Source: Ramazzottius varieornatus | Taxonomy: Eukaryota > Animalia > Tardigrada | Length of the DNA: 64,000 bases | Direction of reading: 5' to 3' | Assembly: GCA_001949185.1 (NCBI GenBank) | Contig: BDGG01000012.1 | Location: 984,973-1,048,972 of the forward strand | In this document: positions 1 through 64,000 of the stretch, piece by piece | Layout of the letters: every line of letters begins with the position of its first letter | How positions within the stretch are numbered: position 1 is the stretch's first letter | Notes under the pieces: generated by a model | Told to the model about the DNA's origin: nothing | Databases searched by the model: none | The model's input: the letters and a program-made list of their open reading frames with translations, nothing else | Translations under genes and position numbers: made by a program

Positions 1-610
1 CTGTACCACGTTTCCGACTTCCAGCCCTTTTACCACTGGGGTTAATGTGCTGCGCCTGAGGGCTTCGAAGAGCCGGTGACCCGGTGACCTTGTCAGCTGG
101 TTGTCTCATAAGCTTAGGCTACTGTATGTTGCTCTATTTACGGAATTTTGATGTTCCTTTCCCGATAATTTTGATCGTTCAAGTCCAACATCCGCGATCA
201 TCCGTCCTCTACTATATGCTTATCTGAAACTGCTAGACCAGTTCACTGTAATCACTCGCTGTGCGCGCAGGAGCGGAATCTCTACCAAGCAACAGATTCG
301 CCATCTCCGTAATCCATATGGACAGGACCTAGGGCATGAAGAAAATCGCATAATCCTTCCCTTATCTTCTGTCCGTTAACCTTCTTCTATACGCTCGGGA
401 TAGCCATTCATCCCGGGGCATGTGTCTATGCACAGATCGGATTACCGTCACTGTTGTCGGCATTTTTTGTTGATTTTTCGGGACTGTTTCCGGCTGCCTC
501 ACATCCACAGCGGAATGGAGCGTTCCTAACTTGCATCGCCTAGCTGGCCGTAGCAGCTGTTGGACTGTTATCCACCGAAGAGCCCTGTCTAGAGAGGAAG
601 AAGTGGCGCG

Positions 611-1256
611 AATGAAACGCCTGCGACAAGGAATGTCCAAGAAATTCAGTGGACGGTTGTATACTGCGGAACGTCGTGTGGCGGAGGCGAACGCGTCCAA
701 CGATCCTCTTTCCGCCTGCAGCTCCGACCTGACGAAATTCGTGACCACGAAAGGACGGGAGATAACGCTCGAGTGTTTCCGCGTTACGCAGATTCGCGAA
801 AAAGAACCTCATGTTGTCGAGTGGATGTTTTCGTTGGTGGAGAGGAACATGAAGGAGCTGTATGAGCAGTGTTCGTGGGGATGGAATCCAAAAGCCAAGC
901 ATAACGAGATGACGGAATCAGATGCATTTTACCTTATAGCCAAAGACTACAAGAACTCAACCTTAACCGGTTTTTGCCACTTTCGCTTCGTTATAGATTA
1001 CGGAATCGAAGTCGTTTACTGCTACGAGCTGCAGGTGGAAGCTCAATACAGGTCCGAGCAGATCGGAAAGAGAATTATGGCCGTACTCGAAGCCTTATCT
1101 CAACAGTGGAAAATGAAGAAAGTCGTTTTGACGGTTTTACGCCACAATCCGAGAGCCATAGACTTTTACCTCCATGCCGGCTACACTTTTGACGAAACTT
1201 CTCCGACGCACGACGAGCCTGAACCGCATTTTATATTTAGCAAACCGACCTTTTAG
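611..1256 (+). CDS. NAA40: N-alpha-acetyltransferase 40 (NatD, histone H4/H2A N-terminal acetyltransferase)
   Basis: Intronless GNAT ORF with NAA40-typical segments 'NMKELYEQCSWGW', 'FCHFRF', 'YCYELQVE', 'KKVVLTV', 'DETSP'. First in-frame ATG is at 611; an upstream exon cannot be excluded. Confidence 0.9.
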
Positions 1257-1524
1257 CGTCACTTGTTGTTTTCAATATACATCCGAAGTAATTTCTCACT
1301 CAGTACACGGATTTGCAGTTATTTGAATGACGGTGGCCTTCAGATGAATTGATACTGTTTTAGTTTTCACTTGTTACAGCACAGTGTGCAAATAACCTCA
1401 AAGTTCGGTCTCTGTATCTTTTTCTCAACAGAAATATATTGCCGATAAACTCTAAAAGAGTAACGAGCGCAAACTTATGAGAAGACCATCAACCAACTGA
1501 ACAGGATGTCGTAGGCTGAGCAGG

Positions 1525-2590
1525 TCAGAGCGCACCGGGATCTCTGGAAGAAACTAAATCAGCCGAACGACTGGATCTCAGGCGTATTCTTTCCGGTACA
1601 CAGTTTCTCGGTCTGGGTATCGGTGCCTGACATGGTGTCGCAAAAGGACCCGGAAGTACAACCGAAGGCAACAACCTCAGAAACTTCGTGCTTTCCTCGC
1701 GGGATGCTGTAAACGCCTGGAAAGTCCCAATACGGGTGTTTAACACAGGCACACGTCTACAGGTAATTCATCAACAGTTCCTGGGTAAATGGGCGAAAAC
1801 GGAACGCTTCTGAACGATATTTTCTTCTTAACGGCGTACCTTTGGAATATGATTCAAAAAATCAGCTTTCCGTTTCTCGTTATCACGAGCCAAAGCCATG
1901 CAGTTTGCAAGACAGTTCGCGATACCTGCAAAAGAAGCTTCGCGTACATGTCTGCGAAGAGAGGTACGTAGTAAGAAAAGTACTGACCAGCGGCGCACTT
2001 CGCCATCCCAGCATGGTGGCCATCGAGGTACTTCGCCATCGCATGCAAACTGCGCAAACTCAACGGAATGACCGAGTTATCCATTTCTTTCTCAGCTAGC
2101 TGGCTCGCATCAGATGGAGGGGTCGTTAGTTTAGAAGGAAGGACAAGATGGTCTTTCAAGCCTTTGCAAAAGTCGTCTAGATGGATTTCAGTCTGCTCCA
2201 GCGATTCCTACAAATAAAACATTGATCCTACGGGTCTCCCACCCAATTCGAGACGAGTATGGTCGTTTACCTGAAACCCATCCATCCAACTTTTAGCCGT
2301 ATCATCTGTCCGACCATCTAATCCTGCAATGAAGGTATCCACAACCACATCATGCAGTTCCTGAACAGCCGAATGAAAGCACTCTGAAGCGTCCGTCAGC
2401 GTCTTCGCAATTCGCTGCAGTTTCTCATTCCTAACCTTCGCAGCTTCGTATTCGTTGACCAGCGACATGGATATGTACTTCCTGTAGCTGTCTCATTTAA
2501 GGACAACGAAAGAACCAATTCGCGGACTGACGCGGAGCTAACGTCGCGTACTACACTGCGCGTGAGGGCCAATTTGGCTTCTTCTGACAT
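1525..2590 (-). CDS. Uncharacterized multi-exon protein, partly helical/coiled-coil
   Basis: Minus-strand ORF pieces (2208-2468 'EYEAAKVRNEKLQRIAKTL', 1854-2207 'ESLEQTEIHLDDFCKGLKDHL', 1525-1752). The first two join in frame through a GT-AG intron at about 2208-2270. No family recognised; both ends uncertain. Confidence 0.3.
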
Positions 2591-2941
2591 GCGGGATTAC
2601 ACATGCAACTGGTGGCACTTGCGAGAAACCATAAAGGTTGCTTAGCACGGGTCCTTGGTCCCTTTACTTGATGCACACTATTGCGAATGGTAGAAGCAGA
2701 CCACTCGAGCAGAAGAACGCGGGACATTCCCGCTTGTCATCCAAAACTTAAATATAACCGAGAAGCCATGTTTGTCATGCAGACAGCCTAATCGACCTGT
2801 TAACAGCGAATAAAAATAAAAATAAAAATCAAAGTATAGTTTTGGACGAAAATCTGGCTAACGTTACATGTCATATCACTAGTACAGTTTCGCGAGATCT
2901 TGCTAAAAATGACTCACAGTGCTCCATCAACGTCAGCGGAA

Positions 2942-3688
2942 CTAGGAAGTGGCGTCCTGCATATCCCATCGTTCCGTGTACACCTCGCATTCAGATATGT
3001 CTTTCAAGGCGGCCTGCACTCGCGATAAGAGGTTCTGGCAGCTTTCATGGGCTTCTTGGAAAACTTTCGTCGCGTTCTGGTTAGCTTTGCTAAGCTGCTC
3101 GATCGCAGCGACCTGCGGGAAGACCATCACGTTATACGAATGTCGATAGAAGATATTACTGTCAGTCGGTTAACCGAGTAAAGATGGTCAAACGATGAAT
3201 ACGACACTTACATCCGTTTCCGCTGTCTGGTCGTCGTTGGGAAGGCGATCGATGAGCGTATCCAGTTCTTTCACCGATTTTGCAATCAGCTTCGCGAACA
3301 ATAATGGAAGATCTGCGAACCAACGGCGCAGTATAATGATCAAGCATTCACTTATGTTCAACAAGGAGTACCACGTCACTAAAATCAGCGACTCACCTTT
3401 AGGCTGAAACTCTATGTTCTCGTTCTTTACGGGAACAGAGAATAGTCTTTCGTGGCCGGGTAGTATCGCGGGTTGCGCCGATTGTTGAAGAAGCCCAATG
3501 GCATTGCACATGTGATCCGCAATCTACAATACTAGCGAGTTAACTAACTAATTACAAGAGCGCAACGGCAGAAAGGAACGCAAACCCAAGCTGTAGCTAA
3601 GAACTGCGATTGCTCCAAACAAAAAACGCGGAGAGCTACTTCATACCTGGTTTATTTGGTCCTGAACTTGGGTGATACGATCGCACAT
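2942..3688 (-). CDS. MED21: Mediator subunit 21 (SRB7)
   Basis: Four exons (3688-3647, ~3523-3397, ~3312-3212, ~3112-2942) give [28 protein letters not shown]...LFAKLIAKSVKELDTLIDRLP...LLSRVQAALKDIS, which matches MED21. Confidence 0.92.
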
Positions 3689-4382
3689 GGTGAGGGAAGA
3701 GGACTCGTCTGCGTAGATGGGAGTCCAGATCCACACACTGTGCAATCCTGTCCAACAGCTCAATCCACCCGCGGTGGAAAGTTGTCGGTATCGCTACAGG
3801 GCCTGCAACGGGATGCGCTTTTAAACCTTCTAATCGAGTTCCTGTCCGCTGTCCAACGTCCCGCCGATATTCGTCCGTTCCGTAACTTCCGCTTCAAAAA
3901 CTGGGAATTAAAAAGAAAAACGCAAATTACAATCGATAAAATAAATAAAAAAGAAATTATTCTACGAGAACGCTAGCGAGTTTGCGATTGGCGTTGACCT
4001 CGAAGGGGCTTTTCAGTAATCCCAGGGGCTCGTTAGGATTAGGGTACCACTGTACCCCAACTAAACAATCAATGCGACATTCGAATGGAAATTTGTCTGC
4101 CATGTAGACGACGAGTGCAGACTGCATGTGCAGTTGCCGGAAATCAGTTCACAGGTTTTGGTTTTTCGGCAAGTCTCATCTTCCCCACGTCCACGGATTA
4201 TCCAGAGGAGAACTTCGTCTACTTATCTGGACGTCTTGGGTCTGTTACACGAGAGTAACCTCACAAAGTGTAAGTCGGCGTAAATCACGATGAGCATAGC
4301 GTGAGCCGCAGAGGGTACTGTAGCAGTTCTCTGTTTAGGCTAGATCGCTTACTGTGATCCTTGATTGTTGTTCTAGTTCACA

Positions 4383-4906
4383 ATGCGATACCTTGCTGCG
4401 TACATGCTGGTGACGCTGGGAGGAAAGGCCAACCCGTCGGCGGAAGATATCGAGAGGGTGCTGAGCAGTGTAGGCATCGATGCTGACAGGAAGAAGATCG
4501 ACCTTGTCCTTAGCAAGCTCCAAGGAAAAGATGTCCAGAGCGTCATAACAGAAGGTACCTCAAGCCTGTCGTCCCCAGTAAAGCAAGTTGCCGAACGTAG
4601 TGTTTTATTCATAGGTTCCAAGAAGCTTTCGTCCCTTCCCACAACCGCACCGTCGTCTGGTGCAGCGGCACCTGCCGCCGCCGCTGGTGGAGCCAAGGAA
4701 GCTGCAGCCCCGGCAGCCAAAGAAGGTATGTAATTTCTGCACAATACCCTGTTCTTCAGGTGACGAAACTGCATTGATAGGACTGAAGGCTCGCTTTCTA
4801 GCGAGATGTTGTAACTAATCTGAATTTTTTTCTTGCAGAGGCTAAGAAGAAGGAGGAGCCCAAAGAAGAAGAGGATGAAGATATGGGTTTCGGCCTGTTC
4901 GATTAA
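4383..4906 (+). CDS. RPLP2: 60S acidic ribosomal protein P2
   Basis: MRYLAAYML...; exons 4383-4554, 4615-4725, 4839-4906; Ala-rich hinge and C-terminal EEEDEDMGFGLFD. Probable 5'UTR intron at about 4270-4376. Confidence 0.97.
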
Positions 4907-5223
4907 AGTCGCACCTTTCTTCCGCACTCTATGGCTTTGAATCGATTCAACCTTCTTACCGGCTGATATTTTATTTGTAAGTGCTAAGAAATGTTCGTTC
5001 ACTTTTCGACCTCGTTATTTTGTCTAGAATAACGCAAAGGAAAGACGTACGATGGTAAGCGGACAATACGAACACTTGACAGTAAAATTTCCACAGATTT
5101 CCTGACGATCTTACCGCACTCCGTTTAGGCTCAATGAGGAGCCAACAAACTACAGGGAGGACGAATACACAACACCATAGGCAGATTCGAGCAGGCAGTG
5201 TTCATTGTTTGATGCAGGTGTTT

Positions 5224-6764
<1,541 letters not shown>

Positions 6765-7646
6765 TTTGCAGGATTCGCATCAGCGGAGTAGGGCTATTAT
6801 CGGCGTACTGTGTCCTGTAAAAACAACTACGGTTCGCGGTGTGGTTCCAGCAGCTAACACTCAAAGACTTGCAAGGCAAGTTCAGAATCGTAAATTTGTG
6901 ATGGCCGAAAACTGCAGGATGGCTCATTATCGCATGGTAAGTTGCTATCTAGTGACGGTATAGGGTATCTGATCGAACATGAATGTGATGCGGTCTTTCT
7001 CTCTACAGTGCGTATCCGGTTTGAGCTTTGCCACATGTTGTCTGCCAAAAGATGAGTGAAGTCGAAAGGTGCTGCGCTCACAATGAACGAGAAATGCAAC
7101 ACGCACAGCAAAAGATCTCTGGAAGAACTCCTCCCAAGTTTCTGAAAACCACGTCGTTTCGCCGGCTAGTGCCCGATGGATGAGCGGGATCGTGGCGGTA
7201 TGCCGGTCGCTCATGGCACGATCTCTAGCATGAACTCGGTATGACACAGTGCCAAGAAAACACGTTGATGGACTTGATAAAGCAGCACTTACCCATGTTC
7301 TCAGATAAGGCTCTCCGCCTGCGCAAGCTCGAACGATTCCGACCTAGATTTTTTTCCATGCAACACACTGAAACATTCTACAGAGGGGACAGTACGACGA
7401 GTGGCTAGCTACGGCACCTCGATGAGCCGGCGATCGGAATGCGCTGTTTCGCAGGATCAGCTATCTCGAATGACTGTTCTTAATTGCTCAGGTACCATCT
7501 GACGAAGTTACCTACCTACAGCCTGGGCAGCTTTCTCCTGTAGTATCTTTCCAGAAGTATCTAACAAGGGGTGAAACCCTTACACACAGTCTTGCACATT
7601 AATTTAACTGTTGTTGCATCTTCGGGCTTACTAAGAAAGCCCTACA

Positions 7647-10600
7647 ATGGCAGGTCGCCGAGGTACAACGGATTCCAACGCATCATCGGAGAACGTGGAC
7701 ACATTTGGCGATGAGAATGATGAGCATTTCAAGCCCGTCATACGCTTCTTTCAGTCTCCGGGAGAAGACCTGTTGGTCCAGGAGGTTAAAGATGACCCTC
7801 GCACTAGGCGGCAATCGGTGGCCCAACTGCAGAGAATTCAAAATGCATCCGTCGGTATGCTCCCATCCGCTATGGCGAAGGCGCGACGTCGCAGCTCCAT
7901 ACATCGACCTAACCTCCAGTATTCCAGCCCGGACTTCCAGGCCGACTTAGAAAAGCACGAGTGGGATACCGCGCGAAACCACGTGATAGAGGATCCTGAG
8001 GCCCAGTATGAGCTCGACCGATTGAAACGCTCCGAGATCCCCGAGATCCCCGAAGAGGCAGAGACGAAAGATGACTTGGGCTATGACAGACCACCAGTGG
8101 GTCCTGCGGAAAAAGAGGAGTTCTTTCGGTTTGGTGGACCAGTTACCCTGGCGGACTTGAAAGAAGAAGTGGGAGAGTTTTGCACCTTTGAGTCCGTTAA
8201 GAGGAAGATCCCCATTATAGAACGCATATTGACCTATAAAAAGGAGGATATCGTTGGCGATGTTGTCGCTGGATTGACGGTGAGTCTCACAGCTTTCTGA
8301 TCAAGGCAAGCCCGGGATGATTACAGCTGTACTGTATTATTATCCTATTTTGCAGGTGGGACTTGCCGTTATCCCTGGGTGCTTAGCCTACGCCTCGATT
8401 GCTGATGTGAACCTGAAGGTATGTCACTTGAACCTTCAGAGCTCATGAGGTGAAACGTGGCCGATACCGATAACGTTGCTGATGCTTCGCACCTTGCAGT
8501 ATGGCTTATATTCGGCTTTTATGGGACCTTTGATTTACGCGCTGCTGGGTACTTCGAAGGATGTCACCTGCGCAGGTACTGCGAAATGAAGTTACGATGC
8601 TCGATCGCTAACTTCGCGTCAATTATTTTAGTCGGTCCAACTGCCATCCTGTCGTTGCTGACGGGAGCTTTCATCCGACGAGATGTCGGGGACCCAGGAG
8701 AATGGGCAGCGCTCCTGTGTTTCTTTGCCGGATGTGTTCAACTTACGATGGGCTTCCTTCGTCTAGGTCGGTACTGTGCATTGTGAGAGCCACATTTACA
8801 CCTGCAGCATCGTGATATTTTGTGCCGATTTGTCTTGCAGGGTTCCTCATTAACTTTCTGTCTACACCGGTAGTCAGTGGGTTCACTCAGGCTGCCGTCA
8901 TCGTTATCATTCTGAGCCAGGTGAAGAACCTGATGGGTGTCAAGTTCGGGTCCGCCAAGGACAATGCCGTGCAGACCCTCCTGGGATATTTCCGCAAAGC
9001 GGTGGATACCAAGTACGTAGGGAATATAACATTGGAAAGGAAAGGTCTTCACCGTTTTTTTCTTAACCTTATCCGTTCTTTTTAGTGGCTGGGATATTTT
9101 GCTGGGTATGCTGTGCATCACCTTCCTCCTCGTCATGAAAGAGGTCAAGTGGCCCGCATGGAAGCCACGAGCCGGTAGCACAGAGAAAAAGCCACCCAAG
9201 TGGTGGATATTTGCGCAGCAAACCGTCAGAATGATGAGCGTTTGTGAGTTTCATGAAAAGTTTCCGGAAGTGACCAGTATGTGATTGTCCCTGAAAAATC
9301 TGTTTCTTTCGATAGGTCGATATGCCATTTGCGTGGTGGTTGCCACCCTTGCCGTATACCTTCTACAAGAAAGGAACATCAACGTCATTTCGGCCACGGG
9401 CAAACTGGATGGTGGTCTTCCCGTTCCGAAGCTTCCGAATTTCGCGGTTGGAGGACTGGCCTTTGGTGAGGTGATGGGTTCCTTTGGAGCGGGTCTTGCC
9501 CTGGTTCCTCTACTGGCCACCATGGAATCGATCGCCGTAGCAAAGACATTCGCTAGTCGCTTTCGATACAATATCTTTACCACGCAGGAATTCATCGCGC
9601 TGGGAGCTGTTAACATTGTTTCGTCGTTCTTCGGGTCCATTCCTGTTACGGGAGCTTTCACACGAACTGCTCTAGCGGCTGAAAGCGGCGTGCGGACTTC
9701 ATTGGCCGGCTTTATTACCGGTAAGGTCCAGGTCTCCTCCATGAGTATTTTTCGGTATATTTTCGTGTGCAAAGGTGCTTACTGTACTCACGCTCTTCTG
9801 TTGCAGGAGGGTTCGTCATCGTATCCATCGTAGCGTTGAGTTCTATGATGCAGTACATCCCAAAGGCAGCAATGGCCGCCGTGGTCATCTGCTCCTGCTT
9901 GGTCATGTTTGACTTCCAGATATTCCGGGAACTCTGGCACATTCGCAAGTCCGAGCTTTTCGTGCTGGTATTCACTATGGTCGCATGTTTGCTTTTACGA
10001 GCAGAGTACGGTCTGCTAATGGGTCTCACCCTGTCCATACTGATGCTGGTCTACCCAATGGCGAGACCCATAGTGCTGGTTAGCCGGAAAGTCCGCGAAG
10101 GAATAACCGACAAGAACCTCGAGTCGTATCAGATTACCGTCACTCCTCAAAGCTCGGTCGTCTTCCCTGCTGCGGAGTTCATGAAGGAGATATTCTCCGA
10201 TAACTTGTTCAATGAGACAGTCACGGCAAACTTTCCACCGCGCATGTCGACGGTGGCTCGGGATGGGGGTCCGCGTCGGCTAGGGCAGACAGAGATGCGG
10301 GAAGCACTTCCGCCCATCGTATTTAATGGTATTCACTTAACGTCGAGCGACTACTCCACGCTACGGGCTCTGCGAAGTGTCTACGTGAACTGCAAATCCA
10401 CTCACCGCGATCTTCGGTATTTCAGAAGTTGCACTGGTTTTGAGTACCCACCTGGTAGTGGTGTCTTATTTAAGGTTCGTCAATACTTCGTCGGATATCC
10501 TGAACATCATTATCCCACCTCAGAAGCCGCCTAGAGTTCGACGAACGAAGCAGCAAAAAGGTAGCAACATCGGTGTCTGTAAACATATTCTTTACAAGTG

Positions 10601-10721
10601 TCTAACAATGATGTGATTGTTCTATGTGTAACGAGCCTGTTTTGCTTTCACAGTGGATATTGGGCCTACCAATGGGAAGCAGGAGGAAATTCAAAAAGAG
10701 AAACTTCTGGACGATGAATAA
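7647..10721 (+). CDS. SLC26/SulP sodium-independent sulfate/anion transporter (SLC26A11-like)
   Basis: 'GDVVAGLTVGLAVIP', 'YGLYSAFMG', 'VGPTAILSL', 'FLSTPVVSGF', 'QEFIALG', 'GSIPVTGAFTRTA', STAS-like C-terminal region. About 9 exons, ending 'EKLLDDE*'. Confidence 0.9.
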
Positions 10722-11593
10722 CTGTGGAACGGAGTTTCAGTTCGAAAAGCTATTGTTGAGTTACCGGTATCCACGTTGAAGGATTTTGCCTTGTTTCTGA
10801 TGGTACCGTACAAACAGTAGTACGCGTGCGCGAAGCAGGGTACTTCTGCAGTGTTTCAAGAAACTGAAAATTTGCAGCTTGGTTTTATCAAACGTTTGGT
10901 TTTATAGCCATCTTTATCTCTTTGATTTATTTTGAGTTTGCCGTTTACCGCTTTCAGTTCAAGATTGCATTGTATGGTTGCAACAACTCAATGATCAAAA
11001 TAGCGAAAACAGCAAAAGGCGGCTAGTGTGAAACCATACCTAACGCGTCGAGTTTTGGATGGGTCAGGCAGAGATGAACGGTAACGCTACACAGCGGAAT
11101 CTCTGAAAATTTCCCCATGTTCATCAAGCTTATCCAACGGGATATACTTTGATCAGTAAGAACCAAGAACCAAGAAGCAAGCCTGGAAGAGGATACGGTT
11201 CCCGAAGTTTGACCAATGGCGGTGTCGTCTGCGTCATGACATACTGTGATGTGAGTTCGGAGATTACTGAGGATAGAATGTCATGTACGGCGATTGTACG
11301 CAGCGTCTATACAGATTCCACTACAGTACGCGTGCCAGACTACCAGTACACGTACTTCGCATAATTACGGGCATAGACAAAAATTTGGGGACGTGCCGAA
11401 AGCGGCAACACCACGATTGATCGGTCGGTTGTAGCTGGCCCCTGCCGCTCTCGGCCGGTAACCGAAATTTTTCCCACAACCATAACTAGGTAAACTGCGT
11501 GTACTGTGTAAATTTGACGCTGGTTTTTGCTATTTGGTGCTTCTCGGACAAGCCGACTTTCCACCCCTCTATGAACATGAGCATTTAGAGCTC

Positions 11594-13689
11594 ATGGAAA
11601 TACACCCAAATCTCGAGTTGACAGGTGATGACATGGTAATGAGCATTCGACCATTGTCCGGAAAATACTTCAACTCCGATCCATTTATGGAAGTAAAACA
11701 GGCTTGGCGAGCAAAAACACTTCCGTGTAAAATAGTATGTCGAGTAGAGTTTTCGGTTAGCCATAGGGGACAACCAGATGCATCCCAGAAACAGCTGATC
11801 CGGCCGGTACGGCAGGCCATGCGTAGAAAACTGGTATAAAAAACTGATTCCCCGATTTTCCTCCCTTCTCGTACATGGACATATCTGTTAAAGTCTTCCC
11901 ATCCACCCGTTTTTCAAGCAGCTCGAGCATTCGAAACTACAAAGCATGCTCTTGAGAACTGCATAAGCGGTTCTGAAAGCACAGCTAACACCCCTCCAGA
12001 AAAACTCGTTTCCTGAACGATTTGGAAAATACCTCGGAAGCTCCAGATACAAAAAACCAGCGTCATTTCTTGTTGTCGTTTTCCGGCCATGGGGAATCGT
12101 CTCAAGTCTGACGCTTCCTTCCATGAACTTTAAGAGATATTATCTCTGGATTTTTGCAGGGATTTATCGATGCTTCAGCACTTTGAGAGGGACAACCCTT
12201 GCTCCCATGATGATCGGAACCACAGCGATGAATGCAGCCACGGAGAAAGACTCCTTACATGGAAAAGAATTCCTCATTGTTGGTGGCCCTAGTCTTGTCG
12301 CGGCGTCCATGGTTCTAAACGAAATCGACGACTACTTGAGTATAACGGGGACCAGACCTTCGGGGTCTAGCTCTTCGCGTCCATCGGATGCTTCAGTGGA
12401 ACAGCGGAAGCTCTACAAAGAATATGTGGATAGGAGACGACTCCATATGCGCAGCAACGAACAGGAAGCTTATCTCCCATCCAACATACGGGGGCTCTAT
12501 AACCAGGTCAGAGAAGTAAAGTTGATCATCCCCCAACACAAAGGTATTTGAAGATCGAAATGTGGGGCCTCTTGCTGAAGAATACTACCAACCGCAAGTG
12601 GGTATATTTCGTCTGCACCAAGTACTTCCGGTTGGCTCTGCTTCCCAAAGGACATGAATACAACAATCTGAAACGTGCATTTGCAGTTGACAGAACGACC
12701 AGAGGGAACGGGAACCGTCGCCGTTATCGAGAAAAGCTTCCACCCTCAGCGTGATGCTATCCTTCGAGAGCTCACTACGATCGGACTGACAAAGTACACT
12801 TGTCTTGACTGAGTGAAATCCATGAAAACGATGAAATTGTGCTGATTAGAATGAATATGTACTAACCATAAACTTTCTTTCTATAGAGCAGGCTGGAATT
12901 ACGTTGTGGACAACTTGCCCACGGATGCAGGACAGCTTCGGGGTACGTTGCTGGTGATAATGCCCGAGAAGCTGAAGAACGAATGGGCCGAACAAACCCA
13001 GCAAAAGATAAAAAGGATCGTGGAGCTTTCCCACCGTCTAAAGTTCCTTATGCGAATAAGCGAAGCAGATTCGGCCGAGAGGAAAAAGTTCTTCACCGAA
13101 GACTTACCTTCGTTTCCGCTTCGAAAGAAAAGTACGCATCAAGTTTTTTCTGCATGACTGATATTCATCTACGGATCTTTTTTCAACAGGCATCTCTCCG
13201 CAAAGAGTACTGACTTCCTCTGGAACGAAACCTCCCCCAGTTCCGAAATCGCCATCTCCAGTTAGGAAGCATGTATCTCCTCCCGGGAAATCCAGTACGT
13301 CATCAGACAGCGATTTGTCTATGCCATTTTCCAGTTCGCAGACGCTAGCAGAATCTCCCGCCACGGTGTCCATAGCGTCAAAACAGTTCACTCCACAAAA
13401 AGCTTACGCTGTGGAAGTGGCGTCCCCGCTCAAGAACAGTCCTACGGTGGCTTCTGACGCTTTGCAGGCAGTGCTAGACGAAACTCAGCCCGAGCCGAGT
13501 GCGGGTTCGCTGAATCCAGCCGTGGAGGCACAGCAAGAACCTCCTGGTAAGAAACGAAGAGGAAGACCGGCTGCAGTCCCGAAGCCAGGGCAACCCGCTA
13601 AAGGCAAAGCAGCTCCGCTGCCTCCAGTCGAACCAACGTCCGTCACCAGGAAAACTTCGAGACCCACCGCAGGCAGACGGAAAACATGA
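11594..13689 (+). CDS. Uncharacterized protein with Ser/Pro-rich C-terminus and AT-hook-like KKRRGRP motif
   Basis: Open exon-like blocks at ~12161-12505, ~12887-13131 and 13189-13689 with GT-AG flanks. The 5' structure is unresolved and no family was recognised. Confidence 0.4.
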
Positions 13690-13908
13690 TTACTAACTCT
13701 TTTAACAGAAACTTCATCCATCCTCATGTTCGTTCTCTAAAGGCCTTTCATCCTCAATTCTTTCCTCTTGCGTAATGCATAGAAGAGGACTTGAAATGCG
13801 CTAGAAATAAATGTTTCTTGTACAATAAGCATCCGAGATAAAAGATAAAGCGTTTACAATATCACAGGTGAACGAGAGTCTTGTCTTTGGTATAACAAAG
13901 TGAAAGAT

Positions 13909-16900
13909 TCAAATTACGGTACTCGTACCAACAGGCGGACAGTTCTTTGAACGTGTAGGTGAAAGGTAGCAAAACAAAGAAAAGAATCTTGTTGGGTCTG
14001 AGTTCGTATCCCAGCCAGGTACGGTCACTCGATTCATCTGGTTACCGCGGTATGTCGAGTAGCTGAAGCTGACTTGGCTCCTCAGAGCATCATCAGCAAG
14101 GACGTGAAGAGGCTCTAAATGCGAATGGAAGCGATCTACCATCGTCAACGGAACTCCCAAAAGGTACTCTGTAAGCAAGCAATCGGTTAAGATACTTCTC
14201 GCCGAGGATCCTTCGTTGTGGTTCAGGCGAGCTTACCTATAACATATCCAATAGTAACGTCATCAGGGAGCCGAATCTTCTCGCCAAGCCCCATGAATTT
14301 CCCATTGGATACCAACGGTTGCATTCGCCGGACCAAACTCCGACTCAGACAGAAGCCAGCGCCTCCGGTGGCAAACCAGAAGGCAGAATTCCCATTCTAA
14401 AACAATAAAAACTTTGTCAGAGACGTTGCTAATAAGCGACAGATGTTCACCGTCTGCTTGACCGGCTTGACCATTACAATTTCCACCCGCAGAGCGTAAA
14501 GGGCCACGTGCCATCACATATCCCACTCTTTCTATCGGTTTCAACAGTCAGGAATGGATGCTTTTGCTTTCTAAATTGGTTGACCTAAACAATAGCTTCC
14601 CTGATGAGTTCAATACCCATGCAGGTGCAGGAAGAAAGCCTGCCTACCGATACACAGATCCATTTTCGCATGCTTGAGTAAATCCCTAAGTCAGACTGGA
14701 CGGTATAATTACAATGGAACACATGGCACACGATCCCTTCGAGCCATATGAATATCCAAATATCGCTCAGAGATATGGATCCGCTCTTTTGTTCAACAGA
14801 AGATGCTCTGACAAAAGAGCGGTGTCCATTTGAAGCCTGGTACAGTCTTGACCTGACATTTTCCGCACTTCCTTATTTCAAATTTGGGACGCCGACAAAC
14901 AATTGCAGAGTGATAGTCATCAAGTGGCGCAGTTTCGTTTGCTATCGGCTGACAACGTGCGCCACTTGATACAACGATCATTCCTTTGTTGTTCGCCAGC
15001 CTCCCATTTCAATATCGGGCTTTTCCCTCGTTTAAGAATATCATCGTACCTTGTTGCTCTGTTTCCTCAGGTAGGGTATCTCCAGTGGTGCTTTGATGCT
15101 GGGTTTGCCCAGGTACCAGTCTTGCCGAGAGTCGTATTGACCCAGCAGATCAAGCAAGCTGTCAACGTTCACGTAATTGTCGTCATCAAAATGGCAGAAC
15201 CACCTGTTGCAACAGATTAGCCGTTTAGTATGGCTTCAGCGGCTGATTAGATCGTGATTACGGCTGGAACTGCCAACGATAACTCGAAACTACAAGAAGC
15301 TCACTTTTTGTCCATGACCATAAAGAAGTCCAGTTCCACCGACATTTTGCAGCATAGCGCTTTCCGGTTGTGCGAACTGGAGCAGTTCGACTCGACCAAG
15401 TGTCCGTCTGAGAAAGACAAACGTATAAAAAATCTACAATACACCATTCCAAAGAAACAGAGTATTCTTCTGTCTTACTTGTTTTGCCTTGATACTCGGC
15501 GTCTTCGTCGTCCGTGACAAAATAAGTCTGCCACAGATAAAAAGATCAAGTTGATTTACATTGAAGGAATATGGAGGCAATCAAGTTAGATACGAGTATC
15601 GTCCACCAAAATTTGCTCGGTTCTGCTGATATAAATTCTTTCTTAAATTGTTTTATGATTTGGCTATAAGCGCAAGAAGATAAGAAAGACGACGCCTCTG
15701 TTACGCCCCGCGATCAGAATTCACACGCCTCAAGACGTGACATGGGCGTTGATAACACTATTTGAGGTCCGTCTTGCCGCACATACGTAACGATTAGATG
15801 TGAACGAAGAATAAACATGGTTTCACCATCTGCAGTTCGCGATTACCATATTCTCATATGGCAGTCAGTTCATCATCGGCCACGTAATTGACGAAATTGT
15901 GGGAGGCTTGGGAAGGACCAGATAGAAGGCATTTTGCATGCTAATGAAACTCGGGATTAGAACGCCCTTATCGATTTGCCGACGAAATGCCGTTACGTGT
16001 TGACAGACGCTTTCGCAACTATCACCTCGCAAGTCGTACTCAAACATTTACCCGACAGGGATAAAGCTAACAAAACAACCATCTTTTGTGTGGGAAAGTC
16101 AACCTCGGCATGTTCTTTCTCTCGCCACACCATCAACTGCTGTCGATATGAAGCCTAATCGCCTGCGATACTTTTCTCAACCTCCATCTTGTTTTCGCTG
16201 TAAATTCTTCGTAAAATATAACGAACAAAAATTTCGGCTGGTGAATTTCATCCACGTTTTTCTGATTATCATCCCAGTATTCAAAATTTTTACGGAGTCA
16301 TGTTCTTAGTTAGGTTCTCGAGGACCTTTGAGGTATCTTTTTGGATGAATCAGACGACAAATCTTTGAAAAATTCTCGACTCGATGAACAGACTCTAATC
16401 TGTCTAATGAGGTTATTGATACCTGTCAGTAATGGTTCCTCGACCAAAGTCAGTCATAAATAACTTTGGGTATCGCGAAGACAGAGAAAATGTCCCGATC
16501 ATTAAGCGGCGGTCTAATTAACATTCTGGCTCTGCAGGGACTGTCGCGCTGATAAGAATAAAGGCGACATAGGCGCTGGGGAAAATTTATGGATCTGCAG
16601 GCAACCGTCTAGCTTGAATTCCTGCACTTGTTTCTTTTTCCCTGACTTGCCTCATACCGCTCCGCCAAGTCTTGTCTCCGCGGTATGCTGTTCAAGAGGC
16701 ACTCTACCACCTGCGCTCAGAAATGAGTCAAATTTCGCTGAGACAAGCGAAGCAACTTCCTTACAAGCTAGCGACAGCTGCCCTATGAAGCAACTGGTCC
16801 TCATCGGTCTTTTCTTGGAGAGTGACCCTCGTCCGTCCATGCCATATCGAATTAGCTCTTTCCTCCCTTCCTCCCTCCATCGCTCCAAGCATGCAATTTG

Positions 16901-17845
16901 GCTGCTTGCTGAGTTTGTTTGCACTGCGAGACGGTCTTTGTCGCTCTTCCAGCTTGCAAGCCTTCTTGTCTTCCCTTTGTCATTCCAGCGCAACGTCCAG
17001 CGTCTCAAAGAAGAGAAGTTCAAGTAAAAGATGGCCCATTTCTGACTAAAGGAAGCCAAGCCTTCAAAACTAACAACATAACAACCTGCCTAAAAATGAG
17101 GTTTAAACCAGAATGAAATTTTTAATTTTAAGTTTATGGGAGCTGAACAAACAAAACGTACAAGATCGTCATCCCAAGTGGCGCATGCTTTCATTGTTAC
17201 TATGTGGAAGAGTGCGCCACTCATGAGGACGATCTTAAACCTTAACTTAAAATTAACGAATTGGTTTAGCGTGACTTCGCGAGCCTACAAAATCTCAGAG
17301 GCTGAGTATTGCTATTGTAATTTGAAACTTAGTTGAAACAAGACTTGGTACAATGGTACCTATGTTAATTATAATGAACAAACCTGTTCCGCCGCTTGAG
17401 TGAACCAAGTCTGCAGAATGACGTCTAGACGCTGTCGATGAAATTTCTTTGACGTTTTGACGCTAATATGGACATCGTCGAGGCGTAAATGATGGCTTTT
17501 TGGTTTGTTTATAGAGCCGTTAGCGGTGTTTGCGTGGAGTTTGCCAACCGAATCGAGAGGTGATGGAGCATTCTTTCCTTTCCCCTCTTCTTCGGGCAGC
17601 TGGGAATACGTGTGTTGTTCAGCTTGTAAGTGATGATTATCCCGAACAGCACGTGTGTTCCGTGGATGAGTGGACTCTCCCTCCAGTAGAATAGCTTTGT
17701 CGTCGGGAGTGAGGACAAGCTGGACGTTGAGTCGTTGGTTGGTTAACTCGTGCAGTGAAAGCATCACATAACACATGAACGAAACGACAATAAAGGAGCG
17801 GATGGACTTGCGGTTGCACAATAGCCGGGACGTCCGGTTGGGCAT
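13909..17845 (-). CDS. fng: Fringe beta-1,3-N-acetylglucosaminyltransferase
   Basis: Type II membrane anchor, '[24 protein letters not shown]', '[15 protein letters not shown]', '[12 protein letters not shown]', '[14 protein letters not shown]', 'LPDDVTIGY', 'FHSHLE'. Six exons. Confidence 0.96.
14919..14970. repeat. Palindromic CAAGTGGCGCA element, copy in a fringe intron
   Basis: ATCAAGTGGCGCA-N26-TGCGCCACTTGAT. Confidence 0.8.
17162..17236. repeat. Palindromic CAAGTGGCGCA element, copy in fringe intron 1
   Basis: AAGATCGTC..CCCAAGTGGCGCA...TGCGCCACT..GACGATCTT. Confidence 0.8.
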
Positions 17846-19889
17846 GGCTGCTCTCCTGCTGATGGTGGTGGGGAAGACGGAAGCCGGCTGCACTTGTTGA
17901 TGATAATACCCTCCAACGCTATAAATACATGTCGACTTGTCGCGCATTATTCGTAGAGACGATTCCGACTGTAAGCGATATGCCGTTGTGTTCTTCGGCG
18001 TTACTACTTTGGCATGATTCCAACGAGGGGAAAAACAACTGCAAAACAACAGCTCGTTTAGCACATTTGTCATAAAGCCATGGGCGAGTCATGCGATTAT
18101 TGAAGGGTTAAGAATGCATACTGACACGCTCAAGAAGCACCAAGTTGTAAAGTCCGTAGGCTAGCGATTATCCAGACAACCTGTCACTCACGTCTTGTTA
18201 CTGGAGATATTTTTGCAGCTTCTAATAGGAACAAAGATCAGAAGAACAAGAAGAGCATCAAGTGATAAGGTCGAACAGAAATTACAGAGTGGCACAAACG
18301 AAGACACTGGACACCCCGAAAATTTTTGGCCTTTTTCTGTGCTTTGCTTGTGCCGTTTTAAGAATCCGATGAGCTGATTCGCTGGTCTGGTGCATGGGCG
18401 CTGGGAGGAGCTACATCTGACGTACATCATACGTGTATGATATGCTGTACGTAATGTGATGTAATCTTCAACAAAATTCGAAACGAACTTTTCACGATGC
18501 GAAGAGCACTTTTGTGCTTGTTGTCGTTCCGTTTCACTTCCGGTGTGGCGAGCTTCTAGCTGCAACTGTTTTTTACCTGCGTCCATTCCTCCTCTTCTTT
18601 CGTTGCATGAGGCATTCCTTGCTTTAGCGTGAGCAGATAGTTTGCATATTAAAGTTGCCTATCATGTCAGTATCGCGCAGCCACAAGAAGCGGGACCGTA
18701 GCGAGGAAAACTGGGACAACACAACAATGGAATCGCCACCTCGGAAAAGTTCTCGGAACTCTGGACTGTTGGACGTTGCGTCGGAGGACCTTCGCTCGAG
18801 AATGACATCAGACGCTGCGAAACCTTCTGCCACACCGGATTTTGCCAAAGTTGCAGTAATCGTCGAGAAGCGAAAAGAAGAGTAAGGAAGCTATAAGTTG
18901 CACCTTAGATTAATACGACGTACATAATCAGGATGCTCTCTTCTCACGATACTTCTGATTTTCAGTTTAACCGAATGGATATCCGGCCGTTTACAGGAAC
19001 ACAGTTGGAACGATTCGCCGAAGAAAGCTTTCCGAGGTTCATTTTTGCTGCTGAGCTTTTGCTTCAAGCTCTGTGTGCAGAGTTTTCTGGTGCAGGCTGT
19101 GTCTCATGAGTTTCTTTTTGCAGAAAAGTTATCCGGGTATCAGGCAGTACAGATAAATGGACATGAGAAGAACCTGACAGAGTTGCTGGTGAAGCATGTT
19201 GGAGTGGAAGCGAGAAGTGAGCAGTACATCTTCACGAGTTCTTGCGATTTTGCGGAGAAAAAAGCTATTCGCATGACTGTAAGTGAAGGAACTCGTACCT
19301 TTATGGCTATCTTTAGGTAAATTACCCGATGACATCAAGCAGGAACTTGTGGCAGCAGTGCAAGACTTCCTCCAGGAAAAGGATGAATTTCTTCAGTACT
19401 ATAGAAGAACTCGTCGGAAAGCGAAGAGTACATCCAGCAGATAACGGAAGCTAGATGGAGAGTTCGATACCTCGCGCTCAGCCTCGCAGAAGATCGAGAT
19501 ACACCTTTTTCCTTCTCGTCGACCGAAGAATGATTTCCATGGCTTAAAGAGGAATAGGTACAGATAGATTTATTTCTGGAGTTTAAACATCTGAGAGATC
19601 GTTGACTATGAAATGGACAATAGTTCATAGGTCATCAGGTTTTGCACAACTATATATCAACCACTAAATCAAACTTTTACTGTATTTTCCGCTCGTGCGA
19701 TCTCTCCATTCGGGAATGCTAACCAGCAAATAGTTTTGCTGAAACTCACGCCAGACAACCACCATAAAGTTTTCGGCTGTAAAGAAGACAGAACGCTGTA
19801 GTTCACTCAAAGAGAAATTACTTCGAAATACAGAACACGGGAACCCAATCATGTCATAACGATCGATACCGCTTCCGAATACTTCTTCC

Positions 19890-20639
19890 TTAGTTGTCTC
19901 CACCACCGGGCTTTTGTAATTCTAGATTAGTATTTCGGCTAGCATAAGTTTCGCTGGGCGTCTTTATGTCATCCGTCACTGCGGCAGACAAGCGTTCGTT
20001 CTGCAGGGACTTCAGCAGGTCTTGAGCTTGGTCCCGAAGAGTGTCCAGTCGTCCCTCAAACTGTGACATGGCGCTCTCGATAGCGTTCAGTTCCAATTCG
20101 AGCTTGTCAAAATAAACACCGTTCAAAATCTCTCCATCCAGCCCCGTGACTTGCATTCCTGCAATCCCCGTGAGGAAATGAATCAGGCGAACATTAAAGG
20201 GAAAATGGGACATGGGCATCTTATTTGATCCAGATCGTTTCCCAAGTGACGCACACTTTCAGCCAATAACAAGAAAAAGTGCGCCACTTGTGACAGCGGT
20301 CTGATTTAATGCAGTTGCCCACTTTCTGATTCTAATACCAGTATCTTTTCGTATGAACATATGCCCATTACCTGGTATTCCAGCTTGATCTCCTCCTTGG
20401 TCGTTGAGGCTGCTATTAGAAAGCATATCATATTCTTTTTCATCTATCCCTGTTGAAAAAGATTGAAGTAAACTATCGGGAAGATCGATATCGTCATCAA
20501 ATTCGTTTTCGCCATCATCGTCACCAGTACTTCGACGGCGATTTGAGTTGTCAGACTGTAACGACATGGTCTTGAACGAAGAATTAACGCCAGAATCGTC
20601 GCTGTGCTCCCGTCGTTCAATGTTCTTCTCGCGCTCCAT
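19890..20639 (-). CDS. Bublin / UPF0184 (C9orf16-like) coiled-coil protein
   Basis: Two exons (intron 20371-20159, in frame). Acidic N-terminus, then coiled coil 'YFDKLELELNAIESAMSQFEGRLDTLRDQAQDLLKS', resembling UPF0184. Start may be 20639 or 20567. Confidence 0.5.
20231..20303. repeat. Palindromic CAAGTGGCGCA element, copy in the bublin-like intron
   Basis: CAGATCGTTTCCCAAGTGACGCAC...GTGCGCCACTTGTGACAGCGGTCTG. Confidence 0.8.
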
Positions 20640-21438
20640 ACTTCCGGGTATGTGTTCTCGAGTCGAGATCAGTCGATTACAGAACGAAGGATTGGAATGA
20701 GCGTTCGAGAACGTAGTGAAGATGACTAATATGGTATATGGTAAACAAAATCAGCTGATGCACCACCTTTTTCTGACTCGCGGAATAACCCTCCAATCTT
20801 TCTTCAAGTTACAAGTCGAGACCCGATCGGATAAAGCGATCCGAAGCAATCAGTCCTAGCAACGTTTCCCAAGCCAAAGGCAAGCTCCCGGTCGACGCTG
20901 AATGGTGGAAGCTCGGAGAAACAACAGCGAGATGTTCGATTGTTTACATTTGGACGAACAAAGAAAGTGGCTAAATAAAGAAAGTGGAGAAGCAGAAATG
21001 GCCAAGTGGGAAAGTTGCAGATCGATTCTGCTGGCAGTTCCAAGTGGCGCACGTGACGCACGTGACGCTCGTATATGGGCGTAAAACTGGTATACTTCCG
21101 TGTGCGGTAGAGGGCGCTGTGGCCTGTAAAGCCAGGTAGATAATTATCATAAACCGCATCCGGCGTCTGGCATCGGTACAATATTTAAAATCTGTTTCGA
21201 ATCCTGTGGGGTTTGGAACATTAGGGAAGATGCCAAGAGTTACATATGCCCTACAGGTACAGTGTCAAGGTCCTGTGCCGTTTTCAATTGGGCTGCTGTA
21301 TCTACCGTATAGGTATAGTCCTGTGACCTAGCACCGTTCACAACTGCAGATTCTTTTGTTCGGATGTTGAGTAATATTTGAGAGTGACTGCATAAAACAC
21401 AGTATTGTACAGGAGTCAGATCCCGCAGGAGTTTAAAA

Positions 21439-23477
21439 TCAGTTCAAATCGTTTAGTATAGCCGTTGTGTCTTGTCTTCCCATTTGTTTGCAGTGCGCAA
21501 ACACAGCGAATGTCACCAGGATAACACTGAGAATCAGCACCAGCACTACCGTCACGGATGCAGCCGTCACTGTGCTTTGTAAGAAGCAATATTTAATTTC
21601 TTGTATTGCCGGTACTGCGGTTGTTGTCGTGAATAGCTTGTTGATATCGGCGACGGATCCCGCTAATCCGATCGACGAGCTGGGCGTGTGAAGTAGCGCC
21701 GGTTCCCAGCGGCTTTGGGTGTGGTTCATATTTGTGGTGGCATTAGAGGCAGCGACTCGTTGGCCATGAGTTATGTTTCTTTTGAATAATCCCTTATCTT
21801 CTTTTGTCTCTGCATTAGGTGAAGGCGTACCATGACGGGTAAATGACGCATGGCTGGAAACGGGAGGTAATGAAGGATGGAGACTTCGGTCTACTGCGGA
21901 AGGAACCATCAGGATCTCGGCTGGTCGGAAATCGGAAATACTCGTCGCTGGATCGGAATCGATTTGGAAATCGGGGACCTGGTCCGCTTGGGTCATGCAG
22001 CCCTTAAAGATCGGTAAGCACTGTTCATTTGACATTTGTGGAAAATTGGGTGGTGCTTACTGGTTTCAGTAGCGGTTTCGGCATGTCCAGACATGCTTCC
22101 ATGTTATGAGGAGTGCATAAATTTATGGAGCATCTAGCACTGAGTTTTACACTGCCGGGAAATAACGGAGTCTGCAACTTCGTGTAGAACAACCTGAAAA
22201 TGTTTTTCTTCGCAGCTTCGGAAGGAATGTTCCATGGAAAACCAGAAGACTGGCATCTGAAACGAGAAGCTTCGAGGTAGACTTCATCAGCTAACAGTCG
22301 GGATCTTCCGCTTGCGTAGGCCTTACCCATTTAGGATAACAGAATCCTCGTTCACAGTTGTTTTATCCGCACCGGATAGAATGTGCATGAATTCTCCGAC
22401 AGGTGCCGTGTTCGGGGCGTGCGGCGTCATGGGCTTCACCGATCTGCAAGTTCAGAAATTGGTGCCAGGCAGAGCAAACGTGAGAGAATTGCGTACCTGA
22501 TGGTGCAGTTTATGGGCCGCAGTATGGTGAAAGACCCTACAAAAGTGATATTTATAATATTATGGTTTCGGGTTCGCGCCTAACTAAACTTTTGATCGTA
22601 ACAGGAGAAGAACAACTTACCTCCTGGTTTCAAGGCCGCCACCAAGTAAACGTCCTCTCCTTCAGTGACAGATATTGCGGGAACCGCTTCACTGGATCTT
22701 CCGTTAGACTTGAAGAACCGAAGTGTGAGGCTTCCTTGGAGCTGCGAACTGAGAGAGTCCAGCGCAACATCCGGCGATTTTGACTGCGGAGCTCCAACCG
22801 GAAGATGCACGTCTTTCTTATCCGGTAAAGAGTCCTCTGTTTTTCTATGGGACCAGCAGGATGTTACAAGCTTGTCAAACGCTGTTTTGCTGGAGCTTTC
22901 ACTTACATTTCGGCTTTCCTTGTTTCGATCACAGGTGTGGCCAACATGGTGCAGGTTAAACGAATCTTCCCTCTTCGTCCAACTCCGATGCCGTCCTTAG
23001 CTGACAGTACTTTGATAAATATGTCGGCGATGTACACATGCTGAATTCCCTCTTCGTTCTCCAAGGTATTTGACCGGAAGACGCAAGTGCTGTTGGTGTC
23101 GTACGTTAAGAATGAGAAAGGTCTTGACCACTCTGACAGATGTTCGCTAACGGTGTGGTTCTCCGAACAGGTATCGATGGGTCTCTTATCGCGCGGATGC
23201 TCGGAGAAAAGATGCAGTCGAGAAGCTTGTGGGGACTGGAGCAATGACCGGATCCGGGATTCCGATATTTGGAACTTCATCAGTCCGGGACTGGTGCAGT
23301 CCACCCTGACCGCCTCTGTGGACAAACTTTTGAATTATATGATAGTAGTCTAAAGGTGGTAAGATAAGGTCACTTACGATCTTGTTTCTCCCCTGGTGTT
23401 GCCTGACCTTTCCGCGCTGGTAGGAGATGCAGCAGGATCAGAATCCACAAGTGGGCATTTCGGCATGTGCGGTCCAT
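21439..23477 (-). CDS. Zona pellucida (ZP) domain transmembrane protein, cuticlin-like
   Basis: Signal peptide exon (MDRTCRNAHLWILILLHLL), 'VRVDC' ZP-N start, 'VTEGEDVYL', 'RPINCT', 'ILNGC', 'ARCSINLC' ZP-C cysteine pattern, S/T-rich stalk and C-terminal TM helix. Confidence 0.6.
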
Positions 23478-24471
23478 CGTCTGACATTCATAAACAATAT
23501 AATCAAGTGTTTTCGACGGGGAAGCAGGTTCTGTCAGCCATAGTGGTAACTCACTGCGGAAGACATTGCCAGATCTTGTTGAGCTAGATTACTGATAATA
23601 AAGAAGACGAAAGCTACAGGTCTTAAGTCTGGTCTCTGGTGAGAGCTGTGAACCGCACCAGTGGTACCACCGGCCGGGCAATAACGCGGAGCGAATAAAG
23701 CGCTGCGTTATTTGGGCGTATTTGTTGACACTGCAAATTAATAATTAGTTTAGCGAAGTGACTCTAGAAAAAAAAACAATGCGGACCAGTGCACCACTTT
23801 AGAATCGTGGAACCAAAAGTCGTTCGCAAGGAAGCTCTCTACAGCTTCTTCTCATCCCGATCCCTCGCATAGAGCAAGTCGCCTGCGATCAAATGCTGAT
23901 TGTTAAAGTAAAGTACGATCAACTGTCGATACTTAAACTATACTAAATAGACTATTTAATTGATTTTACTAATTATTGTTGTCCTACGAGCCACAACATG
24001 CGTACGTACACGCTGGCCACTGACCAGTTCGTGGCGGGCCGACCCGAATAGGCTGTCCGTAGTCGGTTATCCATCAGGCTTGTCCGTCTGGAATTTGAAT
24101 CGGTCTTAGAAAATGATCCCTAGGATTTCGTGTTTCTATTTCTTGATGCCTAATCCTGATCTTGAAGGATCAAAAAAGATGGATTGCTGATCGAGGGACT
24201 GCGAAGCCCAAAAAGCTGTGAGTTCACGTAACTTCAGGAGTCTTGGACATCTCCGACTGCTTACATCCGGACATCTTCACTTCCGCCCAGGTTTGAGCTA
24301 CTCAAACCTACTAATTTCCCCCACCGTTTCTTGGAATAGCTTATCTTGTAAGGTGATTGACGCCATTTGCATACCTCCTAGTTGCAAAGCAAAAGCAGTG
24401 ACCACTGGACAACTGCGCGATTGCTCAGTTTGATTGTTTGGTTGCAGTTGATTGGCCGTCCTCGTTCCATC

Positions 24472-25430
24472 ATGGAGAAAACATTCCTCCTCACCATCAG
24501 CTGTTCCTTGAGTAAGCCTGTTTTCCCCGAAGCCAGCGAGACTTAGCCAAGTCCTTCGCATCAGTCCTGTTTTTAGGTATGTTTTACGGCATGAAGATGG
24601 TGGCAGCTCAAGGACAAGGTGGGCTTCCTCGTCCGCCGCCAGTGCCTTACTTCCTTGGCTTCTACAACAGTTCTTCCCTGGGGCCGAATAGTATGACTAT
24701 GAGTGCTGATGTGGTGGTGACGGACTACGTTCCTTTCAATCCTGACAGTAACATTTCCGCCAGTCGACAGTTTGAGATGGCCCGCATCTTGCTGCAGCGA
24801 GAGATAGCGTGTACTCGAGGCTGTACCGGACACGGAACTTGCGACAGCGTCACCAAGTTTTGCGTCTGTGAATACTTCTGGACTCAAGATCCCTTCAAAG
24901 AGTGGCACCGACCAGCTGCTATGCACACCAACTGCGGTAAAAAAACCCAACTTAGAGTACTTGATGATGAAGAGGAGTTAATGTGGTTTTTACTTTTACA
25001 GACTGGAACGTCTTCGTCGTCATTGCAGTCTTGATTGGTATCTTGTTTGGCCTCATCCTGCTCAGCATTCTCCTTCACGGGTTGTGCCGCCGTTACTGCT
25101 AGTGAGTTCTGCTTCTATCACTGAAATTGATCTACGATGTTTTACTATTTTAGCCTTTCTCGTCTGTTGTTTTCCATAAATTTACTTGGCCGTTTTTGGT
25201 GTAGCCCACAGGACAAAATCACCAGCCGTCGATACCGCCTGGTTCCCGAAGACGAAGAGTACGGTGGTCGGCGCGGTGGAATGCGCATCAAACGAACCTT
25301 GGTGGACTCGGATGAAGATGAGAACGAGGCTGTCTTCGAAGCCAAGAACCCTCAGTTCTACGGAACACAGGCTGCCACCCAAGCTCTCATCACCAAACCG
25401 ACCACCTTCGAAGCTGGTGCTCATCACTAA
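24472..25430 (+). CDS. Miniature KIAA0319/KIAA0319L-like membrane protein (signal peptide, Cys-rich juxtamembrane domain, TM, tail)
   Basis: Four exons: MEKTFLLTISCSLSMFYG..., 'CTRGCTGHGTCDSVTKFCVCEYFWTQD...TNCDWNVFVVI' + TM + 'RYRLV...LVDSDEDENEAVF'. Matches the C-terminal part of the KIAA0319 family; no PKD repeats. Confidence 0.7.
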
Positions 25431-25587
25431 AGTTCCACCTACGACTTACCAGGACCCGATTTCCTTTTCTCGGTGCTTTCATTTGCTAAGTACTTCCTGT
25501 TTACTCTGCCCACAGTAAAAACTTTATCATGTTCATTTTTATTCCTCGGAGACTTTATCCTGTTTCTTGCCGTACAGTATAATTTCA

Positions 25588-27026
25588 TCATAGCCTCGAC
25601 ATCAACTTCCTCAGAGTTTCTGGATTATTCTGACTAACGACTTTCAGTTCGTCTCGGCCTTTCTGCGTGCCCGCATTGACATGTTGTAGCCATCGTGTTT
25701 CAATATTATAGTCTATACAGTTCGTCAGTTCCTTATCAGAGTAGTCATTAACTAAAACAGGGATGAAAGGGTCCATGACGGCCCATCCTTCTTCCCGCAG
25801 AAGATACCGCGGGAACTGATTTCCTCCACCGTCGAACCGAAGTGGTAGGTCCACAATACCCTTCCTGTCAATCGTGGTCACCACCACGCCGTTCTTCCAG
25901 TCATTCTTCAAGGTTTTCCTGAAGTGTAGAAACAGGGACAGACGGTCAGCAGGTACCGTTGTCTTGTCGACTTGCGGGATGGTCGTCGGGGTAAACAAGG
26001 CGTTCGCCACATCCATCACTACTGCCACTCTGTGGTCTGACTCGCTAACGATCCGCTTCAGCTCTTCAACCAACACGCCAATGCAGTCGTTGGCATATCG
26101 AGCCCGTTTAATGCCCACGTCGATGATGTCTGACAGAGGACTTCCGGCGGGCGTCTCTTCTCGTTTGGACCAGACGTAGGTCTTGTGTGTGACTAGCTTG
26201 GTGTTTGGCTGCCTTAGGTGTTCGCCGTTCTGCAGGAGGAAGTGCTGCAACCATTCCACACTGTCTAACGGAAGGTCAATTCGTCCCGGCTTGAACTTGG
26301 ACTCTTGCACTTCCTTGTAACGCCGACTCCATATTGATATCTTTGGCACGTGAAGAAGGATGAAGCCTTCATCTTTGAAGAAATGTAGAAGGTGGGTTAG
26401 CGTGCACGTCCTTCCTGAGCCTTCTCGACCGTATATCACATACCTGCAACAAAACGCAGCTCTGAGGAGAACTCGAGGGAGAATACGAGAAAGACCGAAA
26501 AATGTTATAACAGCAGATACCTCACTACAGGATGAGCGAAGTTTGTGTTCTTGACATATTCCATAACTTCCAGCGCTGGCTTGCGGATCATGATGGCCGA
26601 TTCTTTAGCCAGCTCCCACTGAAATCGGAGATTTTGTAAAGTTCGATGGCGCATGTCGAATGCACCAGAGTTGGGTGACATGCCGTATATAACGTCGGAC
26701 TGCTCTGGAGGAACGCAGTAGTAGAAACCTTCATGATCGAGCGTGTGCTCCCGCGGCCGAGTTATGGTCGTTCGCTTTGCATTCACCACCGGAAGGTGAG
26801 CTGGAACTGAGGTATCCACCAGAGGAGTGACTGACAGCTGCGCTGGACGATGATCGAAAAAGACCGGATTCTGCGAGTTAGGCTGCGCTTGCTGGTAAGC
26901 GCAACCTGAAGAGAAGATCCATCGCCGCGAGGATGTCGAGACGTGAATCTTGGTCAAGCCGGTCAGCGTGTTTCTGAGACGCAGCCAGGACACCGAGGAG
27001 CGCATCGTGAGGCTTACTACTTGCAC
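25588..27026 (-). CDS. DAP3: Mitochondrial ribosomal protein mS29 / death-associated protein 3
   Basis: Two exons; Arg/Ser-rich presequence, 'IMIRKPALEV', 'RYVIYGREGSGRT', 'GRIDLPLDSVEWL', 'YVWSKRE', 'LKNDWKNG', 'YLLREEG...MDPFIPV'. Confidence 0.93.
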
Positions 27027-28099
27027 CTACCGAAACATCCGAGTTTGGAAAACTTTATCACTTCCGGAGCGACAAAACTACAGTTTCGTTCGCGAAATTG
27101 CGATAGGCCACACCGAGGAAACTCGTTCACCGCACGTCTTGCCATACGGTGAAATTTCCCGTGAACCACAAAACCAACGATTGATTCATTGATTGGACAA
27201 GTACCGCATGGTACTTCCGGACCGAACGACACAAAAGGAATCATTGAGAACATCGCTTGTGAGTTCCTGTGTTCTCGATTCTCTGTAAAGAGGCATTGAC
27301 GATTGTACATTTTAATCCTATGCAAATTTGAGTGGTAACAACGTCCGCTCGAGTTGGCACCAAGTTTGTTCAGGGTAAGACAAATATGGCAAGATGTTTC
27401 CGGACTGGGAGACATGGAACATAAGAAGAGCGAGCCCACGAGATGAGTGGAGGGATTGGTAATTATTGGCCCTGGGTCTTCTTGGTTTCATCGAAGTTCT
27501 TCATAAAGATAAGAATTTGTCTTTATTTTTAAATTGTTTATACCGAACTGCCGGAATTTGCGTCACGAAAACTGATGGGTGCATGATTGACAAAGTAGTC
27601 CGGAACGATGCGTCCTACAACGGAATATTGGACGTCGACAGGAAATGGGTGTGGCATTCTGGAATCTGGACCCTACAGACCTGGTGAGATTCGTCATCCT
27701 TGTTTTTGGCATTCAGATCACAACTCTTGATTGATAATTGTCTGTCAGTCTTCAGAATTTTCTTCTTGGAACGGAAGCCTCGTCGGATAATGGAAACGGA
27801 TGCTTGATGACAAAGAATGTGAAGAAGACCCGCTTCATGTCTTGCTTTGACTGCTGCGTCAACACTTGGAAAGTTGGAAGACGCCATGTGAAATGGATAG
27901 CCTTAGAGATTAAGTCGTACAGTGTTGGACGATGTTCCACCGTTGACTGACATGAACGGATGGTCGCATGTTGATTAGGTGAGTCTTGACTAGTGCGGGA
28001 CGATAATATTATTTGTCTGAGCAAACCATGGGGTAAACTTCTTTTCAGAAATCTTTCAAAGGACTTAACCGAGTGCACTCTAATTCCCGTGCCGAAAGA

Positions 28100-31000
28100 A
28101 TGCGGAAGTCCTCCTACATTTGTGCCCTCTTTTCCTTCCTCCTATTGACATCCGTTGCCGGTGGGCGTTCAAATCGCGTGAAGGGGACTTCAGCCTACGA
28201 GCTGGCTGCAGGTAAGGTTGCATGGTGGTTGGCCAAATTGTTTGTATTGAGATAGAATCGTGCCTTTCATCGGAAAACCCAGTGTACGCGATACGTGTCG
28301 ATTCAGAGAAGCCTACGCTAGAGTAAGCAAGAACCAATGAGCAGGGTGATCCCAACTGTCATGGGCCTTATGGCGTCCTGTGGGGAAGTTATACTCGAGC
28401 TGAAAGTGAAACCACAGGAACTCCAGATGTTGGCACAGGCCCGGGGACCCACTGCAGTCCCTCTCCCAAATCGCTCATCGGCATGAGCTCTCTCCCGCAC
28501 ATCCTGCTTGGCTTTTGAACCATGCAAACTGTATCTGACTTTGTTTTCTTGTTACGCCTTCGCAACTGGAAACGAAATGCCTATCGTCAGATTAGCGAAG
28601 GAACAAACGACGAACAAATTTCGCATCTTTGGCTTATCCAAATTTTTGATTATCAACTTCCCAATGCTTTGAGTCGTCTCGAAGAGGACTGCGTGTTTTT
28701 GGTTAGCCGATCAGAGTGCTGTTAGGCACTTTGATGGACGGCTGATCATTTTCCCCGTCGATCTGGATGTATATAGCTGCGCAGTTCCTCTCATTGTATC
28801 TGATGATATGTGAGGGACCTTTTGCCGTGGATCTTCTTGTGGCGACCTTCGTTCTTTATTTTACAATGGGTTGTTATTTGCAGCTCATGAAACCATCAGA
28901 CTATGTCCCCGTAATTTGGATAATGTGGACACCGGCTACCGGAAGTGTTTGCGGCCCTGTGTTACAGACAATGATTGCAAAGGGCGCCGAAAGAAGGTTC
29001 GTTTGACTTTCCGCAACAGTTTCTTTTGGTGATTGTTCAAATAGTCTGATTAAATAGAAGGCTTGTCAACTGTTTGTCTTTGCACACTAATGAGGCTGAA
29101 TCAAGGCGTTACTTATTATTCCAGTGTTTGTGCGATGGAGACTGCGGGATGTCATGCGTGAAGCCAAGTAAGTAAATCTTTATGTGATCATAAACGGGAA
29201 ATCTCCTTGGTTAGCGGTTTCCCGCTGAGGTCGCCAATGTTGCATTGGCGGACTGCTCACCACTTGCTATCAGAAACTTCTGACAGGCCGTGGCGATCTT
29301 ATCGCCCCAGCTTGTCCCCTTTGAAATATTATGCCCGTATATTATATGTGACTTGGGCAAATGGATTGTACCAGATCGCTGTTTCAAGTGGCGCACTGTA
29401 CTAATGCTGTTGGCAAGAAGCGTGCGCCACTTGGAGAAACGGCCCGGCTTGAATTACTTGCCCACGTCTCACATAGTTCTCGCGCTCTGTGTGTTTCGGC
29501 ATACCTGTCGTCGGTGATAGTTCATAACTTCATGTCGCTGGAAAACCTTGCGACATGAATTATATTTCGAGCCTTTTCCGTTTTGTGTCACAAAATACCT
29601 CAGCCTCGATCAATATCGATAAAGCCGAAAATTCATGTCCCTATGATATACGGACAATTTACCACAGTCGTGCACCATTTGTTTAACTACGCCGGTTTGT
29701 TCCGCTTAATTTGCTGCCCAAAGGTTATCTTCCACTGATATATCGAAACATTTAAAAGTTTCATCTTCACTGAGTGCTCTATACGCGCAGGTCAGAAGCA
29801 CCGCCATGGGTTCACAGAAGTATAATGGGAATTAATAATGCAACAAAAGAAAAGTGTTAATTCTTATTAGTGGCTCACAGAGATTGTAATAATTATCATT
29901 ACCTAAGCCGCAACGACGTTATCTCAGTCATTCCAATACCCGCTTATTCTTGACAGACACGAAATGCGCCCCGCTGACAGATCCTCTAAACGGCAAAGTC
30001 CACACGACGGGTATCGAAGCTTTTGGCGCCAGGGTCTTTTATACTTGTCAACCCGAGTTCAAGCTGAAAGGTCTCCGTGCAAGATCCTGCCAAGGAGATG
30101 GAACATGGTAAAAATACTTTTCAGTATAAGTTCTCTTGACAAACGTCTTGGCTGAGAGCTCGGAAAATATAACCGAAAACACTGCTGTCTCAACTGGTGC
30201 ACGTTACCAGTGGTATCGGGTCGATGTCTGCGCCGCTTCGAATAACAATGTTGTCGGGGTTTGTTTCGCGTAGATCACAGCTGTAAAATTTTGTATATTT
30301 TGTTTTCTTTGGAATTCGGAATCGAGAAATTAAACGAAATTGAACGTTTTGTAGGTCTCACGAAGCGCCAGTGTGCCAGCCCGATGGTGAGTATGATATG
30401 TGAGTGTTTGCTTACTCGGAAGATAACGTAAATAGTATGCAAAGTACAAACAAGAGCCATCGACTAATTTGTCTGTGGCTGCAGTCAAATGTGGGAATCC
30501 ACCGGAAATTCCTCACGCTCAACATAATGCCGACTGGCGGCATCATCAGTACGAGCTGGATACTATGATCCAGTATACTTGTGAGAGCGGTTATGCAATT
30601 GAGGGATTCGCCCGGGCCAAATGTATTTATTTCAACGGAACGGCCAAGTGGTAGGCTATCAACCTATAACCTGACTCCATTGACCCAACTCAAGTGTCGT
30701 CTAAATACTATTCCTGCCTCTTTGCAGGTTTGGTCCGGATCTTCGATGTCTTCGTAAGTGCCAAACCCGCTCTTCTGAGTCAGCACGTACAGTAAATAAC
30801 GACGCCCAAATTTGAGAGGTCTTCACTGATTAGATGCGCCTCTCTTCGTCCACCTGCATACATATCGGCCTCGTCTGTCGAACCGGTGCTGTATGCAGGT
30901 ACTTGAAGAACACGCGTATTTTTATCTCGTACCCGTTGAAATTCATCCAGCTAGCTATCCATACACAAGACCGTGCATGTGAAACGATAGGGATGTGTTT

Positions 31001-34000
31001 AGGTGGTTAAAGATATACACGTTGAACTTTCATTTGCCAACTTCCCAATCAAGGATGCAAATTAGAGGTCACAAAGGCAGTCTCTCAAATTATTCGCAGT
31101 TCAAGCGTACTCGTACATTCAACTGTCGGTCCGTGTTTTAATTCCCGCTGGAAGAGGCATCGAAGATTTGCTCACAAGTCACTTACCATTGATTACTTCT
31201 GTCGATAATGTTATACGCTAACGACAACTTATCTCTCAACAGCTCGTAACTGCGGGGACCCCGGCGGCATCACCAACGGCTACGTTGAAGGATCCGTCTT
31301 TCATTACCCACATCACGTCAAATTCCATTGTTATCCGGGATACAATCTCATCGGCAAATCCGTACGATATTGCCAGGTACAGATTTCTGACTTCTTTCGT
31401 TGAGTTAGGATTTTTCCCACACCATAAACGACCTTCTTCCGGTAGAGAAATGGAAAGTGGGATGGAGACGGAAACCCGCTGTGCAAAGGTAACAGAAGTA
31501 CTGTCATTCGACGTTCTCTTCACCTTCTAATCGTACCTTATTCTTTAAAACATAGCTGTGGAGTGTCCTCGACCAGCAGATCCTTACAATGGTTTCGCTG
31601 TCGTCACCTCTTTGAAATACGAGTCACCAGTGACGTACACGTGCAAGCCGGGATATCAGGTCGTCAACCAGGAAGAACGACGATGCCAAGCTAACCAGAC
31701 ATGGAGTGGGCCAGAACCTAAGTGCGAAGGTGGGTAGATGTCGAGGCTCTTCTTATTCTGCTGTGCAATTCAGGCGGAAGTGTGGTTTCGAATGGCTGTG
31801 ATTTTTCCATTCTTTGTAGTAGTGAACTGCGGTCCTCCTCCGCCAATCCCAAATGGCGGCTATAATGGCACGACCACCAGCTTCAACTCTGTTGTCATGT
31901 TCTACTGTAATCACGGCTTCAAGTTCGTGGGAATGACGACAACGGCCAAGTGCAAGGCAGACGGAAACTGGTAAGAAGACACACAAAAATGTTTCAGTTT
32001 TTCCCGCAGCTGTGAAGACCTTCAATCCGAGCTTTGAATTTCGGCGCACTGTCCCAAAGCTATCTGTGTGACTGTGTCTGTGTCAAACATTAGTGCTATG
32101 CAATGCTATACACACACGACGAGAAATTATGGCACAGTAACAGTTATGGGATAGGCCTTTTCGCTACGGCGGCACGGAAGCACGTACGTACGCGACCCAT
32201 TCACAGTAATGAATTTTTCGACACTTTTCTACGGTTGAATTCCCATTTTGCCGTCCTTTCCGCCAGTCCCATAATTTTTACTGTACCATAATTTCTCGTC
32301 TTGCGTGTTCTATGTGTGGACTTTATCATTACAGGTCTCACGAGGCTCCCAAATGCTTTGGTATGCTATACATAATCGCTTCGATATGTTCCAGTTCGTA
32401 CTAAACTCATTTATCTTACTAACTCTAATCGCTATTGTAGCCCCGTGCACCATCCCCTACATCGAGTTCGGAACTGTTAATGGGTCCCCGGGGGATCGTT
32501 TGAGCCACGGCGACTTGTTAAATGTTTCCTGTGTGCCCAAGTACGAGCTGGCGTACAGCGCCAGTCCCTCGATGTGTTACAACGGGACGTTCACCCAGAT
32601 TCCCACGTGTCAGGCCGCAAGTTGCAAGCACGCCCCACCGCATCCCAAGCGAGGCCTAGTTATCGCGCCCAAAACCGACCATGGGATGAAAGCCCGTTTT
32701 ATTTGTAACAAAGGCTTCAGGATTATTGGAGAAGACACCGCCACGTGTGAATACGGCAACTGGACTGTGCAGACACCGCCCATCTGCCAAGAAAGTAGGA
32801 GGTTTTCTATAATCTTTTTGTTTGTGTTACTTCCGGTCTGACTTTTGTTTGGTCTCAGTGTACTGTCCTTGGCCCGGAAAGCTACCCAATGGAACCATCT
32901 ATTTGGTGGGAGCTATGGGCTCGTATGAATATTACGACTACATCAAGACCGTCGTTCAAGACCGCCAAATTCGATATGAGTGCAGCAAAGGCTATTTCCT
33001 GCAAGGCGGCCCAGCTGGAGCCACTTGCGTTGACGGAAACTGGTCTCCCATTGAAAAGCCAAAATGTCACCCAGGTAAACTTCCACCCTACTCATCATAA
33101 AAATATAAGCTGCAGAGGTTTTCAACATCATCTACTGTACATAAATGGCAAATCACTCACGTTTCGTCGATAACGCATAAATAACTCTTAAACACTAACT
33201 GATAGTACGTACAGTAATTTGATGACTTTTATGACCGACGCCCGTAATCGGGACGTGGGCAAAATGGGTTGAACCAGATCGTTATTCGGAGCGGCGAACG
33301 TTTGCATCGTTTTTAGCTGAGCGTGTGCGCCACTTGGGAAAACGATGGTACGCTGCATTTGTCCACGTCTCAGTCATTTTTCTTGCTAACAGGTTGAGTT
33401 CACAGTAGTTTGCTAACTTAGTGCTCTCTTTCTCCGGTATGGTGAACTAATAGCATGTACGTTGTGGTCCCAGGTTTACATTCCCCCAAATCAGTGTTCG
33501 GGCGAAGAATGAAGCGTGAGACGCTCGAAGGTATTGTGAACGAAATGTGGCTAGTCTAACCGTATGCATGTGTTTCTTTCAAAGGACCGGTATTGTTGAA
33601 TGGACGACGAACTTTTCTTGCAGCCCCCTGCTCCGACGGCCTCAAGTCCGACCGCTTCGAACAAAGCAACCTGCTTAAAGACCCCGAAGACGCTTCGCAT
33701 TTCATCGCTACCATCAAGTGCCGACCAGGCTTCACCGTTAATGTACCCGACGGGAGCGCTACCTGCAAGAACGGAATGTGGAAACCTCGCAAACCCGAGT
33801 GTGTTCCATGTGAGTACCGTGCAACATTACTTACAACCGGAGTTCCGCAAACAGATTCGACAAGATTGCTTTTAACACTTTCAGCACGATCGTTTTCGTG
33901 TTTGCAGAATACTACCGTCCCCTTTGTGCATACAGGAGTTTTATTGGCTGGTACCGTGTTGCGGAGGCTGGTCCAGCCAATAGGCAATTTTCAAAATTTC

Positions 34001-36702
34001 GAAATTCGGATAATTGGCAGGCCATGAACGCCAAATCTCAAAAGGGAGAACTGGTCGTCTTGATCTTCTTCTGACCGCACTGATGACTAAAAAAAATTAC
34101 CCCAGGCTCGGCTTCGATAGACAAGACTGTCCCCAGTGCTCCAGTTTTTTTCTAAACGAATACCGTGCAGGTGTCTCGCGCGAAGAGACGAAACACGGAA
34201 TTTCACCAAAACCACCCGAAACGGTAGAAAAATTTCCAGCGTTCTGGGGTTTTGCTGACCGAGGTACATGCAAACAAAAAGACGCAGACCCGAAAGACCA
34301 AAAGCTAAAACTGGGAGGTGAATAAAACTGAGTGATTGTATACACAAAGAGGACGGTCGTACGCAGAGTGGTAAAGTGGCGCACGGTATCAGGCAACACT
34401 ATCGAAAACTTGCGCCACTTGGGAAACAAACCCGACCAGATTATCTTCCCAAATGGTGCACGTTTTGGGCGTTCTAGGCTGAACGCGTGCGCCACTTGAA
34501 AGCGATCTTGTGAGCTTTTTTCGGCGAGCTCCCTCGAAAGCGTACGTCACCAATCAAACAAACAGTATTTGACCACAACATGGTACAGTAACTTGCAGAG
34601 TTCCCGAGACCATGAACGGATACTTCAAGGACTTCAACCAAACAGTCGCGGCTTGGAGCGAACTCCAGGACCAGTAAGAGATTCATAGCCGACATTTTTG
34701 GGGTTTGGTTTAGATTTGGTTTTTGCAGAAAAGTTTTGGCGTTCGCGTGCTTCGTCGGCTTTCAAATCAGCGGACCAGAAACCATACTTTGCTCAACCGG
34801 ACAGTGGATACCACCAGTCATGCCAGAATGTATTCCGGCTTCCTGTCATCTACCCGAACTTCACAACGGAGGTTACGATGGAGGCTATCGCAGTGGATTT
34901 GTCGTCGGCCATAACTCGATAATTGGCTTTCATTGCCTGGACTACTTCTGGAGGTCTCCCAGTGAGTCCGTCGTCCGATGTAACCTAGGGATCCTCGCAC
35001 CCAAAAGCCCCGAGTGCCTCAGTACATCATCGACGCAAGCACCTGCACGCGTGAACGACCTTCGTCGAGAAGTCGGCAAGAAAACAGAGTCCAGAAACAC
35101 TACCGTTGTAATCAGTGAAAAGAGCCTTCTTCCTCCCGAAGTAATACCCACCACTAAAAACTGCTCATTAGGAAACCTTGACCATATCGTAGTCTATCAA
35201 GCAAACACCAAGCTGAATGTGTCTTCCTCGAACATCTTCCCGGACAACACGGAGCTTCTGTTTCATTGTGAACATCTGGGGCTCTACCAGCTGATAGGCT
35301 CGCCGCGTTTGATTTGCACGAACAACAGATGGGACGGTATGGTACCAAGATGTGAAAGCTTGACGGGCTCTGCAGAGCCTGCCAGCTTGCCGCCCGCCGT
35401 CCATTACCGCATTACATCGGGCATCATAGGCTTTAGCAGTCACGGCGAGCTCTTGGTTTACCCTAGTACCAACCTGCTACTGGACTGCGAATGGCCTCGG
35501 CAAAAGGACACGCCAAGCTGGACGGTCTCACATTCGTTCCGCCGATATTCGAAAGGCTGGTCCCAAACTTTACTTGATTCTTTCGTCATGCACTCGCATA
35601 CTCACCTGTTATGATAACTCTGCAAGCTATAGTATGCAGGTGCATGAGAGATGGACTGATATTTATGGTGTGTCTTTTCCAGCTTGGGTGGATCTCGACA
35701 AACGAAGCGTTTACCGGCTATCAATCCTTCACGCCGTAGAAGAAGACTCGGGCGTCTTCACCTGTCTGACACCTCGTGGTAAAGCTCACAGTATTATAAT
35801 CAAAGTGCGCAGCGTGGAGTGTCCGGTAATCGTGCCTTCGATCGCTGGTCTGTCGACCAACACCTCTTCAACGCGAATGGGCACCAGCGTGGCCTTTTCC
35901 TGCATGAAAGGCACGACTTTACACGGACCAAAGACAATACTGTGCCTTCCCACTGGCTCATGGTCAGATGTGCCGCCGACGTGCACATCTGCACTCTGTC
36001 CAGTGATCAATCCTACAAGCAAGCATTTGAAGGTCTATGCGATTTCGCGGGAGCCCGGAAGTACCGTTGAGTTCAGCTGCATGAGCGGTACGCGTTTGCT
36101 TGGAAGATCTTCGGCCAAGTGCTTGACGGATGCAAGCTGGTCCGCGGACGTCCCACAATGTGAAGGTAGGAGTACCAGATTCCTTCTTGTGCTTTCTTCC
36201 AGCAAGCATGTGCTGTACATTGTACGTGTAAACTGATACTTTGTACTGTAGAACTTTACTGTTCTGCACCGGAGCCTCCGCAAAATGGCTGGCTATCGAA
36301 ACGATCGTCGTCGTTCAAGGTGGGAGAGAAGCTCGAAGTGTTGTGCAAAGCTGGCTACGCGGTTGTCGGAGGCGATAGTCAGCTTCAGTGCGATGAGAGC
36401 GGAAACTGGTCCAGCGAGACGCCTGTGTGCTCACCAAGCTGCAACTATCCAGGTAATCTACAGCACATCGCCAAACTACAATCACTCGCTTTACATCACT
36501 TGACGCCAATGCCATCACTTTTACAGGTCATCCAGAAAACGGCCGGATAATTCTTCCATCATTTCTCAAGTTTTATTATGCTACGAACGAAAGTATAACG
36601 TTCGCATGTGAAGACAGTTTTACTCTCAGAGGCAGCAATATCATTTTTTGTACGGAAAATGGACGATGGTCAAGTCGACTGCCAACATGTACGATCTCAT
36701 AA
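28100..36702 (+). CDS. LEV-9/Hasp-like secreted scaffold: WAP domain, 8 CCP (sushi), furin site, further CCPs and an Ig-like domain
   Basis: Signal peptide exon at 28100; WAP exons ~28884-28996 and ~29124-29167 (CLRPCVTDNDCKGRRKKCLCDGDCGMSC); eight CCPs to ~33074; exon 33474-33530 encodes RRMKR; more CCPs; Ig-like 'EEDSGVFTC'; stop at 36700-36702. Confidence 0.85.
29347..29473. repeat. Palindromic CAAGTGGCGCA element, long form
   Basis: Core hairpin plus outer arms GACTTGGGCAA / TTGCCCACGTC; closely related to the copy at 33250-33372. Confidence 0.8.
32111..32307. mobile_element. MITE-like element in a LEV-9/Hasp-like intron
   Basis: Imperfect ~35-bp inverted repeats GACGAGAAATTATGGCACAGTAACAGTTATGGGA / TCCCATAATTTTTACTGTACCATAATTTCTCGTC. 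Confidence 0.65.
33250..33372. repeat. Palindromic CAAGTGGCGCA element, long form
   Basis: GACGTGGGCAAA...CCAGATCG...GTGCGCCACTTGGG...TTTGTCCACGTC. Confidence 0.75.
34365..34540. repeat. Two tandem palindromic CAAGTGGCGCA elements
   Basis: AAGTGGCGCAC...TGCGCCACTTGGG followed by AATGGTGCACG...CGTGCGCCACTTG; the right flank resembles 49560-49615. Confidence 0.75.
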
Positions 36703-36880
36703 TTCAATACTCAACTTGTTAAAAAGTAGAACTCAACTATATCGCACCGCTGGCTCGCTATAAACCACCACAAAAAGCTAAAGATGCCTCCTGCGTAATG
36801 AACTCACGTGTTCCCTGGGGTCCATTCCAAAGGCACCTGCAAAAACAGAAGTTTGATCCATCGTCAATGGCGGAAACTGC

Positions 36881-37010
36881 AATTGTGAGTCCTTTAGCGA
36901 AAGAATGGCCCCAAGTTGAACCATCCTATGTCTTATAGGACACTTGTACTTTCGGAAAAGATCAGGAATCCCACCAAATAGATCGGAGGGATTCCGCCTA
37001 AGATTCCGTT
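36881..37010 (-). ncRNA. Box H/ACA snoRNA (target unassigned)
   Basis: Hairpin 1 (cggaa/ttccg lower stem, ggaatccc/gggattcc upper stem), H box AAAGUA, hairpin 2 (gtcct/aggac; ggatggtt/ggccattc), terminal ACAauu. Confidence 0.75.
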
Positions 37011-37159
37011 CCCATAGAGGAAAGGTTCAACTTACGCACATGTGCTCAAACAATGTCCACGTAAGTCTACATGCGCAACAACACTTCCGGTTCTGCAACA
37101 AAGCAACCACTGGTCAACATAAACTCTTTGACGCTTTGCCATACCAGAACATTTGATAA

Positions 37160-37226
37160 AGCTTCAGTTAGCGTAAGTAAATTCATGGTTTATCACATAG
37201 CAAAAGGGCAGTAGTTCATCATTTCA
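37160..37226 (-). ncRNA. Box C/D snoRNA; first guide GCCCUUUUGCU probably antisense to 28S 'AGCAAAAGGGC'
   Basis: AUGAUGA (37222-37216) ... CUGA (37167-37164). rRNA match is from memory. Confidence 0.8.
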
Positions 37227-37381
37227 CCATTAATTTGGAACAAAAGGAATCGGTTGTACTCACGTACCTGTATTCCGTGCTGAATCAGCTAATGCTCAAA
37301 GGACTACAAGCCTGGAACCAAAAGAACGCGAATCAGCTCTGAGAATTCTGTCCGTATTACTAACACCAAGAAACAAGTCCA

Positions 37382-37472
37382 CAAGATCATAAGGGTGTGT
37401 GATAGTGCTCAAATTACAAGTCCTCATACCGGTAAAGCGACCGATAAGTCCCAAGTTTTTCGAATCATGTCA
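37382..37472 (-). ncRNA. Atypical snoRNA candidate with degenerate boxes
   Basis: Occupies the snoRNA position of its intron. AUGAUUC...AUGAGGA...AUGA. Carries UCGCUUUACCGG (antisense to 28S CCGGUAAAGCGA) and UUUGAGCACU (antisense to 18S AGUGCUCAAA). Confidence 0.45.
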
Positions 37473-37629
37473 ATCAACTGTTTCCTGTTTTTCTAGCAGC
37501 AGAACTCACCGGTATATCGACCGTTACCGTAGAAGTCTTCCGTCCGTGGACGCTCAACCTACAGAAGACGAAGCGTCAGATCCCTCGCACACCCGCCACA
37601 CCGAAAACAAGACGATTTCCAACAGGGAA

Positions 37630-37700
37630 GAGTTTCAGTATAGCGTATATATTTGTCAACCAGGCATGCAGGTCTTGGGTTAGTTCACTCATCATGCACA
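37630..37700 (-). ncRNA. SNORD54: Box C/D snoRNA, U54/SNORD54-like (18S Gm644-equivalent guide)
   Basis: AUGAUGA (37695-37689) ... AUAUACGCUAUA-CUGA (D box 37638-37635). The guide is antisense to conserved 18S AUAGCGUAUAU and the D+5 position pairs with G, as in human U54 (AUACGCUAUUCUGA). Confidence 0.88.
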
Positions 37701-37860
37701 TTCCAAGGACACTCAAACTACACACGAAAACAGGCCAGAAACAACCTACTTCGCTTCTTCCTCGCTACATCAACCTGTCGTCCGGGTCAATACCTAATGG
37801 AGAAAAACAGAACATTTGAGTTGTCAGGCATGCATTTTGCCTATAGACCGAAAAGAAAAG

Positions 37861-37928
37861 AATGTTCAGTCGCCTGAAAGTTGGCATCACTGGCAGTCAA
37901 TGCATGTAGGTTGGATCATCATAAAACT
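37861..37928 (-). ncRNA. Box C/D snoRNA (target unassigned)
   Basis: C AUGAUGA (37922-37916), D' UUGA, C' GUGAUGC, D CUGA (37869-37866), about 72 nt from the 3' splice site. Confidence 0.8.
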
Positions 37929-38077
37929 TTCCGAAGCGAAACGCCTAAATTAGTTTCGCTCACCTCTGTCCGAACACCGCTGTTAAGGTGCCATATCGAG
38001 ACGTAAGTTCCATCCACCTACAACAAACACTGGTCAACATATCCTTCATGGTCGCGGAAAGGGACTGTCCATTAATG

Positions 38078-38146
38078 AAGCTTTCAGATCCCGGTAAAAC
38101 AATACGGTCACGGTATATCAGCAACTTTACATTCATCATATACTTT
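38078..38146 (-). ncRNA. Box C/D snoRNA; D guide UUGUUUUACCGG probably pairs 28S CCGGUAAAGCGA (two G-U pairs)
   Basis: C AUGAUGA (38139-38133), D' CUGA, C'-like GUGACC, D CUGA (38087-38084). The D' guide AAAGUUG may pair 18S CAACUUU, but the match is short. Confidence 0.82.
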
Positions 38147-38303
38147 AAGAACGATTTCAGTGATGTGAAGAGGACAGACTCACTTCGAGGAGAAGAACAG
38201 CCGGTGTCCCAACTTCCGGTCTGGTATCGCAGATTTATCCACCTGTAAACACTACATCGTCAGAACAACCATCTCCACTCTGCTTTCAAACCAAGCACAT
38301 CGT

Positions 38304-38396
38304 AAACAGTGATCATACAGCTTATATTGGTGGGTAAGCTGGTTCGTCAGTTTTGAATCGGATGGAGGTGCAAAGTTATAATCATTCACCCTGTTT
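38304..38396 (-). ncRNA. Box C/D-like snoRNA with variant boxes (target unassigned)
   Basis: Terminal stem aaacag..gtga/tcac..tgttt, C AUGAUUA, D' CCGA, C' CUGACGA, D AUGA, about 70 nt from the 3' splice site. Confidence 0.6.
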
Positions 38397-38555
38397 TCTA
38401 ACAACAACCTCTCAAACCAAAATGACTTACCAATTTAAAACGAAACGCTTTCGAAGTACGGATCCCATCGGGGTAAGATGACTCTGTAAATAACAACTTG
38501 ATATATGCGCAGCATGCAATTAAGAGATGTAGTACGAAGGCGAAGTTAACCAAAG

Positions 38556-38640
38556 ATTGGGTTGGATCAGTTCGCCCTAGTGTGTAATCACAAGCATTCA
38601 GAGGATTGACAGATTAGTGTTTTTCATCACCACAACCAAT
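38556..38640 (-). ncRNA. SNORD110: Box C/D snoRNA, SNORD110 (HBII-55)-like (18S Um1288-equivalent guide)
   Basis: C GUGAUGA, 14-nt guide AAUCUGUCAAUCCU-CUGA antisense to 18S AGGAUUGACAGAUU, C' GUGAUUA, D CUGA, long terminal stem. Confidence 0.9.
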
Positions 38641-38789
38641 ACAAAAAACCTACGGAAAACTGCGGCGCACACATACCTAGATAGCAAAGTGGAACAGAAT
38701 TCAGCCGAGAACTGCCATCCTGAAACAAGAGATAGAAGTTAAATCGCCCCAAAAACACCACAACGTCCAAATTCGAAACGCGAGCAGCT

Positions 38790-38857
38790 AATCTCAGTTC
38801 GCCCTAGAGTGTCGACAAAGAATAATCCGTGGACTGAAGTGATATTCATCATGAACA
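38790..38857 (-). ncRNA. Box C/D snoRNA; D' guide CACUUCAGUC antisense to 28S GACUGAAGUG
   Basis: C AUGAUGA (38852-38846), D' CGGA, D CUGA (38797-38794). Its D guide CUAGGGCGAA is shared with the neighbouring snoRNA. Confidence 0.85.
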
Positions 38858-39046
38858 AATGCGCTAACGAAAGACTGTCAACTTCTGTTGAGGCGAAGAT
38901 TCTTACCTTTAGAAGAAGACTGAGCCGCTTTCAAAGAGGCAGTCACGGAATGCGCATCGCAGAACGTGGGCACAACCTGCAAAGAACAAACTGTCACAAA
39001 CATGATTGTCAGTTTGTCATTCTGGATATTCAAGAGCAATGTCGGC

Positions 39047-39169
39047 AACAGCCCTATAGCAGATCAGCCAGAAAAGCCGTCAGCTTACACAAGTCAACAG
39101 TTACTCTGTCCATCCTTAGCACCTTGCCGACAGATAGGAGTGTCGCCAAGCGGCTTAAAAAGATGGAGG
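39047..39169 (-). ncRNA. Box H/ACA snoRNA; 5' pocket probably guides the 18S U in GAGCC-U-G-CGGCUUAA (ACA5/snR85-type site)
   Basis: Hairpin 1 tccatct/ggatgga and cttggcgaca/tgtcggcaag with pocket strand UUAAGCCG, H box AGAGUA, a weaker hairpin 2, and ACAuug 70 nt from the 3' splice site. Confidence 0.75.
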
Positions 39170-39320
39170 TGTCCGAAAGCTAAGCTATCATTAGCTATGC
39201 TAGCCACTTACACGGTTTGTTCCGTTTTCCGCCATCCACCTCGCAGACCGAAAAAGCCTGCAAACAGCAAAAAACTTCAAAGAAGACCTCCAAGGTATAC
39301 AGTCGGGAATGGCTGTGAAA

Positions 39321-39402
39321 GTAGCTCAGAGCGTTAGAGGTATTAGAACGAGAAGATTCAATCAAGAAAGATCAGTCTAGACAACGTTCTGTCATCATAC
39401 AC
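39321..39402 (-). ncRNA. Box C/D snoRNA; guides probably antisense to 18S UCUAGAUAAC and (C)GUUAGAGGU
   Basis: C AUGAUGA (39398-39392), D' CUGA, C' UUGAUUG, D CUGA (39329-39326), short terminal stem. Confidence 0.85.
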
Positions 39403-39554
39403 TGGGTGAACTGGCAGAAAGGACTTCAACTGTACTCTTACCGAAAGAGCCAAATTCAGCGCAAAGGTTTCCGTCAAGTCGGTTCTGTAAGGAAAACATT
39501 CCATGGTCACTTTCCTCACACTGGAAGTTACGGTTATCAAGTAAGAAAGCATCG

Positions 39555-39628
39555 AGGTTTTCAGTGAAAATAAACCACTCGTCACAAACATCAGACTGGG
39601 GCGGTATACTTCTTCATCCTTAAATCCT
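39555..39628 (-). ncRNA. SNORD31: Box C/D snoRNA, U31/SNORD31-like (28S Gm4166 / yeast Gm2619-equivalent guide)
   Basis: UACCGCCCCAGU-CUGA, identical to the recalled human U31 guide plus D' box and antisense to 28S ACUGGGGCGGUA. C' GUGACGA, D CUGA, variant C box AGGAUGA. Confidence 0.9.
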
Positions 39629-39662
39629 TGTGAACTCTGCAAACGCTGCTCAACCTTACCGA

Positions 39663-40314
39663 TCAGCGATAGAGCTTCAAGTGGGCAAAGTGTTGCTGCA
39701 CTGTCTTTTTCTTGTATGGCTTGACTGCGAGGCAAGTTGGAATGTTTTCGGGCTGCTCGATCCAAAGCTTGTGCTCCACGCTGTGCAACTTCAGCTTTTC
39801 GGCCAGATCGTGGAGAACTTTCTCGTCAGCAGCCTGTGAAAACAGCAAGCGTCAATCAACTGACTCAAAGCAGCCATCAATCCACCTGAAATATTGTGCA
39901 GGATGACTCTTTCCTTGAACACACTTTCAGAAATAAGTGGTATCAACTGTCATGCAGACCATATGAAACACAGGCATGTCTCGATCTGCATGCATCAAAC
40001 GCAAATTACAACATCATAGTTGAGAGACCATCCAGCCGGGAAAAGCCGATAAGACCTTCAAGACCCACTTCGGCCTGAACAGATAGATATTTGTCAGGTA
40101 TGACGTCTCATGAAAGGCTCACCTTCAGAACGCACTTGTGCATCCTGTCCAGGTCTGTAAGGTAGTTTCGGGTTTCGGCATCGTCTCGGAAGAGATGCAT
40201 CACTGCCGTCGCAGCATGGCAGCCTTGCGCAATCAGGGCTCCAGTGGGCCATTTCAGATCTCCTCGGATGACGATGTACTGGATCATGTAGTCCTCTTCT
40301 TCCCCGGCAGCCAT
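39663..40314 (-). CDS. PTRHD1: Peptidyl-tRNA hydrolase domain-containing protein 1 (PTH2 family)
   Basis: MAAGEEEDYMIQYIVIRGDLKWPTGALIAQGCHA...MHKCVLK / AADE...HKLWIEQPENIPTCLAVKPY...LKLYR*. Coding intron 40122-39834; probable 5'UTR intron at about 40450-40337. Confidence 0.95.
39922..40021 (-). ncRNA. SNORD16: Box C/D snoRNA, U16/SNORD16-like (18S Am484-equivalent guide)
   Basis: AUGAUGUUGUAAUUUGCGU nearly matches recalled human U16 (AUGAUGUCGUAAUUUGCGU). The guide is antisense to 18S CGCAAAUUAC. Long internal hairpin between D' and C' as in U16; D CUGA at 39930-39927. Confidence 0.9.
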
Positions 40315-41128
40315 CGTGCTCTGCTCCCTCCAGAACCTACGAAAACAAATTCCCAGAGTGCCAGATGCACCACGTGGAATCTTCGTCGAGAAGAGGAACG
40401 TGGAACGCCGAACAACTGCCATATTTCAAAATCTGAAGACTGGTTCATACCTGCCCAGCTGGAAGTGGGAGGAGCAGTAGGATTGTTTTACAGAGTCGTA
40501 CTGTCCAAGTCGCCGTATTTAACGATTTGTCCGAGGAGGTCTAACATTGTAACTAATACAAAGACCGCAACCTCTCGGCGCTTCACACGGTGAACCTATT
40601 CCCCTTAAGAAGGCGTTCAACTCGTTCTGATTGGTCTACAAATCATAGGCCCGCTCCATACGTCTCCAGTTTTGATTCTTGATTGATTTGTCAGAAAAGG
40701 ACATTCGCGACTACATCTCCGTGTGCCAGCAAGACAACTGTCTCCTTTCAGGTACCGTGAAGTCAACTTCGTATGTAGGAGGATGGGAGATTCAACAAGC
40801 ACCGGATGCAATAATCTACGGGAGCGCAGGTGATGGTCTTCGCGTTGACGGCAGGTGAGTGCGAGGTGGACGCTAATCTCGTAAAGTTTACTTTCGCAGC
40901 GATTCTGCTCATGTGCTTTTGCAGGCTTCAAAGTCCAAGCTCCGGCTGAACCATCTTGCCTGCACTTACTCTTGCAGCGTTGGTTGTTCGTGTGTGTCGA
41001 TTCGGACATGAGGAACACGTGAAGGAACAAGTGCAGTGCATGTCACCGGGTGGATTCCGAACGTTTCCTGCGACTGGTAAAAGATCATCGTCGTCGCTCA
41101 GAATTTAAATCCTGCTGGAAAGCTCGCC

Positions 41129-43924
41129 ATGGACAAGTTGTTTATCTCGCACGGTGGACTGTCGTCGCTATGCTTCGATAGGAACGCATTCTTCCAGGTC
41201 AGAATTGCAGTACTCAATATGGCCAGAGTGGTGCGTATAGATGCATAGCTTAGTCGGTGGCCACCATTCGCCAACCTGCTGTTTTTGCTTGCAGGACAGT
41301 TTCAACGTGGACTCCTTCCTGGGCACACATACGCAACGTGGCATAACGTTAGAAGTCCTGAAGGATGATCTGGCAACATACAGGAAGATACTACAGTCAG
41401 CACTTGTCCAGTTAATTGACAGAGAATATGTGGATTTCGTTCACTTATCGTCCAGCTTGGTAAGGTAGTAACACTTGTTCGTTCCCTCGAATTAGAGCTG
41501 TCCACAGTTACTGTACTCCCGCGATACACACGCCATACTTCCCTCTGTATTAGGAAAAGTAGTACTGCAAGTAAAAAAGTGACGAAGTGGCGGAAGATTC
41601 CTCTTTAGAGTACAGCTTTTCGACTGATTATTGATTCAATAAAGTTCAAATTTTCTGCCCCCGGGAGGTGCACATTCCTGACGTACGTACGAGTATGGCG
41701 TGTGTATCGCGGGAGTACAGTACTTCCATGTGGCTGACGTGCGATGATCTACGTGCAGGTGGGACTTGATAAAGGTATCGAGAAACTGAAGGCGCCGGTG
41801 GAAGACCAGCTATCGCGGCTGCAGGTAAACGACACTCGTGTTTCCTTTTGCATTGGTCTCTTCATTAGAAACTATTAATAGAATCTATCAATTGTCGTTC
41901 ATAGGACTGCTTGCTGAACGTGTCGTCATACGTCAACAGCTTGAACTCCAAGCTACAAAGAAGGAGGGCGATAGAGGCTGAAAAGAGGAGCCTGACCTCG
42001 CTGACGACCGTCATGGTCTGTATGGAGAAGGTCGTCCACCTAGACCGACGTCTTTCCGAAGCGCCTTCCAGCCAAAGTCGCTTGCCTATCCTGTACCGCT
42101 TTTCCGACCTGCTCTCAAGAATATCGCGGGAACGCGGGATGGTCGAGAAAACTTCGTGGTACTCTGCAGCCGAGGAGCAGCTCAACCTGATGGACCAGTG
42201 TTTCGATAAATTCTTGTCGGCAGACCTGCTGGACGCTTTCCGATCAGCGGATGTCAAAGCTTGTCACACCTACTGCACGATATATGGCCATCTTGGAAGA
42301 ATACCTCGAGCTAGAGAAATCGTGGCGACTAATTTAATTCATCCGATACTCTTATCAGTAAGACTTGCTTAGTCAACCAAATGATTTCCAGTCTTTATCG
42401 AAAACGTTTCTGATGTTTCTTCCTTCCTTGGCAGGTTGTAAGAGAGAATGGATTCAAGAAGGCATGTTTCTCCGTCCTTTTGGACGACCTCCTAGCAGTG
42501 GTGGAAGAACGATTCTACTTCCTAGTTTACTTCTCAGAAGTGGACTTCGTTTTAGGGTCTTTATGGACCTGTTTAGTTAGTCTGCTGTGTGAAGACAGCC
42601 TGAACGTCCACTTTGTCCCAGACCGAGCCGAACAGTTCCGGGGAAACTACTTGGCAGCTAAGAGTTTTCTAGATCGCTTCGTTCGGTTGTACAGCAGTAA
42701 TCAAGAAGAGTTCGCCGAAGCGTTCTGGAAGCACCCCGCCACGAAGACCTTCATGGATAAATGGTCACTTCCGGTCTACTACCAAGTCAGGTTCCTGGAG
42801 ATCGCCACTCCGGTCGAGAAGGAATTTGGAAAGCCTATCCAACGCTTGAACAACACTGAAAAGGTACTTGAAATCTGTCTTGTAATATATGGTTTTGGTC
42901 TAGGTTCTCTAGGAATATCGACCGTTTTAGGGAAGTATCCGGCTGAGTATGACGGAGGCTGTATGGAACGCCATAGAACGGTGCTGGAGCGATGAAGTCT
43001 GCTTGCCTGAGCTCATTCACCGGTTCTGGAAATTGACATGTCTAATACTGGCTCGGTATCACGCTTGGTTGAAGCAACTGGACACTGGGCAAGCGGAGCT
43101 GTTACCTGATATCCTGGCAGACCTGAGCAGCCTCCAGTTGCGGGCCGTCACTCTACCTTCAGAGCACGTGAAGAATTTCCTAGGTACCGATGAGAATAGG
43201 ATGGCGGTAGTCAGCGCGGTTCTCACTGAAAGCATAACCGATGCACTGAAACCTCTGAAAGATGTCCAACGCGAGCTTTTAGAACGACTGGCTGTTCTCG
43301 CCGCCGAACAGACGATGGATATCGTCAAGGCAGTGCAGGAGATTCCTCGGATGTACAGACACACTAACCGTGATGTGAGTATGGCATTGGTCTTCACTTT
43401 CTGTCCTTACGCTAACCTTGTCTTGGTTTTTCTGTCTTAGACGCCAACGGCTCATTCCGGATACGTGGACGACGCCTTCGCCGTCCTCACCGGCAGACTG
43501 AGCTCTATAGCAGAACTTGATGCGGAACAGCTGCAGTCTGCTTACGACATCGCGACCGTCCAAGTAGTGAAACGCTTCTGTGGTTTAGCTTCTGACTTAC
43601 TGGACGCGGTAAAACGGATGGAGGGAAGCCTCAAGAAGCTGAGGAAGACTCGCGCAACAGGCTCTGAGAGTACTGGTGGGCTCAGCGATGACGATAAGAT
43701 TCGTCTACAAGTTGCACTAGATGCAGACCGAATGATTTCATGGGTATATCCCATAGTTCGAATTCAGTTTATGTTCATGTAATGTAAGAACGGAAGAACT
43801 ATGTCAATTGACGGTTAGTACTACATTTCAGATCCAACGATTGAATGCCAGCGGAGACATTCTTGATGAGCTGAGCAATGTGAAAAGAAGAACGGTAACA
43901 GACAAACAAGAGCAAGAGTCATGA
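41129..43924 (+). CDS. COG2: Conserved oligomeric Golgi complex subunit 2
   Basis: 'LCFDRNAF', 'FNVDSFL', 'LVQLIDREYVDFVHLSSSLVGLD', 'KWSLPVYYQVRFLEIA', 'HRFWKLTCLILARY', 'EIPRMYRHTNRD', 'GLSDDDKIRLQ'. Confidence 0.93.
41511..41720. mobile_element. MITE (Tc1/mariner-type) in a COG2 intron
   Basis: Perfect 29-bp terminal inverted repeats CTGTACTCCCGCGATACACACGCCATACT, flanked by TA on both sides. Confidence 0.85.
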
Positions 43925-43963
43925 AAATTTTGAGCATTTCGTAACAAAAATGCGAAAGTTTGA

Positions 43964-45795
43964 TCATTCCGCTTTGAGCGATTCCTTTGATTGATTTTCG
44001 GTTGCGAAAGTTGCGTCACCGCCTGCCTTATCTACGGTTGGTAATACCGGTGCCTTCGATGTTTTTACTTTTGGATATGTGTAATGCTTTTTCCATGTTC
44101 TGAAATATTCTCCGGTGAAGGACCAACAGTACCCAATGAAGAGCATTGTGCCAATGCCCGTTGCTGAGTTTCGAATAATGAGTCTGTTCAGTAGCTGGAA
44201 GCCAAAGTTGTAGTTCTCGCCTAGAAAGAACATGTTGGACAGAATGCACAGGACGATGATTGGAGAGTTGAAGATGGCTTGTAGATGCTGATGCTTGATG
44301 TGTTTGTAGACTAGGCCCTCGAGAAGTAGCAGACTCCAGTTCATGACAATCCAGCAGGTGATGTGTTTACTGAAGCCGTGCCAGACGGAGATGAAGGCGA
44401 AGCAGCCCATAGAACTGAAGACTTTTCCGACGTTCTTCTCGGCGAAGGGGATGTAAATGTACTGCTTGAGGAAAACGTATAGACCGTGGTCGAACCATTG
44501 CCACATTAGCGAGTAACGATGACACCAGGATGTGCAGATGGGAAGTTGGGCGTAGTCGATACCGTTGATGATCGTAAAGAACCCGGCGGTACCGTAGAGC
44601 ACTACGTACTTGTAGAAGAAAAACCGACCTACAAAAGTACTCCAGTCAAAGCTTCGTCAAAACTAATGTCGATTATTGTCTGGGATCTCGACAACCAAAC
44701 TCAACAAAATCGCTTTTCCAAGTGGCGCACGGAAACTGACTGCGAAAATGCGCCAAAATAAAAAACGACCTTGTTTGCGTGCTGGATTTCCATCTCTTTC
44801 CGACCTTACCTAGTGCAAAGCTATTTCCCACTAAACTCCATAGGTCCGTCGTTTGAGCATAGCGCTGGTCATAGCGAGTCGAGAACGGATAGTGGATATG
44901 CCCACCCACTTCGTATACTGCAAGGGCCCCAAAGACCTTGCCGACCAAGCCGAAGAGCTGCTTGTTTGTGGTGATCCTCGGAGTCTTGAGCTTCTCGCAG
45001 AAGGTATTATACGGGATGATGGGGCCAACCATGAAGCACGGATAGAAGAAGTTGTACTTGATGAAGCTGAGTAGCGTCTGCAGAGGTCGCTCGTCCACGC
45101 TGGCGTCCAGAATATCCACATAGTCGAACCCGAAAGAAATACAACGCGCTACCAGGAAGCAGGCTGTGCACTCAAAGCGGAAATGATCCCACATATCCCC
45201 TTCGTCGAACAGGGCATCCATCGGCAGGGCGTATCGCGCGAAGCACAAAACCTGTAAGACAACATTCTCAATATAAGATATGGGAAAGTACTTCGCGAAA
45301 GCCTATAATAATTACCGCAGCCAACGCCCATATGAGGAGACGAACTCTCGCAAGCGCCACCACGAAGAATATTCCCGTAAGAGCTAGGTGAAAAGTGACG
45401 GCGTTGACGCCCAAAAGAGCTGTACAAGCTATGAGGTCGAGAGCTAGTAAAACATCCGATAAGCGACTGAATCCGCGCAGTAACTGTCGGAGAGCCGTGC
45501 GAGCCAGCATGAACCCGAGAATCTCGGTGGCTTCCTGCTTCCAGAAGATCCATTCCACGTCGCCGTAGTCTTTGTACGACTTTTCGGTGATCCATCCTTT
45601 GTCCACATGATGAAAGTAGTTGCGAGATGCTCTAGAAGAAAGGGTGAAGCGAAATGTGGCGTAGAATTTTGCAGCGAGCAGGAAGAAGAGACAGATCCCA
45701 AAAGGCACATCAGGCGGACGACCTTCAAAGGCGACTTTTGATGGGAGGAAATATTTAATACGTGCTACGAGTTCGCTATCTGTGTGCCGAGCCAT
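43964..45795 (-). CDS. HHAT: Hedgehog acyltransferase (MBOAT; HHAT/rasp)
   Basis: 'DYGDVEWIFW', 'RCISF', 'YNFFYP...GPIIPY', 'YSLMWQWFDHGLYVFLKQYIYIP', 'FISVWHG' with the catalytic His present. Three exons. Confidence 0.9.
44708..44772. repeat. Palindromic CAAGTGGCGCA element in an HHAT intron
   Basis: CCAAGTGGCGCACG...TGCGCCA. Confidence 0.65.
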
Positions 45796-46747
45796 CGCAG
45801 TTTATGAAAATAGGCAGAGAACTCCCAGGGCAGGAGCACGGATCCTCAGCAAACCATTACTATCAAGTTCGATCGAACACGGCGGGTCAGGTGCGCCACC
45901 GCATTGAGGTGGATCAGCAACAGAACACCGGGATTCTGTAAAAAGCACACGCAGACGATCGGCACAAAGTTCAGAATGAAATTAAAATACTCATGGGCGA
46001 ATCAGGTCAAAAGTAGATTTAGTATCTTTTGTTAATTAACTCCCGTTCAGGATTTATCACAAACTCAAGCCAGTTCAACCAGCCCAAGGAACGTTAGCTA
46101 CCGTGAACGAGCCGCGAAAACGTTCCGAACATACGCCCAATAGCCTTGCTTCGCTATAGACGTTTTCCAGACCACGATATACAGAAAATGTTACCAAATA
46201 ATTCCTGTCGTGAAACAAACCTGCTTCCGGAGTCTATCGTAGTCAATACTGTGATCGCTATCGATGTCGGAAGTTCGTGGGACAGTAAGCGAACCCAACA
46301 CCCCCTAATTCCAGCGCGGCCCTGACCGTCTCAGTGCGCATCTCGTGTGAGTTTTACGCATCCGATCAACATCGCATTTTCGCCACAATATTTTCATGCT
46401 TTCGGATAATGCATCGACCATAAATGTCTGGAATTGACCCAAAACTGTGGACTGCGGGATGTCACCGTTCAAAGAACTTCAGAGTTCAGACTTTGATTTT
46501 AACTGCTAAATCAATGCAGGCGAAACGGAGCGGTTCGTACGTGGCGCAGAAGGGAGAGCGAAGCGGTTTAATACTAGAGTGTACCGCGTGTGACGTCATC
46601 TCCGTCGCGTCTGTTTATCGGCTTGCTAACCGTGCATACAGCATGTCTGACTCTTCTCTGCCACAGCCATTGCAATAATCTCAAGTAGTGTTGTAGTTTC
46701 TTCCGGATATCAACGATTAGCTCACCTTGGATTCCACGGGGGACAGA

Positions 46748-49700
46748 ATGGACGTCGACGAAACTGCTGGATCCAGGTAAGACAGTACGGGTTATACTGA
46801 ATAAACTTTACATGTATAGGGCGCCACCATCTTGGAAGAAGAACCATGGGGATTCGCCAGATGGCGTCAAACAGCAAAAAAAGTTGATGTACAGGGGCGC
46901 TGTACTCGCCATGTCCTTCTCGCCAAATGTTTCAGGTTTTACAATACCTTTCAGCAGGAGGCTGATGGAGATCAGAGGATCAAAATGGTCAAATGTGGAC
47001 TAGGGATTACGACAGCCATCTTGATGTGTTCCAGAGGAGAGCGTTAACCCTGCTGATTCCTAGACGGGCGCAGAGAGAAACACGTTGAAATGCCTTTGTT
47101 GACAGCGTTTTGTGTTACCCCTGGGTTGCTCTTTTCACAGGACAGGATGTATCATCAGATGTAACCAATAGAACGCAATTTTCGATCTTTTTCAGAAAGG
47201 CAAAATGTTTTTCCCGTCGATGAGGACAGGGAGAATGGTGACGCTGTATGGTTGATTGTTATTGGCTGATTTGGTACGAACTAAGGGGGTGAAGGGTTCA
47301 CCCCTGACTAGCCAGTCCCCCTGCTGCTGGACGCAATAGAAGACGATAAAAACACGGAAGTCCCCAGTAAACGCTTTTCTTGCAGTGCGAATACCAGCAT
47401 GGACACTAGCTTGAACAGCGGACAAGAAGAACAAGCGGAGCAACCGAAAGAAGCAGCGAAACAATCTGCGGATGCGGAAATGGCCGAGGACGTTTCAGTT
47501 GCTGCACTGGAGGACTCTGTAGCGAACATCACTTCTAACGCGGACTTGGAAAAGGAGACTTCTGGCCAGAACCAAGCTTCCTCGTCGACGGAAGCTGCGC
47601 CAAGTGCCTCAGGCACTAGTACCAACAAAGAAACCAGTGAGTGTAGTTTACCCCTCTTACAGATCTCGGACACCGGAAGTTAGCTGCGTTTACGTGTTTA
47701 ACATCTGACTCTTCTAGGTGGATCTGATCAAGCTTTCCAACACGTAGAGCTGCACATCGTCGATTCAGACGAGGAGGCTGCGGAACTGCGCAAGAAGTTC
47801 CTGGGTCTGGAAGACCAGAACGTCCACCTGCTGGCATGCGCGAAGGAGCTGAAAGTGGAGGGTCTGGTCCCCACACAGATGGACGCAATGGCCGGAAACA
47901 CTCCGCTGTTCACCTACGTCCTTTCTACCGACTACATGGGTGCTGCTCAAGAAATAGCTCGGTCTTTGGTGTCTGGCGTTGAAGCTGCTCAACAAGAGCT
48001 GCTTCAGCGTCAAGGACAACGAAGAACTCGAAGAGGAAACAAGAATAGTAAGATTAATGATTCAGTATGGATCTGTATTTTGGAAAAGTTCTTTATTTCT
48101 AGCGACTGCAAAGGAAGACAAGGCCATGGAGGTGTACGACTTCGACGACGACGTTGAAAAGCCCACGAAGACACGGAAACCGAAAAAGACACCAAAGAGA
48201 GCAGCCAAGAAACCCAAGAGCGACGATGAGGAGTACGTGGAAGAAGCCTCGGAAGTTTCGGACCAAGAAGGCTCGAAAGATTCAAAAGTCAAGCCCGGAG
48301 TTGAAAAGAAGAGCAAAGCTGGCAAAGATATGAAGTGTCTATACTGTGAATATGTCAGCAGCAAGAAGTACCTGCTCATTCGCCACATGCGATGCCACTC
48401 AGACGAGTAAGTCCGTCAAAGAGTCTTTCACCATACATTAGGGTTTTTCCTGATTATCTGTTTCTTTTCTGCAGGCGTCCTCACCAATGCCCGCATTCCG
48501 GATGCAGTCGTTCCTTCAAGACTACGTCGTCGCTGCAGAATCATATGAATGTAAATCGCAGCTGTTCTGAATGCATTTAAGAGTGTAACTATAATAAGTT
48601 CGAAATCCGTCCTCTTCCAGACCCATAGCGGGACGAAGCCGCATGCTTGCAAGTATGATGACTGCGACGCTTCCTTCACCACCAGTGGAGAGCTGGTTCG
48701 TCATGTCCGCTACAAGCATACCCACGAGAAACCTCACAAGTGCACACATGAAGGCTGTGGGTATAGCAGCGTTGAGATGAGCAAACTGCGACGACATAGT
48801 CGAAGTCACACAGGTACATTCGGCTCCCATTGCAGGACCGTTCGAGCTAATCGTGAAGTGTAAATATAGGTTGTGCTGACCGTTCTTGCCTTTGCAGGAG
48901 AGCGTCCTTACAAGTGTCCTCACTGCGATTACGCTAGTCCGGACACTTACAAGTTGAAGCGACATCTCCGCGTCCATACTGGAGGTGAGTGATAAGATGA
49001 ACAAGGAAAGACGGACATCGAACATTATTCGAGCGTTCTTCACTGTCCTGTTCACTATTCGAAACTTTTTACAGAGAAACCATACGAGTGTGATGTCTGC
49101 CACCACAAGTTCACACAAAGTAACAGTATGAAAGCCCACCGAATGATCCATGATGCTGTGAAACCAGTGTTTCAGTGTCAGTTCTGCCCCACAAAGTGTT
49201 CGCGCAAAACCGACCTGAAGATACATGTACAGAAGCTGCATCAAAGTGATGAGCCCATCGTCTGCAAGAAGTGTGACCAGACATTCGCCGACCGCTACTT
49301 GTACAATGTCCACCGCAAAACGGATCCGGTATGTGGTACGGTCTCCACCAGGGTTAAAGGACTTCACGCACCCCGGAAACGACAGAGCAGAAAGAAGAAA
49401 AGAGCTGCTGATGGCGAGTCTAATGGAGATGAGAAAGTCAACGGCGATGACGAAATGAATGGTGAAGCAGGTACAAATCTTGTGGAAAACAAGATCTCGG
49501 AAAAATACCAACACGAATATTTTCCTTTGTGGCGCACGTTTTTAGTGTTACTAGTCGAACGCGTGCGCCACTTGGGAAAGCGATCTTGTCGAGTTTGCCG
49601 AGCTCCCAGGGAAAATTTTTGTATACTTTTTACAGCATAACAGAGAAATCAAAAAACAGTCAAAAAATGTAAAACAGCTTAATTTGTGAACTGAACTTAT

Positions 49701-50403
49701 AAAATTCTTTAGGTAATAATGGCATGCCGGAAGTGGGAGAAACCGAGGCCGAGCCGGAACCCGGAAAGTCAGCTGGCTTCCTAGCTCAAGTTGCGGTGCG
49801 ATGTGTCCTGCCTGACGGTGGTTTTGTGGACTTTCTGCACAACGACGGTACTACGGATGATTCGCCCCAGCTCGTGACCGTTACTTCGTCGGCTCCGCTG
49901 TTACCAGTGATGGTTGAACCCGAGACCATCAAGGACTCACTGGCTGCACCCGAGCAACTGCTCGACCTGGAAAACACAACCAACGGTACCACGAATGACT
50001 CGACCATGGACACAACTACCGAAACTGTCGAAGCAGATGTCACTGTCGATGGGGAAGAAGAGGAAGAAGGAGAAGAAAGCGCTGCCGAGCAGACGGAGAC
50101 GGAAGAAGAAAGCAGCATGGATACGAGCGTCAATAATTCGGCCGCAGAAGACTGTAAGGATAAACCGGAAGTGAAATTGTCCAAGGTTGTTTATGCCAAC
50201 ATTCTGTCTTTGCAGCCGAAGCTTTTGCACCTCCAAAGAATGTGATCGTGATCGAAGGGGAGGAATACTTGCAGATGCTGCATGATGTTGGGTTAAAGGA
50301 CGGGGAAGCCTCTGCAATGACGGTTGTTGTAGCCGACGAGCTAAGTCAGACTAATCATTCTGACAATGTGACAGTTGAGCCAGCTGCTGAGCTGGTCTTG
50401 TAG
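46748..50403 (+). CDS. CTCF: CTCF-family zinc finger protein with 7 complete fingers plus a degenerate eighth
   Basis: 'EVYDFDDD' YDF motif; CTCF-specific fingers '[20 protein letters not shown]', '[12 protein letters not shown]', '[16 protein letters not shown]', '[10 protein letters not shown]', '[13 protein letters not shown]'. Exon phases are consistent from ATG 46748 to TAG 50403. Confidence 0.92.
49520..49615. repeat. Palindromic CAAGTGGCGCA element in a CTCF intron
   Basis: GTGGCGCACG...CGTGCGCCACTTGGGAAAGCGATCTTG. Confidence 0.75.
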
Positions 50404-50937
50404 TAACCGCGTTGTGTTACGTTTTCGTTTTTGATTTTATTCTATCATGATAACACTTTATTTATTGTTTTTCTGCTGTTCGCATCGGCGTCTTCTGTTT
50501 TTGATGTAATGGTGTTCGTACCTCGCTAGAACGACGGAGTATGCTTTTTTGAGATGCAGAAGTATGGCTTGGTTTAGTTGGTTGTAACTACTGTAACTCA
50601 GAACCGCTGCAGGTTTAATCAGTGTTTATGGCCGTGTCCATTTCTAGTTTGACATTTACCAATCGACCGCTCTCAAATTTTGATTCATCTACAACAACAC
50701 AATCTTGAAGATCACCGGACAGGCTTAGCGCTTAGTTATGCGGGTTTTCGGTAGTGTACCACAAGTCCTTAAACCACTGGACGATTCTTCAGATCTCGAG
50801 CACGAGGGAATCGGTTCAGTGAAGAATAATTTACTAGCACCGTACAGTCTTTCGTCCAGTAGATTGAGTAACAAAAGTATCGAGAAGAGACAACAGAAAA
50901 AAATCGAAATTGTTGACCACAATCCGTAACTGAGTAG

Positions 50938-53185
50938 ACTGCGTGCGCAAAATCAATCAACCGCTCACATTTGCCCTCTCACATTACGACTCTCACATTT
51001 GGTCCGGACCGACTCCACCCCGACTTCGGTATTGGGCGAAGGCCAAATGTGAGCCGTCAGCCGTCATGTGAGCAGCTGATGGCTCACAATCTCGGCGATG
51101 AAATGCAAGAACGACGAACGGAAATTTCCACCCCGCACATGTTTTTGAATTTCCGCTGACTCCGGTCATTAGAACGGCAACATCGGGAATTAAGACGCAA
51201 CAGAAGTGCCCGTAGTTTGATTCAAATAACGGTATACCCGTACCAAGAAGAAAGCCCCCTTTTCAATCCTTGATCTTTCGGTGCTTCTATAGTGGAAAAA
51301 TTCTGTGCTCGTGCGTTTTGGCCAGGAATGGCGGACGATGGATGGAACGGACTTGGTCTCTTGTGGGAAGCAGCGCTTTCCCGTGAGTCGGCTGATGCAG
51401 ACTTATTCGATGTCGTCATTTCCGAAACTACCTCAAGCACTCTGGCAGTAACGCAGGAGCTCAAAGAAAAACAGCTGGAAATCGAGAAAGAATTCCGACG
51501 GACCAAAGTTAAAGAACGTGCGGAAGATCGGCAGATTTCATTTCAAACTATTACGACTGTGCTATTACGGCTCTGTGATCGGCAGTCAAGCTCGCAGAGC
51601 GAACGCTTACTTTGATTAGCATTCCGTGCAGGAGCGCGGTATTCCGGCGCGGAGGTGGATGGGCTGTTGCCTTTGACATGTTCTGTAATCAAGCAAATAT
51701 ACAGGCTGGACGTCTCTTCATGATACTACTAACAGATGCTGACGATACCTTAGTTATCCAAGTTTCCAGCGCGGACTTCCGGCGCATTCTGCTCTCCGTT
51801 TAACGTATGTTCCACATCTATTTCAACAAGCATGGTTCCTACCTTCCTTAGCAGGGAGATCGAAATAAAAGAAAGCGATACTTACGGGTTGACTCGGCTG
51901 TCAATGCGGTGATGAACCCGCGAAAGCGAAACATTCGTGTCAGCCGAGATGAAAACCGACGAGCTATCGTCCCATTCTTATGCCGCCGTCTTTCCGGTAA
52001 CCATCTTGGTAGTGGTCGAGGTGACTCCGCTTTCTTTTATGGATGGAGGTTCTGCAGAGTCTGGATGTTGGAGGGTGGCGAAGGCTAGCAGAAGATCAGT
52101 TTACTAATCAGAAAACGGAAAATCCGAACTGTAAGATGACGAAATTTGACGGATGATCGAAGTTGCGCACGTGAAAAGCAAGATGCTCACGTTTCCGACA
52201 CCATAACCACAACAAAGGTTGATTTAGGGCGGAGTTGATTCGGTCAAATGTGAGAGATTATGTGAGAGTACAGGTGGGATTTGCGTAAGACGAAGTCACG
52301 TGGGTTGCCGTATTGGCCAGTAAAACTTCGTGACACGCACTCGCTTAAGTCACAGCCGAGCCACGCTTGCACTCATCCTTCGAGTCGTGTAAATCATGTT
52401 GACACATTATGTTCGGCTGATTGAAGTCCTAACATAGAGACCTTGATTGGTTTCCGGTAAACATTTACCGCTTTTCGGAAATTTCAAATTTTCCGACGAG
52501 ATTTTTTTCAATAGAACAGTGCCTCTTCGATTGTGTCAGAAATGTCTTCTCTGAAATGTCTTGTTATAACTGAGAACGGAACAGGTTTACGTGTCTTCTC
52601 GTGCGATTGCCAGTTACGGTTTACCACAGGACGGCTGTTTTCAGCTGAGCATCCCCTCCGGAAAGTCTGTGCTATCGTCCCTTCCTGACGTTAAGGCAGC
52701 CTCTTGCGGACGGAAACTGGATAGTCGGCTTCATCAGGCTTGAAAGAGAGATAATTTAGTACTTCTAACACCCGTAACCCTTTCCGTGATTAAAATCGTC
52801 CCCTCACAGCAATGTCAGATTAAATCGGGAGGACCTACGCAGGTTAATGGGTGAATGTTGTGGATACTCTTCAGGCTTTCTCGCTGCGCGAGTTCACGCG
52901 GGTAGTGAGTGATGGTACAGTGGCGCAATAAAAGGATCTGTAAGCCGGATCGGTGCGCAACTCGACCGGGGACGCATGAAGGGTACGGGCTGTATGAGTC
53001 ACGGCTCGATTTAATGACTCAACGTGTGCACGGACAAGTCATTGGCTGCACTTATACCCAGCGCGTGCACAACTCCTCCTAGTTCAAATGCGGCGACTTT
53101 TCATGGCGACGTCGTCTTGCTCGCATCACACCTGTATGTGAGAGTTCGAAATGCGATCGGTTGATTGATTTTGCGCACAGTCCCT
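50938..53185. mobile_element. Degenerate ~2.25 kb element bounded by ~50-bp inverted repeats
   Basis: GTGCGCAAAATCAATCAACCG..CATTT..CTCTCACAT at ~50943-50983 and its reverse complement at ~53138-53179; a related inverted copy at ~52225-52290; internal ORF remnant at 51328-51615. Confidence 0.5.
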
Positions 53186-53381
53186 AGTGTTTTCGAAGTT
53201 TGGTCCTGTCGGTTTTCATCTGTGATATATAAACCTTAAAAAGGACCAAGGACATAATTTCCACTGAAAAAAGATATAAGAGGAATACAGCAGAAGAATC
53301 AAAAAAAAACAAAAACTTCAAAGCAGTACAATTTAGAAGAGAGTTGCTGCAAAGACGTAATGACGATTCTTTGGGATATTC

Positions 53382-54466
53382 TCACTTCCAAGTCGGGCCT
53401 GGCTTATTCTGAAAGTAGAAATGAAACAGGTGAAAACTTTGAGGATCTGGACGAGACTTTTCGTATATACCTTTGCATTATCGATGGAGTAGACTCGTAG
53501 GATATTCGCAAAGTATTCTCCCGCCTTGGCCGCTTCCACCGATCTACGCTTCTGTAGACTGCCACCACTGCCACCATCCATTTTGTCCTTCTTTGAAGAC
53601 GCGTTGGAGCCTGGTCGACCAAGTCCCATTCCTAGTGCGACGTTGTGAGAGTGAGCGATGGTACGGTCCAGAGGCTTCAACACGTGTGAAGGAGCAGTCG
53701 GGACGGTAGCTTTCTTGGGGAATGCGATGGTTGTCATGACTGGTTTCGCCACTTCGGCTTTCTGAACGGGAACGACTGGAGCTTTCTGGGGAATAATATT
53801 GGCGGTCTTGGCCACCGTGTAGTAAGCGGGAGGTTTGGTGACCAGCGGGTTGACTCTGACAGCCTTGGCCGTCTTGAAGTGATTCAGACGGTGAGATGCG
53901 GGAGCGACGCGAGGAGCTGCTGATGGCTCTACAGCCGACTTGTTCAGCTTGCCTTCGACGTGTGAGTGTGGACGCGGGGGAAGAACGATGCGGGCAGTTG
54001 TGGCTTTCACCTTCTGGACTGCAACAAGTGCTTTCGGAGGTAGGTTGTTGACCTGAGGAGTGAGGGGATGAACATAGGAGTCCTATATTCAACAATCAAC
54101 ATTAGGATAAGTGCAAAGTGCGGATAGACAGCACAGCGGGGAACCCGCATTAACGTATCTCAACCTGATGAGGCGTCTTCGGTGGCAGAGGTACAACTTG
54201 TAAAGGCGCACTGACAACTTCTTGAGCAGGGTAGAAATCCTGTAACTGATACAGTAAGCTTCTGTTGATCAGGCTGTCCGATGATAGGAACGCGCAAAGT
54301 TACTCACCTGGGAAAAAATGTTCATCTGCGATCGAGTATACGTTTCGCGATGGGTGGCAAACCAGGCATCTGCTCCATCGTACTCGTAAGGATTGAAGTT
54401 GGGATCAGAGAAGTCCGGTATAGCTGGTATATCCAGGTTGTCCAGAAAGTAGGCATCCAGCGCCAT
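53382..54466 (-). CDS. Basic Pro/Lys-rich protein with a TPX2-like N-terminal (Aurora A-binding) motif
   Basis: Exon 1 MALDAYFLDNLDIPAIPDFSDPNFNPYEYDGADAWF resembles TPX2 'YDAPSDFINFS...IDSWF'. Four exons in frame, ending NKPGPTWK*. Confidence 0.55.
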
Positions 54467-55400
54467 CGTCCACGTTCGGATATCCTGTCGGAGACAACGG
54501 TCACCTTTGACGCTACTGGGCAGTGTATCGGTGACCAGAACTCTTCTCGAACAGAACGCTGTAGCTCCAAGCAACACACCTCTGTAAAAGTAAAGTTACG
54601 GAGCTCGGTAGAACAGAACGTCGTAGAAGCAAAAGAGGAACTTCCCATAGCCAGGATGGAACTGCAACCGCCATGAAAACTTTTCTGGAAGATGCTGCGT
54701 GCGATTCCATTGTGATAAGCGACGCCCCCTCAGTAGTCTATGCTATCTGCACTAGTTAAAACTGTTTGAAACTGTGAAAAGGTTTTCATTAGCTGGTCGG
54801 AAAGTTGTCCGCCATTCAGAAGGGCAGAAAGGCGGTCCGGGGGCCAAAGCTCGTGCTTGCCTTCGAACGGTTGATTGTGCTTGAATGGATGCGCATGTGT
54901 ATCCATGTGCGTGATCGGCCGTGCGGGCATGTGCATTTCAAAGGTGCGTCGGCTCCGTTCCCGTCCACGTGGTCTCTTGCTGAATAAACTGTGCGAGAAC
55001 GTGCGCGTGGTATAGCGGATCTTCGCAGTGCATGGGCCTGACGTTGTCCGCGTTCTCACCAAGGCACCAAGATTACAGAGCGTGCGGCCCACCAAACTTT
55101 AGGTTTAAACTGGCGTATAGCAGCCTTTAGGGTATAGCAAGGCTATAGCATGGCTGGTCGGTCGATGACTCGCCAGCTTCCGAATAAAACTCGATCAACC
55201 ACTGGTACTGTAGTACGTGCCAAACAACCCTTCTGTTCATCGACGCATCGCATGTTTGCTCTCATTCATTCTCGGTAGCCGATTCTTCAACGGAACGTTC
55301 ACCAGTTGTCACCTGTTAGACTGGGGAAAGACCATCTTGAGGAAGTATCCTGCGTGACCAGTGAAACATTCCACAGCTGGACAGCTGAACGAGGAGGAGG

Positions 55401-63665
<8,265 letters not shown>

Positions 63666-64000
63666 GTTAATGACGAAAGACGTGAGTTTCGTTGTCTATA
63701 CACTCGCCTGGCGTTTACATTTACCTGATACCTTGTGACTTTGAAAACTATTCCATTCTACGACACCTTCTCTTGATTTTTACGCGTGACGTTGTTTCTT
63801 TGTGGCGAACCATTCACATTCTCTTTACATCATTATAGATAGCTTAGGTCCTCTACCTGCTACGGTCGTGTACTCTCTCTTCTCATTTTTGTTTTGACTT
63901 GTCTGCTTTTTTAATACCATTACAAACGTTGCATCTCTTCTACGTCCCGGCAAACTTAATAAAAAGCTAGCAAAAGGAATCAGACAGTCCGAAGAACTTT

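Follow-up and report, generated by a model that had tools for sequence, protein, structure and literature searches.

In the non-coding multi-snoRNA hosts UHG/SNHG1, GAS5 and Drosophila Uhg, each intron carries one snoRNA, placed a constant distance ahead of the acceptor, the exons are short and unconserved, the guides include a mixed set of C/D units directed at rRNA, and the ORFs are short and unconserved. Vertebrate UHG carries U31. Fusion of a non-coding host with a coding gene is known from the SNHG3-RCC1 read-through, in which the U17 snoRNA introns lie in the 5'UTR; introns on this 5' side are without consequence for NMD. In human, TAF1D and EIF5 are protein-coding snoRNA hosts, and NMD acts on their RNAs with an intact ORF (Lykke-Andersen et al. 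2014, PMC4233243). The UHG-like C/D clusters of Neurospora crassa are polycistronic with one snoRNA per intron, at distances from the 3' splice site that resemble those of animals; their hosts are alternatively spliced and have ORFs of 159-267 bp with little coding potential, and the 3'UTR snoRNAs ACA10 and ACA16 are single exonic/UTR units and not intronic arrays (PMC2780460).

Based on the analysis of a 64-kb window of the Ramazzottius varieornatus genome, we conclude that RvY_15742 is very probably one RNA polymerase II gene that serves both as PTRHD1 mRNA and as a UHG-type multi-snoRNA host. The locus shares with UHG/SNHG1, GAS5 and Drosophila Uhg the single snoRNA per intron, the short unconserved exons, the mixed C/D rRNA guides and the fixed distance to the acceptor, and it also contains a U31 homologue. 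In contrast to those hosts, its transcript opens with an intact, conserved, single-copy ORF, and the array lies wholly in the 3'UTR of a coding transcript. The intact ORF also sets it apart from the N. crassa clusters, with which it has in common the one-snoRNA-per-intron layout, the alternatively spliced host and the animal-type spacing from the 3' splice site; its 3'UTR units form an intronic array, unlike ACA10 and ACA16. Like SNHG3-RCC1 it combines a non-coding host segment and a protein-coding gene in one transcript, but in RvY_15742 that segment comes after the stop codon. As with TAF1D and EIF5, being both coding and multi-snoRNA host blurs the boundary between coding and non-coding hosts; however, the NMD-sensitive TAF1D and EIF5 forms are alternative isoforms, whereas the main transcript assembled for PTRHD1 is the one with the 12-junction 3'UTR, and no regular chain of 12 snoRNA introns wholly downstream of the stop is reported for the human genes (PMC4233243).

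Features of the RvY_15742 locus (positions are those of the window)
Feature	Length (nt)	Position	Strand	Content
PTRHD1 exon 1		40123-40552	-	5'UTR and CDS 40123-40314; Pfam PTH2, E 3e-11
Coding intron	289	39834-40122	-	U16-like C/D unit 39922-40021; D box end 93 nt from acceptor
PTRHD1 exon 2		39660-39833	-	stop TGA 39663-39665; Pfam PTH2, E 9e-10
3'UTR intron 1	175	39485-39659	-	U31/SNORD31-like C/D unit 39560-39624; variant C box AUGAAGA
3'UTR intron 2	184	39258-39441	-	C/D unit ~39322-39403; C and D boxes canonical
3'UTR intron 3	235	38977-39211	-	H/ACA unit 39037-39169
3'UTR intron 4	187	38720-38906	-	C/D unit ~38790-38857, by boxes
3'UTR intron 5	193	38484-38676	-	C/D unit 38563-38635; C, D', C', D boxes
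3'UTR intron 6	188	38243-38430	-	variant C/D candidate ~38305-38394; boxes and flanking stem
3'UTR intron 7	166	38018-38183	-	C/D unit ~38080-38144, by boxes
3'UTR intron 8	170	37794-37963	-	C/D unit ~37862-37927; C, C', D boxes
3'UTR intron 9	191	37559-37749	-	U54-like C/D unit ~37631-37700
3'UTR intron 10	198	37312-37509	-	variant C/D candidate ~37383-37473
3'UTR intron 11	175	37093-37267	-	C/D unit ~37160-37227, by boxes
3'UTR intron 12	203	36837-37039	-	H/ACA unit 36881-37005; ACA 36884-36886
11 internal 3'UTR mini-exons	43-70	within 37040-39484	-	joints from RNA
Mini-exons, first six		39442-39484, 39212-39257, 38907-38976, 38677-38719, 38431-38483, 38184-38242	-	
Mini-exons, last five		37964-38017, 37750-37793, 37510-37558, 37268-37311, 37040-37092	-	
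Terminal exon	277	36560-36836	-	AATAAA 36572-36577; poly(A) addition at 36559/36560

The RNA evidence consists of assembled contigs from two independent studies (runs X1 and X2) together with oligo-dT cDNA (X4); these contigs are assemblies and not single molecules, and overlapping transcripts can be merged in them. An initial annotation, made from the sequence, had predicted a strong donor 3 nt past the PTRHD1 stop and, from there, 12 minus-strand introns of 166-235 nt. This observation was confirmed: the donor (TGA, TCG, GTAAGG) is spliced, and all 12 introns are GT..AG and are removed as predicted in both X1 and X2 contigs, with the junction 39660/39484 and the 11 downstream junctions present in the two studies. 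The junction of the coding intron, likewise GT..AG on the minus strand, is found in X1, X2 and X4 contigs. A 1323-nt X1 contig extends from the 5' region across the two coding exons and the 12 3'UTR junctions to the terminal exon, a 908-nt X2 contig joins the coding exons to the 3'UTR junction chain, and in both studies the contigs that link exon 1 with the array show no branches. The proposal of a UHG-like host fused behind an intact PTRHD1 ORF is supported by these contigs, in which the coding exons are continuous with the full series of 3'UTR junctions.

The primary transcript extends over approximately 4 kb, from 40552 (the 5'-most cDNA contig end at the locus) or further upstream to the poly(A) site at 36559, and contains 13 introns, of which one is coding and 12 follow the stop. 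The spliced, polyadenylated product is approximately 1.44 kb long; its 120-codon ORF is intact, and the 12 exon junctions of its 838-nt 3'UTR lie between +3 and +561 nt relative to the stop. The introns (166-289 nt if the coding intron is included) compare with 70-74 nt in two neighbouring genes. Exons of 31-70 nt without a conserved ORF had been predicted; the internal exons in fact measure 43-70 nt, and in the spliced 3'UTR the longest ORF has 61 aa.

Each intron contains one snoRNA-like unit, and our tally of eight canonical C/D units, two C/D candidates with variant boxes, two H/ACA units and one U16-like C/D unit in the coding intron reproduced the predicted one. Guide elements of 10-14 nt at the canonical position pair with universal rRNA core sequences in the genome's own 18S and 28S. 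The intron 1 unit matches SNORD31 with 36.7 bits (curated cut-off 40; E 1e-5) and an identical guide, and its 13-nt guide pairs with LSU 3015-3027. The coding-intron unit, with SNORD16/Afu_514 matches below threshold, has a 10-nt guide that pairs with SSU 435-444. Perfect pairing with the SSU was found for the D guides of introns 2 (11 nt, 901-911) and 9 (11 nt, 594-604) and for the D' guide of intron 5 (14 nt, 1235-1248). The guide and D box of intron 9 align with the Rfam snoU54 consensus; the intron 5 unit gave weak snoR14/snoU43 matches and has one D guide in common with the intron 4 unit. In introns 4, 8 and 11 an antisense element follows the C box and pairs with LSU 1735-1745 (11 nt), 2220-2229 (10 nt) and 3092-3103 (12 nt), respectively, with weak sR10/sR5 matches for the last, and the D guide of intron 7 forms 14 bp (12 Watson-Crick, 2 G-U) with LSU around 1232.

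For introns 6 and 10 the units are defined by variant boxes, and fit to the spacing rule was part of the reason for choosing their D boxes. In the intron 10 candidate (C box AUGAUUC, D' and D both AUGA), 12 nt that lie one base ahead of an AUGA box are perfectly antisense to LSU 1231-1242, adjoining the target of the intron 7 guide. The intron 6 candidate (C box AUGAUUA, proposed D box AUGA) gave no significant rRNA guide in the guide scan and is the least certain of the set. We read CTGAC 38259-38263 in intron 6 and CTGAT 37332-37336 in intron 10 as branch sites. As for the H/ACA units, intron 3 (H box AGAGUA 39102-39107, ACA 39040-39042) has a hairpin-hinge-hairpin-ACA fold with z -2.05 and weak SNORA70/snoR639 matches, and intron 12 has a canonical two-hairpin fold with z -4.04, equalled by 0 of 200 shuffles, and weak SNORA69/SNORA64 matches.

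A strict scan of both strands of the window, requiring a canonical C box and 11 nt of perfect rRNA antisense beside a D/D' box, gave three matches, all in the array and on the minus strand. In the Rfam search no family reached its gathering score; with E-values, snoRNA-family matches were obtained, all sub-threshold and all on the minus strand (SNORD31, SNORD16, snoR14/snoU43, SNORD73, snoU54, SNORA70 and SNORA69/64). On the plus strand the only matches were two weak ones to unrelated families, SMAD5-AS1_3 and mcrA. Since the strict-scan matches are confined to the array and the Rfam snoRNA-family matches all lie on the minus strand, the snoRNA anatomy exceeds chance. Compared with shuffled guides, the scores of introns 1, 2, 5 and 7 were above the 95th percentile and that of intron 9 was at it. 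The D box-acceptor distance is 73 ± 5 nt (66-83 nt in ten introns, in two of which the variant D boxes were chosen partly by spacing), and the D boxes lie some 50 nt before putative branch sites of the CTGAC type. The snoRNA 3' ends, first placed about 45-100 nt (mostly ~70) from the acceptor, lie 44-83 nt from it in the 3'UTR introns (C/D units 66-83) and 93 nt in the coding intron. Terminal stems were not stronger than those in shuffled flanks. Contigs internal to the coding intron (39875-40047), intron 3 (39049-39201) and intron 6 (38268-38424) are only suggestive of mature snoRNAs.

At the 3' end, an X4 contig carries a 22-nt non-templated tail at 36559, approximately 17 nt beyond the AATAAA, which is the sole canonical signal downstream of the stop; neither AATAAA nor ATTAAA was found between the stop and this element. 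Isoforms besides the fully spliced form exist: an X4 contig (40552-40122/39832-39382) retains 3'UTR intron 1 and ends in 14 non-templated A at 39382, and intron 12 is also retained in some X2 and X4 contigs. For the uncoupling of the two outputs that the initial annotation suggested, by NMD or by a choice between poly(A) addition and splicing, the low-depth contig that retains intron 1 is the one hint. It is possible, but we consider it unlikely, that the protein is made mainly from a minor proximal isoform of this kind, with intron 1 kept and an early end, with the spliced RNA being a snoRNA by-product cleared by NMD. Besides the X4 contig, this would fit with ten junctions more than 55 nt past the stop, with the presence in the genome of UPF2, UPF3, Mago nashi and an SMG5-7-type EST1 domain, and with the degradation of the intact-ORF TAF1D and EIF5 RNAs by NMD in human (PMC4233243). 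However, no poly(A) signal accompanies the proximal end, which lies within the intron 2 C/D unit and comes from one contig with a depth of ~6. The fully spliced form was assembled without difficulty in both studies, at contig depths similar in order to those of the neighbouring genes or higher, although depth is a poor measure here.

Much less probable are two overlapping genes, with a separate UHG-type non-coding host that has its start in the last exon or the coding intron of PTRHD1 and is spliced from the post-stop donor; PTRHD1 mRNAs would then end elsewhere and the 1323-nt contig would be an assembly merge. Such merges do occur, as in X2 record 10, where the plus-strand neighbour is fused with the terminal exon, so transcription may also start within exon 2 or the coding intron. 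Against this, use of the donor 3 nt past the stop puts at least some last-coding-exon sequence into every array transcript, no canonical poly(A) signal lies between the stop and 36577, the exon 1-array contigs are unbranched, and among the contigs listed none starts within 39450-39900, including the interval 39450-39600.

RvY_15742 is a 120-aa PTH2/PTRHD1 protein to which the locus is 100% identical, with an upstream ATG at 40422 in frame with the CDS. The organism is a tardigrade, rather than a mite or tick as first supposed; the protein has 63-66% identity to orthologues of another tardigrade, bivalves and a nemertean. The ORF is intact, its C-terminus aligns with the ends of the orthologues, and both PTRHD1 and the array are single copy in the 55.8-Mb genome, where no second PTRHD1-type copy was found. 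That the ORF is a decaying relic in an effectively non-coding host heading to a GAS5/UHG state, as the short ORFs of UHG-type hosts and the 13 snoRNAs that far outweigh 120 codons might suggest, is hardly credible, given that each exon clearly exceeds the Pfam PTH2 cut-off, 23 of 23 columns invariant across nine orthologues are retained, the identity to distant phyla is 63-66%, the stop sits at the conserved C-terminus and no other copy exists.

For RvY_15742 as a single gene, the anatomy and established snoRNA biology suggest that mature snoRNAs are derived from the array, in which each excised intron would yield one snoRNA by debranching and exonucleolytic trimming, giving a predicted set of 11 box C/D and two box H/ACA RNAs. 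The fixed D box-acceptor distance is consistent with C/D snoRNP assembly being coupled to splicing, and the guides would direct 2'-O-methylation or pseudouridylation at conserved positions of the rRNA core. As a single transcript would have both roles, one promoter would set the outputs of both the protein and the snoRNAs.

Based on homology searches that were run exon by exon, RvY_15742 was assigned to PTRHD1 in the PTH2 superfamily by its full-length PTH2 domain and its orthology to proteins carrying that name. The annotated product, a hypothetical protein of 120 aa from Ramazzottius varieornatus, was 100% identical to the first coding exon, which identifies the animal as a tardigrade rather than a mite or tick. 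The two exons together covered positions 2-115 of the PTH2 profile (Pfam PF01981). The best named relatives were the PTRHD1 proteins of Paramacrobiotus metropolitanus (P0003), Ruditapes and Lineus with 63-66% identity, while the relative P0002 was 81% identical. Every invariant column of the alignment is retained, and the stop codon lies at the conserved C-terminus. The searched genome (55.8 Mb in 200 contigs), in which the window spans 984973-1048972 of contig C12, holds a single PTRHD1-type copy, RvY_15742, and two PTRH2-type genes that are distinct from it. An upstream in-frame ATG is found at 40422 with no stop before 40314, and its use would add 36 residues rich in Arg, Ser and Phe, for a total of 156 aa against 120 in the annotation. 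The 5′UTR also holds two out-of-frame upstream ATGs.

To describe the transcript, the assembled contigs of four public sequencing runs were placed on positions 36200-41200. On the minus strand only TCG separates the stop codon TGA (39663-39665) from a GTAAGG donor, as the initial annotation had read it. The 12 junctions that were predicted behind the stop, including 39660/39484, were all present at the predicted positions, together with the coding intron, in contigs from each of two runs of different studies (X1 and X2). All junctions read CT..AC on the plus strand and therefore GT..AG on the minus strand, and as the contigs are spliced, runs X1 and X2 represent RNA. The 3′UTR introns 1 to 12 measure 175, 184, 235, 187, 193, 188, 166, 170, 191, 198, 175 and 203 nt, and were rightly described as two to three times the local size, compared to 74 and 70 nt for introns of the two neighbouring plus-strand genes; the coding intron (intron 0) has 289 nt. 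The exon chain had been described as free of a conserved ORF, and the longest ORF within the spliced 3′UTR has 61 aa, but the internal 3′UTR exons range from 43 to 70 nt and not from 31 to 70 nt as first given.

The 3′ end was located with run X4, a cDNA library made with oligo-dT and carrying a vector-like adaptor, in which a 22-nt non-templated tail was found at 36559, about 17 nt past an AATAAA that is the only one within 3.1 kb downstream of the PTRHD1 stop. With the furthest cDNA end (40552) taken as the transcript start, and with lengths, ORF sizes and junction distances computed on joined exons, the spliced RNA has a computed length of 1439 nt, consisting of a 5′UTR of 238 nt, an ORF of 120 codons (156 from the ATG at 40422) and a 3′UTR of 838 nt. 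Junctions follow the stop at +3, 46, 92, 162, 205, 258, 317, 371, 415, 464, 508 and 561 nt. The locus has one promoter region and 13 spliced introns and makes one polyadenylated RNA in which an intact ORF precedes a 3′UTR with 12 junctions, and the gene model, known here from its 120-aa protein alone, probably needs to be extended by this 12-intron 3′UTR.

A further transcription start within exon 2 or the coding intron, which would give the array a transcript of its own, is very improbable. It gains some ground from the fact that contigs can merge overlapping transcripts, as seen in X2 record 10, which unites the terminal exon with the convergent plus-strand gene. However, a single contig of 1323 nt (X1 record 1) extends from 40422 to 36549 and takes in both coding exons and all 12 junctions, and a contig of 908 nt (X2 record 12) links exon 1, exon 2 and the array. 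Moreover, the donor lies 3 nt past the stop, so that any transcript of the array contains coding-exon sequence, and no AATAAA or ATTAAA was found between the stop and the terminal signal. The observation made in the initial annotation is confirmed, and its interpretation, a UHG-like host fused behind an intact PTRHD1, is supported by the contigs that span the coding exons and all 12 junctions to the terminal exon.

Other isoforms of the transcript exist, with retention of intron 1 or of intron 12. An X4 cDNA contig (depth about 6) retains 3′UTR intron 1 and carries 14 non-templated A at 39382, within the C/D unit of intron 2, 10 nt past its C box and with no poly(A) signal nearby. This end could belong to an oligoadenylated intermediate of processing or decay; an alternative 3′ end and an artefact are the other possibilities. 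Intron 12, which hosts an H/ACA unit, is often retained, and one X2 contig is unspliced over 36807-37063. An abundant X4 cDNA contig (36559-36973) starts inside the H/ACA unit, retains intron 12 and ends at the poly(A) tail; with its H/ACA 5′ part and poly(A) tail it is reminiscent of RNAs that combine a 5′ snoRNA end with a 3′ poly(A) tail.

The host gene overlaps both of its neighbours (36250-36836 and 40449-40552). The convergent plus-strand neighbour, with an intron at 36450-36523 and sushi-like repeats in its coding region, has terminal-exon sequence in common with the host. The divergent plus-strand neighbour (intron 40851-40920) starts at or before 40449, within the PTRHD1 5′UTR, which suggests a bidirectional promoter. 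Additionally, two runs of study P6 that are labelled as other organisms (X12 and X13) contained about a quarter of the 31-mers of this stretch, a share as large as that in RNA runs from the source species. Either they come from very close relatives, or the samples were mislabelled or mixed.

Each of the 13 introns carries one predicted snoRNA unit. For C/D units we looked for a 5′-proximal C box (RUGAUGA) and a 3′-proximal D box (CUGA) with 55-130 nt between them, and for H/ACA units for a hairpin, an H box (ANANNA), a second hairpin and an ACA 3 nt from the 3′ end. Box analysis and folds gave the same count as the initial annotation, namely eight canonical C/D units (introns 1, 2, 4, 5, 7, 8, 9 and 11), two variant C/D units (introns 6 and 10), two H/ACA units (introns 3 and 12) and a U16-like C/D unit in the coding intron. 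Seven units have an exact RUGAUGA C box and CUGA D box, and those of introns 0 and 1 have one C-box mismatch each. The variant C boxes are AUGAUUA in intron 6 and AUGAUUC in intron 10, and the D box was read as AUGA in both. The reading of the intron 10 AUGA as a box variant is supported by a 12-nt perfect antisense to LSU 1231-1242 that stops one base short of it. The intron 6 unit, for which no significant rRNA guide was found against 18S and 28S, is the least certain. In introns 6, 8, 9 and 10, CTGA motifs at a distance of 17-33 nt from the acceptor were rejected as D boxes and are better read as CTGAC/CTGAT branch sites, since the motif recurs there in other introns; at least six of the introns have CTGAC, TTGAC or CTGAT at that distance upstream of the acceptor. 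A search for C/D terminal stems gave flank pairings of only 3-6 bp, no stronger than those of shuffled flanks.

In the whole 64-kb window, the Rfam check that had been proposed gave no match to any family at gathering threshold. In E-value mode it gave sub-threshold matches, and those to snoRNA families were all on the minus strand, one per intron. The best was SNORD31 (36.7 bits against a cut-off of 40, E 1e-5) with the same guide as the consensus. The coding intron matched SNORD16/Afu_514, and the two guides of the intron 5 unit matched snoR14 and snoU43; the other matches were to SNORD73 and, over guide and D box, to snoU54. The guide segments are identical or near-identical to the family consensus (SNORD31, SNORD16, snoU54 and other named families), and the matched units are likely functional homologues that fall below formal family membership. 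X1 contigs internal to the introns are at most suggestive of stable small RNAs. The predicted products would measure about 60-95 nt for C/D units and about 125-135 nt for H/ACA units.

Coordinates, targets and properties of the PTH2 matches, predicted rRNA guides and H/ACA units of the PTRHD1 locus (SSU and LSU positions are those of the animal's own 18S and 28S)
Feature	Position	Strand	Remarks
PTH2 (Pfam PF01981) match, exon 1	40123-40314	minus	E 3e-11
PTH2 (Pfam PF01981) match, exon 2	39666-39827	minus	E 9e-10
Guide target, intron 0 (coding)	SSU 435-444		U16-type site
Guide target, intron 1	LSU 3015-3027		U31-type site
Guide target, intron 2	SSU 901-911
Guide target, intron 4	LSU 1735-1745
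Guide target, intron 5	SSU 1235-1248
Guide target, intron 7	LSU 1229-1238		around 1232
Guide target, intron 8	LSU 2220-2229
Guide target, intron 9	SSU 594-604
Guide target, intron 10	LSU 1231-1242		adjoins intron 7 target
Guide target, intron 11	LSU 3092-3103
H/ACA unit, intron 3		minus	hairpin, H box AGAGUA, hairpin, ACA + 3 nt; z -2.05; weak SNORA70/snoR639 match
H/ACA unit, intron 12		minus	hairpin, H box AGUACA, hairpin, ACA + 3 nt; z -4.04; weak SNORA69/SNORA64 match

Guides were defined as antisense stretches of at least 10 nt that end 1-2 nt before D or D′ and pair with the 18S or 28S rRNA of the same genome. Perfect or near-perfect guides of 10-14 nt to the 18S or 28S core were found in introns 0, 1, 2, 4, 5, 7, 8, 9, 10 and 11, and their targets are universally conserved core sequences. 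The 2′-O-methylation sites predicted from the guides are SSU 597, 904 and 1239 and LSU 1232, 1234 and 3020, along with a U16-type site in SSU 435-444. Plain 10-mer rRNA matches numbered 20 in the introns against about 11 expected in shuffled introns; as such 10-mers arise by chance, we gave evidential weight only to matches of 11-14 nt beside a box. Four anchored guide scores exceeded the 95th percentile of shuffled guides, and that of intron 9 equalled it. A strict scan for a canonical C box with an 11-mer guide beside a box, which recovers 3/11 C/D units in the positive control, gave three matches on both strands of the whole 64-kb window, all within the array. At BLAST sensitivity the genome contains the array as a whole only once, so that the animal probably has no other genes for these guides.

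A fixed distance between D box and acceptor is established for intronic C/D snoRNAs of vertebrates and flies and has been linked to splicing-coupled assembly. In the array, all ten 3′UTR introns with C/D units have their D-box end 66-83 nt from the acceptor (mean 73, sd 4.7), and the range is unchanged for the eight CUGA-box units alone. The fixed distance of intronic C/D snoRNAs to the acceptor is also referred to in PMC2780460.

Some further likenesses were seen among the units. In the U31-like unit, the D-box guide UGGUUUAUUU (39561-39585, minus strand) is complementary to positions 679-688 of ITS58S in the L004 rDNA unit, at the 3′ end of 5.8S and the start of ITS2, and its words are also found in the consensus that Rfam gives for C. 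elegans ceN63; the guide may be a conserved one directed at 5.8S/ITS2. A 19-nt stretch is common to the C/D units of introns 4 and 5 (38794-38812 and 38567-38585, 95% identical); it comprises the D guide and D box and resembles the Rfam snoU43 consensus. As a guide to SSU around 1017 this stretch was rejected, the match being only 8-9 bp and not significant, and it counts as an orphan guide, or one that pairs weakly, present in two copies. Introns 7 and 11 have in common an 18-nt tail (38024-38041 and 37104-37121, 94% identical) over the TTGAC branch-site region before the acceptor, a likeness that hints at intron-plus-unit modules arising from duplication. Introns 6 and 10 were also considered as paralogues, but their alignment was unconvincing.

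In the proposed mechanism, each excised intron would be debranched and trimmed to yield a snoRNP, and the spliced RNA would be translated into PTRHD1. With an exon junction more than 50-55 nt past the stop as the criterion for EJC-dependent NMD, ten junctions (+92 to +561 nt) lie beyond the limit, and the genome encodes UPF2, UPF3, Mago nashi and an SMG5-7-type EST1 domain. Contigs of the fully spliced form were readily obtained in two studies, with a depth of the same order as or above that of the neighbours, depth being a poor measure here. We tentatively propose that this is the sole PTRHD1 mRNA, which constitutively carries ten junctions at over 55 nt beyond the stop codon and still accumulates. 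Either tardigrade NMD would ignore 3′UTR exon-junction complexes, or the mRNA would be deliberately throttled, with transcription setting the level of 13 single-copy snoRNAs and decay that of the protein. The locus might then be a natural hard-wired coupling device and, in a living animal, an intermediate between snoRNA hosts that are coding and those that are not, a reading that we hold to be possible rather than probable.

Hosts of multiple snoRNAs are usually either coding genes, with the snoRNAs in introns of the coding region, or non-coding genes of the UHG/GAS5 type, of which the spliced RNA is discarded. The array has the same layout as UHG/SNHG1, GAS5 and Drosophila Uhg, with one snoRNA in each consecutive intron of a spliced polyadenylated RNA. 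However, these hosts are defined by the lack of a conserved ORF, whereas RvY_15742 has an intact PTH2/PTRHD1 ORF of 120 aa and only its 3′UTR is ORF-poor. The UHG-like clusters of Neurospora (PMC2780460) are similar in layout, and here too the conserved ORF sets the RvY_15742 transcript apart. Human hosts such as TAF1D and EIF5 are the nearest concept. The locus is an unusual, well-anchored gene structure and not a new class of system.

The arrangement was put forward as one not known to be described for PTRHD1, and a literature search, of partial coverage and no proof of absence, likewise returned no regular multi-intron snoRNA array lying wholly within a 3′UTR, nothing on PTRHD1 as a snoRNA host and nothing on tardigrade snoRNA genes. 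A metagenome scan for PTRHD1 relatives gave 43 loci of unknown eukaryotes, all with at most 64% identity. None had an Rfam snoRNA or a strict C/D scan match, which is a weak negative given the 3/11 recovery of the scan in the positive control and the many short 3′ flanks. As the window itself lacks a gathering-level match, Rfam is unusable as a negative test at other loci.

The locus places a complete UHG-type array of 12 introns past the stop codon of a conserved, single-copy, translation-related gene. It also provides 13 snoRNA candidates with predicted rRNA targets, the first such set with an experimental anchor for R. varieornatus, whose snoRNAs are absent from the literature searched. It offers a test case for whether 3′UTR exon junctions trigger NMD outside vertebrates, for the uncoupling of protein and snoRNA output from one promoter, and for the origin of non-coding hosts from, or their fusion to, coding genes in a compact genome.
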